Shown in pieces: positions 1 to 64,000 of a DNA stretch of 64,000 nucleotides (position 1 is its first letter; each line of letters opens with the position of its first letter). Below the pieces are notes generated by a model. It worked only from the letters and a program-made list of their open reading frames with translations, did no database searches and was not told the DNA's origin. Both the position numbers and the translations under genes were made by a program. The stretch is from assembly GCF_963921235.1 (NCBI RefSeq), contig NC_086108.1, positions 83,392,001 to 83,456,000 of the forward strand. The letters are read 5' to 3'. Source of the stretch: Mobula hypostoma (taxonomy: Eukaryota).

Positions 1-726
1 GGTGCTCACCTGGCGGGATTCTCACCTGGTCCCTCAACACCAGCTCCATAGCAAAGAAAGCCCAGCAGCGTCTCTACTTTCTGCAAAGGCTGAGAAAAGT
101 CCATCTCCCACACCCCATCCTCACCACGTTCTACAGAGGTTGTATTGAGAGCATCCTGAGCAGCTGCATCACGGCCTGGTTCAGAAATTGTACCATCTCT
201 GATCGCAAGACCCTACAGCAGATAGTGAGGTCAGCTGAGAAGATCATCAGGGTTTCTCTTCCCGCCATTACAGATACTTACACCACACGCTGCATCCGCA
301 AAGCAAACAGCATTATGAAGGACCCCACGCACCCCTCATACAAACTCTTCTCCCTCCTGCCATCTGGCAAAAGGCACCGAAGCATTCAGGCTCTCACAAC
401 CAGACTATGTAACAGTTTCTTCCCCCAAGTCATCAGACTCCTCAATACCCAGAGCCTGTACTGACACCAACCTACTATGTCCTCTACTGTGCCTACTGTC
501 TTGTTTATTATTTATTGTAGTGTCTGCACTGTTTTGTGCACTTTATGCAGTCCTGGATAGGTCTGTGGTCTGGTGTAGTTTTTGTGTTGTTTTCTTACGT
601 AGTTCAGTGTAGTTTTTGTATTGTTTCATGTAGCACCACGGTCCTAGAAAACACTGTCTCATTTTTACTATGTTCTTACCGGCAGTTATGGTTGAAATGA
701 CAATAAAAAGCGACTTGACTTGACTT
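1..726 (+). mobile_element. Rex1/Babar-like non-LTR retrotransposon, 3' part (RT C-terminus + 3'UTR), truncated by window edge
   Basis: Translates to ...AQQRLYFL...[13 protein letters not shown]...KDPTHPSYKLFSLLPSGKR...LCNSFFPQ; ends AATAAA + (GACTT)n tail; near-identical to 31388-33030 on the opposite strand. Confidence 0.85.
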
Positions 727-1500
727 CCTGCAGCTTGTTTTGAGTTGAGACCCTGGATCAGGTTTCAATCCAAAGGACTGACAATTCCTTTGTTTAAATA
801 GATGTTACTTGACCCTCTGAGCTCTTGCAGCGCAGTTTTTTTTTTGCTCCAGATTCCAGCAGCTGTAGACCCATGTTCTCCTTTCTAATGAGCAGTCTGG
901 TTGCAGAGTTGTGCATACAGTTTTGTTTTTACATGGAAAGGGTTAAAATGATCTGCTGGAAACGGAGAGGTGATTAGCAAGCCTGCCGGCGTGGAGGATT
1001 TGCATTTTTCCCCTCTGATCTGATTTCGGTTTTGAGCTTAGCATTAAATATGGAAGCAACAAAGGCAATTCAGTAACAGGCCCAGCTTTGCCTCAAACAA
1101 ATTCACAGAATGATTTGAATTTTTGGTGAATCGCAGATAAAGTTTCCGTACAACCTAAAGAATGTTCAACTAGGATTCTAATATATTAATCTCATTCCAC
1201 AAATAAATATTGTTCATCATGACGCATGAGTGTCTATGTTATAATTGCGCAACATGTCAGAGAGACCACACTTGGAGTAGTATGTTCAGTTCTAATCAGC
1301 CTGTTATACAGGAAGCATGAGATTAAACTGGAAAGAGTGAAAAAAAGGATATGGCCAAGTTTCAAAAGACTGAGAAAGGTTGGGTCTTTAGAGCACATAC
1401 ACAGTGGCCAATATATTAGGTCTCTTTTGTACTCTAATAAAGTGGCCACTGAGTGTATGTTTGTGGTTTTCTGCTGCTGTAGCCCATCCACTTCAAGGTT

Positions 1501-2091
1501 CTGCACGCCACAACAGACAGGATCTCCTGGTTGCCACCCACTTCAACTCTGCTTCTCATTCGGATATGTCCATACATGGCCTCCTCTACTGCCATGATGA
1601 GGCTAAACTCAGGTTGGAGGAGCAACACCTCATATACCATCCAGGTAGTCTCCAGCCCCTTGGGATGAACATTAAATTCTGCAACTTCCGGTAATTCCCT
1701 CCCCCTCCCTTCTCCTATCCCAGTTTCACTCTGCCCCCTCCCCCAGCTGCCTACTACCTCCCTCATAGTTCCACCTCCTTCTACTACCCATTGTGTTTTC
1801 CCCTATTCCTTCTTCACCTTTCCTGTCTATCACCTCCCTGCTTCCCCTCCCCCACCCCTTTACCTTTCCCCTTACTGGTTTTTCCACCTGGAACTTACCA
1901 GCCTTCTCCTTCCCACCCTCTCCCCACCTTCTTTATAGGGCCTGTGCCCCTTCCCTCTTCAGTCCTGACGAAGGGTTCCGGCCCGAAACGTCGACTCATC
2001 GTTTCCATGGATGATGCCCGACCTGCTGAGTTCCTCCAGCGTATTGTGAGTGTTGCTTTGACCCCAGCATCTGCAGAGTATTTTGTGTTTG
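1501..2091 (+). mobile_element. Penelope-like element 3' fragment (GIY-YIG C-terminus, pyrimidine-rich UTR, hammerhead)
   Basis: QDLLVATHFNSASHS...RLEEQHLIYH.GSLQP.GMNI.F; perfect 12-bp TSD CACTTCAAGGTT at 1489-1500 and 2092-2103. Confidence 0.9.
1960..1996 (+). ncRNA. Minimal type I hammerhead ribozyme
   Basis: AGTC-CTGACGA-A-GGGT(TCCG)GCCC-GAAA-CG-TC-GACT; core intact, predicted cleavage after 1992. Confidence 0.75.
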
Positions 2092-2584
2092 CACTTCAAG
2101 GTTGGGTGTGTTGTGCATTCAGAGATGCTCTTCTGCAAACCACTGTTGTAACGCATGGCTATTTGAGTTACTGTCGCCTTCCTGTCAGCCTGAACCAATC
2201 TGACCATTCTTCTCTAACCCATCTTGTTAACAAGGCATTATTGCCCACAGAACTGCTGCTCAATGGAGTTTTTTTTTTGTTTTGTTTTTTTTGCCCAGTT
2301 CTCTGTGAACTCTACAATCTATTGTGTGTGAAAATCCCAAGAGGTCAGCAGATTTTGAGACACACAAACCACCCCATTGGATACCAATAATCATTCCACA
2401 GACAGTCACTTAGATCACATTTATTCCCTTTCTGATGTATGGCAAGATCAACAACTGAACCTCTTGAACATGTCTGCATGCTTTTATGCATTGAGTTGCG
2501 GCCACATCAGTCACTGTTCAGATTTTTGCTTTAATAAGCAGGTGTACATATGTACCTAATAAAGTTGCCACTGAGCGTAGATGA

Positions 2585-2920
2585 CTGAGTTGTGATCTCA
2601 GAGAGGTATTTAAAATCATGAGGGATATAAATAGGATAAACAGTGCTTTCCCCCCAGTGTTTGGGAATTGAAAACTAGGGGAAAAGTTTAATAATAACCT
2701 TTAGGTGAAAAGTTTAATAAGAACCTGAGGGATTTTATTTTGGCTTACGTATCGAACCAGCTGCCAGAGAAAGTAATGAGGCAGGTACATTTTAGAAGTA
2801 TATGAGCAGGTATATGGATGACAAAAATTTAGAGGGATATAGGCCAAGTACTGCAAAAAGGAATTTGCCTAAACATACATCTTGGCTGGTAGGGACCAAA
2901 GGCTCTTTTTCTATGCTATA
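2585..2920 (+). mobile_element. Degraded CR1 LINE 3' fragment
   Basis: Degenerate DL.EVFKIMR...TRG...F motif and CR1-like 3' end. Confidence 0.6.
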
Positions 2921-2940
2921 AAACTTTGTGACTGAACTCC

Positions 2941-3637
2941 AAGGAGAGGAGGAGAGGAGAAGATGGTGACGCGACGTAGCTCGCAGCGGCCACTCCAGTG
3001 GGATGTCTGTTATTTGTCAAGAAGGATGTCATGCACAATCTTGATTTGATGGAGACGGCTGTGAGAGCACGGAGGAACATCTGGTGAAACTTCTGAAATG
3101 CCTGCTTCGCTGCTGCTGCTACTGTGTGGTCCGAAATCTCCGGAGGGGAAGGCCCCGAGTCCTCGGCTTTGACTTGTTGCTCGGTGGCCGGGGCGGGGTC
3201 GAAGCGCTCAGCAGAGGATGGTGCTCGGAGAGGCTGTGTCAAAGGGCTGGTTGGAGGCTCGAAGTTTTCGGACAGACTCAGACTCCGCTGCGGTCGGGTG
3301 CTTCCAATGGTGCTGCATCGGCAAGTTTGCGGCGCTTGGAGGTTCATAGCAGGGAGAGTTTCTCCCTTCTACCATCTGCGTGAGATGATGAGGCTATCGG
3401 GACTTTGAGACTTTTTTTCTAACCGTGCCCATGGTCTGCTCTTTATCAAATTACGGTATTGCTTGGCACTGTTGTAACTATATGTTATAATTATGTGGTT
3501 TTGTCAGTTTTAGTCTTGGTTTGTCCTGTGTTTCTTGTGATATCATTCTGGAGGAACACTGTATCATTTTTTAATGCATGCATTTCTAAATGACAATAAA
3601 CGAGGACTGAGTGTCCTCATAATCTAATCTAATCTAA
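2941..3637 (+). mobile_element. GC-rich non-coding, non-autonomous retroposon (SINE-like), probably mobilised by Rex1-like LINEs
   Basis: Homologous to 51958-52617; purine-rich head, AAGATGG, Rex1-like 3' end, AATAAA, GAGGAC/GTCCTC hairpin and (AATCT)n tail. Confidence 0.7.
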
Positions 3638-4948
3638 GATGACTTTGCCATTGAGGAAGATATTATGGGTTAGGCAGCAAAACATCACAGTAGGAAAGCC
3701 ACACTACTACCTATCTTTGGCTTCATTAACATCTTCTCATCAGGTTGGAAATACTGAACAAGTGGTGGCCTGTTGGGGACAATCGCCTGGGTTCTGCACA
3801 AGTCTAAAGGCACTAAAGCCAAGCAAGTACAAGATAGTTTGCTATTAGACTGAACCCCCTTTTGGGGAACCTCTTGATTCCTTTGTCCCAAATTTTTGTT
3901 TTAAAGATAATGTACAGGACAATTTGTGAAGAGGCAACTAGTGGTATTTTCAATGATTGCTGGTTAGCTTTCTCAAACTTAGGGGAAAGTGAGTTTTACA
4001 TCCTCTGTATATGCTGCCCCCATTTCCACTTGGACAAAATCATTAAGGTTGCTATGTATGTGTGGCTCCCCAATTTAATCCCACATTTGTTTCAAGTGTG
4101 CCTAAAATTGGATAGATATTCAAAACTGTGCGCAATATTCCAAAGTATCCCCATGAGTGAATTCAGAGACCAAATAAACTATCTTTAAATGTATTCTGTG
4201 TGAAATACAGTGCCTTGAAAAAGTATTCAGTCCCCACAACTATTTTCATATTTTACTGTCTCATTTTCTAATGTTAAGATGTATTGAAGTAGGATTTTTG
4301 AGCTAATCCACTAAACATTGTGCATCATGTCAAATCGAAAGAAAGATTCCAAAATCTGTCAATAACTTACTAAAAACTAAAAACCAAATTTGTGAGGTTG
4401 GAGAAACTCATCCCCTTTGTAATTACTACACTAACTTTCCTCAGTGGCAATATATTAACTTACCAACACCCTATTTGCTGATGTAGAAAATTGGATAATC
4501 ACCTGTTTTCAATTAATTCCTATGAATAAGCACCCCCTCTCTCTGTATGGTAGATTTTCAACAGACCAAACCAAAATGAAGGCAAAAGAGTATTCAATCC
4601 AAGTCAGGAAAATGGTAATGGAGAAGCACAACCCTGGGGTGGGTACAAGACCATCTAGAAGGCACTGAACATACCTCAGAGCTCAGTTCAGTTCACTGTG
4701 AAAAAGTGGAAACAAAATGAAACCACAGCCACACTGCCGAGGTCAGGCCGCTCCTCCAAATTTAGCCACTAGAGAAGAATGACACTTGTAAGAGGCTATT
4801 GTGATGCAAAGTCACTCTGAGTGAGCTGCAAAAGTCAGTGGTTGAAACTGGCGATGAAGTTCATGGCTCCACAATCTCTAAGGCCTTGAACGAAAATGGT
4901 ATTGATGGAAGGTGCCCTGGCTTAAAAACAAAGCATATCCTTTCCCAT

Positions 4949-6527
4949 CAACATGAGAAATTCTGCAGATGCTGGAAATTCAAGCAACACATAAAGTTGC
5001 TGGTAAACGCAGCAGGCCAGTCAGCATCTCTAGGAAGAGGTACAGTCGACGTTTTGGACCGAGACCCTTTGTCAGGACTAACTGAAGGAAGAGGTAGTAA
5101 GAGATTTGAAAGAGGGAGGGGGAGGGGGAGATCCAAAATGGTAGGAGAAGACAGGAGGGGGAGGGATGGAGCCAAGAGCTGGACAGGTGATAGGCAAAAG
5201 GGATACGAGAGGATCATGGGACAGGAGGTCCGGGGAGAAAGAAAAGGGGGGGGGCCAGAGGATGGGCAAGGGGTATAGTCAGAGGGACAGAGGGAGAAAA
5301 AGGAGAGAGAGAAAGAATGTGTGTATATAAATAAATAACGGATGGGGTACGAGGGGGAGGTGGGGCATTAGCGGAAGTTAGAGAAGTCAATGTTCATGCC
5401 ATCAGGTCGGAGGCTACCCAGACGGAATATAAGGTGTGGTTCCTCCAACCTGAGTGTGGCTTCATCTTTACAGTAGAGGAGGCCGTGGACAGACCTATCA
5501 GAATGGGAATGGGATGTGGAATTAAAATGTGTGGCCACTGGGAGATCCTGCTTTCTCTGGCGGACAGAGCGTGGGTGTTCAGCAAAACGATCTCCCAGTA
5601 TGCGTCGGGTCTCGCCAATATATAGAAGGCCACATCGGGAGCACCAGACGCAGTATATCACCCCAGCCAACTCACAGGTGAAGTGTCGCCTCACCTGGAA
5701 GGACTGTCTGGGGCCCTGAATGGTGGTAAGGGAGGAAGTGTAAGGGCATGTGTAGCACTTGTTCCACTTACAAGGATAAGTGCCAGGAGGGAGATCGGTG
5801 GGAAGGGATGTGGGGGGATGAATGGGCAAGGGAGTCGCATAGGGAGCGATCCCTGTGGAAAGCAGAGTGGTGGGGGGGAGTGTAAGATGTGCTTAGTGGT
5901 GGGATCCCGTTGGAGGTGGCGGAAGTTACGGAGAATAATATGTTGGACCCGAAGGCTGGTGGGGGGGTAGGTGAGGACCGGGGGACCCTATTCCTAGTGG
6001 GGTGGTGGGAGGATGGAGTGAGAGCAGATGTGCGTGAAATGGGGGAGATGCGTTTGAGAGCAGAGTTGATGGTGGAGGAAGGGAAGCCCCTTTCTTTAAA
6101 AAAGGACATCTCCCTTGTCCTGGAATGGAAAGCCTCATCCTGAGAGCAGATGTGGCAGAGATGGAGGAATTGCGAGAAGGAGATGGCATTTTTGCAAGAG
6201 ACAGGGTGAGAAGAGGAATAGTCCAGATAGCTGTGAGAGTCAGTAGACTTATAATAGACATCAGTAGATAAGCTGTCTCCAGAGATAGAGACAGAAAGAT
6301 CTAGAAAGGGGAGGGAGGTGTCAGAAATGGACCAGGTAAACTTGAGGGCAAGGTGAAAGTTGGAGGCAAAGTTAATGAAGTCAACAAGCTCAGCATGCGT
6401 GCAGGAAGCAGCGCCAATGCAGTCGTCGATGTAGTGAAGGAAAAGTGGGGGACAGATACCAGAATAGGTACGGAACATAGATTGTTCCACAAAGCCAACA
6501 AAAAGGCAGGCATAGCTAGGACCCATA
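4949..6527 (-). mobile_element. Penelope-like element (RT C-terminal half + GIY-YIG endonuclease + 3' hammerhead region), 5' truncated
   Basis: ORF 5768-6526 MGPSYACLFVG...YIDDC...FLDL; ORF 5368-5829 GVIYCVWCSRCGLLYIGET.R.L.DRFAEH; imperfect TSD CCTT(T)CCC(A/G)T. Confidence 0.92.
5043..5080 (-). ncRNA. Degenerate hammerhead ribozyme (core mutated)
   Basis: Reads TAGTC-CTGACAA-A-GGGTCTCGGTCC-AAAA-CGTC-GACTG; two conserved core Gs are changed to A, so probably inactive. Confidence 0.6.
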
Positions 6528-7225
6528 CCTTCCCGTAAAGACTTTGCAAAACATCACTTAGAAGACACAGTAAAGATGTGGAAGAAGGGCTTGTGGTCAG
6601 GTGAGACTAAGGTGAAACTTTTTTGCCTCAACACTTACCAGTACAGATGGTGTTAATCTAATACTATGCATCAGCCAGGTAACACTATCCTTACTGTAAA
6701 GTATGTTTGGAAGTGGCATTATGCTATGAGGATGGCTTTCAGCAGCAGGGACTGGAAATCCAGTCAGGATTGATGGAAAGATGAATACTACTAAATAGAG
6801 AGAGATCCTGGATCAAAACCTGCTAGCCTCTGCCAGAAAGCTTAAACCGGGGAGGAAGTTCATCTTTCAGCAGGACAATGACCTGAAGCACATTGCCGGA
6901 ATGACCATCAATTATCTTCAAATGAAGAAAGTTTACAGTATGTCCTTGGGTGGCCTAGTCAGAGTCCTGAGCTTAACCCAATCCAAGCTCTCCGGCAAGA
7001 CCTCAGGATTGTTGTCTACAACTGATCCAAAACTAACATGACACACACAGCTTGAGCAATTTTGCAAGGAGGAATCGTGCAAAGCTAATAGAGACTTATC
7101 CAAAAAGACTACTGGCTGTAATAGCTGCAAGATGTAGTTCAACCAAGTACAACATAGATAGGGATGAATACCTTTGAACCACTGACATTTCGGTTTAATT
7201 TGTAGATTTTCATACTTTACAATAG

Positions 7226-8317
7226 GCCTTATTCAGTACGCTTTCCTCAAGGGAAAATCTTGACCGACAAACCTGTTGGAATTCTTTTAAGAAATAACAA
7301 GCAGGATGGACAACGGAGAGTTGGCTGATGTTGTGTACTTGGATTTTGACAAGGTGCCACACATGAGGCTGCTTAACAAGTTAAGAGCCCATGGTATTAC
7401 AGAAAAGATACTAGCATGGATAAAGCAGTGGCTAATTGGCAGGAGGCGAAGAGTGGGACTAAAGGGAGTTTTTACTACGTCAGTGACTTGGATGATGGAA
7501 TTGATGGCTTTGCTGCAAAGTTTGGGGACAATATGAAGATAGGTGGAGGGGCAGGTAGTTTTAAGGAAGTAGATAGGCTACAGAAGGACAGACAGATTAG
7601 GAAAATGGGCAAAATGGCAGATGGAATACAGTGTCAGGAAATGCGTGGTCATGTACTTTGGTAAAAGAAATAAAAAGGTTGACTATTTTCTAAACAGAGA
7701 GAAAATTCAAAAATCTGAATATGTATCTAATGTTGCGACTTTAACAAAGAACTGGTGAGGCCTCACTTAGAGTATTGTGAGCAGTTTTGGGCCCCTTATC
7801 TTAGAAAGGATGTGCTGAAATTGGAGAGGGTTCAAAAGAGGTTCATAAAAATCATTCCAGAATTCAACAGCTTGTCACATGAAGAGTGCTTGATGGCTCT
7901 GGGCCTGTATTCACTGGAACTCAGAAGAATGAGGAGTGATCTAATTAAAACGTATCAAATAGTGATAGGTCTTATTAGACTGGATGTGGAGAGGATGTTT
8001 CCCGTGGTGGGAGAGGGACCAGAGGACACAGCCTTAGAATAGAGAGGCGTTCTTTTATAACGGAGATTAGGATGAATTTCTTTAGCCACACAGTAGTGAA
8101 TCTGTGGAATTCGTTGCCACAGGCAGCTGTGGAGGCCAAGTCTTTTTGTATACCAGGCAAAGGCTGATAGATTCTTGATTGGCCAGGGGATGAAAGGATA
8201 TGGGGAGAAGGCAGGAGATTGAAGCTGAGAGGGAAAATGGATCAGCCATGATAAAATAGTGGAGAAGAATCGATGGGCCAAAAGGCCTAATTTTGCTCCT
8301 ATACCTTATGGTCTAAA
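7226..8317 (+). mobile_element. CR1 LINE ORF2 3' part, inserted in Tc1
   Basis: DVVYLDFDKVPH.RLL.KL; RPHLEYCEQFWAPYLRKD; 3' end GCTCCTATACCTTATGGTCT. Confidence 0.88.
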
Positions 8318-8996
8318 ATCCCTGGTTGACATACTTAATAATGTGAACAAAGGGTCAGGGGCCGAATACTTTTAAAAGTCACTGTACATGCCACTAATTT
8401 GTAAGAACCATTATAAATGTTGATTAACATGCGAGGGTTAATAGTATCAGTACATCAGAAATATAAAACACACTAAGGAGGAAATCCACCAGTTTTGGAT
8501 GCTTCCTGAGTTGTAGACCACATGAGTACTGCAGTACTCAAAAACACAACTAAACTATTTAAATTGGGCTGCTTAACAGAAGGCCAGCTGCGGCTTTCTG
8601 GCACCATTCTCTACAGCTCACAGAAATTGTTCTGCTCTTTGCCACTCAAAAGCTCTTAGCAAAAAAAAAAAACTCATCAACTATTGCAAAAGGCCTTCTG
8701 TTCCAGGATCATTCAACAGCCAAATTAATGCTTGATCGAGCACTATGCTTCGTGCATCACTAGTTTGAATCCTACTGCATCCAAAGGATCTCGATTCACT
8801 TAGATGTCCTCTTTGTGGTCTGGAGTGCTGGCTGCACATCTAAAATCCTACCTGAAAATTTGTTCATCTGGGCAAATAGGGGCACAAGGTCCCTGCTAGA
8901 TTTTCAACTTTTGCTTTATCGTTTCTCTGGAATGGAATTGTGTAAAAGCAATTCATCATCTCCCATTGGAATCAAGACAGAATTTGCAAGACTATA

Positions 8997-9253
8997 ACAC
9001 AAGGAATTCTGCAGATGCTGGAAATTCAAGCAACACACATCAAAGTTGCTGGTGAACACAGCAGGCCAGGCAGCATCTCTAGGAAGAGGTACAGTCGACG
9101 TTTCAGGCCGAGACCCTTCGTCAGGACACTCTTCGACCACATTTTGACTCAGACTCGCTATCACAGCCATATATCCTTTCTTGGAACGTGCCTCCGTCGC
9201 CAACTTACTCCAGTTGGCTTTAGGATTCGTTTCCGAGCCTCTCAATTTGGACC
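8997..9253. mobile_element. Bipartite Penelope-like mini-insertion: 3' tail + hammerhead on - strand (8997-9127) fused to a probable ORF N-terminal piece on + strand (9128-9253)
   Basis: 13-bp TSD TTGCAAG(A/G)CTATA at 8984-8996 and 9254-9266; tail matches 4950-5080; + part reads LFDHILTQTRYHSHISFLGTCLRRQLTPVGFRIRF. Confidence 0.8.
9092..9127 (-). ncRNA. Minimal type I hammerhead ribozyme, sense to MOB3C intron
   Basis: GTC-CTGACGA-A-GGGTCTCGGCCT-GAAA-CG-TC-GACTG; core intact, stem I shortened to 3 bp. Confidence 0.65.
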
Positions 9254-9492
9254 TTGCAAGGCTATATCTGTGTTCAAAGATAATTTTTTAAATGCAGCTA
9301 CCAACCAAATCTTAGAAGAACATACATTTTTTAAAAATTCTAAACAGAAACAGAGTTGCAAATTAGCTCAGCTATTTCAGTGACTTGTAAATATTTTGCA
9401 TTCAGCACTTAACTGATTCTACCAATACTAATTTAAAGCTTGTCACCACCTTTACCATATGCAAGCGTTTGTTTTACTCTTAAAAGTCTTAC

Positions 9493-9910
9493 CAACTCTG
9501 GTGGGGAAATTGTCCTCATCATTGATTAGGGTTTCAATCCAATCCATGAGCAAATTCATATACTGTGGAGCAGTCACTTTTGTAGGCTTCTTGTACTTGT
9601 GTTCATCCTGCCATCTGTATTCGTACTTCAGCCCTCCTGACATGATAGGACAGCTCCTTGCAGTGCAGTACTCACAAATGGTACCATAGATGAGGTTGAT
9701 TCGATTGAAGAAGTCTACAGTGTTCACTGCAATCCAGTCATTGAGGTTTTCCCCAGTAGGAAGCTGGACTACAGTCTTGAGATCAACACCAGATTTAAGT
9801 GAGGCCTGAGCTTTCTTATACAACTCAAACCGTTGGGTTCCAGGCTCAAATTTTTTTCGAGGTCGAAATGTCCTGTCTTTATTGAAAACTTGCTTCAGAC
9901 AAAGGGCCAT
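9493..9910 (-). CDS. MOB3C: MOB kinase activator 3C, first coding exon (139 codons + 1 nt, phase-1 intron follows)
   Basis: [41 protein letters not shown]...[12 protein letters not shown]...YEYRWQD...[18 protein letters not shown]; strong Kozak context AAGATGG; donor G|GTAAG at 9492; MALCLKQVF start and PTRVG end fit the 3C paralogue. Confidence 0.93.
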
Positions 9911-10068
9911 CTTCAAAATGGTGTAGAATGTCAAAAGTGGAACGTTTCTCTCTTAAACACAATTCAGCGCAGAAGCAATTCACTTGTCTTGACAGTGCTA
10001 ATGGGTAGATGTCAAGAGGTCACTCACTCAGGTCATTCTTCACAGCTTGATGTGGCAAACAAAATTTT
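9911..10068 (-). other. MOB3C: Probable 5'UTR part of the MOB3C coding exon
   Basis: Acceptor TTTTTTTTTGACAG| on - strand with AG at 10070-10069. Confidence 0.6.
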
Positions 10069-10511
10069 CTGTCAAAAAAAAATTTGAAGTTATTTTCTTT
10101 TGTCAATAAGCAAGTTTGAGTCATGTTATCAGGGATCCATTTAAGCATAAATCTACTTTGCACTGAAGTTCTCATGACAAGTACTCCTCAAGTTATGACA
10201 GGGTTCTCGTTCTGGGAAGGGATTATAACCTGAACTGCTTACAATTTGGAAAGGTATTGTGAACCAAGTTCCTACATGCCTGCAGAGGTGTGTTGTCCCA
10301 TAGGAATCGAAAGTTTGGAGAAGCAGCATAAATCTCATTTTGCTTTCTTAATAATAAAACTGATATTAACAAGTTCATCCTAAGGCTATTTCAGGCAATT
10401 ACTAATCATTTTTCAGAAGATATTCCTGCAAATGAGGTTTTAAAATGGTATTGATAATTTTTAAAAAGGACGCTGCTGTTGTTTCAGTTGCTGTGTCTCT
10501 AGATCATTCAT

Positions 10512-10865
10512 TATATGCTATGTCGTATGACGTAGGTGATCATGGTCTTTCCATGACCATGACTATTCTTGGTAAATTGTTCCACAGATGTGATTTTCCA
10601 TTGCCTTTACAAGATGGGTGACTCCAGTCCATTATCAATACTCTTCAGAGATTGTCTCTCTGGTGGCCTGGTGTCAATGGTTGCACCAGCTGCAAATATA
10701 ACAATCCACCACCTTCTCCCATGGCTTCACGTTACCCCTGATCAGCTGGGGGTGGGGGGCGGGGGGCTGGTTAAACAGGTGCTAACACTTTGCCCAAGGG
10801 TGACCTGCAGGCTAGTGGAAGGAAGAAGAACCTTACACCTCCTTTGGTAGAGACTTATCTCCAGG
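10512..10865 (-). mobile_element. Probable RTE-related SINE
   Basis: Minus strand contains AAGGCAATGGAAAATCAC...TTTACCAAGAA...CATG, resembling RTE/BovB-type GGCAAACCAC...TTGCCAAGAAAA elements (from memory, not aligned). Confidence 0.45.
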
Positions 10866-11479
10866 TAGGATTCAAAAATAGCCATCAATGTGTTAACAAA
10901 AATATATTCTTGAGTTTAATGTCACAGACTTCCAGCTAACATCAAGAATAGTCACCAGCAGCCCTGTGGCAGCTAGGAAATTCATCCCACCATTTTCTCA
11001 AATACTTCATCCCATGTATGGGTTGTACACAAGTCAATTGTTTGTAAGCTAGGGAAGACCCATATTAATATTCAGACTAACAACATTGAAATACAAAGCT
11101 GTAATAAAAGCAAATCTTACATGCAATCCTTTTCAGTAGTGCAACGAATTACACATTTCTCTCCTAGTTCTGTTTAAAGATTTTTTCTGAACTTACTCTT
11201 TTTTTGCTCATTATCTTATGCTGATAATTACACTGATGTTTTCCAGTTTAATTGGTTCTCACAGGTGGAAACATTGGCTGAGGAATTACTCCACATTATT
11301 TTTGATGTTAAAGAGCTTAAAGTTCACCTTTACACCATTTGTGAAAGTCACATGAAGAACAAAAGTTTTAACTGTAATGTTTACAAGAGCAACGTTATTG
11401 GGTTTCCATATGCAAAATATATATCAGGTTGCTATTTATTGATTTCACAGCTTGGTATTCTACACCATCATCCCCTCAG

Positions 11480-12467
11480 TACTAATCAACGCTTCAAAAC
11501 CTGGGTCTCTGTACCTCCCTCTGCAACTAGATCCTTGGCTTCCTTATCAGGAGACCACAGTTAGTGCATAGCGGTAAGAGGTGCTCAGTCCTCTGCTCTA
11601 CTCTCTCTATACTCAAGATTGTGTGGCTAGGCACAGATCAAACGTCATTTATAAATTCACCAATGACACCACTGCTGTTGGTGGAATCTCAGACTGCGAT
11701 GAGGATGTGTTCAGGAGTGAGATAAAGCAAGCTGGTTGTGTGGTGTTGCAACAACAACGTGGCACTCAACATCAGCAAGAGCAAGAAATTAATGGTGGAC
11801 TTCGGGCAGGGGAAGCCAGGAGAACATGCTCTAGTCCTTACTGAGGGCTGTGGAAAGGGTACACAGCTTTAAGCTCCTGGAAGTCAACATCTCAGAGGAT
11901 CTAACCTGGGCCCAACACATTGATGCAATCGTGAAGAAAGCATGCCTTCATTAGGACTCTAAGGAGATTTGGTATGTCACTGAAGACTTGCAAATTTCTA
12001 CAGATGTACAGTGGAGAACAAACTAACTGGTTGCATTCCAGTCTGATATGGCAATTCCAATGTATAGGAACACAAAAGGCTGGAGAGGTTTGTAAACTCA
12101 ACCAGTTCCATCACCGTACAACCCTCATTGCCATCATGGGCATCTTCAAGAGGCAGTGCCGCAATAAGGTGGCATCCATCATTAAAGACCCTCACCATCT
12201 GAGACATGCTATTTTCATACTACTATCAGCTGGGAGGAAGTACATGAGCCTAAAGATCCACACTCAACATTTTAATAATATCTTCTCCCTATCATCAGAT
12301 TGCTGAACAGTTTGTGAACCCATGAACATTACGTTGTTATTTGTCTTTTGCACTACTTACTTATTTTTCTAATTTATCTTAAGTTTTATGTCTTGCACTT
12401 TACCGTTGCTGCAAAAGAACACATTTCATGATGTATGTCAAGAATAATAAAGACGATTCTGATTCTG
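11480..12467 (+). mobile_element. Rex1/Babar-like LINE fragment
   Basis: LSPLLYSLYT.DC...KF..DT; KDPHH...; AATAA + (GATTCT)n tail. Confidence 0.8.
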
Positions 12468-12749
12468 GAACTAATGCCTCTTTCAGGATTGCACCAATGT
12501 GTTGCAGGCTCTCACAGATATTAGCACATAGCCCAGCATTTGCAACCTTTGCTACCATTTCTTTCCTCTCACCCGGAAATGAAATTCAGCATGTTCCCCT
12601 TGACCCTCACCAGTTTTGGATGAACCACGGCTTGGTATGGCAACTGCTCTGCCCAAGACCACAAGGAACATCAGAGCTGTTTGTGGACACCGCTCACAGA
12701 AACCAGGCACACCTCCGTGGACCCTGTCAATACTTCTTGCTGCCTTGGT

Positions 12750-12990
12750 AACCCTACTTACTTACTGCCCATTATGCCACTGGTGTTTGGGCAGCAATGA
12801 AGGTTGTCCATCTTTGGTGGTGTTCAGGGCTCCCTTCATCATGTCAGTAGCTACCTCCTGATTTTCACAACTGTCAGTCATGCAAGTCCTGGGTGGAGAC
12901 TTAGGAATTCTGTTGCACTCAGATATAGAAGGAACCTTCTTTGCTGTTCTCGTAACAACTTTGTTTACCAGTCAGGGTTGTTAGCCCTGT
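12750..12990 (-). mobile_element. Possible SINE / non-LTR element 5' region fragment
   Basis: CAGGGCTAACAACCCTGACTGGTAAAC head and (AGT)-like end on - strand; family not identified. Confidence 0.35.
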
Positions 12991-12997
12991 ACACCTT

Positions 12998-13315
12998 GGT
13001 GAAGCAGCTAGCATAATCAAAGACCTCACCCACCTCGGACTAAGTCTCTTCTCTCAACTCCCATCAGACAGACGATACAAAAGTTCGAACGCACATACCA
13101 CCAGGCTCCCGGACAGCTTCTACCCTGCAGTTAAAAGTTTATTGAGTGTCCTCTAGAGATGGACTTTTAACCTCACAATCTAACACATCATGGCTTTTTA
13201 GCTTATTGTCTGCCAGCAATGCATTTTCTCTGTACCTGTAACTCTAGATTCTGCACTGTATTACTGTATTGTTTCACTGTGTACTGCCTCAATGTACTAC
13301 CTGTGACAATAAACA
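12998..13315 (+). mobile_element. Rex1-like LINE 3' end
   Basis: KDLTHLG.SLFSQLPS.RRY...T.RL.DSFYP and AATAAA. Confidence 0.65.
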
Positions 13316-14429
13316 GAGCCAATAATAAAAACCAATAAATCAAAACCTAATAATGCAGTTTACTTTTATTACAGCTTCACTAACCCAATGTCAATTTTTA
13401 ATGCATTTATATTGTGACATTCTTTTACACTTCTATCAATTCAGATTCTCACCAAAGCAATACGCAACTTTCTATGTAACATTTTACATCTGATAATGAT
13501 TAAATTTATTCCAAAATAATACAACTTGTTTACTTTTTTCTTTTTTTGCATTGCGAAGCTTGCCAATTTACAGAATCAAAGTAACAAAGTTAGATATGCT
13601 GTTTTTGATTCCTTATTCTAAATCTTTAATATAAATTATGGACAACAATGCTGACAATCTTCATAATACTCCTGTCTACCCTATTCAGAAATAACTATTC
13701 TTTATCACCACTCCCTCAGCACTCTATTTGATACTTTTATCAAGAAGTATGCTGAGAGATTTGACCCACTTCCTGATTCCACTCATGTGAATAAACCACA
13801 TTAATAAATTTCTTTTGACTGCAGAATAAGCTCACACAGACTAAAGAATATCAGAGGTTCTAATAATCACAAAGAATGGGGTGTACAGCTTATATACCAA
13901 CTCAGCACATTCAAAATAAAACAAACAGCCATACCAAATGAAAACTAAAACTCCAAATTCTCCTGCATTTAAAATGTGAAAAGTAATTACATTGACAGTT
14001 TAGCGACATATTGCACTCCAAATTAACTGAGAGTAACCTATTTCTTCACTTGAACAGGTGAGGAACAAATAACAATTAAAGGAAAGACTGATGAGAAATA
14101 AGTGTTGAAGGATAAAAAGTAATCCATGTCCAATGGTGGGGCATATCTCCTGAGGGTTTTGGTTTCTATTTTTAAGCCTTGTTTGGTCAATGTCCCAACA
14201 CAACGAGTCTACAGTGACTGCATACTTTGCATTTTTACCATTTACTCAATTTAACTAAACTCTTATTTTAGTCATTTGGAAAATTGCTTATTCCTTATCT
14301 TAAATGTCTCTCCCAGTAGCAGCAAACACTGGAAAGACAGATAAAATATTGCGGCCTTGCTACAACACTAAAATATTCCATCAGCATATTAGTTTCAAAT
14401 TTATCTTGTTAAGTGTTCTGGCTGAAGGT

Positions 14430-14860
14430 CGGGAGAGAGATCCAGAGGGAAAGAGGGAGGGAGAAGAAAGGAAGGAGGAGGAAGAAAAGGAAACATGCAG
14501 CAAGAAAGAGAGATGGAGGGAGGAAGAAAGGGAGAAAGGAAGAGAATAAGAGAGGTGAAAAGAGAGGAAAGGGAGAAGGAGAGAAGAATTAAGATGGAAG
14601 AACAGGGTGAGAGAAAGGGAGCTGGAGGGAAAAAAGTTAGAGACAGAAAGGGTTAAGGATGTGAGGGGGTGAGAGAAGGGGGTGATGGGGTGGGGGGGGC
14701 GAGAGATGGAAGGAGGGGAGATACAGTGGGAGGAGAGAGAGGGATATGGATAGAGACTGGGAGCAAGACAAAGAGGGAGAAAGAATGTGAAAGATGGAGA
14801 GAGTAGAGAAAATTGGAAAAACTGCAAAGAGAGGTAGAAAGCAAGAGTGAGAGAGAAATT
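14430..14860 (+). repeat. Purine-rich (GA) low-complexity tract
   Basis: Almost exclusively A/G runs. Confidence 0.85.
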
Positions 14861-14944
14861 ATGAAAATGAGTTAATACGTAGGAGAGTGTGCGAGACCTT
14901 GTCCCTTCACAGAAGCGTACTATTCTTCCAATCCTTTCACAACC

Positions 14945-16068
14945 ATAATCCAGTTTATTGATGATACCACTGTTGTGGGCTGAGTCAAAGGTGGTAATGA
15001 ATCAGCTTACAGAAGGGAGAATAAAATTTGACTGAGTGATGTCATAACAACAACCTCTCACTCAATGTCAGCATGATTTGTTGCCACGAGTGGCCGTGGA
15101 GGCCAAGTCACTGGGTGCATTTAAGGCAGAGATCAATAGGTTCTTGATTAGCCAGGGCATCCAAGGGTATGGGGAGAAAGCAGGGGAGTGGGGATGACTG
15201 GAAGAACTAGATCAGCCCATGATTGAATGGCAGAGCAGACTCGATGGGCCGAACAGCCTAATTCTGCTCCTATATCTTATGGTCTTAAGACTAAGGAACT
15301 GATTGTAGACTTCAGGAGCGGGAAACCAGAGCTCCATGAGCCAGTCCTCATCCGAGAATCAGAGGTGGAGAGAGTTAACAACTCCAAATTCCTGGGTGTC
15401 ACTATTTCAGAGGACCTGTCCTGGAGCCAGCACATAAGTACAATTGCAAAGAAAGCACAGCAGCACCTCTTTTTCCTTAGGAGTAGGTGGAAATTCAGCA
15501 TGACATCTAAAACTTTAACAAACTTCTAAAGATGTGTAGTGGAGAGTGATTTGACTGGTAAGGAAACACCAATGCCTTTGAGTGGAAGATCCTACAAAAG
15601 GTAGGGGATTCGGCCCAGTATATCATGAGTAAAGTCCCCAACCATTTTGCACATCTGCAGGAAACACTGTCGGAGGAAAGCAGCATCGATCAGAGAACCC
15701 CACCACCCAGGTCATGCTCTTTTCTCACTGCTGCCATCAGGTAGAAGGTACAAGAGCCTCAGAACTCACACCACCGGATTCAAGAACAGTTACTACCCCA
15801 CAACCATCAGGCTCATGAACAAAAGGGATAACTACACTCACTTGCCCATCAATTGAGATGTTCCCACAACCAATGATCTCACTTTAAGGACTCTATCTTG
15901 TACAGTAATCATGTTCTCATTATTTATTGCTATTTATATTTACATAGCTTGTTGTCTTCTGCACTCTGGTTGATCTTTCATTGACCCTGTTATAGCTACT
16001 ATACTACAGATTTGCTGAGTATGCCCACAGGAAAACTAATCTGAGGGTTGTATATGGTGATTGATATT

Positions 16069-16142
<74 letters not shown>

Positions 16143-16170
16143 TGCATAATAAAATTTACTCTGGACTTTA
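14945..16170 (+). mobile_element. Rex1-like LINE 3' part containing a CR1 3'-end insertion (~15075-15285)
   Basis: KTKELIVDFR...KFLGVTISEDLSW...HPGHALFSLLPSGRRY; insert ends CTCCTATATCTTATGGTCT. Confidence 0.8.
16072..16140 (+). repeat. (TG)n microsatellite
   Basis: About 34 perfect TG units. Confidence 0.97.
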
Positions 16171-16217
16171 ATTCATCCCCTCCCCATTACAATTACCTGT
16201 ACAAACAATTCATTGCG

Positions 16218-16365
16218 TTAAAACAAAATTGCTGGAAACACTGATGAATGATTTTCAGCCTGAAACATCAACTGTTTCTCTTTCCACAGCTGCTGCTTGA
16301 CCTGTCGAGAGGTTCCAAAATTTTTGTTTTATTTCAGATCTCCGACATCAGCAGTTGTTTGATTT
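16218..16365 (+). mobile_element. Old Penelope-like tail / degenerate hammerhead remnant
   Basis: CTGATGAA...CCTGAAACATCAACTG...GCTGCTGCTTGACCTG...CATCAGCAG resembles the younger tails. Confidence 0.5.
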
Positions 16366-18997
16366 TCAGTTCAGTGAGGCAATCCAACTAGTTGGACTGC
16401 GTTCCATGACAGCATGCATTCACCAATCCCATCTCCTCCTTGCAAATACATACTGAGAGAAATAAGCAAGCTGGCTCAGTTGTATTGCTTTTTTTTTTAC
16501 ATAGTATCCTCACCAGCTCTCATCCTTCTGCAAATTACAGGGAAAACTGCTCCCAGAGGATGACCTTAGAACTTTACCGGGCAAACCAAGGCATCCCATG
16601 CAGAGCCCATAAGCAAACTGATTGAATCAGTAATTATCATCCATAAGTTTTTATTCAGGGAGGGAGAAGTAACTGCATTTTTTTTACATTGAACATTTAC
16701 AAAGACAGAATAGTTGCTGGGAACTGACACAAAGATAATAATAAAATAACAGTTGTGCCTCAAAAGAATATGATTTAACTATTTCAGCGGAGAATCCTTT
16801 ACAATATAAATCAGAATTGCTGTTTCATTTAGAAACTGGATTGAAAAAAACAAAACTAATTTCAGTTCATACATATACAGGAGAACTGCATCAGAATTGT
16901 TCTGATCTGGACCTGAATCCACCTCCACAGTATAAAATAATACTGATTCACTGACCTTTCAGATGGGGATAGACACCCATCTATCTTCCATATGTGGCAG
17001 AATATTCTGCATGGCCCAAGCCACAGTAAGAACAGGCAAAACACGATGTACAACATAAAAATAGTTTGCAAATAAGAAATATTTTTCTGATTGCAGAACT
17101 AATTATACTCCCCTTTGCAAATTCTGAGAATGTACAGCAATGAAGGCGTTGAGGTTATGTTGTAAACAATTGATAACAAGATTGTCAGAAAGAGACACAA
17201 AAAGATGGCTCCTTAGAAACGTGGATGTTCTCAGCATTAGGTCTCTAGTTCATGTCCAGAGCGGAAATAAATGCAACCACTTCTAGGTTGAGTAGCATCA
17301 GTGCAACACTTCAAATTCAGGTTGCAGTTCAGCTTTGCAGCTTGCACAGTTTCTGTTATTCACCAACGTGAAGGCATTAGTCACCCACGGGCTAACATCA
17401 GTCCCTGGCTCATGACCAACTTAGATATTCCCAGGACAACTACAGTGTGAGGAACATATTCAGCACAGTTTCACATCAGCAGAGAGGCTTACATAAAACT
17501 GAATTCAGAATGTTCTACATTACTGCTGTTAACATGCTGTGCCTGAGTTTCCCTCAGTCCCACGATTAAGGGATAGATTCCATTCTCATTATTAATTGGT
17601 TTGGTCTGCTCTGATCCGTAGAACATTTTGGCTGCGAAGGAGTCTCAGATGGTTCTCCTAACTGTATTACGATCAACTGTGGAAGCATTTATTTTTTGCT
17701 CAGGGGCACCATAATTTTGAGTTATAAATCATTTAGGTATAAAATATAAAGCTAGACTTAACATCTGCTTTAAATGAACATGGAATTTGAAAAACGTTCT
17801 AAACAACAACTATTAACTCTAACAGAATAGCCAACTGTAGTGTTCATATGGACTGTGGTTGATCGTTTAGCACCTTTAGGAGGACTATTGTGTGTGAATT
17901 ACACACAATGCATGCAATATTCCTTCTGTACATTAACTGTCAAAAGTCTCTGGTTTAACAGACTGGTTGATTTGGAGGAATATTTACACTTACATTTCAG
18001 TAGCAACATAAGATTGAATAACTTGACCCTCGATCAATCACTAGCACAGCCAACAAAGAGTAGATTTTCTATCACAGAAGAGTCTGGTTGTACAAGAACA
18101 TAAATTCCATAGTATGGAAGGGTTTGATAACAACAATCCCACCCCAACACTATGTTTTACCCTCCCACCATCAGAAACACAAGGCTAACTAATACTTTCC
18201 CTTCCACAAGCAAAGTTGCAACTTCTGCTAAAGCCATTAAACCTCTGATCCAAGGACATATCAATCCCCCAACTATCTCAGGCAAAGGCTTGACCTGAGC
18301 CCGTCCTTGGAAGAGGAGGACCACGTAACATGTCGTCAAATGTGAAAGCCTGCAACCAAAGCAGCCGAATGTTAATGTAGACCGCCAATAACGTAAACCA
18401 GTCATCATTCCATTGCACTACCTACGCCATTCTAGACATCCATTTAAGTTAACAACAAAATTCATAGGGAAGAAACTTGTTAGATTTTTTTTATAAACAT
18501 TTGTAATGAAATCACATGATCTAACTATAATGGAAGGTCAAGGGTTGTTTCATTTTCATTCACTTAATATCTATTCGGTTTTTCCTAGTGTGTTATGTCT
18601 ACCAGTTGCCTTTGGGCAGAAAGCCAATATTAACAGTTGTGTGTTATCCTTAAGAAACTTTCCACGATCTCAAAATAATAAAATATTCTCTACTTGTCAC
18701 TATTTAAGGCGGCCATAATATCACCCGCCCCCCAAGCCAAGTTATTCTCTTTACAACAAAGTTGTTAAAATTCCACTGCACTGGGGGATCTCGGTGGAAC
18801 AGCTGCCTTTACATTTAGTCTGCATGCCACAAATCACTGGACAGTTGATTCCCGGCAGCTGAGACTCAAAGCGAACTGAAATCTGCAGAGCAATTGATGG
18901 GAAAGGACAAGTCATTTGTTTTTTAAAGAAGTTTTAAAATGAAGCAGAAAGCGAAAGCTCGGCATTAAGAGGTTCTGAAAAGAATTAAAAGTTTTGG

Positions 18998-19240
18998 AAC
19001 TTACCCCTATACACTTCAAGGAATATTGCTTTCTCTGCCACACACGGATCTTTGCATTTGCTACAGAAGGCTGCAACTGTGAAGGATTTACATCCTTAAG
19101 GAGTCAGGTTAACACAGCCACGCACTGTGGTGCTTTCCTCTTTCAAAGCTCAGTCTAATATTTTACACGGTACTGGGAGGAGAAGCCGGGTTACTCTCCT
19201 GTTTTCCTGTCTATGATGTCACATCCTGAGACAGCCCCCG
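18998..19240 (-). promoter_or_regulatory. Candidate MOB3C upstream non-coding exon / promoter
   Basis: Consensus donor GGG|GTAAGT at 19004 on - strand; ETS-like CAGGAA/CAGGAT and TGACATCA motifs at ~19195-19230; lies in a repeat-free island. Confidence 0.35.
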
Positions 19241-20914
19241 ATCAAATCTTTTTTCATGAACTTTCTTTTCAGTAAAATCTTTAAAAGGATTGTTTCCTGC
19301 TTTTGTATGGTTCCGTTGAAAGGAAATGAATGTCATAGAATTAGAAAGAATGGCGTTGCTTCATTGTGCACGCCAATGTAAGAATCTTATTTTTTAAATA
19401 ACAGCTGTTCTTTAAAACTGTCACTTATAGCTGGGAAAGTGTCAAAAGTGGCATCTCAGAGCCATGAAGGACAAGGAACCACACCCGTCTCGTCAGGGTT
19501 TTATCACTTGTTCTACAGAATACTCAACTATTGGAACCTAGGACAAGTGTCACAATCAGATGCTAAACTGATCAGTCTGTCTGAAACCCCAGTGAAAATA
19601 TGGAACACTTTAAGTCACTGTGTTCCTTCACAAATCCATTGCAGTTTTTGCCTCTGTAAGTTCATCAGCGAGATCATAGAGGTTGAGTACCCTGTTCACA
19701 ATCTTTCAAAATATTTACCTGAGAATCTTTGGTGAACCTTTTTCTCAAAGGAAGGATTTAAAATATAAAAGTCAGGAAAGCATCTATTTCACGTTATCAC
19801 TGATCCAGCTCATGTAGTTGGAACCTCAGTGGAACTTCTGGCATTCATCAGTAAATTCAGGATTTCTGCCAACATGTGATTGAATGAGGAACTTCCAAAA
19901 CTTTGCCTGTAATTCAACACTTCTCTACAAACTACACTGTTCTTCAGTATTCTGCATCTCAGGGGAAATCAGCTGAAGATACAAAATGTTTCCTTGTCAA
20001 ATCAAATACTCTCAAAATTTACACTTCATTGAACAAGGTCTGAATGAGTTCATAATGGTGTAAACTCTCAGGTTCTAAGTAAAAGATGATACTAAGATGA
20101 ATTTTAAACCTCACAGAAATGTCTTTAAATGTAATGGATTTTAACTTTCTTTTGTCAGGCGGTCTCTTGGTTTTATACTGTAGATGGTGGCTTGCTGCAG
20201 CTCTGGTTCAGTGGGTTCTGTTGTGATTTATAGGAAGCAGAGTCTCCTCCAATGATGAGTCAGAAGGCAGCTGTCAGAGTGTGTGAGGTAGTTCCTCCTT
20301 CCACGTGATATGAGAAAAAACATTTCACAATCTACCCTGTCCATGCCCCTCATGATTTTGTGCACTTCTATCAGATATATACTGTAAGTTATGCTAAGGA
20401 GGGCAAAGGGCTTAGAACAAATGCGTATTTTTCTTCATCTGGAAAGTAGTTCAAAGGGATGGTGGAGGCTGATACTTTCACATTTAACAAGTATTGAGAT
20501 GATTACTTGAAATTCCATGGAATAAAAGTTGAGTGATGGAAAATGGAAATAGTTCAAAGAAGTATTTGCTGGCTTGCGTGGACAAAGAAATACAGAGTTA
20601 TACTGCACAGAAACAAGCCTCGTAGCCTGACTCTTCCATGCCAAACAAGATGTCTGGCCAAGCTAGACATTTGCTTTCATTTGGCCCATGTCCCTCTAAA
20701 TCTTCAGCAAATTCCAGGTAAAAGACTTGAGGATCTTGTTGCTACCTTCCTCCACTTTGAACAGAAGCAAAAAATTCTAACGAATGACAAAAGAGGTCTT
20801 CAGAATATTCTTAAGCCATTTCCTCTATCCATCTGGTTAGCTTTTCTGTGATGGGGCTCAGAGCAGAGTCTCTTTCAGGAACCTAGAGTCAATGTGGCTA
20901 ATTAGTATCAGCTT

Positions 20915-21405
20915 ATATCAATAAGGTTGAACAAGTACAGAAAAAAATTACAATGATGTTGCCAGGAATTGAGGATCTGAGTTGTAGAGAAAGGTTAAAT
21001 AGGTTAAGATTTTATTTCCTGGAGCACAGGAGAATATGGGGAGATTATATAGAGCTATACAAAATTATGAAAAGTATTAAAGTATGAGTGCTTGCAGGCT
21101 TTTTCCCTTCATGTTGGGTGAGGCTAGAACTGGAGGTCATAGGTTTAGGGTGAAAAGTGAAATATTTAAGGTGAATCTAAAAGGAAACTTCTTCACACAA
21201 AGGATAGAATGAGTGTGAAATGAGCTGACAGATGAAGTGTTGAACTGTAACATTTAAGAGAAATTTGGATAGGTGCATGAGAGAGAGAAGTATAGGGAAT
21301 TATAGTCTGGGTGCAGGTGGATGGAACTGGGCGGAAGACCAGGCTGGCATGCACTAGATGGACTGATGGGCCTGCTTCTATACTATGATGTTCTATGAAT
21401 CTAAG
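20915..21405 (+). mobile_element. Degraded CR1 3' fragment
   Basis: Degenerate VQ.KFT.MLPG...FSLE.RR...GHRFRV...FFTQR; TTCTATG tail. Confidence 0.75.
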
Positions 21406-21479
21406 CGTCTATAACTGCTGAGAATATTGGCTGTAGAGATAATCCTGATATTGTTTCCTTTGTCATACCAATAGATTTT

Positions 21480-22104
21480 GACCATTAGACTGGTCAAAGA
21501 ACACTGAGGCTGTCTACAAGAAGGGTCAGAGCCATCTCTATTTCCTGAGGAGACTGAGGTCCTTTAACACCTGCCGGACAATGCTGAAGATGTTCTACGA
21601 GTCTGTGGTGGCCAGTGCAATCATGTTTGCTGTTGTGTGCTGGGGCAGCAGGCTGAGGGTAGCAGACACCAACAGAATCAACAAACTCATTCGTAAGGCC
21701 GGTGATGTTGTGGGGATGGAACTGGACTCTCTCACGGTGGTGTCTGAAAAGAGGATGCTGTCCAAGTTGCATGCCATCTTGGACAATGTCTCCCATCCAC
21801 TACATAATGTACTGGTTGGGCACAGGAGTACATTCAGCCAGAGACTAATTTCAACGAGATGCAACACTGAGCGTCATAGGAAGTCATTCCTGCCTGTGGC
21901 AATCAAACTTTACAAGTCCTCCCTTGGAGGGTCAGACAGCCTGAGCCAATAGGCTGGTCCTGGACTTATTTCCTGGCATAATCTACATATTACTATTTAA
22001 CTATTTATGGTTTTATTATTATTATTTAATTATTTATGGTGCAACTGTAACGAAAACCAATTTCCCCTGGGATCAATAAAGTATGACTATGACTGTGACT
22101 ACTA
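21480..22104 (+). mobile_element. Rex1-like LINE (family B) 3' part
   Basis: MFYESVVASAIMFAVVCWG...SHPLH...CNTERHRKSFLP; GGATCAATAAAG + (ATGACT)n tail; near-identical to 49540-50306. Confidence 0.85.
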
Positions 22105-22584
22105 TTTAGAGAATTCTTGGCTGGAATCGGTTCGTTCCTTCCAATGCAAAAGTAATTGATCATCAGAGAATCCACCATCAGAGAACTCCTTTGAAACTGA
22201 GGTCAGAGTCTGTGAAAATCTTTGCCCATTTAGAGAAATATTTTTAATAGCTTTGGCAGGTAGGTTTTCTTGTTCCATCTATGCACATACAAGTTCATGA
22301 AGGGTCCAATCATTTTAGAAATTAAGAACCAGTAACTGTAATAATTAATGAAATGTGCCAGATTGATATCTTGCTACTTAATTTTGCATTTTAATAATGC
22401 TATTATTTGACTACAATCTCTTTTGATTTTAATAGGAACAGTTTGCATTCTTTATTCAAAATTTGGTTAATTGAATAACCAAATTCATGGATACCTATCT
22501 ATCTAATACCTATATGCCAAAGTGGCTCTGACATACAAAATATAAAGTTATACGATGCATAGCTATGTAGGTAAAATGCTAAAT

Positions 22585-23470
22585 ACTAGGGGGCATAGAT
22601 TTAACATAAAAAGTGAAAGGTTTAAAGAAGATGTGCAAGGCAAGTTTTTTTACACAGAGACGAGTAGCCTTCTGGGACATGCTGCCAAGGGAGGTGGAAG
22701 AATCAGATGTGAGAGCAATGTTTAATTGACATTTTAGCAGACATCTGTACAAGCAGGGAATAGAGGGATGTGGACAATATGGAGACAGATGGTATTAATT
22801 TGGATTGGCATCATGTTCAATGCAAATATGGTGGGCCATAAAGTAATGGATACTGCCCAGACTATCACAGGGCTAAAGCCCTCCTCACCATTGAACACAT
22901 GTACATGGAGCATTGTTGCAGGAAAACAGCATCCATCATCAGGGACTCCTACCACCCAGATCATGCTCTCATCTCGCTGCTGCCATCAGGGAGAAGATGC
23001 TGGAGCCTCAGGACACCACCATGTTTAGGAACAGTTATTACTCCTCAACCATCAGACTCCTGAACCAGAGAGGATAATTTCACTCAACTTCACTTGCCCT
23101 ATCACTGAAGTATTCCCAGAACCTATGAAGGAACACTTCACTGTACTCCCAGAACCTATGGTCTCATTTTCAATGACTCTTCATTTCTTGTTCTCAATAT
23201 TTATTATTTATATATTATTACTATTATTATTATTATTATTATTTCTCTTTCTTTTTGTATTTGCATTGTTTGTTGTCTTTTGCACACTGGTTGTCCACTC
23301 TGTTGGTGGAATCCTTCATAGGTTCTGTTATAGTTGTTGGATTTATTGAGTATACCTGCAAGAAACTTAATCTTGGGGTTGAATATGGTGACATAGATAT
23401 ACTTTGATAATAAATTTACTTTGAACTTTCAACTTTTGGACTGTTCCTGTGCTGTAATGTTCTATGGTCT
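22585..23470 (+). mobile_element. CR1 3' fragment interrupted by a Rex1-like 3' end (~22835-23435)
   Basis: TRGHRF...FFTQR CR1 motif, then the HPDHAL.SLLPSGRR Rex1 region with AATAAA/TTTGAAC tail, then the CR1 tail resumes. Confidence 0.7.
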
Positions 23471-24018
23471 CTGTTACCTTTCCACCTAATTATGACAAGT
23501 CTGAACATAAGCTGTTAGACTGAACAGTGTTAGATATAGTCTGTATATCACAAATCAATTTATATAGAATGGAAGCTTGCTTGCAATTTTCTCCTTGGCA
23601 CTGAACTCTTAACAAGTATCTTGTGAGTGTATAGACATCAAAAGAATGGTTCTGTAGAATGTCTTATCAGTTACTCTTGCAATTCAGATCATATTTTAGA
23701 AATTTTTCAAATTGAAGAAGTAAATCATGTTTTTATGGAACAGTCTGGCTAAAGGACAAAATTGGAGTCAGAAAGTCAAAGCAATCTTACTTTGACTTTC
23801 AAAGTGATCAATATCAATCAGGGAATGATACTGTGCAGAAAACGTTATTTGGCCCAGAGTACTCCATCGGGTTTTTGAACGAACTATTCAGTTACTCTGA
23901 TTTAGAGTAGAGTAACATTTTTTTTAACCACTCATTATTTATTGAGTTACATTTTGGAAGTTATTATTCAGTCTGCTGCTACCACCTTTTCAGGCAATGC
24001 ACAACGATTGGTTGTATA

Positions 24019-24538
24019 CAGTACTGTGCAAAAGTCTCAGGCACTCTAGATTTTTTAATATCATTTCAGATGGTATGGCCTCCACAGAACCCTGATCTCA
24101 ACATCACTGAGACTCTCTGAGATTACACGGAGAGACCGAAGTAAGCAACACAGCCAAGGTCTGCAGAGGAACTGCGACAAGTTTTTCAAGATGCTTGGAA
24201 CAACCTCCCAAGCTATTCTTTCTTATAAAACTTTATGACAATGTACCTAAGAAAACTAATACAGTTTTAAAGGCTCATCAAATTTGGAGGTCACACCAAA
24301 TATTGATTTTATTCAGTCCTGACGAAGGGTCTCGGCCCGAAATGTGACTGTGCTTCTTCCTATGGATGCTGTCTGGCCTGCTGTGTTCACCAGCAATTTT
24401 TATGTGCGTTGATTGATTTTATTTAGTTTTTTTAACTGTTTACTACTCTTTTTTTGATATTTAGAAACTTTTTATTTCATTATTTTTGAAGGAGTCTTTG
24501 CTTTATAGATTTTTTTACATGACTTTTGCATAGTACTG
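24019..24538 (+). mobile_element. Internally deleted Tc1-like transposon
   Basis: TA-CAGTACTGTGCAAAAGTC / GACTTTTGCATAGTACTG-TA TIRs; internal WPPQNPDLNITE motif. Confidence 0.85.
24314..24411 (+). mobile_element. 98-bp Penelope-like hammerhead/tail mini-insertion
   Basis: Begins CAGTCCTGACGAAGGGTCTCGGCCCGAAA; perfect 12-bp TSD ATTGATTTTATT (24302-24313, 24412-24423); cleavage-site C missing. Confidence 0.85.
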
Positions 24539-25036
24539 TAAATATTTTTTCCTGATATTGACTTGATTTCTTTTGCCTTCTGGTAATATATCTGATAAGA
24601 TATAAAGTGAGCCAACCCTAAACCATTTCAAACTGCAAGTTTTAGTCTATAAACTTTAACAAGCACACATGCAGTGCCTCAAAGTAATTAGTGTATGTTC
24701 TAATTGGTGTGCAATGGTGTTGGTCCTTCAGCCTCCAATGCTCTAAAGTTTGCTCCCATGATTTGATCATTTTCAATAAGTTACAGGAGATTTTGAAACA
24801 AATTTAAGTGTTTCTATGTATGGTGATAATTGATCATAAATCTACTTAAAGCCCTCATTGAGGTATCTTTCATAAAGTGTGGCCCGCAGAATGGAACGTT
24901 GTGTGCTGGCTGACGTCTAATTGAATTGTTTGTTTTGTAATTTCTTTGTTTTATTTTTCATTTTCTTTATTACTGGAGTCAAAAAGCTTATGTGGCTTTT
25001 CATTAAAAAGGTGACCTCCAACATGATTTCAGAAGA

Positions 25037-26322
25037 TCAGAGTCAGAATCAGAATCAGAATCAGAGTCACGTTTATCTGCAGAATTCCTGTTGTTCACGT
25101 TTATTATCACCGACATGTGACGTGAAATGTGTTAACTTAGCAGCAGCAGTTCAATGCAATACATAATCTAGCAGAGAGAGAAAAAATAATAATAATAAAT
25201 GAAATAAAACATAATATTAAATAAACAAGTAAATCAATTACGTATATTGAATAGATTTTTAAAAATGTGCAAAAACAGAAATACTGTATATTAAAAAAGT
25301 GAGCTAGTGTCCAAAGCTTCAATGTCCATTTAGGAATCGGATGGCAGAGGGGAAGAAGCTGTTCCTGAATCACTGAGTGTGTGCCTTCAGGCTTCTGTAT
25401 CTCCTACCTGATGGTAACAGTGAGAAAAGGGCATGCCCTGGGTGCTGGAGGTCCTTAATAACGGACGCTGCCTTTCTGAGACACCGCTCCTTAAAGATGT
25501 CCTGGGTACTTTGTAGGCTCGTACCCAAGATGGAGCTGACTAGATTTACAACTCTCTGCAGCTTCTTTCAGTCCTGTGCAGTAGCCCCTCCATACCAGAC
25601 AGTGATGCAGCCTTGCAGAATGCTCTCCATGGTACAACTATGGAAGTTTTTGAGTGTATTTGTTGACATGCCAAATCTCTTCAAGCTCCTCATAAAGTAT
25701 AACCACTGTTTTCCTTCTTTATAACTGCATCGCTATGTTGGGACCAGGTTAGATCCTCAGAGATCTTGACACCCAGGAACTTGAAGCTGCTCACTCTCTC
25801 CACTTCTGATCCCTCTATGAGGATTAGTATGCGTTCCTTCATCTTGCCCTTCCTGAAGTCCACAATCAGCTCTTTCGTCTCACTGACGTTGAGTGCCAGG
25901 TTGTTGCTGCAACACCACTCCACTAGTTGACATATCTCACTCCTGTACACCCTCTCGTCTCCATCTGAGATTTTACCAACAATGGTTGTATCGTCAGCAA
26001 ATTTATAGATGATGTTTAAGCTATGCCTAGCCACACAGTCATGTGTATATAGAGAGTAGAGCAGTGGGCTAAGCACACACCCCTGAGATGCACCAGTGTT
26101 GATCGTCAGTGAGGAGGATAAGTTATCGCCAATCCACAGATTGTGGTCTTCTGGTTAGGAAGTCAAGAATCCAATTGCAGAGGGAAGTACAGAGGTCCAG
26201 GTTCTGTAACTTCTCAATCAGGATTGTGGGAATGATGGTATTAACTGCTGAGCTGTAGTCGATGAACAGCATCCTGACGTAGGTGTTTGTGTTGTCTAGG
26301 TGGTCTAAAGCCATGTGGAGAC
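25037..26322 (-). mobile_element. Rex1/Babar-like LINE, RT 3' half + UTR
   Basis: [28 protein letters not shown]...KFADDTT; (TCTGAT)n tail at ~25037-25066. Confidence 0.88.
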
Positions 26323-26329
26323 CCATTTC

Positions 26330-26806
26330 TTTAACTTCCAGTAATTTCTCCCCCACCCCTTCGCATTACTCTCTATTTCCATTCCCCATTCTGGCTCCCT
26401 TCTTACGACTTCTCTTCTCCTCATCTGCCAGTCCTGTCACCATCTCCCCCCACCCCCCACCCCCCACTACTGATGCCCATCCTCATTCTCTTTCTTCCAT
26501 GATCAACTCCCCTCTCCTATCAGATTCCTTCTTCTTCAGCCCTTTACCTCTTCCACCTATCGGCTCCCAATTCATCCCTCCTCCTTACCCACTTACCTTA
26601 CCCCTCAGCTGGTTTCACCTTTCACTTGCCAGCTTGTAGTCCTTCCCCTCCCCTACCTTCTTATTCTGTCTTCTTGTCATGAAAGGTCTGGGCCCAAAAT
26701 GTCACTGTTTAGTCCTCTCCATTAAATCTATCTGACCTGCTGAGTTTCTCCAGTATTTTCTGTTTTTTGCTCTGGATTTCTAGCATCTGCTAAATCTCTT
26801 GCGTTT
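26330..26806 (+). mobile_element. Old Penelope-like 3' UTR fragment with decayed hammerhead
   Basis: TTCTTAACTTCCAGTAA ORF end, pyrimidine-rich UTR, ATGAAAGGTCTGGGCCCAAAATGTCACTG, CATCTGC tail. Confidence 0.6.
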
Positions 26807-27069
26807 GTAGTTTCTCAGTAGCCTTTCCATCAAGTCCAGGCACATCAATAATCTGAGCACATGCTCGTCCAGGTATCTCTACTCCCGAATCCCCATTTAA
26901 TTTTACCACTTGACTGAAAGATCTCAGTTCATAGTTCTCTGGGTGAAATTCCATCCTTCCCTACTTTGCAAATGTCCTCCTGAACCCTAGTATTAGCCTT
27001 CTCATTGTCCATGATACGTTTCAGCTTCATGCCATCTGCATTGACAATCATCAACCTAAAACACTCACA

Positions 27070-27241
27070 CAACACACATCCAAGTTGCTGGTGAACGCAG
27101 CAGGACTGACGAAGGGTCTCGACCTGAAACGTCGACTGCACCTCTTCCTAGAGATGGTGCCTGGCCTGCTGTGTTCACCAGCAACTTTGATGTGTGTTGC
27201 TTGAATTTCCAGCATCTGCAGAATTCCTGTTGTTTGCGTTT
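27070..27241 (+). mobile_element. Penelope-like hammerhead/tail mini-insertion with inverted 5' segment
   Basis: 27070-27104 is the reverse complement of ~27164-27199; CTGACGA...GAAACGTCGACTG core; 14-bp TSD CTAAAACA(C/T)TCACA. Confidence 0.85.
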
Positions 27242-27689
27242 CTAAAACATTCACAACTGCTTTTCTTTCAGCAAATGGTGTATGACCAACTGAGTACTTC
27301 TTTTCAGTCAACCACTCAGCACAGTTATCCTCATTCTGTCCCTTGACTAATTCCTATATTCACCCCGATGCTGTCTTTTTAATCTCAAGGACTTTAGTAT
27401 TGCTTCCAAATTTATCTTAGCTACTAACCTCATTAGCTTTCTTCATTATTTTGTCAAGGAACCCAATCAAGTTAGTTAAACATGATTTGCCTGAGGCTCT
27501 ACAAGTTGCACGTCAACAAGAATGAGAGATATTGTCTGCTGCCACACCGTTATTTACTCAACTAGTCATGATGCTCATGAATACTTTGAAGCAGCAAACC
27601 AAACAGTGAAGAGGCAACTTTGAAAACAGCCTCGGGACATTTATGTACATAACTTCATGCTTTTATTCATGTTTCTCACTATAAGAAGG

Positions 27690-27975
27690 ATGAGGGTAAG
27701 GAAAAAATGACAAGGATTGCCTGGATTAGAGGGCTTGCATTGTAAGGACAGTGGATGGGCTGGGTCTGTTTTCCCTGGAGTGAAAGGGGCTGAGGGGGTT
27801 GACGATTAATTAAAATTAAGAAAGGCAGTGATAATAGTTTGATAGATTATGATATCTAAAAATAGAGGGCATGGGTTTAAGGTGAGAGAGATGTGGCTTA
27901 AAGGGGGTCTGAGGGATACGGTACATGTTTCACGCAAAGAGCATTTGTTACCTAGAATGTGCTGTCAGAGGTGGT
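27690..27975 (+). mobile_element. Degraded CR1 3' fragment
   Basis: LPGLEGL...LFSLE.RGLRG...RGHGFKVR. Confidence 0.6.
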
Positions 27976-29130
27976 GTAGAGAAAATGGCAGCCAGGACAG
28001 TGAGTGCTCTTCTCCTCCTGCCAAGTGAGGGAAATCAGAGAACCTCACGGTCTCCCCGGTATCTACATCCGTGGGAAATGCATCCAGCTAATAGCTCCTG
28101 GCAGACTAGGTCAAGGAAGTGTAGATGAAAATGGATGTACTCCAGATCATCTGGGATGCTGAGGACATCCCAGAGTTTTAGTGAGGTGGTCACGCCAGAG
28201 ATGTTGTCCACAAATAGATGGGTGACCACCAGAAGAAGTAATTGGAGTAGGCAGACAGTTGAGGATACCTCTGTGGTTATTCCCCTCTGTAGCAAAGGAG
28301 TACTGTTGGGAGAAATGACTTTACAATGGCCAGCAGGAGTAGCCAGGTTAGTGCACACTGCCCAGCTCTGAGTAAAGGTGGGAAGGGTGAAGTCAGGCAG
28401 AGTGATAGCTTTAGGGGCTCAATAGTAGGGAGCACAGACAGGTGATTCTGTGGACTCATTCAGGACTCTAGGATGGTGAGTTGCCTCCCTGGTGCCAAGG
28501 CCAAGTACATTTCACAGCAGGTACAGGACATTCTGAGAGGGGAGGGTGAGCAGCTAGAGGTCGTGGCTCATTTAGGTACCAAGGACATAAGTAGAAGCAG
28601 GATGAGACCCTGCAAGGTGATGTTAAGGAGATGGGTAAAAGTTAAAATGCAGGACTTTTAAGGCAGTAATATTATGTGTGAGTGAGGTGAGAGTAGATAG
28701 GTGTAGTTCAACATGAGGCAATGAACTGGTGCAGGAAGGAAGCCTTCAGATACAATTTGTTATATACAGATATATATTAAAGATTTGAATGAAAATATAG
28801 ATGGGTGAATTAGCAAGTTTGCAGAACCTACCAAGAATGGTAGAATTGTGGAAATGTAAAGGGCTATTAAAGAATGCAGCATGATATAGATTAGTTACAG
28901 ATAAGGGCAGAGACGTCACGGTTGGCGTTTAATTTGGGCAAATGTGAGGTATTGCACGCTGGAACATAAAATGAAAGAAGAAAATCTACTGGAAATGGTA
29001 GACCCAGTAAAATACTGAGGTACGGAGAGATCTTGGAGCCCAAGTCCACCGTTTACTGAAAGTGGCTTTGCAAGTAGATAAGGTAATCAAGAAGTCATAT
29101 GGCATGCTTGCTTTCATTAGTAAGGGCTAT
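27975..29130 (+). mobile_element. Degraded, internally deleted CR1 (ORF1 esterase region joined to ORF2 3' part); continues at ~29850-30060, 31290-31387 and 33035-33300
   Basis: WVTTR, MVSCLPGAKAKYIS..VQDILRGEGEQLEVVAHLGTKDI (SGNH-type CR1 ORF1); ISKFA, DLG.QVH..LKV, AYGMLAFI. Confidence 0.75.
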
Positions 29131-29647
29131 TGGATTAGAATGAAGAATTGTTATTTTTCTCATTTACTTTTCCTATAGTTTTCCTATACTTGTTTACATT
29201 TTTTATGTAATCACCTATATGTGATTGTATTATATAGTACAGTGAATTTTCAATAACTGTAGTATAGCTGATTCTGTGTTTTTCTAGAAGCTTCTCTGCT
29301 TCCTCTATCATGCTACTGACCTGACCATTTCATAGGCTACCTCTTATTAATTCACTGATTTTATTATGGTTATTGGATTTATTAAGTATGCCCGCAAGAA
29401 AATGAATCTCAGAGTTGTACATGGAGACATATATGTAATTTGATAATGAATTTACTTTGAATGCTGAACTTTATCAGTGGAATATCTTGTTATCTGTCTA
29501 GTTTGTATAAGGTGACAACTTCTTTGTTCTTTGTTCTTGGCTTTTCAGTTTTTCTCTGTTCACTCATTGACCTCCCCCTCCATTACAGCAGAGTGAGTTG
29601 GTTACCATTATTTGTTTGATATGAACAGCTAATAAAACAGCCAAAAT

Positions 29648-29685
29648 CAGTCCTGATGAAGGGTCTCGGCCCGAAACGTCGACTG
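29648..29685 (+). ncRNA. Minimal type I hammerhead ribozyme, best-preserved copy
   Basis: CAGTC-CTGATGA-A-GGGT(CTCG)GCCC-GAAA-CG-TC-GACTG; 5-bp stem I, 4-bp stem II, palindromic ACGT stem III. Confidence 0.85.
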
Positions 29686-29787
29686 TACCTCTTCCTAGAG
29701 ATACTGCCTGGCCTGCTGCGTTCACCAGCAACTTTGATGTGTGTTGCTTGAATTTCCAGCATCTGCAGAATTCCTCGTGTTTGCGGA
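29648..29787 (+). mobile_element. Penelope-like hammerhead/tail mini-insertion
   Basis: Tail closely matches other copies; TSD CAAAATCA at 29642-29649 and 29788-29795. Confidence 0.8.
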
Positions 29788-30064
29788 CAAAATCAACAAG
29801 CTTTATGCCTCCCCCTTGACTTCCAAAGAACATCTGGATCACAGTATTACCAGGGTGTTGAGTATAAGAGTAAGGAAGTCATGCTGTAGTGATATAAAAC
29901 TTTAGTTAGTGCGCACTTGGAGAATTGAGTGGGATACTGCTCTTCCATTATATCTAGGTAGTTTTTTTTAGGAAAGGATGCAGAAGAGGTTCACTAGGAT
30001 GCTGTCTCGATCAGAGGGTATGAGCTGTAAGGAAACATTGGACAAACTTGGGTTGTTCACAATA

Positions 30065-31277
30065 GGACTATGGTGGATGTGATCTCTTTGGCGCTTCACA
30101 CAGCCTTGGATCATCTGGACAATACAAATACCTATGTCAGAATGCTGTTTATTGACTACAGCTCAGCGTTAGCACAATCTTTTCTTCAGTTCTGAACAAA
30201 AAGTTCCAGAACCTGGGCCTCAGCACCTCCATCTGCAACTGGATCCTCAACTTGCTTACCAGAAGATCACAATCTGTGTGGATCAGAAATAACATCTCCA
30301 CCTCGTGACAATCAACCTCAGGGATGTGTACTTAGTTCACTGCTCTACTCTCTCTAAACCCATGACTGTGTGGCTCGGCACAGTTCAAATCCCATCTATA
30401 AATTTGCTGATGATACCACTATTGGTGGCAGAATTTCTAATGGAGTCAAGTGGGCATACAGGAGCAAAATAGATCAGCTTGCTGAGTAGTGTCGCAGCAA
30501 CAATCTTGCACTCAGTGTCAGTAAGATCAAATAACTGATTGTGGACTTCAGAAAGGATAAGATGAGGGAACATACACCAGTCCTCTTAGAGAAATTGGAA
30601 GTGGAAAGAGTGAGCAATTTCAAGTTCCTGGGTGTCAATATCTCTAAGGAGTTATCCTGGACCTAACATATTGATGCAGCTACAAAGAAGGCACAATAGC
30701 AAGTATATTTCATTTGGAGTTTGAGGAGGTTTGGTATGTCACCAAAGCTAACCTCAAATTTCTACACTGTGGAGAGCATTTTTAACAGTCTGTATCACTG
30801 TCTGGTATGGAGGGGGCATGGGGCTACTGTACAAGATCGAAATAAGCTGCAGAGACTTGTAAATCTAGTCAGTGCCATCATGGGCACTAGCTTCCATAGT
30901 ATCCAGGTCATCTTCAAGGAGCGAAACTTCAAAAAGGTGGCATCCATCATTAAGGACCCCCATCACCCAAGTCATGCCTTATTCTCATTGCTGTCATCAG
31001 CAAGGAGGTACAGGAGCCTGAAGGCACACACTCAACAATTCAGGGACAGCTTCTTGTCCTCTGCCATCAGATTTCAGATTGGACGTTGAACATTACCTCA
31101 CTACTTTTTTATTTCTATTTTTGACTACTTATTTAATTTAACTATTTTATTTATATATATATATACAGTAACTTGCAGTGTTTTTTTCTATTATTATATA
31201 TTTTCATTGTACTGCTGCCACAAAGATAACACATTTCACAACATCTTCTGATGATATTAAAACTAACTCTGATTCTG
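30065..31277 (+). mobile_element. Rex1-like LINE fragment inserted in CR1
   Basis: [33 protein letters not shown]; (TCTGAT) tail. Confidence 0.85.
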
Positions 31278-31387
31278 TTTTCCCCAAAAAATTGACAGAG
31301 GTTTTTAAAATTATGAGAGACATAAATAAGTTTGACAGTCTGAATTGTTTCTGCGTGGTAGAAATATCAACCTGCAGAGGACACACT

Positions 31388-33030
31388 TCAAGTCAAGCCA
31401 AGTCAAGTCACTTTTTATTGTCATTTCAACCATAACTGCTGGTACAGAACACAGTAAAAATGAGACAATGTTTTCCAGGACCATGGTGCTACAGGAAACA
31501 ATACAAAAACTACACTGAACTACATAAAACAACACAAAACTACACTAGACTACAGACCTACCCAGGACTGCATAAAGTGCACAAAACAGTGCAGGCATTA
31601 CAATAAATAATAAACAAGACAATAGGCACAGTAGAAGGCAGTAGCTTGGTGTCAGTCCAGGCTCTGGGTATTGAGGAGTCTGATGGCTTGGGGGAAGAAA
31701 CTGTTACATAGTCTGGTCGTTAGAGCCCGAATGCTTCGGTGCCTTTTGCTAGATGGCAGGAGGGTGAAGAGTTTGCATGAGGGTTGCGTGGGGTTCTTCA
31801 TAATACTGTTTGCTTTACGGATGCAGCGTGTGGTGTAAGTGTCTATAATGGCGGGAAGAGAGACCCTGATGATCTTCTCAGTTGACCTCACGATCCGCTG
31901 CAGGGTCTTGCGATCTGAGATGGTGCAATTTCCGAACCAGGCAGTGATGCAGCTGCTCAGGATGCTCTCAATACAACCTCTGTAGAATGTGGTGAGGACG
32001 GTGGGTGGGAGATGGACTTCTCTCAGCCTTCGCAGAAAGTAGAGATGCTGCTGGGCTTTCTTTGCTATGGAGCTGGTGTTGAGGGACCAGGTGAGATTCT
32101 CCGCCAGGTGAACACCAAGAAATTTGGTGCTCTTAATGATCTCTATGGATGAGTCGTCGATGTTCGGCGGAGAGTGGTCGTTCCGTTTCCTTCTGAAGTC
32201 AGCAACCATCTCTTTTGTTTTGTTCACATTCAGAGACAGGTTGTTGGCTCTGCACCAGTCCGTTAGCCGCTGCACCTCCTCTCTGTATGCTGACTCATCG
32301 TTCTTGCTGATGAGACCCACCACGGTTGTGTCATCGGCGAACTTGATGATGTGGTTCGAGCTGTGTGTTGCAGCACAGTCGTGGGTCAGCAGAGTGAACA
32401 GCAGTGGACTGAGCACACAGCCCTGGGAGGCCCCCATGCTCTGTGTGATGGTGTTGGAGATGTTGTTGCCAATCCAGACTGACTGAGGTCTCCAGTCAGG
32501 AAGTCTAGGATCCAATTGCAGAGGGAGGTGTTCAGGCCCAGTAGGCTCAGCTTTCCAGTCAGTTTCTGAGGAATGATTGTGTTGAATGCTGAACTGAAGT
32601 CTATGAACAGCATTCGAACATACGTGTCTTTTTTGTCCAGGTGGGTTAGGGCCAGGTGGAGGGTGATGGCAATGGCGTAGTCTGTTGAATGGTTGGGAAG
32701 ATACGCGAACTGCAGGGGGTCCAGTGAGGGGAGAAGCAGGGTCTTGATGTGCCTCATGACGAGCCTCTCGAAACACTTCATGATGATGGATGTGAGTGCG
32801 ACGGGACGGTAGTCGTTGAGGCAGGACACTGAAGACTTCTTTGGCACGGGGATGATGGTGGCGGCCTTGAAGCACGTAGGAACGACGGCGCCTCTCAGGG
32901 AGATGTTGAAGATGTCAGTGAGAATCTCAGCTAGCTGTTCTGCACATCCTCTAAGCACTCTGCCGGGAATATTGTCTGGTCCAGCAGCTTTCCGTGAGTT
33001 GACCCTGCACAGGGTCCTCCTCACATCGGC
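31388..33030 (-). mobile_element. Young Rex1/Babar-like LINE, 5' truncated, nearly intact RT (one frameshift)
   Basis: ORFs 32386-33024 ([13 protein letters not shown]...NDYRPVALT...LDPLQFAY...[11 protein letters not shown]) and 31652-32875 ([10 protein letters not shown]...KFADD...); (GACTT)n tail. Confidence 0.93.
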
Positions 33031-33523
33031 CTCTTACTTTTAAGTAAGAGGGAGGAGGTTTAAAGGTGATGTGAAGGGGAAGGTTTTTTTTAACACAGAG
33101 AATGGTAGGTGCTTGCAATGGGTTACCAGAGGTAATAGAAGATCTGGGCAGTTTGATGGAGTTCAAGGGGCTTTTCATAAATTTGAAGGGAATCGAGGGA
33201 TATGGTGGAAGAATTTTGGTAAAAATAGACATTAAGATTACACAACATTTTGGGCTAAATGGTCCATCCAATGCTGTACTGTTCAATGTTCTATGAACAA
33301 TAATAAGATTTAAGGGGTATCGGGACAGGTACGGCACGTGAATGAGCATGACAGAGAGAGATTTGAAACAAATGCAGGCAAGTGGATCTATAGACAGGCA
33401 TAACGATCAGTGCAGGGGAGTCTGTTCCTATGCTGTAGAAATCTATGACTCTGTTCCTTTCCCAATTCTGTAATCAATCATATCCATTACTGACTATCTT
33501 TAAATTTCACAGAGTGTGCATGC

Positions 33524-33836
33524 GTGAGAGGGGGGGAGGGAGGGGGTAGGGAATGGGGAGGAGAGTGGTAGGGAGTGGGGAGAGAGGGTGAGTGGAGGGA
33601 GAGGGAGAGGGTGGGGGAAGAGAGAGAGAAGGGGGGAGAAGGGAGGGGAGAGGGAAGTACAGGTGGAGGGGAGGGGGAAGGAGAGAGGGAGAGAGAAAGA
33701 GGGGGGTGAGGGGGAGGGGGAGGGAATGGGGTGAGACAGGGAGAGGGAGACAGAGAGGGGGGAGGGGGAGATGGAGGTGGAAGGGGAGGGAGAGGGTGAG
33801 AGAGGAGGAGAGAGGGAGAGGGAGGGAGAGCGAGAG
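33524..33836 (+). repeat. G/A-rich low-complexity tract (G-quadruplex/triplex-prone)
   Basis: Dense GGG/GGGG runs separated by A. Confidence 0.85.
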
Positions 33837-34689
33837 ATTATATAGTATAAGAATTATGGACAATAAGGAAACATTATGGGTCAGTCTATTTCCATCACAT
33901 TCTTTATTGCTCTCACTCAACCTTTAGTCATCTATTAATATAACATGCAATAGTTGGCAATTGGACACACTCATTTCAGAAGAGATTGGTATTGATTAGA
34001 ATGGAAACAGTGATGTTTACACACACTTGACGTAGTAGGTTCTTGACACTAACTGAATTATTCATACAGACCCCCAAAGGTTAGAGTGATGTTGTAGCAG
34101 GAGAAATCTGAACGTTTAATGTGTGTGTACATACTGCATGTATCTACTTATTCAGTACTGGAATAAACATCAAATGAGGAATGAGAAGGACTCATCATGG
34201 GATGCTTGTCCAAATGTACAAGGAACATAACCGGTGATGTTGAGACAGATGAGATTGAGTTGAGTTGATAGAAATCCTCATCATCACCATGTGCTAACAC
34301 ATCAGAACTGTCAGCAGGAATCACTGAAATGAGAAAGAACAGTACACTGTATATAATAGTGCAATGTAATAGATGTCCAGTGAGAGAGTAGAAATCAATA
34401 GGAAGCAGACCAGGTATTAGGGGCAAAATGTTCTTGAGAATTAAGACGACTGGCATGATTGTAACAGGGAAGCATCAAGAAGGGTCCTCCTGTTTCAAAC
34501 TTAAGCATACCTGTCCACTGGTCTCACCAAAATCGTCATGGTCACATCCGATGCAGCTTTCAAAAGGCATTTTTTTTAAAGGCACATGAATCTGCAGGAA
34601 TGGAGGGAATGGAGGGATGTGGACATGTGCTGGCAGGAAGGGTTTAGTTTAATTCCACATCAAGCTCAGCACAAACATTGTTCTATGTT

Positions 34690-35655
34690 CAAAGTTTAAA
34701 GTAAATTTATTATCGAAGTACATATATATCACCACATACAACCCTGAGATTCATTTTCCTGTGGACTTACTCAATAAATCCATAACAGAATAATAACCAT
34801 AATAGAATCAATAAAAGACCTCACCAACTTAGGCATTTAATCATTGTGCAAAAGACAACAAACTGTGCAAATATAAAAAGAAAGGAACAATAATAATAAT
34901 AATGATAATAATAATAAATAAGCAATAAACATCAAGAATATGAAATGAAGAGTCCTTGAACGTACATCCATAGCTTGCTAGAATATTTCAATGATGGGGC
35001 AAATAAAATTGAGTGAAGTTATCGCAATAGGTTCAAAAACCAGACGATTGAGGGGTAATAACTGTTCATTACCACTGGTGGTGGTGCGAGCCCTGAGACT
35101 CCTGTACTTCTTCCTGATGAGAAGAGAGCATGACCTGTGTGGTGGGCATCACTGATGATGGATGCTGCTGTCCATGACAGCACTTCACATAGTTGTGCTC
35201 AGTGGTGGGGAGGGTCTTACCCATGATGGACTGGGCCTTAACCACTGCTTTTTGTGGATTTTCCATTCAAGGGCATTGGTGCTTCCATACCAGGCTGTGA
35301 TGCAACCAGTCAATATACGTGTACAGAAGTTTGTCAAATCTTTAGATGTCATGCCAAATCTTCACAAACTCCTGAGGAAGTAGAGGTGCTGGCGTGCTTT
35401 CCTTGTAATCTCATTTACGTGCTAGGCCCAGGACAGGCCCTTCAAAATCATAACCGAGGGATTTCAAGTTGCTGACCTTCTCCACTTCTGATCCTCCAAT
35501 GAGAACTGGTTCATGGACCTCTGAGTTCCTCCTGCTGAAGTCAATAATCAGCTCCTTGGACTTGCTGACATTGAGTAAGAGGTTGTTGTTGTGGCACCAC
35601 TCAGACAGATTTTCAATCTCCCTCCTGTATGCTGATCTGTCACCACCTTTGGTGA
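34690..35655 (-). mobile_element. Rex1-like LINE 3' part
   Basis: Minus strand KELIIDFSR...YFLRSL.RFGMTSK; AATAAA + TTTAAAC/TTTGAAC tail at ~34690. Confidence 0.78.
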
Positions 35656-35864
35656 CAAATTAGCATACAGCCTTTTTCCACTTTATCAATGAATTTGAAA
35701 TGTTCTAGGTTTATACAGTTATATAGTACAGGTCCTTTGACCCAACACATCTATGCCAACCAAGGTGCTAGTGGGCTAGTGACATTTGCCTGCCTTGTAC
35801 CCGTATCACTCCAAGCCTTTCTATCCATGAACTGGTCCAAATGTTTTTTTAAACAATACTATTA

Positions 35865-36425
35865 GAACATAGAACATAGAAAACCTACAGCAAAATACAA
35901 GCCCTTCGACCCACAAAGTTGTGCCGAACATTTTCCTACCTTAGAAATTACTAGGCTTACCTCTAGCCCTCTATTTTTCTAAGCTCCATGTACCTATCTA
36001 AACGTCTCTTAAAAGACCCTATTGTATTCGCCTCCACCACCGTTGCCAGCAGCCCATTCCACACACTCACCACTCTGAGTAAAAAATTTACCCCTGACAC
36101 ATCTCCTCTGTACCTGCTCCCTAGCACCTTAAACCTGTGTCCTCTTGTGGCAACCATTTCAGCCCTGGGAAAAAGCCTCTGACTATCCACACGATCAATG
36201 CCTCTCATCACCTTATACACCTCTATCAGGTCACCTTTCATCCTCCGTCGCTCCAAGGAGAAAAGGCCGAGTTCACTCAACCTATTCTCATAAGGCATGC
36301 TCCCCAATCCAGGCAACATCCTGGTAAGTCTCCTCTGCACCCTTTCTATGGCTTCCACATCCTTCCTGTAGTGAGGCGACCAGAACTGAGCACAGTACTC
36401 CAAGTGGGGTCTGACTAGGGTCCTG
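35865..36425 (-). mobile_element. CR1 3' end (young) nested in an older CR1 3' fragment (~35725-36680)
   Basis: LVRPHLEYCAQFWSPHYRKD...TRGHRFKV; (TTCTATG)n tail. Confidence 0.88.
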
Positions 36426-37779
36426 TAACCACCTCTGTCGGATTGTTCCATATATATACCCTCTGTGTGAAAAACTCACTCCTCAGGACACGATTAAATA
36501 TTTTCCCTCTCACTGTAAAACTATACCCTCTAGGTTTTGGCTCCCCTATCCCAGGAAAAACCTGTGGTCATCCACCTATCTACCCCCTCATGATTGTATA
36601 AGGTCATTATAAGGTTATCCTTCAGCTTCATTGATTCAGGGCAACCACTCCCAGTCTATCCAGTCTCTCTGTACAATTCATGTCATGTATGAAACATAAT
36701 GTATTTGGATTCTTGTGGAGATATCCCCTACGTATATGCGTGTATTAAAATCAAATAAAGATTGGTTGCATCCTCTAATTTCTGACTGGCTCTTCACCCA
36801 CCACTTAACAAGCTCTTTCAAAATTAATTCCCATTCAAAAAGTGTAAACATATACGGACCTGATCCTCACTTAAGTTCTGAGTTGGCAGGGAAATAATTC
36901 CTGTGCTGTTTTAAGGTTAGATAGCTTGAAATTGTTGAGACCACAACCTTTGCTATTCATGGTGAAAATGTCTCAATTTTGTTTTCCAAAGACTGCCCAG
37001 ATAAAGTATTTTACCCAGCAAAAATCAGGATGTGAACCCACATTTCAACTTATGGACCAGAATATTGGGTATGTTCCAATTAAATGCCAAAGGTTTTGAT
37101 TCAGTGCTACAACATTTATCAAGGGGAAAATGTAGTATTTCAAATATCATAAATCAACCAGCTCCCAGTAGGTTTACCGACGTGTAATGTTCTTAGAATC
37201 ATTTGTTGCTCTAACAATATAGACATCCTCCCATAAATTCTCACTGCAAAGTTTCTGCACCTGCTCCTGGATGCAACTTGAACAATGACGGAGACATTAA
37301 AGGCCAGAATAAATACAAATATAATAAGCACTTGTTCCCACAATAGTTTGTGCACAGTTCAGTGACAATCTGGAACTAATTATAGTTCTTGTTACACTGT
37401 GACCGGAAGTTCAGAAGGATTGTTTCATTGATTGTAAAATTACTTATCTTGAATGCTTTCCGTTGCAATGTGTTTCCTTCCTGTAGTGAGTCTCGGCTGC
37501 AGATCACTTTGTTTGACAATTGCACATTTACCAATTCACAGCTCTTTTCAATCCTTGAATGAATTCACAATCAAATCATAAAATCTTTCCTGGTGACAAA
37601 AATAAAACTATCCAGTGCCCCTGACTATATACATAAGCTGTCAACAACAGAGTTGCTAATTCAATAAGTCATTAAACATTCAAATGTATTTTTGTTGCAT
37701 TCTAATGTGATAACGTGCTACATCTGATGTATCAATGTGGATGAAAAGGAAGTCGGCTGATGAAATTCTTTTAGCAGTA

Positions 37780-38290
37780 CAGCAAATAGATGCTGTTATG
37801 TAGCACCTGTAATGTTAGGAAGCGTCCCAGGTGCTCCATAAGTGCATAATTAGGCAAATTTTCCCCCATCCCCTAGCTACAGAAAGGAGCACAGAAGATC
37901 AAAAGCCTGGCCAAACAAATAGGTTTTAAGGCAATAGTTAAAAGAAAAAGAATTTCCAATGCTTAAGGCCAAGATCCCTGAGGATATTTCCCCTGAAGAT
38001 GGGCAATGATAATTGGAAGTACGCAAGAGGCCCAAAGTGGAGGAATGTAGAAATCTTGTAACACTGTAGTCTTGAAGAAGGTCAGAGAAAGAGGGGATAA
38101 GACCATTAAAAGATTTAAACACATGACTGAGAATTGTATGACTGGTTCACTTCTCCTGACAGACATTGTAAGTCACAGAGCACCGGGCGGGATAGGTATG
38201 GTGGGATACATGTAACAACATTTCGAAGTAGCTGACGTTTACAGAAAATGGAAGATGCAAAGCTTGTAAGGAGAGTTTTGGAATTAGTTA
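37780..38290 (-). mobile_element. Old L2-like LINE 3' fragment
   Basis: FKSFNGL.P...LLQ.Y...R.L.S...LKTYLFGQAF, typical of L2-clade ORF2 ends. Confidence 0.5.
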
Positions 38291-38404
38291 GTTAATAATT
38301 ACATTTTAAATGGCCATTTTTCATTTAACAAATTAAGCAGTCCATACGGGCAATGAGATCCCTTTGGATTTGTAACAACTGGGTATTAACAATCACAGCA
38401 CAGT

Positions 38405-39780
38405 ATCCTAGAACATAGAACAACACACATGGGAGAGGTCCTTTGGACATGATACTGTGATGTTGTGCCAGCTTTTACACCTTCTCGAAGATCAATCTAA
38501 CCTTTCACATTCCCCGAGTCCTCCATTTTTCTATCACCCATGTGCCTATCTAAGGGTTGCTTAAATGTTTCCTTAATGTATCTGCATCTACCACTAACCC
38601 TGGCAGAATGTTCCATGCAATGACCACTCTGTAAAAAAATCTACCTCTGACATCCCTTCAATATTTTCCTCCAATGAATTTACATGTATGCTCCCTCTTA
38701 TGAGCCATTTCCACACTGGGAAATGTCTTTGGCTGTCCATACCTCTCATCGTCTTGTAAACCTCTATCAAGTCACCTCTCATCCTCCTTTGCTCCACAGA
38801 GAATAGCTCTAGCTCACTCAATTTATCCTTATAAGACGTGTACTCTAATCCAGGTAGCATCCTCGTCAATCTGAATATCTTCTCTAAAGCTTCCACCTCT
38901 TTTCTATGATGAGGAGAATGAGACACAATACTCCAAGCACGTTCTAAGCAGAGCTTTTTAGAACTGCAACATTGCCCCGTGGCTCTTGAGCTCAATCCTT
39001 TGACTAATAAAGGCCAACACACCACATGCCTTCTTAACCACCCCATCAACTTGTGTGGCAAACTTGCGGGATCTATGGATTTGGACCTGCTACACTGCTA
39101 TGAATCCTATCATTAACTCTGAACTCTGAACTCTGAACTCTGAACCATTTTACACTTTCTTCTGGATTGAGCTTCATCTGCCACTTCTCTGCCCAGCTCC
39201 ACATCCTATCAATGTCCCATTGCGATCTATAACATCCTTTTACACTTTCCACAACACCACCAATCTTTGTGTCATTTGGAAAGTTAAAAACCCACCTTCC
39301 TACTTCCACATCCAAGTCATTTATTAAAATCACAAAGATTAGGGTTCCCAGAACAGATCTCCGCAGAACACCGCTAGGCACTGACTTCCAGGCAGAACAC
39401 GTTTCATCTGCTACCACCCTCTGCCTTCTGTTGGCAAACCAATTCTGAATCCACACAGGCAGGTTCCCCTGGAACCCATGCCACCAGACCTTCTGAATGG
39501 GCCTACTATGGGGAACTTTGACAAATGGCCTACTGAAGTCGAAATACACTACATCCACTGCTCTAACTTCATCAATGTTTGGTCACTTCCTCATAGTATT
39601 CATTCTGTTCCTCACAAAGCTATGCTGACTATCCCTAATCAAACTATCCTTGTCCAAATGTGCATAAATCCTGTCTCTAAGGATCATCCCAAATAGTTTG
39701 CCAGCCACTGATGAAATCCCAGGGCTATTCCTATCACCTTTCTTGAAGAAAGAAATAACATTTGCCTCCCTCCAATCTAA
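38405..39780 (-). mobile_element. CR1 LINE ORF2 3' part
   Basis: DVVYFDFSR.F.KVPH...SGV..SVLG.LIF.ILINDLD...DTKIGG; TTCTATG tail; internal (CTGAACT)n at ~39115-39145. Confidence 0.85.
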
Positions 39781-39784
39781 TTAA

Positions 39785-40901
39785 ATTTGTTGACGATACT
39801 ACATTGATTGGACTAATCTCAAATAATAATGAGGCAGCCTACAGAGAGGAAGTCATCACCCTGACATAGTGGTGTCAAGAAGGCAACCTCTCCCTCAGTG
39901 TTGCAAAAACAAAGGAGCTGGTTGTGGACTACAGGAGGAATGGAGACAGGCTAACCTCTATTGACATCAGTGGATCTGGAGTTGAGAGGGTAAACAGCAA
40001 TGTGCAATTATAGTAACTTATAATAAATATTATGCTTTAAGTTCCTTGGCATAAACATCACCAAGGATCTCACACGGTCTATACATACCAGCTCTGTGGT
40101 GAAAGAGGCACAATACTGTCTCTTTCACTTCAGATGGTTGAAGAAGTTTGGTATGGCCCCCCAAATTCTAAGAACTTTCTATAGGGGCACGATTGAGAGC
40201 ATCCTGACTGGCTGCATCACTGCCTGGTATGGGAACTGTAGCTCCCTCAATCGCAGGAGTCTATAGAGAGTGATGCGGATAGCCCAGCACAACTGTAGAT
40301 GTGAACTTCCCACTATTCAGGACATTTACAAAGACAGGTGTGTTAAAAATAGCCCAAAAGGTCATTGGGGACATGAGTCACTCCAATCACAAACTGTTCC
40401 AGCTGCCACCATCTGGGAAACGCTACCACAGCATAAAAGCCAGGGCCAATAGGCTCCAGAACAGCTTCTTCCACCAGGCCATTAGACTGTTTAACTCATG
40501 CTGTTGCTACTTGTGGTAAACCATATAGATGTTGTAACTGGGTTAACTGTCTGGACACGCCCCTCTGCTGACTGCCCCTGTGGATCCTCCCACATATTCC
40601 TGAATAAAGGTGATTTCACCTTGCCCCTGCCCCTCAGTCCGGGGGCAGACTCTCAGCATGGAGGTCGTATTGTACAGCGAATAAAAGCCTTTCGGTATTT
40701 TATCCAACTTCAGTCTTTTGGAGTTATCGAAGGTGCTTCACTACTGTATTTCTATGTTGCATTGATTATCCTGCTGTACATAATATTTATTATAAATTAC
40801 TTTAATTGCACATTGCACATTTGAATAGAGATGTAACGTAAAGATTTTTACCCCTCATATATTTGAAGGATGTAAGTAATAAAGTCAATTCAATTCAATT
40901 C
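39785..40901 (+). mobile_element. Rex1-like LINE (family C) 3' part
   Basis: KFVDDTT.IGLI...KTKELVVDYRR...IESILTGCITAWYG...FQL.PSGKRY; AATAAAG + (AATTC)n tail. Confidence 0.85.
40512..40740 (+). mobile_element. Solo LTR (229 bp)
   Basis: TG...CA termini, perfect 5-bp TSD CTACT (40507-40511, 40741-40745), internal AATAAA. Confidence 0.8.
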
Positions 40902-41537
40902 TGGTACGACTCCTGTGGCCTTGTTGTGTTTATGCTTACTTTTCATCTTTGAATTTGAAAGTTTTTAAAAGATTGTTTTTTTTTATTTTGAAAGTAAGTC
41001 CTAAATCACAAAATTTGTTCATACAAAGACATTGAGAACTCTTTAGTGTAAAAGGATAAGCAAGTACTATATATGGAATGAAGGTAACGTCCAGCTGAGG
41101 GAGGTTGAAATATTGTTGACTATTTTAATTCGCATTTCCCTCAATCACTTTGCTTGATGGATGTGCAATTCTCTGCAGATATTGCAGACGTTATTATCTC
41201 CCACTGTTTCTTCAGGCAATCTGTTTCAATATTTACCATCCTTTTTTTGTAAAGATGTTCACCCTAGATGGTCTCTTTGCTTTCTGCCTGCTGATTTCTG
41301 TGTGCTCTTGTTAAGGTACCAAAGAGATTTAATGATGTTTTGATTAGTGTTTGCTATACTGACTGTCTAAATTTTATATTCCCAGAATTTTATTTTCTTT
41401 TGTCAATTTACCACATAGACTAGCTCATTTTCCTTTATCTGTATCAATCAACAAAAGATTTTCAGACAAATAAATTCAGAATAGATTAAATTGAATAAAT
41501 TAATGGTATTAAATTGGAGAGCTTATAAAGCATTGCA

Positions 41538-41992
41538 GTAGTGCGATCACTCGCATCGAGTATGATGTTCTCCTCAGGCGCTGTCTATTGGGTTTCCAGG
41601 TGGCTGTAGAGACTGATGCAGGACCCACATATTAATCCGGGATGTTAGAGTGGATTCCCTTCATGGAGAACACCTGTGTGGGAGTTTGTTAAATGTGGGG
41701 AGGCTGATGCAGCCACCACAGGGTCCTTGACAGATCAGGGTCAGGGTCGAGTAGAATGGAATGCAAGATGACTGGGGACCCTTCCCTGCTGCAGTCTTCC
41801 TCAGCCTCCAGGACATTTGTGATGCTCCGCCACTGAGGTTTTGGTTGGATCACTCTTTGTTTGGACTCCCCCCTTTGACCTTACCACACCTGTCAGGAGC
41901 TAAGCGCCAGATGGCTAAACTCCAGATGCGTTGCTCTCAGGATCAGAGAAACTCACAAGCCGTTCCCCCTGACAAGGTGACCATCCACGGAA
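41538..41992 (-). mobile_element. RTE-related non-autonomous element (SINE-like)
   Basis: Minus strand head GTGGATGGTCACCTTGTCAGGGGGAACGGCTTG..., homologous to 57164-57330; RTE-like 3' end CATCATACTCGATGCGAGTGA..ACTACT. Confidence 0.6.
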
Positions 41993-42812
41993 AAGCCTAA
42001 AGCACACACAAAGATCACAACCTGCTAGTAATCAGGGCAGATGTCATATTTCAAGTTTACACCTTGCTGTCTGTTTTAGCCTCAGTATCGAGTTATTGCA
42101 TGCCTCACCACTGAATCATAATTCCGCAAGACCATAAGACATGGCTTGCATTAAAGCTGCCTTGCACTACTTGGAGCCTGCATCTCCTAAACTGGGCTGC
42201 ATTATGACTGCAGAAGTTGTGGGATGACATTAGGCAATTAACTGTGATGTGCAGATATTGAAGACTTAATGAACAGAAAAGAAGGAGTTCTGCATTTTTC
42301 TGCCATTGCATTAGAAGCCTTCTTCCAAGAGGTAGGCTGGATGAGAGAAGTATACAGGGAGCCATGATGTAAAATTCCTCAAAGATGATGACAACAGATG
42401 CCAGGAAGGTCGATACCAAGGCTCAGGTTCAGACATGCAAGTAATTCAATAGCCTCATGTATGGTCAGGGTCTCTAAACAAATCCCAATGGTATTAGTTG
42501 TTTCATTGCCACCTCACACTTTGGTCAATCAACTCCACCCATCATAAATGACTAATCTTCATCAGTCAGACAACCAATACTAATATCCAATTCAGATTAT
42601 TTATTTCATTTTCACACATGACACTGATGCAAACTTCACAAACACTGCTCACAGCCTGCACATGCTGTCCATTATTTTACCACAATAGGCATATCACCCA
42701 AACACATTGCACATCATGCGCTTCCCTCTATTACAGATCGGAGAGAGAACAGTAACTAACTGGCTTCTTGTTCCTCCATCATTATGATGTCGTAATCATG
42801 GAGGAACAAGAA

Positions 42813-43215
42813 AATAGAGCATAGAAAATAAAATATTATACCACTGTACAGGCCCTTCAGCCCAAGATGCTGTGCTGACCTTTTAACCTATCGAAGATCA
42901 TTCTAACCCTTCTCTATTGCTCTCTATTGTTCTGTTATCTATGTGCCTAACTAAGGATTTCTTTAATTCTTCTATTTCAGAATCAGAATTAGAATCAGGT
43001 TTAATATCACTGCATATGCCATGAAATGTGTTAACTTAGTGACAGCAGCACCATGCAATACATGATAATATAGAAAAAAAATAAGTAAATCAATGTTTAT
43101 TAAATAGTTAAATTAAAATAGTGCAAAGCAGAAATAATAAAAAGTAAATGAAGTCGTGTTCACGGGTTCAACGTCCAGTTAGAAATTGGAAGGCAGAGCG
43201 AAAGAAGCTGTTTCT
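42813..43215 (-). mobile_element. CR1 tail fragment followed by a Rex1-like 3'UTR fragment
   Basis: GGGCTGAAGGGCCTGT CR1 tail; (TCTGAT)n tail at ~42977-42998. Confidence 0.65.
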
Positions 43216-44433
43216 CATAGCTAGAGCAGCTATCACTGAGGCCACAGATGGTGACTGCTTTGGAACAACTGATGATGGTATCTTTATATGTAATCCTCAT
43301 TCTCCTAGCACAGTCCTCTCATAATTTCCCTTGCCTAACCACACAGCTTTTTCTTCATTCCTTACACCCGTCCCCAGCCATTACATGCCCACTCATGTCC
43401 CTCTCTCTTAAATTAGTTTACAAAGAATCCTATCAGTCCCAGATTTTAAATTAACTATCAAATTAATTACAATTGCTATCTGTAAAAGAGAATTTCAAAC
43501 TTCCACCACTTTTTGGACATATGTGTCTCCTATTTGCTTTCTGGAAAGGCATAGCTGTAATTTATAGGCAATGAATGGTTTTCCAACTGGTGGGCGTGAA
43601 TGTGTTGACATAAACCGTCATTGCCAGTAATAAAATAAAATAACTAAAATAACTGAGCCTAGAACTCTTGTGACTCAAGCGTACTTTCTATTTACCTGTG
43701 CACAAGGAGGACAATATAGATTCCTGTCCCCCACACTGTTCTGAAGTCTGAACAGAGAACTGCTGTTTTTATACAGAAGTGCCTTATCAGTTACAGATAT
43801 TGATTATTGTAAATTGCAAATGTATGAATTCCTTACTTACAAGATCAATCACCATTCATAACAGAGTCAATCAAAACTTCAAGCAGACTGCTGATGATAT
43901 TTTGAAGCTAGTAAAGACAATACATCCTTTGGTTTTTGGTATGGTTCATATTCTTCTGTTATCTGTCAACAGCGCCCCCTACTGCATTAGGAAGACCTTT
44001 CTGGAAAACTCTTGCTACAGAGGCCTCACTCGACTGGCTTGAACTGTACACACTACCACCGTCGATCTCATCTGCAATAAGCAGAGGCGTCTCCGGTGGT
44101 CTCACTTCGAGGGTCACACTAGACTACAACTGCCCCAGAACACTGTTGTCTTTACTGCAACTTCCACAAGTGGCCTATAGTCTGGTGAGGGAGTAATTAT
44201 AATTCAGGTAGAAATTCCCCAGAACACAAGGTTGTAAACAAGTGCTGTTGACAAGAACAGAAATGAGAAAATTGATGTGGTTGACTACGGATAGCAATTA
44301 GCATGAAAGTCCCATGGAATTCCCGGTGTATCAGAAGATCTGCCAATAAGTCTACATGCAGTATCTAATGTCGTGAAGGACTAAGATATCAACCTTGTAC
44401 AGGGTTTGAAAGCCATCCTCCCTAGCAAGTGAT

Positions 44434-44722
44434 ATCAGAACTAGATTTATTATCACTGACATATATCATGGAATTTGTTGTTTTGTGCAGTGCAGGTGCA
44501 AACAATTACTACAAATTACAAACAGAGAGATAAAAGAGATATTGCAAAGTAGTCTTTATGGGTACATGGCCCATTTAGAAATCTGATGGTGGAGTGGAAG
44601 ACACTGTTCCAAAAGCACTGAGTGTGAGTCTTTAGGCTCCTGTACCACCTGTCGAATGGTAGTAGTAAGAGTATGTGCCTGATGGTGAGGGTCCTTAATA
44701 ATGGAAGCCTCCTTCTTGAGGT
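44434..44722 (-). mobile_element. Rex1-like 3' fragment
   Basis: Minus strand KEASIIKDPHHQA...RWYRSLKTHT. Confidence 0.6.
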
Positions 44723-44759
44723 TACAACCCAATCAACTTGAGAGATTGCTGTGTGAATC

Positions 44760-45590
44760 AGGAAGGTAGGGCTTAGAAGGGATAATGGCGCCTAACAGCA
44801 ACTCCTTTGCTTGCATCTTCGGAAACAGCTCTATTTCACTATTTCCATCTTTAATATCTCTATTTTTCCCTCTCAGGGTTCTTTTGAAGACCCTGACCTG
44901 GAGTTACACGCTTACTATGGTTCTTTGCAGGAATGTGACCTGCTCGCGGGGTTTCACAACTGGCAGTTGTTTGGCACGCCAAGAGCTCAGCCTAACAGCT
45001 CCGCTCACCTTCGATGGCCTGGAATCTTGTAGTTCTGGAGATGGGGGGGGAGGTGGGGGGGATTAGAGGTCGGTGCCTCTGCAGGAGATCAGTGTGTTGT
45101 TGGGGACAGGAGATCTCTGGCTGTGTGCCCAAAGACCCGAGAACTTTGGGCACAGAGCTCGGAAAAAGCAACGCAACGGACTTTTAACATCGTAAACCAG
45201 CGAGTTGTTTGTTATGTCTCCCCTCTTGCTGTGAAGCGGAGACACCTCTTTCTCCCTTATTAGGGAGAGAGAGAGAGAGAGAGAGCCTGTGGTATGTCGA
45301 ATACTGGGTCGACAATGTAGTATTTGGAGTACTGCAGGTCTGTGTCTTTGCTGTTGCCTTGCTCACGCTTGAGTGCTCGGTGGTGGGTGCCAATGCTTTT
45401 TTTGCCGGTGGGGTGAGGGGGGATTATTGCTTGCTGCTGCTTGTGGGAGGGAGGGGAGCTGGGGGGGGGGGACTTTGGAGTTCTAACATTTAACTGTCGT
45501 CCATTCTATGGGGGCACTCCTCTGTTTTCGCAGATGGTTGTGAAGAAAAAGCATTTCAGGATGTATATTGTGTACATTTCTCTGACATTA
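44760..45590 (+). mobile_element. Probable GC-rich non-coding repeat (unclassified), abutting a Rex1 fragment
   Basis: ATAATGGCGCC head, CpG-rich relative to flanks, (GA)n and G runs; single copy in window. Confidence 0.4.
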
Positions 45591-46175
45591 CACTCAAAAA
45601 CTTCTATAGCTGTACCATGGAGAGCATTCTGACAGGCTGCATCACTGTCTGGTATGGTGGGGGGGGGGCTACTGCACAGGATCGAAAGAAGCTGCAGAGG
45701 GTTGTAAATCTAGTCAGTTCCATCTTGTGTACTAGCCTACAAAGTACCCAGGACATCTTCAAGGAACGGTGTCTCAGAAAGGCAGCGTCCATTATTAAGA
45801 ACCTCCAGCACCCAGGGCATGCCCTTTTCTCACTGTTACCATCAGGTAGGAGATACAGAAGCCTGAAGGCACACACTCAGCGATTCAGGAACAGCTTCTT
45901 CCCCTTTGCCATCCGATTCCTAATTGGACATTGAATCCTTGGACACTACCTCACTTTTAAAACTTACAGTATTTCTGTTTTTTGCACGATTTTTAAAAAA
46001 TCTATTCAGTATGCATATACTGTAATTGATTTACTTGTTCATTATTATTATTATTTTTATGTTATTTATTATTTTTTCTCTTCTAGATTATGTATTGCAT
46101 TGAGCTGCTGCTGCTAAGTTAATAAATTTCACGTCACATGCGGGTGATAATAAACTTGATTCTGATTCTGATTCT
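45590..46175 (+). mobile_element. Rex1-like LINE 3' part
   Basis: MESILTGCITVWYG...HPGHALFSLLPSGRRYRSL; (GATTCT)n tail; close to the 25037-25700 copy. Confidence 0.88.
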
Positions 46176-47271
46176 AAATGTACCTTTGAAACGTTTGAAT
46201 GGAGAAGGTGGGTTGGGTTGACTGGTATTGCGATCAGAGAGCTGTTCATGAGAAACATGGCCAGTCGGAATGTGTTCATGTTGCTTCCTCCTTTACTGCT
46301 GTTGCCTAACTGCGTGGCATATACTGTAACTGTTGGCAAGGTTGTTCAAAATTAAGCCTGCCACAAGTAGGGGCACTCGCTCAGCAGACAACTGCAGTGG
46401 TCTTCCAAGCCAATTTGGCAATGGAGTTGCAGTGTCAACATGGCCGTTTCTACTTCAGGTGACACCGCAGGTTCATTAAATGTATGCTTCCAACTTGTAT
46501 TGTCCATCAGCGTATCAACCAAGTTGTTGACGGCTCCCTCTGGCCAATTGACACACTTTGTTTTCTCATAGTGGCACAGCACTGCAAGTTTCCACAGATC
46601 AAAGTGCATTTTAAAAAGTACATGCATTCAATGGCTGATTGTGCCACGAGGAAGCCTGTGATCTCCCCATGCCCCATGCTTTCTCCATATGTTGTTCTCC
46701 AGCAGGAAACGATGAGCTATCCCTGGCTTTCATTCAATTGAATACCTCAACATTATAATCACACCAGCTGGAAAGAAGCACAATAAAAGGCTCATGGCTC
46801 CGATAATCTTAACATCCACTGATAATGTGGTCCTTAACCCTATCTGAGGTTGCAGTTGGTGGATTTTAGTGAGGAGGTGTTTTATTGAATCAAAGGCATG
46901 TTATGCGGAATAATTTGCCTCAATCTGAATAAGCGAACTATGCCTTGGACTCCCTTCTATAATATGGCTTCCTTCTGAAATCTTATTTCACCTTTCACCA
47001 CCTCTCCTGAGCAGTTTATCCTACAGTGTATTACTTGCTCATGTAATAATCGTTTACTATTCAAAGCATGAGGACCGCATAAGACACAGGAGCATAATTA
47101 TGCCATTCAGCCCCTCAGGTCAGCTTAAATAACTTATAATATATCTGGAAATAAATATTTGTGCAGAAGCTTTAAGGTCAAAGTAAAGTTCTTTAGTTCC
47201 TGCCTGAAAACTTCCTGCAGGCATTTGCAACTGCAAAGAGTTCTAGGGAGCTTCAAACACATGAGTACATA

Positions 47272-47808
47272 CAGTGGTCACTTTATTAAGTACACCTGTA
47301 CCAGTACCTGCTCGTTAACACAAATATCTAATCAGCCAATCATAGGGCATCGACTCAGTGTATAAAAGCATGCAGGCATGGTCAGGAGGTTCAGGTGTTG
47401 TTCAGACCAAATATCAAAATATGGCAGAAATAGTGACTTTGACTGTGGAACGATTGTAATTGTCAGACACAGTGGTTTGAATAACTCAGAAACTGCTGAT
47501 CTGAAGTTTTCATGAACAGCAGTCTATAGAGTTTACAGAGAATGGTGTGAAAAACAAAAAAATCCAGTGAACGGCAGTTCTGTGAGCAAAAATGTATTAT
47601 TAATGAGAGATGTAAGAGGAAAATGGCCAGACTGGATCAAGCTGACAGAAAAGTATCAGTCACTCAAACAACTACGCATTACAACAGTGGTGTGTGGAAG
47701 AGAATCTCTGAACACATAACACGTTGAATGAACCTTGAAGTGGAAGAGCTACAGCTGCAGAAGATCACAAACGTACACCCAGTGGAATACCCAATAAAAA
47801 GGCCACTG
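47272..47808. mobile_element. Non-autonomous Tc1/mariner-like transposon, second copy
   Basis: CAGTGGTCACTTTATT / AATAAAAAGGCCACTG TIRs; body is the reverse complement of 1402-2575 without the Penelope insert. Confidence 0.72.
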
Positions 47809-49539
47809 AGTGTAAACAAATTACAGGGACAGCAGCAAATTAAAACCTGTTGATGATTAGAGGGCCTTCCTGCTATTGAACATATGATTTTTCCCTTCCC
47901 CCCTCACAGAAATCTCCATGACTAAGGGGAATGCCTTAAGGTAAATTCCAGAAATTTTTAAAAGAAATTGAGAAAGATTTTTTTACATAGATACGCAGGA
48001 CTCAGAGAGGGCTAAAATGTTGAGTTTCAATGTTGCAGTGAAAGAGTTAAATCTGTTGCATGTTGATTAATGTCATGAGCGGAACACATCCAGTGGCAGT
48101 CAGCTGTGCAGCCGCCTGGTGGCAACCAGCACATATTTTTACATGTATCAACAATGTCATTTAAAACCTTATCTGTTGCATCCAAAAACATACAGATTTG
48201 ATGTTACTTTTAAGAAAAACCGTGCACTTTTAAAATCTATTAATTGAGAAATTGCACATTTCATAGTTTAAAAACACAAAATTTATTTTCATTAGAATAT
48301 AGTGCCGTTTTAGTCTTTGACAACAAATGGCAGGGAATGACAGAAAATCTCCAGAAATATTAACACTTTAAAACATATAAATTATACCTTTACTAAATTG
48401 GGAAGAGTAGTTTGCAAGCATTGAACAATATTGATTTGTAAGATGACAGAGAAAACTTAATTCTGAATAGTGTCCCCCTAAGATGTACCAAGGAACCTTG
48501 GTATTCATGTCCAAGCATGTCTGAAGGCAATACCACTGATAGTTAAGATTCAGCTGGATGTTACCTGAGATGAAACATTTCAGCAGCAAGGAGAGAATGG
48601 ATAAGCTTGTTTTCCTTGGGAGGAAAGAGGCTGAAGGTATCTGATTGAGACAAACAAAATTTTGATCTGCGTGGATAGGATAGATGGGAAAAGTTTATCA
48701 CTTTAACGGAGAGATCCTACAGCCAGAATGCATAAGACCATGAGATATAGGAGCAGAATTAGGCTATTTGGCCCATCAAGTGTGCTCCGCCTTTTCATCA
48801 TGGCTGATCCAATTTTCCTCTCAGTCCCAATCTCCAGAATTCTTCCCACATTATTTCATGCCCTGACCAATCAAGAATCTATCAACCACTCTCTTAAGTA
48901 TACATAAAGACTTGGCCTCCACACCTACCTGTGGCAAAAAATTCCACAGATTCACCACTCTCTGGCTAAAAATACTCCTAATCATTTCCATTCTAAAAGG
49001 ACACCCCTCTGTTCTGAGGCCTTACACTCTCCACCACAGGAAAGATCTACTCCGCATCCATTCTGTCAAGGCCTTTCACCATTCGATAAGTTTCACTGGG
49101 GTCACCCCTTGTTCTTCTGAATTCAGGACCAGAGCCATCAAATGCTCTTTATATGATGCCATTCAATCCTGGAATCATTTTCACGTACCTCCTTTGAAGC
49201 CTCTCCAGTTTCATCGTGTCCTTTCTAAGATAAGAGGCCCAAAACTGCTCGCAATACTCCCAGTGAGGCCTCACCAGTGCTTTATAAAGTCTCAACATTA
49301 CATCCTTGCTTTTATATTCCAGTCCTCTTGAAATGAATGCTGACATCATATTTGCATTCCTCACCACAGACTCAACCTGTAAATTAACCTTTAGGGAATC
49401 CTACACAAGGACTCCCAATTCTCTTTGCACATCAGTTTTTTGTATTTTCTCTCCTTTTCATTTCTTCTAACAAGTGCATGACCATACACTTCTCAACACT
49501 GTATTCCATCTGCCATTTCTTTGAACATTCTCCTAATCT

Positions 49540-50306
49540 AAGACTAAGGAGCTGGTGGTGGACCTGAGGAGGGCTAAGGTACCGGTGACCCCTGTTTCCA
49601 TCCAGGGAGTCAGTGTGGACATGGTGGAGGATTACAAATACCTGGGGATACGAACTGACAATAAACTGGACTGGTCAAAGAACACTGAGGCTGTCTACAA
49701 GAAGGGTCAGAGCCGTCTCTATTTCCTGAGGAGACTGAGGTCCTTTAACATCTGCTGGATGATGCTGAGGATGTTCTACGAGTCTGTGGTGGCCAGTGCT
49801 ATCATGTTTGCTGTTGTGTGCTGGGGCAGCAGGCTGAGGGTAGCAGACACCAACAGAATCAACAAACTCATTCATAAGGCCAGTGATGTTGTGGGAATGG
49901 AACTGGACTCTCTGACGGTGGTGTCTGAAAAGACGATGCTGTCCAAGTTGCATGCCATCTTGGACAATGTCTGCCATCCATTACATAATGTACTGGTTGG
50001 GCACAGGAGTACATTCAGCCAGAGACTCATTCCACTGAGATGCAACACTGAGCATCATAGGAAGTCATTACTGCCTGTGGCCATCAAATTTTACAACTCC
50101 TCCCTTGGAGAGTCAGACACTCTGAGCCAATAGGCTGGTCCTGGACTTATTTCCATCTGGCATAATTTACATATTACTGTTAAATTATTTATGGTTTTAT
50201 ATTGCCATATTTATACTCTTTTCTTGGTTGATGCAACTGTAATGAAACCCAATTTCCCTCGGGATCAATAAAGTATGTCTATCTATCTATCTTTCTATCT
50301 ATCTAT
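49540..50306 (+). mobile_element. Rex1-like LINE (family B) 3' part nested in CR1
   Basis: ORF 49555-50133; (TATC)n tail; TSD CTAATCT at 49533-49539 and 50307-50313. Confidence 0.88.
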
Positions 50307-51167
50307 CTAATCTGTCTTCGTTCTTCTGTAGCCTCTCTACTTCCTCAAAACTACCTGCCCCTTCACCTATCTTCATATTGACTGCAAACTTTGCAACAAA
50401 GCCCTCAATTCCATCATCCAAATCATTGACATATAACATAAAAAGAATCAGTCCCAATGCAGACCCCTGTGGAACACCACTAGTCACCAGCAGCCAACCA
50501 GAAAAAGCTCCCTTTTTCCCACTCTGCCTCCTGCCTATCAACCAGTGCTTTATCTATGCCAAATCCTTCCTATAAAACCATGTGCTCATAGCTTGTTAAG
50601 AAGCTTCAAGTGTGGCACCTTGTCAAAGGCCTTCTGAAAATCCAAGTACGCAACATCAACTGATTCTCTTTTGTCTATCTTGCTTGTTATTACTTCAAAC
50701 AATTCCAACAGATTTGTCAGGCAATGACCACAAACCATGCTGACTACAGCCTATTTTATCATGTGTCTCCAAGTACCCTGAGACCTCATCCTTGATAATC
50801 GACTCTCACCCTTCTTGAAGAGCGGAGTGACACTTGCAATTTTCCAGTCTTCCAAAACCATTTCAGAATCTAGTGGTTCTTGAAAAATCATTACTAATGT
50901 CTCCATGATCTCTTCAGACACCTCTTTCAGAACATTGGGGTGTACACCATCTGGGCCAGGTAACTTATCTACCTTCAGACATTTCAGTTTCTATAGTTGT
51001 GGTAACTTCACACACTTCATGACCCCTGACACCTGGAACTTCCACCATACTGCCAGTGTCTTTCATAGTGAAGACTGATGCAAAATACTTACTCAGTTCA
51101 TCTGCCATTTCCTTGTCCCCAAACTGACCTCTCCAGTATCATTTTCCAGCTGTCCGATACCCATTCT

Positions 51168-52818
51168 CAGAATCAGGTTTATTATCACCGGAATGTGTTG
51201 TGAAATTTGTTAACATAGCAGCAGCAGTTCTATGAAATACATTATATAGAAGAAGAAAAAAAAAAAAAATCAATTACAGTATTGAATAGATTAAAAATCA
51301 TGCAAAAAAAGAAATAACATATATTAAAAAAGTGAGGTAGTGTCCATGGGTTCATTTAGGAAGTTTTTGAGTGTTTTTGTTGACATACCAAATCTCTTCA
51401 AACTCCTAATGAAGTACAGTACAGTCGTTTTCTTGACTTCTTTATAACTGCATCAATATGTTGGGACAAGTTTAGATCCTCAGAGATCCTGACACGCAGG
51501 AACTTAAACTACTCACTCTCTCTACTTCTGATCCCTGTATGAAGATTGGTATGTGTTCCTTTGTCTTACCCTTCCTGAAGTCCGTAATCAGCTCTTTCAT
51601 CTTACTGACATTCAGTGCAAGGTTGTTGCTGCGGCACCACTCTATTAGTTGGCACATCTCACTCCTGTGTGCCCTCTCATCCTCCATCTGAGATTCTACC
51701 TACAATGGTTGTATCATCAGCTAATTTATCAATGGTATTGGAGCTATGCCTTGCCACACAGTCATTGGTATACAGAGAGTAGAGCAGTGGGCTAAGCACA
51801 CATCCTTGAGGTGCACCAGTGTTGATTGGCAGCGAGGAGGAGATATTATCACCAATCCACACAGATTGTGGTCTTCGGGTTAGGTAGTCAAGGATCCAAT
51901 TACAGAGGGAGGTACAGAGGCCCAGGTTCTGTAACTTCTCAATCAGGATTGTGGGATTGAGGAGGGAGGAGAAAATGGCGGCGTGACGCAGCGCACACGA
52001 CCGTTCCGAATGAATATCGATATGTGTAACTAGGGGGCCGTGCATCAATCCGGATTTGATGGGAACAGCCGTGAAGAAGCACGGCGGAACATCTGGTGAA
52101 ACTTCTGAAATGCCTGCTTCGCTGTCGCTGCTACTGTGTGATCAAGAATCTCCAGAGACGAAGGCCCCAAATCCTCGGCTTTGCGCATTACCTGTTGCCG
52201 GGGCCGGGGTCGAAATGCTCGGCAGTGATGGTGCTCGGTGCTCGGTGTCGAATAGGTGGTCGGAGGCTCGGAGTTTCTCGGACGGACTCAGAGTCGGACT
52301 GTAGTCGGATGCTTCCGGATGCTGCATCGGCAAGTTGGCGGTGCTGGAGGTTTACCGTCTGCGTGAGATGATGGGACTTCCGAGTGATTCTGAGACTTTT
52401 ACAGTGCCATGGTCTGTTCTTATCAAGTTACGGTATTGCTTTGCACTGTTGTAACTACATGTTATAATTAGGTGGTTTTTGTTAGTTTTTAAGTCAGTTT
52501 GTCATGTGTTTTCGTGATATCATTCTGGAAAAACATTTTTATCATTTCTTAATGCATGCATTATAAATGACAATAAAAGGAGACTGCGTGTCCTCATAGT
52601 CATAATAATAATAATAAATGATGAGCTATAGTCAATGAGCAGCATCCTGTTGTCCAGGTGATCTAAGGCCACGTGAAGAGTTATTGAGATTGCATCTATT
52701 GTTGACCTATTGTGGCCACAGGCAAATTGCAGTGGGTCCAGGTCCTTGCTGAGGCAGGAGTTCAGTCTAGTCATGACCAACCTCTCAAAGCATTTCATCA
52801 CTGTCGATGTGAGTGCTA
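51168..52818 (-). mobile_element. Rex1-like LINE fragment nested in CR1, itself split by a SINE-like element
   Basis: MKCFERLV...[24 protein letters not shown]...ADDTT; TCTGAT tail. Confidence 0.82.
51958..52617 (+). mobile_element. GC-rich non-autonomous retroposon, second copy of 2941-3637
   Basis: Colinear homology (GGAACATCTGGTGAAACTTCTGAAATGCCTGCTTCGCTG...); AAAATGGCGGC head; (ATA)n tail. Confidence 0.75.
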
Positions 52819-54420
52819 CTCACCTCTCATTTACACTTTATGTATCAGAAGAAACTTTTGGTATCCTCTTTAATATTATTGGCGAGCTTACTTTCATATT
52901 CTATCTTTACCTTTTTAATGACCTTGAGTTGCCTTCTGTTGGTTTTTAAAAGCTTCCCAATCCTCTAACTTCCCACTAAGTTTTGCTTTATTATATGCCC
53001 TCTCTTTGGCTTTTATGTTGGCTTTGACTTCTGTTAGTCACGGTTCTATCATCTAGCCTTTAGAATACTTCTTCCTCCTTGGGATGTATATATCTTGTGC
53101 CTTCTGAATTACTTACAGAAATTCCAGCCATTGCCGTCTGCTGTCATTCCTGCCAGTGTTCTTTTCCAATCAATTCTGCCCAACAACTCTGTAATTCCCT
53201 TTACTCCACTGTAATACTGATACATCTGACTTTAGCTTCTACTTCTCAAATTTTAGGGTGAATTTGATCATATTATGATAACCTTGCCCTAAGGGTTCTT
53301 CTATCTTAAGCTCTCTAATCAATTCTGGTTCATTGCACATCGCCCAATCCAGAATAGCTGATCCCATATTGAGCTCAACTATGAGCTGCTCTAAAAAGCC
53401 TTTGCATAGGCACTCTAGATCATCCACTCATCATCCACCTTTCCTACGATACTTCCCTCTACTGGAATTCAGCACCCACCTGATTTTACCGATCTACCTA
53501 CATATTGAAATCCCCCATGACTATTGTAACATTGCCCTTTTGGCATGCATTTTCTATCTTTCATTGTAATTTGTAGACCACATCCTTACTACTGTTTGGG
53601 GGTCTGACAATACAACTGCCATCAAGGTCTTTTAACCCTTGTAGTTCCTTAGCTCTATTCACAAAGATTCAACACCTTCTGACCCAATGTCACCTCTCCT
53701 AAAGATTTGAGTTACATTTTTTACCAACAGAGTAACACCGTCCGCTGTGCCTTCCTGCCTGTCCTTTCAATACAATGTGTATCCTTGGACATTAAGCTCC
53801 TAGCTATGAATCTTCCTTCATCCATGATTCAATGATGCCTACAACATTATACCTGCCAATCTTCAACTGTGCTGCAAGTTCATCTACCTTATTCTGTATA
53901 CTGTGAACATTCAAATGTAACACCTTCAATCCTTTTTGATTTTGTCCGCCTTTTATGTTGTGAATCATCCTATTGATTGCAATTTTGCCCTATCTACAGC
54001 CTCTCCTCACTACACATTGGCTCTGTAAACTTGCTACCTCATCTTCAGCACTATCATCCACCCTTCCTATAATACTTACTGCATTGAAATATATGCAGCT
54101 CAGCACTCTAGTTGCACCATGCTCAACCTTTTGATTCCTAACTTTGTCTGAGGTCTTAACAACATCTGTCTCCACAGACTCCACTTACTGTTTGGACACT
54201 CTAGTTCCCATCCCCCTGCAACTTTAGCTTAAACCCCAATGTGCAGCATTAACAACCCTTTCCGCTCGGATATTAGTCCCCCTTCAGTTCAGGTGCAAAC
54301 AGTCCTGTTTGTACAGGTCTCCCTTTCCCTGGAAGAGAGCCCAATGATCCAAAAATCTTCTGCCCTCCCTCCTACACCAACTCCTTGGCCACATATTAAA
54401 CTGTATAATCTTCCTAGATC

Positions 54421-57125
54421 CTAGAGCCAAAAGACAAATTTTAAAAGTTCGTAGGGGGGACGGTAGTTTAGCTTGTAATTATGAAGACTTTTACATTGAA
54501 CTTTATAATTCTCAGTTTCCAGCTGATCCTTCTAAAATGAATACCTTTTTACAGAAGACTGATTTTCCTCGAATTTCTGTTGAAGATCAACAAACTCTTG
54601 ATACTCCTATTACTGAAAACGAAATTCAGAAAGCTATTCTTTCAATGCAATCTGGTAAAGCTCCTGGATTGGATGGTTATTCTGTAGGATTTTATAAATA
54701 AAGTTTGAGGTGGTATGCTTTGGAAGGACAAACTCCAAGGCAGAGTACATAGTAAATGGCAGGATACTTGGTAGTGTGGAGGAGCAGAGGAATCTGGGGG
54801 TACATGTCCACAGATCCCTGAAAGTTGCCTCACGGGTAGAAAGGGTAGTTAAGAAAGCTTATGGGGTGTTAGCTTTCATAATCGAGGGATAGAGTTTAAG
54901 AGTTGCGAGGTAATGATGCAGCTCTATAAAACTCTGGTTAGGCCACATTTGGAGTAGTGTGTCCAGTTCTGGTCACCTCACTATAGGAAGGATGTGGAAG
55001 CATTGGAAAGGGTACAAAGGAGATTTACCAGGATGCTGCCTGGTTTAGAGAGCATGGATTATGATCAGAGATTAAGGATGAGAGGAGACATGATAGAGGT
55101 ATACAAGATATTAAGAGGAATAGATAGAGTAGATAGCCAGCGCCTCTTCCCCAGGGCACCACTGCTCAATACAAGAGGACATGGCTTTAAGGTAAGGGGT
55201 GGGAAGTTCAAGGGGGATATTAGAGGAAGGTTTTTCACTCAGAGAGTGGTTGTTGCGTGGAATGCACTGCCTGAGTCAGATACACTAGTGAAATTTAAGA
55301 GACTACTAGACAGGTATATGGAGGAATTTAAGGTGGGAGGTTATATGGGAGGAGGGTTTGAGGGTCAGCACAACATTGTGGGCTGAAGGGCCTCTACTGT
55401 GCTGCACTATTCTATGTTCTATGTTCTATAAAAATATGAAAAATTGCTTTCTCCATATATGCTGGAAAGGCTTAAAGATTCTTTTTGGATAGGAGGGTTA
55501 CCTCTCACATTTTATGAAGCTTCTATTTCTTTAATTCTTAAGAAAAATAAAGACCCTACTGACTGTGCTTCATATAGACCTATTTCATTATGAAATGCGG
55601 ATGCTAAAATTCTTTCAAAAATAATGGCTGATCGACTGGAGAATATTCTAGCTAAAATTATCCTTCAGGACCAAACAGGTTTTGTAAAGGGCCGTTATTC
55701 CTTCTCTAATATTCGGAGACTGTTAAATGTTATATTCTCATCCTTTTCTAAGCCTCCCCAATGTGTTGTTTCTCTCGATGCCTCAAAGGCATTTGACAGA
55801 GTTGAATGGAAATACTTATTTAACGTTTTAGAGAAATTTGGCTTTGGTATTACCTTTAATAAGTGGATTAGAATGATATATAAAAGCCCTATTGCTATTG
55901 TTATTACTAATAATTGCAGATCTCCTTGTTTTTGACTCTCACGGGGTACGAGACAAGGATGTCCGTTAAGTCCCTTGTTATTTAATTTGGTGTTGGAACC
56001 CTTGGCCATTGCACTTCGTGAAGCTAAAGATATCCATGGAATTTTCATAAATGGAACTATTCACAAGATCTCCCTTTATGCTGACGATCTCTTAGTTCAT
56101 GTTTTAAATCCTGAAGAATCCATTCCTAGTTTTTTGAAATTATTAAATTTATTTGGAAAGTTTTCGGGATATAAACTAAACCCTCATAAAAGTGAATTAT
56201 TTCCTCTTAATGATTCTGCTTCTATATATGATGACATTCCTTTTAGAGTTACGGACTCTTTTAAATATTTAGGTATTATTATCACTAAAAATCATAGAGA
56301 CCTTTATAGAGCTAATTTGGTTCCTTTAGTGGATTTTATGAAGCAATTAATTTGTAGATGGAATCCACTTACACTTTGGTTAGCCAGCCGAATTCATGCA
56401 GTTAAAATGATGATTTTACCAAAATTTTTATATGTATTTCAAAATATCCCTTTTTTTAACTAATAAGTTTTTTGATCAGGTTGATTCTATTATTTCATCT
56501 TTTGTTTGGAATAATAAAAGACCAGGAATTGGAAAATGTCATTTACAAAAACTAAAACGGGTTGGAGGTGTTGCCCTGCCTAATTTATGAATATACTATT
56601 GGGCTGTTAATATATGTTATATGTGCTCTTGGTTATATTGGGCTGATAAAAATGAACGACCACCTTGGGCTGATTTGGAATTGAAAGCTGTGAAACAGTT
56701 TCACTTAACCTCATTATTAGGAGCTTCTTTACCTGTACAACTGGCCAAAATTGCTCATCTAAATTTATATCCTATGATTAAGTAGTCATTACGAATTTGG
56801 TACCAGTTTCATAATTTTTTTAATCTCAAAAAATTTAACCTCCTTAGTTTAATTTATCAAAATTATTTATTTAAACCTTCATTAAGTGATCCTACCTTTC
56901 TTCTTTGGAGGAATAAAGGAGTTTGTTCCTTCATGGATCTGTTCCAAGAAGGGCGATTGATATCTTTTGAGAAATTGGTAACTAAATACTCTCTCTCATA
57001 CTCACATTTCTTGCAATATCTTCAGGTCAGACATTTCTTACTACATATTGACATGTTGACTTGATTACCTTAATGTATTTTTTGTTGATCTTTAATAATT
57101 AATAAAAAAGATTTTAAAAATGAAA
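54421..57125 (+). mobile_element. L1-clade LINE ORF2 (RT) remnant, 5' truncated and internally deleted, nested in CR1
   Basis: KAPGLDG...FYK; YRPISL; QTGFVKGR; SLDASKAFDRVEW; GTRQGCPLSPLLF; LYADD; FSGYKLN..KSE; FKYLGI; A-rich end. Confidence 0.9.
54699..55428 (+). mobile_element. CR1 3' end nested in L1
   Basis: ERVQRRFTRMLPGL...TRGHGFKVRG...FFTQRVV; (TTCTATG)n tail; probable TSD TATAAA. Confidence 0.88.
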
Positions 57126-57163
57126 TAGACCTGGCCTCACTAGCACGTGGCATGGGTAGATCA

Positions 57164-57536
57164 GATTCTCTGTGGATTGTCACCTTGTCATGGTGGAGAG
57201 GCTTGTGTCATCCTGTGATCCCGAGTGCGATGCCATCTGGCGCTATGCTCCTGGTAGGGTCACTCATGGCGGTAAGATCAAGGGTGAGGTTCCTGACAAA
57301 GAACAATCCAACCAAGACCTCAATGGTGAAACAGGAGGACGAAGTTACTTTGAACTCAACAGCTGTGAAGGCGGATGAAGGCTGCAACAAATCCATCAGC
57401 TCCAATTGTCATGGTTTCCATGCCATTGGAATCAGTTGGTTGATTTGTGAAGTATCATGTGCTTCTTGGAGTGCAACATCAAGTACACATTAAACAAATA
57501 TACGCACAGGCGTCTTCGCTCTGTGGGCCTTCTTCA
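57164..57536 (+). mobile_element. RTE-related non-autonomous element nested in CR1 ORF1
   Basis: GTCACCTTGTCATGGTGGAGAGGCTTG...GGTAGGGTCACTCATGGC...CCTGACAAAG resembles RTE (BovB/Rex3-type) 5'UTRs; probable TSD AGATCA. Confidence 0.65.
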
Positions 57537-58907
57537 AGATCACAACCCTGGAGGTCCTGCTCTTTAACTTCGCACCTAACTCCTTCTGCAGAACCTCGTT
57601 ACTCATCCTACCCACGTCATTGGTACCTAACATAGACCACAACTTCTGTCTGTTCACCCTCCCACTTAAGAATGCCGAGAACTCGATTGGAGATACCCCG
57701 GAACCTGGTATCCGGGTTCAACAAACCATCTGGGAATCTCTTTCTTGCCTATAGAACCTCTGTCCATTCCCCTAACTAATGAATCCCTTATCATCACAGC
57801 GTGCCTCTTCTCCCCACTTCCCTCCTGAATCACAGAGGCAGATTCAGTGCTAGAGACCCAATCACTGTAACTCTCCTCTGTGAGGTTATTCCCCTCAACA
57901 GCATCCAAAGTGATATACCTGTTGTAGAGTAGGATGGCCACAGGGGTACTCTGTACTAGTGCCTTTGCCCCTTTCCCCTTTCTGACTGTCACCCAGTTTC
58001 CTCTGTCCTGTACCTTGGGAGTAACTACCTTCCTACATGTCTATCTATTACTCCCTCAGCCTTCTGAATGATCCGGAGTTCGTGTAGTTCCAGCTCCAAC
58101 TCCTTAACGTGGATTGTTAAAAGCTGCAACTGGATGCACTTCTCGCAGTTGTAGTCGTGAGGGACACTGGAGGTCTCCCTGCCTTCCTACATCCCACCAG
58201 AGGAGCATTCAACAATCCTGGCTGGCATCTTTACTGTCCTTGCTGAGCAGATATAAAGAAGGGAATGAAAAAGAAACTTAACCTAGAGCTTTTCTTTCCT
58301 TTGTTTTCTCTGACTGAAGCCTCTCTTCACTGGAGCCTCGAAGAGCTAAAGCCTCAAGATCACCACTCTGACGATGGCCACCGCAACAATGGCCTCTATC
58401 TTGCCCCACCTTCCTTTAATTTGCTCTTGCTAATCAATCCCAAACGTTGATTGGTCACTGGTCGTGGCTCTTTTACACTAGAGCAACCAGCTGCTGCCTT
58501 TTGTACTTAGGCACTGGGCCTGATGGACATCCTCTCCTCTCTAAATTTCTGATGTCCCGATTGGCCACTGGTCAAAGCTCTATAACTTTGAGGTTATAGA
58601 ATAGATCTAATGAGGATTTTGGAAATACATGTTGATAACTGCTTATCCGAAATGCTTGGGGCCGGAAGTGTTTCAGTTTTTGGATTTTGGTATGTTTGTT
58701 TCTGTTATGAAACCTTGAGGATGGGACCCAAGTCTAAATACGAGGTCCATTTACATTACAAGCACAGCTTAAAATATAATCTGAAGGTTGTTTTATATAA
58801 TATTTTGATAACCTTGCGCATGAAACAATAATGTGTATTTTGAACCATCAGAAAGGGAAGCTATCACAACCTCAGCCTCTCAGGTGGACAGTCAGAGGCT
58901 GTTCCGC

Positions 58908-59637
58908 TGTTTGGGGTGATATACTGTCTCCGGTGCTCCCGATGTGGCCTTTTATATATTGGCAAGAACCGAAGCAGACTGGGAGTCCGCTTTGCTGAAC
59001 ACCTACGCTCTGTCCGCCAGAGAAAGCAAGATCTCCCAGTGGCCACACATTTTAATTCCACATCCCATTCCAATTCTGACATGTCTATCCACGGCCTCCT
59101 CTACTGTAAAGATGAAGCCACACTCAGGTTGGAGGAACAACACCTTATATTCCGTCTGGGTAGCCTCCAACCTGATGGCATGAACATCGACTTCTCTAAC
59201 CCGCTAATGCCCCACCTCCCCCTCGTACCCCATCTGTTACTTATTTTTATACACACATTCTTTCTCTCACTCTCCTTTTTCTCCCTCTGTCCCTCTGAAT
59301 ATAACCCTTGCCCATCCTCTGGGTCCCCCTCCCCACCTTGTCTTTCTTCCCGGACCTCCTGTCCCATGATCCTCTCGTATCCCTTTTGCCTATCACCTGT
59401 CCAGCTCTCGGCTCCATCCCTCCCCCTCCTGTCTTCTCCTATCATTTTGCATCTCCCCCTCCCCCTCCAACTTTCAAATCCCTTACTCACTCTTCCTTCA
59501 GTTAGTCCTGACGAAGGGTCTCGGCCTGAAACGTCGACTGCACCTCTTCCTAGAGATGCTGCCTGGCCTGCTGTGTTCACCAACAACTTTTATGTGTGTT
59601 GCTTGAATTTCCAGCACCTGCAGAATTCCTGTTGTTT
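58908..59637 (+). mobile_element. Penelope-like element 3' fragment (GIY-YIG + UTR + hammerhead)
   Basis: VIYCLRCSRCGLLYIG..R..L..RFAEH; TSD GCTGTTC(C/A)GC at 58898-58907 and 59638-59647. Confidence 0.92.
59503..59540 (+). ncRNA. Minimal type I hammerhead ribozyme
   Basis: TAGTC-CTGACGA-A-GGGTCTCGGCCT-GAAA-CG-TC-GACTG; core intact. Confidence 0.78.
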
Positions 59638-61139
59638 GCTGTTCAGCATTGCCATCATTCCTGACTCTGAATGTAGATGCTACCAGTAAGCAGTCTTTGT
59701 CTTACACTTTTCATCACAAATATGTACCGATGCAGCGGTTCAGCATGTTAGATTTTTATCAGTGATGATCTTGGCAAACTCATCAATGAATTTCTCTGCT
59801 GCTTCGTGATCAGCACAAATCTTTAAAAAATTAATGCTGTGCCTTTTCTTAAATTTCTGCGACCAGCCTACTGAATATTCATAATTATCTTCAATTTTTA
59901 GTTCGCCGCGATAGATCTTTGCTTGTTTCATGATTAGTTTACCATTAAGCAGCCATATGTTCACTCTGACGCTGATGAATCCAGTTTCAATATATGAAGA
60001 AGATCTTCAATTTTCACCTTATGTAGTGTTTTTCTATTTTTCATTAACTTGTATTCATTACAAATGTGAGGTCATTATTCAGAACCGTCAGTGGTGCACA
60101 GAAATCTGTGCATCGTTTGGGAACCTTCGCAGAGCCTTGTGGAATTTTCCATTTGTGATGTCATGTTAGGGCTAAAAAAAAAATTTGGATTTCGGAGGTC
60201 TTCTGGTTTTAGAATTTCGGATAAGGGGTGCTCAGTCTGTAATATTTTTCACAGACAGTGATTGAAATCTGGAACAGTGTCTGAGGGATTGGTGGACATA
60301 GCAACTTTCATAATGTAGATGAAAGCATGAAATGCTGTGGCAGAAAAAGCTATGGGTCGAGTGCTGGAAAATCGAATTAGTACAGATAGGTACAAAGTGA
60401 CCTCCATGGATTTCATGGGACATAGGGCCTACTTCTCTGTTCCATACAGACTAAAACTGCCTAAAACAATCTTTGCAAGATATGGGGTTCCTAAGGAAAC
60501 ATATTTACTTGTTTTACAGTCCTGTCACTCTTTTATTCCTGATGAGGGAATGATATATTCAAATTATTTTGACTTTTATTTGACCAGCCACTTTCATCCC
60601 TGGCTTCAGATCCAGCAGGTAGCCAAAAACAATATACAACAAAATGGCATTAATAGTCCTTTACTAAAAAACTTACATAATAGATCTTTAAATAACAATA
60701 AAATAGATGACATTTCTATCAGTCAATGGCCACTTCAAGATTGATAAAAATGAATTGAGAAGTTTTGTGCATGACAAATGAGAGAAATATATAGAAATGC
60801 ATGTAACCTCCCATTTTCTGATAGAGACATCACTTCAAATCCATTGCTATAAAACTTTTAGCAAATACCTGAAATAATTGCATGATTATATAATTGTATA
60901 TTTTATGCTATTCTTGTGAATATTGTGCCTTTAATGCTATGTTCTTGTGACGCTGCTGCAAGCAAATTTTTCATTACATATAGTACATGTCCTTGTGTAT
61001 GACAAAAAAAAATCCGAACTTTGACTTTGAAAGGCAACATTAGTAAAGGGTGGAATCATGATCTGTCTATTCTCTCAAAGTGATCTACTGCCAAACTACC
61101 AGCTGGAAGGAGACCACTGATTAAAACCTCTCACTCAGT

Positions 61140-61925
61140 CAGCAAGACTGCAGGAGGAGGAAACCGGAGGTACACGAGCCAGTCCTCATCAGGGTATCAG
61201 AGGTGGAGAGGGTCAGAAACATTAAATTCCTGTGTTAACATTTTGGAGGATCTGTCCTGGTTCCTGCACATAGGTGCCATTACAAAGAAAGCACGGCAGT
61301 GCCTCTACTTCCATAGAAGTTTGCAAAGATTCAGCATGTCATCTAAAACTTTGACAATTGTCTGTAGCTGTACAGTTTAGAGTATATTGACTGGTTATAT
61401 CATGACATGATATGGAAGTACCAATGCCCTTGAACGGAAAGGACCACAAAAAGTAGTGGGTACAGTCTAGTCCGTCATGGGTAAAGGCCTCCCCACTATT
61501 GAGCGTATCTATATGGAGTGCTATCGCAAGAAAGCAGCATCCATCAAGAACCTCCATCGAGGCCATGCTCTCTTCTTGCTACTGCCATAAGGAGGTACAG
61601 AGGCCTCAAGATCCACACCACCAGGTTCAGGAACAGTTATTACCTCTCAACCATCAGAGCGGATAACTTCACTCACCCCATCACCAAACTATGGACTCAC
61701 TTTCAAAGACTCTTCTTCATCTCATGTTCTCGACATTTATTGCTTATTTATTTATTGTTTTTTTTTGTATTTGCAGTTTGTTGTCTGTTGCACATTGGTG
61801 TTTGTATGTCTGGTTGGGTACAGTCTTTCGTTGATTCTATTGTATTTCTTCGTATTTACTGTGTATGCCCACAAGAAATGAATCTCAAGTTTAGATATAG
61901 TGACATATATGCTGACTATTGAAAC
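61140..61925 (+). mobile_element. Degraded Rex1-like 3' part
   Basis: EVERVRN.KF...EDLSW...KARQCLYF; TTRFRNSYY. Confidence 0.72.
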
Positions 61926-62761
61926 TTAGAAATTCTCTTTATAGAATTATAATTAACTAAAATAAAGGTAAACCCAAATTGCCATGACTTTAATAAAGAC
62001 AAGTACTTAAAATTTCTTGATGAAGAGGCTTTGACATCAGTAGCAAGCATATTTAAAAGAATAAAAGAGCCTTAGGCAATATAAAATCTAATTAGGAGGA
62101 AAAAGTGATTTAATTAAACCTGAAAAAACTGTGATATTTTATGAAGCCAGAGAGTTATGGTAGGAAACGAGGGAACTGGATTTTTTTCCTGTTAGTGCTA
62201 ATAAAAACAAAGCATCAGAAAATTAGCTTTGGAAGTATCACAAGAATCAAATTTCTTTGCTTATATCAGAAAATGTCTTGAATATTTTGAAGTTCAAAGT
62301 TGACATAACAAGAAACAGTTTGATTACTACAACTGAAGAGAATTTTATCAGAGAAATAAACTTCCTGAATTATTGGCATTAAAATTGTATTATTCTAAAG
62401 TATAAATTCTTTTACTTATATGAAAGGTGACCAACAGATGTTATAGCTAGATATTGAATTTGGTAATGCATTCTTTGGTTTCATGACTTGCTCAATAGAT
62501 AGCATTGTTACCTCCTGTGTACACAAAGTGATAGTGGTTGGTTATGTAATGAACAGACTGCATTACTACATTCAAAGTTGCTTGATTGATTTGTCACTTG
62601 TGGAAGAGATTGCCACATTGGCATGGAAGGATGTCAACAGTAAATGGTGTGAAAGCTGGAAGGCCATGTGCCATGCTAACATAATCAAGTACAGCACAAA
62701 AACTTACAAGAAGTTGAATCTAGAAAATTAATTCACAAGTTCTTCAGTTATATTTCAGGTA

Positions 62762-63456
62762 CGGGTCGAGTACCCCTTATCCAAAATCCAAAAACCTCCG
62801 AAATCAATTTTTGAGTGCTGACATGACGTCACATGTGGAAAATTCCACGTCGCTGGGAAGGTTCCCAGGCAGCGTGCAGGTCTCTGTCTGTCTGTGTACC
62901 TACAGACAGCTCTGAGAAGTGACCTCACATGTGTAATAAGGGAAATTAATGAAAATAGAAAAATACTGCATAAAGAAGAAAATAGGAGATCACGATCGTG
63001 CATTGAAAACGTGGATTCATCCACGTCATTGTAAACATATGTCACTTAACGGTATGCTGATCATGAAACAAGCAAAGATCTATCATGATGAATTGAAAAT
63101 TGAAGGTAATTGCAAATATTCAACAGCCTGGATGCAGAAATTTAAAAAAAGGCACAAACCTTAAATTTTTAAAGATTGGTGGTGATAAAGCATCTGCTGA
63201 TCATGAAGCTGCAGAGAAATTCAATGACAAGTTTGCCAAGATTGTCACTGATGAAAATCTAAATGGCTGAACGGCTGCATCAGTACATATGGTGTGATGA
63301 AAAAGTGCAAGACAAAGACTGCTTACCAGTAGCACATAAATTCCGTCAGGAATGATTCGATCCCAAATGATCTCATATACATTCCAAAATCCAAAAAAAT
63401 CCATAATCTGAAACACTTCCGCCCCCAAGCATTTCAGATAAGGGGTGCTCAACCTG
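62762..63456 (+). mobile_element. Tigger/pogo-like transposon, internally deleted, second copy
   Basis: TA-CGGGTCGAGTACCCCTTATCC / AGATAAGGGGTGCTCAACCTG-TA TIRs; LKTWI...SLNGMLIMKQAK...STAWMQKFKKRH. Confidence 0.88.
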
Positions 63457-64000
63457 TATTACAGAATTTCACACTGAGGTCTGCTGCCATTTTTTATGTC
63501 AACATTTAATTTATTGAAAATTATAATGTTAAGATACTTAAAACTGCTTTCTAGTTGGTTAATTATGGTGTGGTAGTTAGCTCCTGCATAATTTATAAAC
63601 AATCATTTTGGATCATTTAGAACCTTACAAAATATTTAAGTTTCTTTAGCTTCAGTGCCAGTGCATAGCAACAAGGGTCAGATATTGATACAGATCAACT
63701 CATTTTTTGACTTCCATGTCTGTGCATTTCAGAGCAGAAGTTCGAAACAAGCTGCATGTTAGACACTGTCACACTTCATTAAGCTTCATAGTCCACACAT
63801 GCAATCCACAATGAACTGTGCATATTTTAAAGCTGTTGTCAAATCTCAAAACTAATAAGGAAGGTTGCCCACATTTTGACAAAATGCATTTATTAGATGT
63901 CATAACAGGATATCATTTTTATTACAGCCAGCCTCCCTTTAGAAAGTAACCTGCGTCACATAAGCACTTATCTAATCTGCATCAAATTTTAAAATTAGGA

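Follow-up and report, generated by a model that had tools for sequence, protein, structure and literature searches.

The window analysed here, the whole stretch of 64,000 nucleotides of Mobula hypostoma DNA, carries a minimal type I hammerhead motif (min-HHR) at the 5' end of a short, truncated insertion of a Penelope-like element. The parts of the motif, of the insertion and of its target site are as follows.

29648-29685, + strand, minimal type I hammerhead motif, with the letters as the sequence-only reading gave them
29648-29652 and 29681-29685, + strand, the two sides of stem I
29653-29659, + strand, core positions C3 to A9
29660, + strand, extra A
29661-29664 and 29669-29672, + strand, stem II with a 4-nt loop
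29673-29676, + strand, core positions G12 to A15.1
29677-29678, + strand, palindromic positions 15.2/16.2
29679-29680, + strand, U16.1 and C17, with the predicted cut after C17 (29680)
29650-29785, + strand, 5'-truncated Penelope-like insertion of 136 bp, young lineage, C11.1 type
29640-29649, + strand, left target-site duplicate of 10 bp, with one mismatch to the right one
29786-29795, + strand, right target-site duplicate of 10 bp

The sequence-only reading had proposed a minimal type I hammerhead carried by a Penelope-like element, and both parts of that proposal stand: the letters were confirmed, genome-wide matches lie far above reversed controls, and the motif is found behind a frame for reverse transcriptase (RT) and GIY-YIG endonuclease that paired motifs bracket. 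A descriptor check found the type I order with the CUGANGA, GAAA and UH core elements all present in the focal motif. Helix III is lacking, and the palindrome ACGU occupies 29676-29679. Positions 15.2/16.2 read CG in 51 of 93 copies, which makes CG the majority state, the remainder being mostly CpG decay. Every core position agrees with the min-HHRs described in the accessible text of PMC4209133, as do the extra A and the palindrome at 15.2/16.2. The extra A had been taken for a variant feature; it is instead a conserved one, since an unpaired A stands between A9 and 10.1 in 35/35 young and 62/66 old copies, as in the Penelope min-HHRs of the same source.

The 136-bp insertion comprises the hammerhead and about 104 nt of pseudo-LTR and tail. 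Aligned with a near-full-length copy, it shows 93% identity to that copy's 3' end, and it stops at the long-tail position. The first two letters of stem I (C, A) fall within the left target-site duplicate. Because the first position of stem I is U, not C, in all 26 young-lineage copies aligned there, the perfect closing C-G pair of the focal stem I was most likely supplied by the target site.

Further copies lie in the same window.

1500-2092, + strand, older-lineage copy with GIY-YIG end and diverged 3' UTR
1960-1997, + strand, hammerhead of that copy, with a UCCG loop and a 4-bp stem I
4950-6528, - strand, 5'-truncated copy with the C-terminal half of the RT, a CX4CxxC linker, a frameshifted GIY-YIG end and the 3' UTR
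5043-5080, - strand, core-mutated hammerhead of that copy
8996-9127, - strand, short copy of U11.1 type that begins inside the 5' strand of stem I
16236-16380, + strand, decayed older-lineage copy with approximate ends
24314-24420, + strand, short copy with target-site duplication and damaged hammerhead core
26671-26807, + strand, decayed older-lineage copy
27070-27237, + strand, fold-back insertion made of an inverted arm (27070-27104) and a copy starting at C3 (27106)
58912-59639, + strand, 5'-truncated copy with GIY-YIG end
59503-59540, + strand, intact U11.1-type hammerhead of that copy

An ungapped scan recovered the sister copies reported at 1960(+), 5043(-), 9092(-), 24314(+), 27101/27106(+) and 59503(+), together with a decayed one at 26671, and the sequence at 16241 aligns as a decayed member. 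The statement that the core stays fixed among them did not hold, as only three of the nine window copies (1960, 29648 and 59503) pass the full type I descriptor. G8 and G12 are lost at 5043, the 15.2/17 region is broken at 24314, and the 5' strand of stem I is partly or wholly missing at 9092 and 27106. The model search that had been suggested was thus positive by descriptor for these three copies and negative in Rfam, where no hammerhead family matched at E<=5 because the motif is too minimal for the Rfam hammerhead models. The loose pattern CTGANGA-N5-30-GAAA was found 12 times in the window against a mean of 7.4 expected, a difference that is not significant. Joined to the front of the 9092(-) copy is a stretch (about 9128-9255) in inverted orientation, whose source, close to where the element's ORF starts, lies about 3.1 kb away in the unit.

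The window also holds sequence of other kinds. A coding exon at 9452-9952(-) has a strong Pfam Mob1_phocein match (E 1.7e-43) and is presumably MOB3-like; the 9092(-) and 5043(-) copies, downstream on the same strand, probably lie in an intron of its gene. Fragments of other non-LTR retrotransposons with RVT_1, some followed by an ALKBH8_N-like domain, occur at 31652-33033 (-), 21482-21952, 25690-26154, 49537-50133, 51677-52141 and 55936-56463. A short inverted repeat at 1395-1460 gives a weak Rfam mir-9256 match, far under the gathering score.

Upstream of the 5043 and 59503 copies lie coding pieces for the RT C-terminal part, the cysteine linker and the GIY-YIG domain. A genome search with one window coding piece returned 114,814 candidates; among the 146 that were scored, open frames reached 949 amino acids. 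RT, zinc-finger linker and GIY-YIG are joined in one frame, and the motif follows its stop codon at a distance of about 290 nt. In near-full-length copies the RT frame is bracketed by two motifs on the same strand, 3,512-3,513 nt apart, and 138 nt separate the predicted cut site from the first AUG behind it. Two of the 20 stretches around long frames (L073 and L074) show a partial tandem flanking a 935-aa RT frame, in the order inverted truncated copy, short direct copy, frame and second motif. The motif is therefore located in the pseudo-LTRs of a Penelope-like element, and the partial tandem, the inverted 5' copy and the optional 30-40 bp tail are all present.

The natural ORF of 949 aa (L076) contains DKG, YIDD, CX4CxxC at residue 816 and a C-C-H-H endonuclease motif. 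Its Pfam matches to RVT_1 and GIY-YIG are weak and under the curated cut-offs; RVT_1 was found in 1,090 of its related proteins at E<=1e-20. The closest named relatives of the element protein are bamboo shark proteins, at 68% identity, which suggests that the host is a cartilaginous fish. A metagenome scan for related elements gave one weak locus among 163 candidates, and this locus was set aside. A CX2-5CxxC linker between RT and endonuclease is present both in the L076 ORF and in window frame 5368-5892, and such a linker marks Neptune and Nematis (Craig et al., bioRxiv 10.1101/2021.04.23.441226, accessible text). Judged by its sequence, the host would be an endonuclease-positive Penelope-like element of Neptune type, the type being assigned from a linker motif that Nematis shares.

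Three observations were made in passing on the stretches around long frames. In L041-L090 the length of a C-rich run directly upstream of the cysteine linker is not constant from copy to copy, so that RT and endonuclease are often out of frame with each other, and 10 long frames share an out-of-frame stop; slippage in the copies or assembly error may explain this length variation. At L073:3436-4008 (-), a 535-nt 3' fragment stands head-to-tail right behind the end of a full copy, which gives the look of an insertion into the tail of the element itself. At L079:8279-10000 lies a coding piece that we take to be MHC class I-like, with a tandem repeat rich in proline and serine behind it.

The expectation of a very large number of such ribozyme motifs was borne out in the 3.48 Gb searched. 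The 31-letter C11.1 pattern with any N7 gave 7,580 exact matches against none in the reversed control, and the bare core pattern with a 13-letter spacer gave 100,750 against 103, so that core-intact motifs amount to about 29 per Mb. Since lengthening stem II by one letter left only 87 matches, the length of stem II and its loop is nearly fixed. A random sample of 140 evenly spaced 10-kb stretches (1.4 Mb) held 159 copies with at most 12 mismatches out of 38, the reversed control none; 31 of the 159 match the core pattern, and extrapolation gives about 395,000 recognisable copies genome-wide. About 4% of the sample aligns to one young element.

Such numbers of short copies raise the question of whether they form a separate non-autonomous element of about 140 nt, either a SINE-like unit or a non-LTR retrozyme. 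About one third of the young copies measure 100-150 nt, many with target duplications of their own, and retrozymes are described as derived from Penelope pseudo-LTRs (bioRxiv 10.64898/2026.07.22.740005, in the part available). However, the short copies carry the 3'-end sequence and the lineage markers of the long ones, their lengths run continuously up to several kb with varying 5' ends, and the 159 sampled copies include only four same-strand neighbours within 1 kb and no array. We regard a separate element as very improbable. Its non-LTR retrozyme form was rejected because head-to-tail units of 150-450 nt are absent among these 159 copies and the motif is minimal, not canonical.

Comparison of old and young copies shows the 38-mer to be a conserved island, kept about as well as the coding end. 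Identity between the two is 77% for the hammerhead (82% off CpG sites), 75% for the ORF end, 57% for the 3' UTR and 67% for the tail, with an aligner background near 50%. Old-lineage copies were chosen by a downstream anchor, and 28 of 132 had an ORF end alignable to the young reference (one of the 28 fetched via its own hammerhead); the 60% threshold for alignability raises the ORF figure. Stem covariation, whose absence the sequence-only reading had named as part of what would refute the call, did not materialise: the 93 well-preserved copies show one-sided changes only, with a two-sided change in at most 1/93 copies for any pair of stem I or stem II. The common changes are C-G to U-G at 2.5-1.5 and G-C to G-U at 10.1-11.1. 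The compared lineages are close, which leaves little room for compensatory changes. The putative catalytic activity of the motif thus rests on family membership and sequence conservation.

Two variants of the core mark lineages of their own. The focal copy and the old lineages have a G10.1-C11.1 pair, while the dominant young lineage has G10.1-U11.1; a single N7 state with U11.1 accounts for 39,897 exact matches, compared to 7,580 when C11.1 is combined with any N7. U11.1 is also present in most of the motifs next to the longest frames, and in four assembled-contig runs of related organisms, of uncertain RNA status, the family is present, mostly as U11.1, with loose ends at both motif edges. 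CpG decay was considered as the origin of U11.1 and rejected, since 43 young copies show 31 TG against one CA whereas other CpGs in young copies decay about evenly. U11.1 is also linked to a flanking marker (p=1.6e-4), and on this sequence evidence it is inherited. The second variant, A6C, occurs in 18/95 old copies, where it goes with flanking sequences of its own (p=4e-5 and 8e-5); its pattern matches the genome 3,901 times, compared to 1,158 times for the control transition A6G. According to the accessible parts of the respective papers, natural A6C hammerheads are slow (PMC3088659) and can prefer Mn2+ (PMC7151607). Our literature search met no Penelope paper with A6C, although the supplements of PMC4209133 may cover such variants.

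The success of these variants could mean that a motif of hammerhead descent is kept mainly for another job, as a transcription-start or splice-acceptor signal or as a protein-binding hairpin, with cleavage attenuated or dispensable. The excess of inherited U11.1 over C11.1 (39,897 to 7,580), the flank-linked excess of A6C over A6G (3,901 to 1,158) in a variant whose natural examples are slow (PMC3088659) and the unimpaired insertion in vitro of hammerhead mutants reported in PMC11167929 are in line with this idea. So is the 5' strand of stem I: of the 62 copies with a pyrimidine-rich upstream flank, 51 read YAG there, preceded by a pyrimidine tract. Nevertheless, the other core letters are the majority state in old and young lineages alike despite drift of the UTR, A6C hammerheads still cleave (PMC3088659, PMC7151607), and none of 36 copies with 5' ends at -12 to +27 has same-strand element sequence in front. 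It is thus quite unlikely, in our judgement, that another job accounts for the motif. The pyrimidine tract followed by YAG recurs in all lineages (for example at window 59480-59505) and is splice acceptor-like; in Drosophila virilis the Penelope intron is described as ending at helix I (PMC4209133). Internal splicing to this site was rejected, the expected junction being found in 0/36 copies.

The folding of the motif was predicted with energies that exclude the tertiary core. The best monomer fold (-12.7 kcal/mol, z -1.6) keeps stems I and II but covers the cut site, through pairing of G5-G8 to C15.2-C17. For the C11.1 type the double hammerhead reaches -19.9 kcal/mol and the best two-strand fold -33.7; for U11.1 the values are -11.5 and -30.3 kcal/mol, so that in both types the double hammerhead is by far the less stable of the two. 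A stem II register that pairs the extra A with U11.1 was discarded (-1.1 compared to -2.3 kcal/mol for the G10.1 register). These predicted energies fit the low or protein-dependent activity described for the class in the accessible text of PMC4209133 and PMC11167929. The motif likely cuts itself only in pairs, and a lone genomic copy such as the focal one is predicted to be an inactive, largely inert hairpin.

To read the ends of the copies, 80 young copies were used whose anchor lies downstream of the cut site, 50 of them taken from the random sample and 30 from a pattern search. Seven touched the locus edge and were dropped, which left 73; positions count from the start of stem I, and all end statistics refer to young copies only. 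The 3' ends are bimodal, 37/73 at +90 to +112 and 35/73 at +125 to +137, which corresponds to the known optional tail. The 5' ends pile up at stem I: 23 of the 60 copies reaching +10 begin between -10 and +10, where the upstream rate predicts 3.1%. This pile-up is broad (31/73 in -10 to +27), and four of seven scored window copies, the focal one included, start at +1 to +5. An apparent pile-up at +1 in the old lineage was set aside as partly an alignment artefact, their upstream UTR being different from the young reference. Within 5 nt of the cut site (+33) only 1/69 copies begins, as background predicts. With no excess of ends there, cut linear RNA is not a common template. Since upstream partial copies extend 160-240 nt past the stem I edge, either a circle, a read-through RNA or a template jump is required to explain the long copies.

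From the pile-up we infer that the transcript starts at the front of stem I, where the letters, as we take it, resemble an initiator. A Drosophila Penelope element is transcribed from within its own pseudo-LTR, according to the accessible text of PMC2377424. The main rival to an RNA start at stem I is snap-back of the cDNA after the hairpin has been copied, which would either end synthesis or prime a fold-back. The 38-mer is predicted to fold as one long hairpin, fold-back arms make up 11 of the 23 edge copies (and these 11 are not independent events) and most of the ends at +11 to +27, 17 of 20 close opposite-strand pairs are head-to-head, and self-priming has been proposed for rotifer Penelope (PMC3846280, accessible text). 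On the other hand, the remaining 12 edge copies are simple insertions, eight of them with a duplication of at least 9 bp; some ends lie at -8 to -10, outside the hairpin; and a stall at entry into an RNA hairpin predicts ends at +21 to +40, where few are found. Snap-back as the source of the pile-up is therefore unlikely, and an RNA start at stem I is the reading that we follow.

Taken together, we give a probability of about 0.72 to the following reading. The focal copy is a scrap of a Penelope-like element that still carries its min-HHR. Tandem source copies have two motifs about 3.5 kb from each other; these likely adopt a joint fold, probably with the aid of the element's protein, and would cut out a unit-length RNA. 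The reverse transcriptase would initiate on RNA not yet cleaved, using either of two internal positions about 65 or 100 nt beyond the cut site. On a transcript whose 5' end is the front of stem I it would reach the end of the template after 100-140 nt, and the product would be a scrap such as the focal copy. Long and more-than-unit copies would derive from a cut and ligated circle or from tandem read-through RNA. What speaks against this reading is the absence of two-sided covariation, the low stability of the double-hammerhead fold, the U11.1 and A6C departures from the consensus core, the breadth of the pile-up with its 11 dependent fold-back arms, and the Pfam scores under the cut-offs.

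A bolder version, which we consider possible but doubtful, is a cycle with two templates. From uncut RNA starting at stem I, a cDNA of 100-140 nt that resembles a strong-stop product would be made. It would have two fates, insertion as a scrap or a jump to the 3' pseudo-LTR of identical sequence, the latter in parallel to retroviral strong-stop DNA. The internal hairpin would restrain the hammerhead, and successive successful lineages would have had their cores weakened in series, A6C and then G10.1-U11.1. If so, the family would be a natural series in which to test the level of ribozyme activity that a Penelope element requires. No paper on such a strong-stop-like cDNA of a Penelope element came up in our literature search, which left most subscription papers outside its coverage.

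Hammerhead mutants of a Penelope element still inserted in vitro (PMC11167929, accessible text). What this genome adds is scale and statistics, with lineages of core variants and insertions enough to read template ends. The 5'-end pile-up together with the U11.1 and A6C lineages makes the choice between circle and template jump, and that between active and attenuated ribozyme, directly testable. Within the same limits of coverage, no paper on the hammerhead of this Penelope family was found.

Motifs of this kind and their host element are already in the literature, and this family is a further, very abundant case. Min-HHRs are known in the fish elements Neptune, Poseidon and Xena, with a conserved nucleotide between 9 and 10.1 (PMC4209133). 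As in the min-HHRs of Cervera and De la Pena (2014; PMC4209133, accessible text), we find type I topology, a full core, a short helix I, a helix III limited to the palindrome, the unpaired nucleotide between 9 and 10.1 and a site in pseudo-LTRs; copies are mostly single and truncated, with some pairs about 3 kb apart and some close pairs on opposite strands. Helix II has 4 bp here and 7-8 bp in the Schistosoma min-HHRs of that paper. In contrast to their conserved G10.1-C11.1, the dominant lineage has G-U and an old lineage A6C, and while compensatory changes within a genome are listed there, two-sided covariation is absent here. The roughly 100,000 core matches compare with about 9,000 in Xenopus tropicalis, the highest number in the accessible text of that paper, and about 4,000 in coelacanth, although the counting methods differ. 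The element resembles the Neptune clade as described in bioRxiv 10.1101/2021.04.23.441226, with a single ORF containing RT, CX2-5CxxC and, at its C-terminus, GIY-YIG with CCHH, and with partial tandems, inverted 5' copies and an optional 30-40 bp tail.

The Anolis Poseidon element PAc (Frangieh et al., 2024; PMC11167929, accessible text) is close in other respects. Its hammerhead cleaves only with the element's protein, and its main template is uncut RNA. Like PAc, the element described here would have two RT start sites that define the tail, and it has a hammerhead near the ORF start; neither RNA nor insertion ends at the cut site in PAc, and insertion ends behave likewise here. However, the PAc ORF starts inside the hammerhead, whereas here 138 nt lie between the cut site and the first AUG, and no 5'-end pile-up at stem I of the kind seen here is described for PAc in that text. 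Retrozymes offer the other comparison, and a 2026 preprint, as far as accessible, surveys them in one cartilaginous fish. In the axolotl, 126,247 canonical retrozyme hammerheads were counted in a 28-Gb genome (PMC7229834, accessible text). The likeness to these non-LTR retrozymes lies in the very high copy number and in type I hammerheads, dimer-dependent in the axolotl; the difference is that retrozymes are non-coding tandem repeats with canonical hammerheads, whereas the motifs described here are the dispersed ends of a coding element, at about six times the axolotl's density per Mb.
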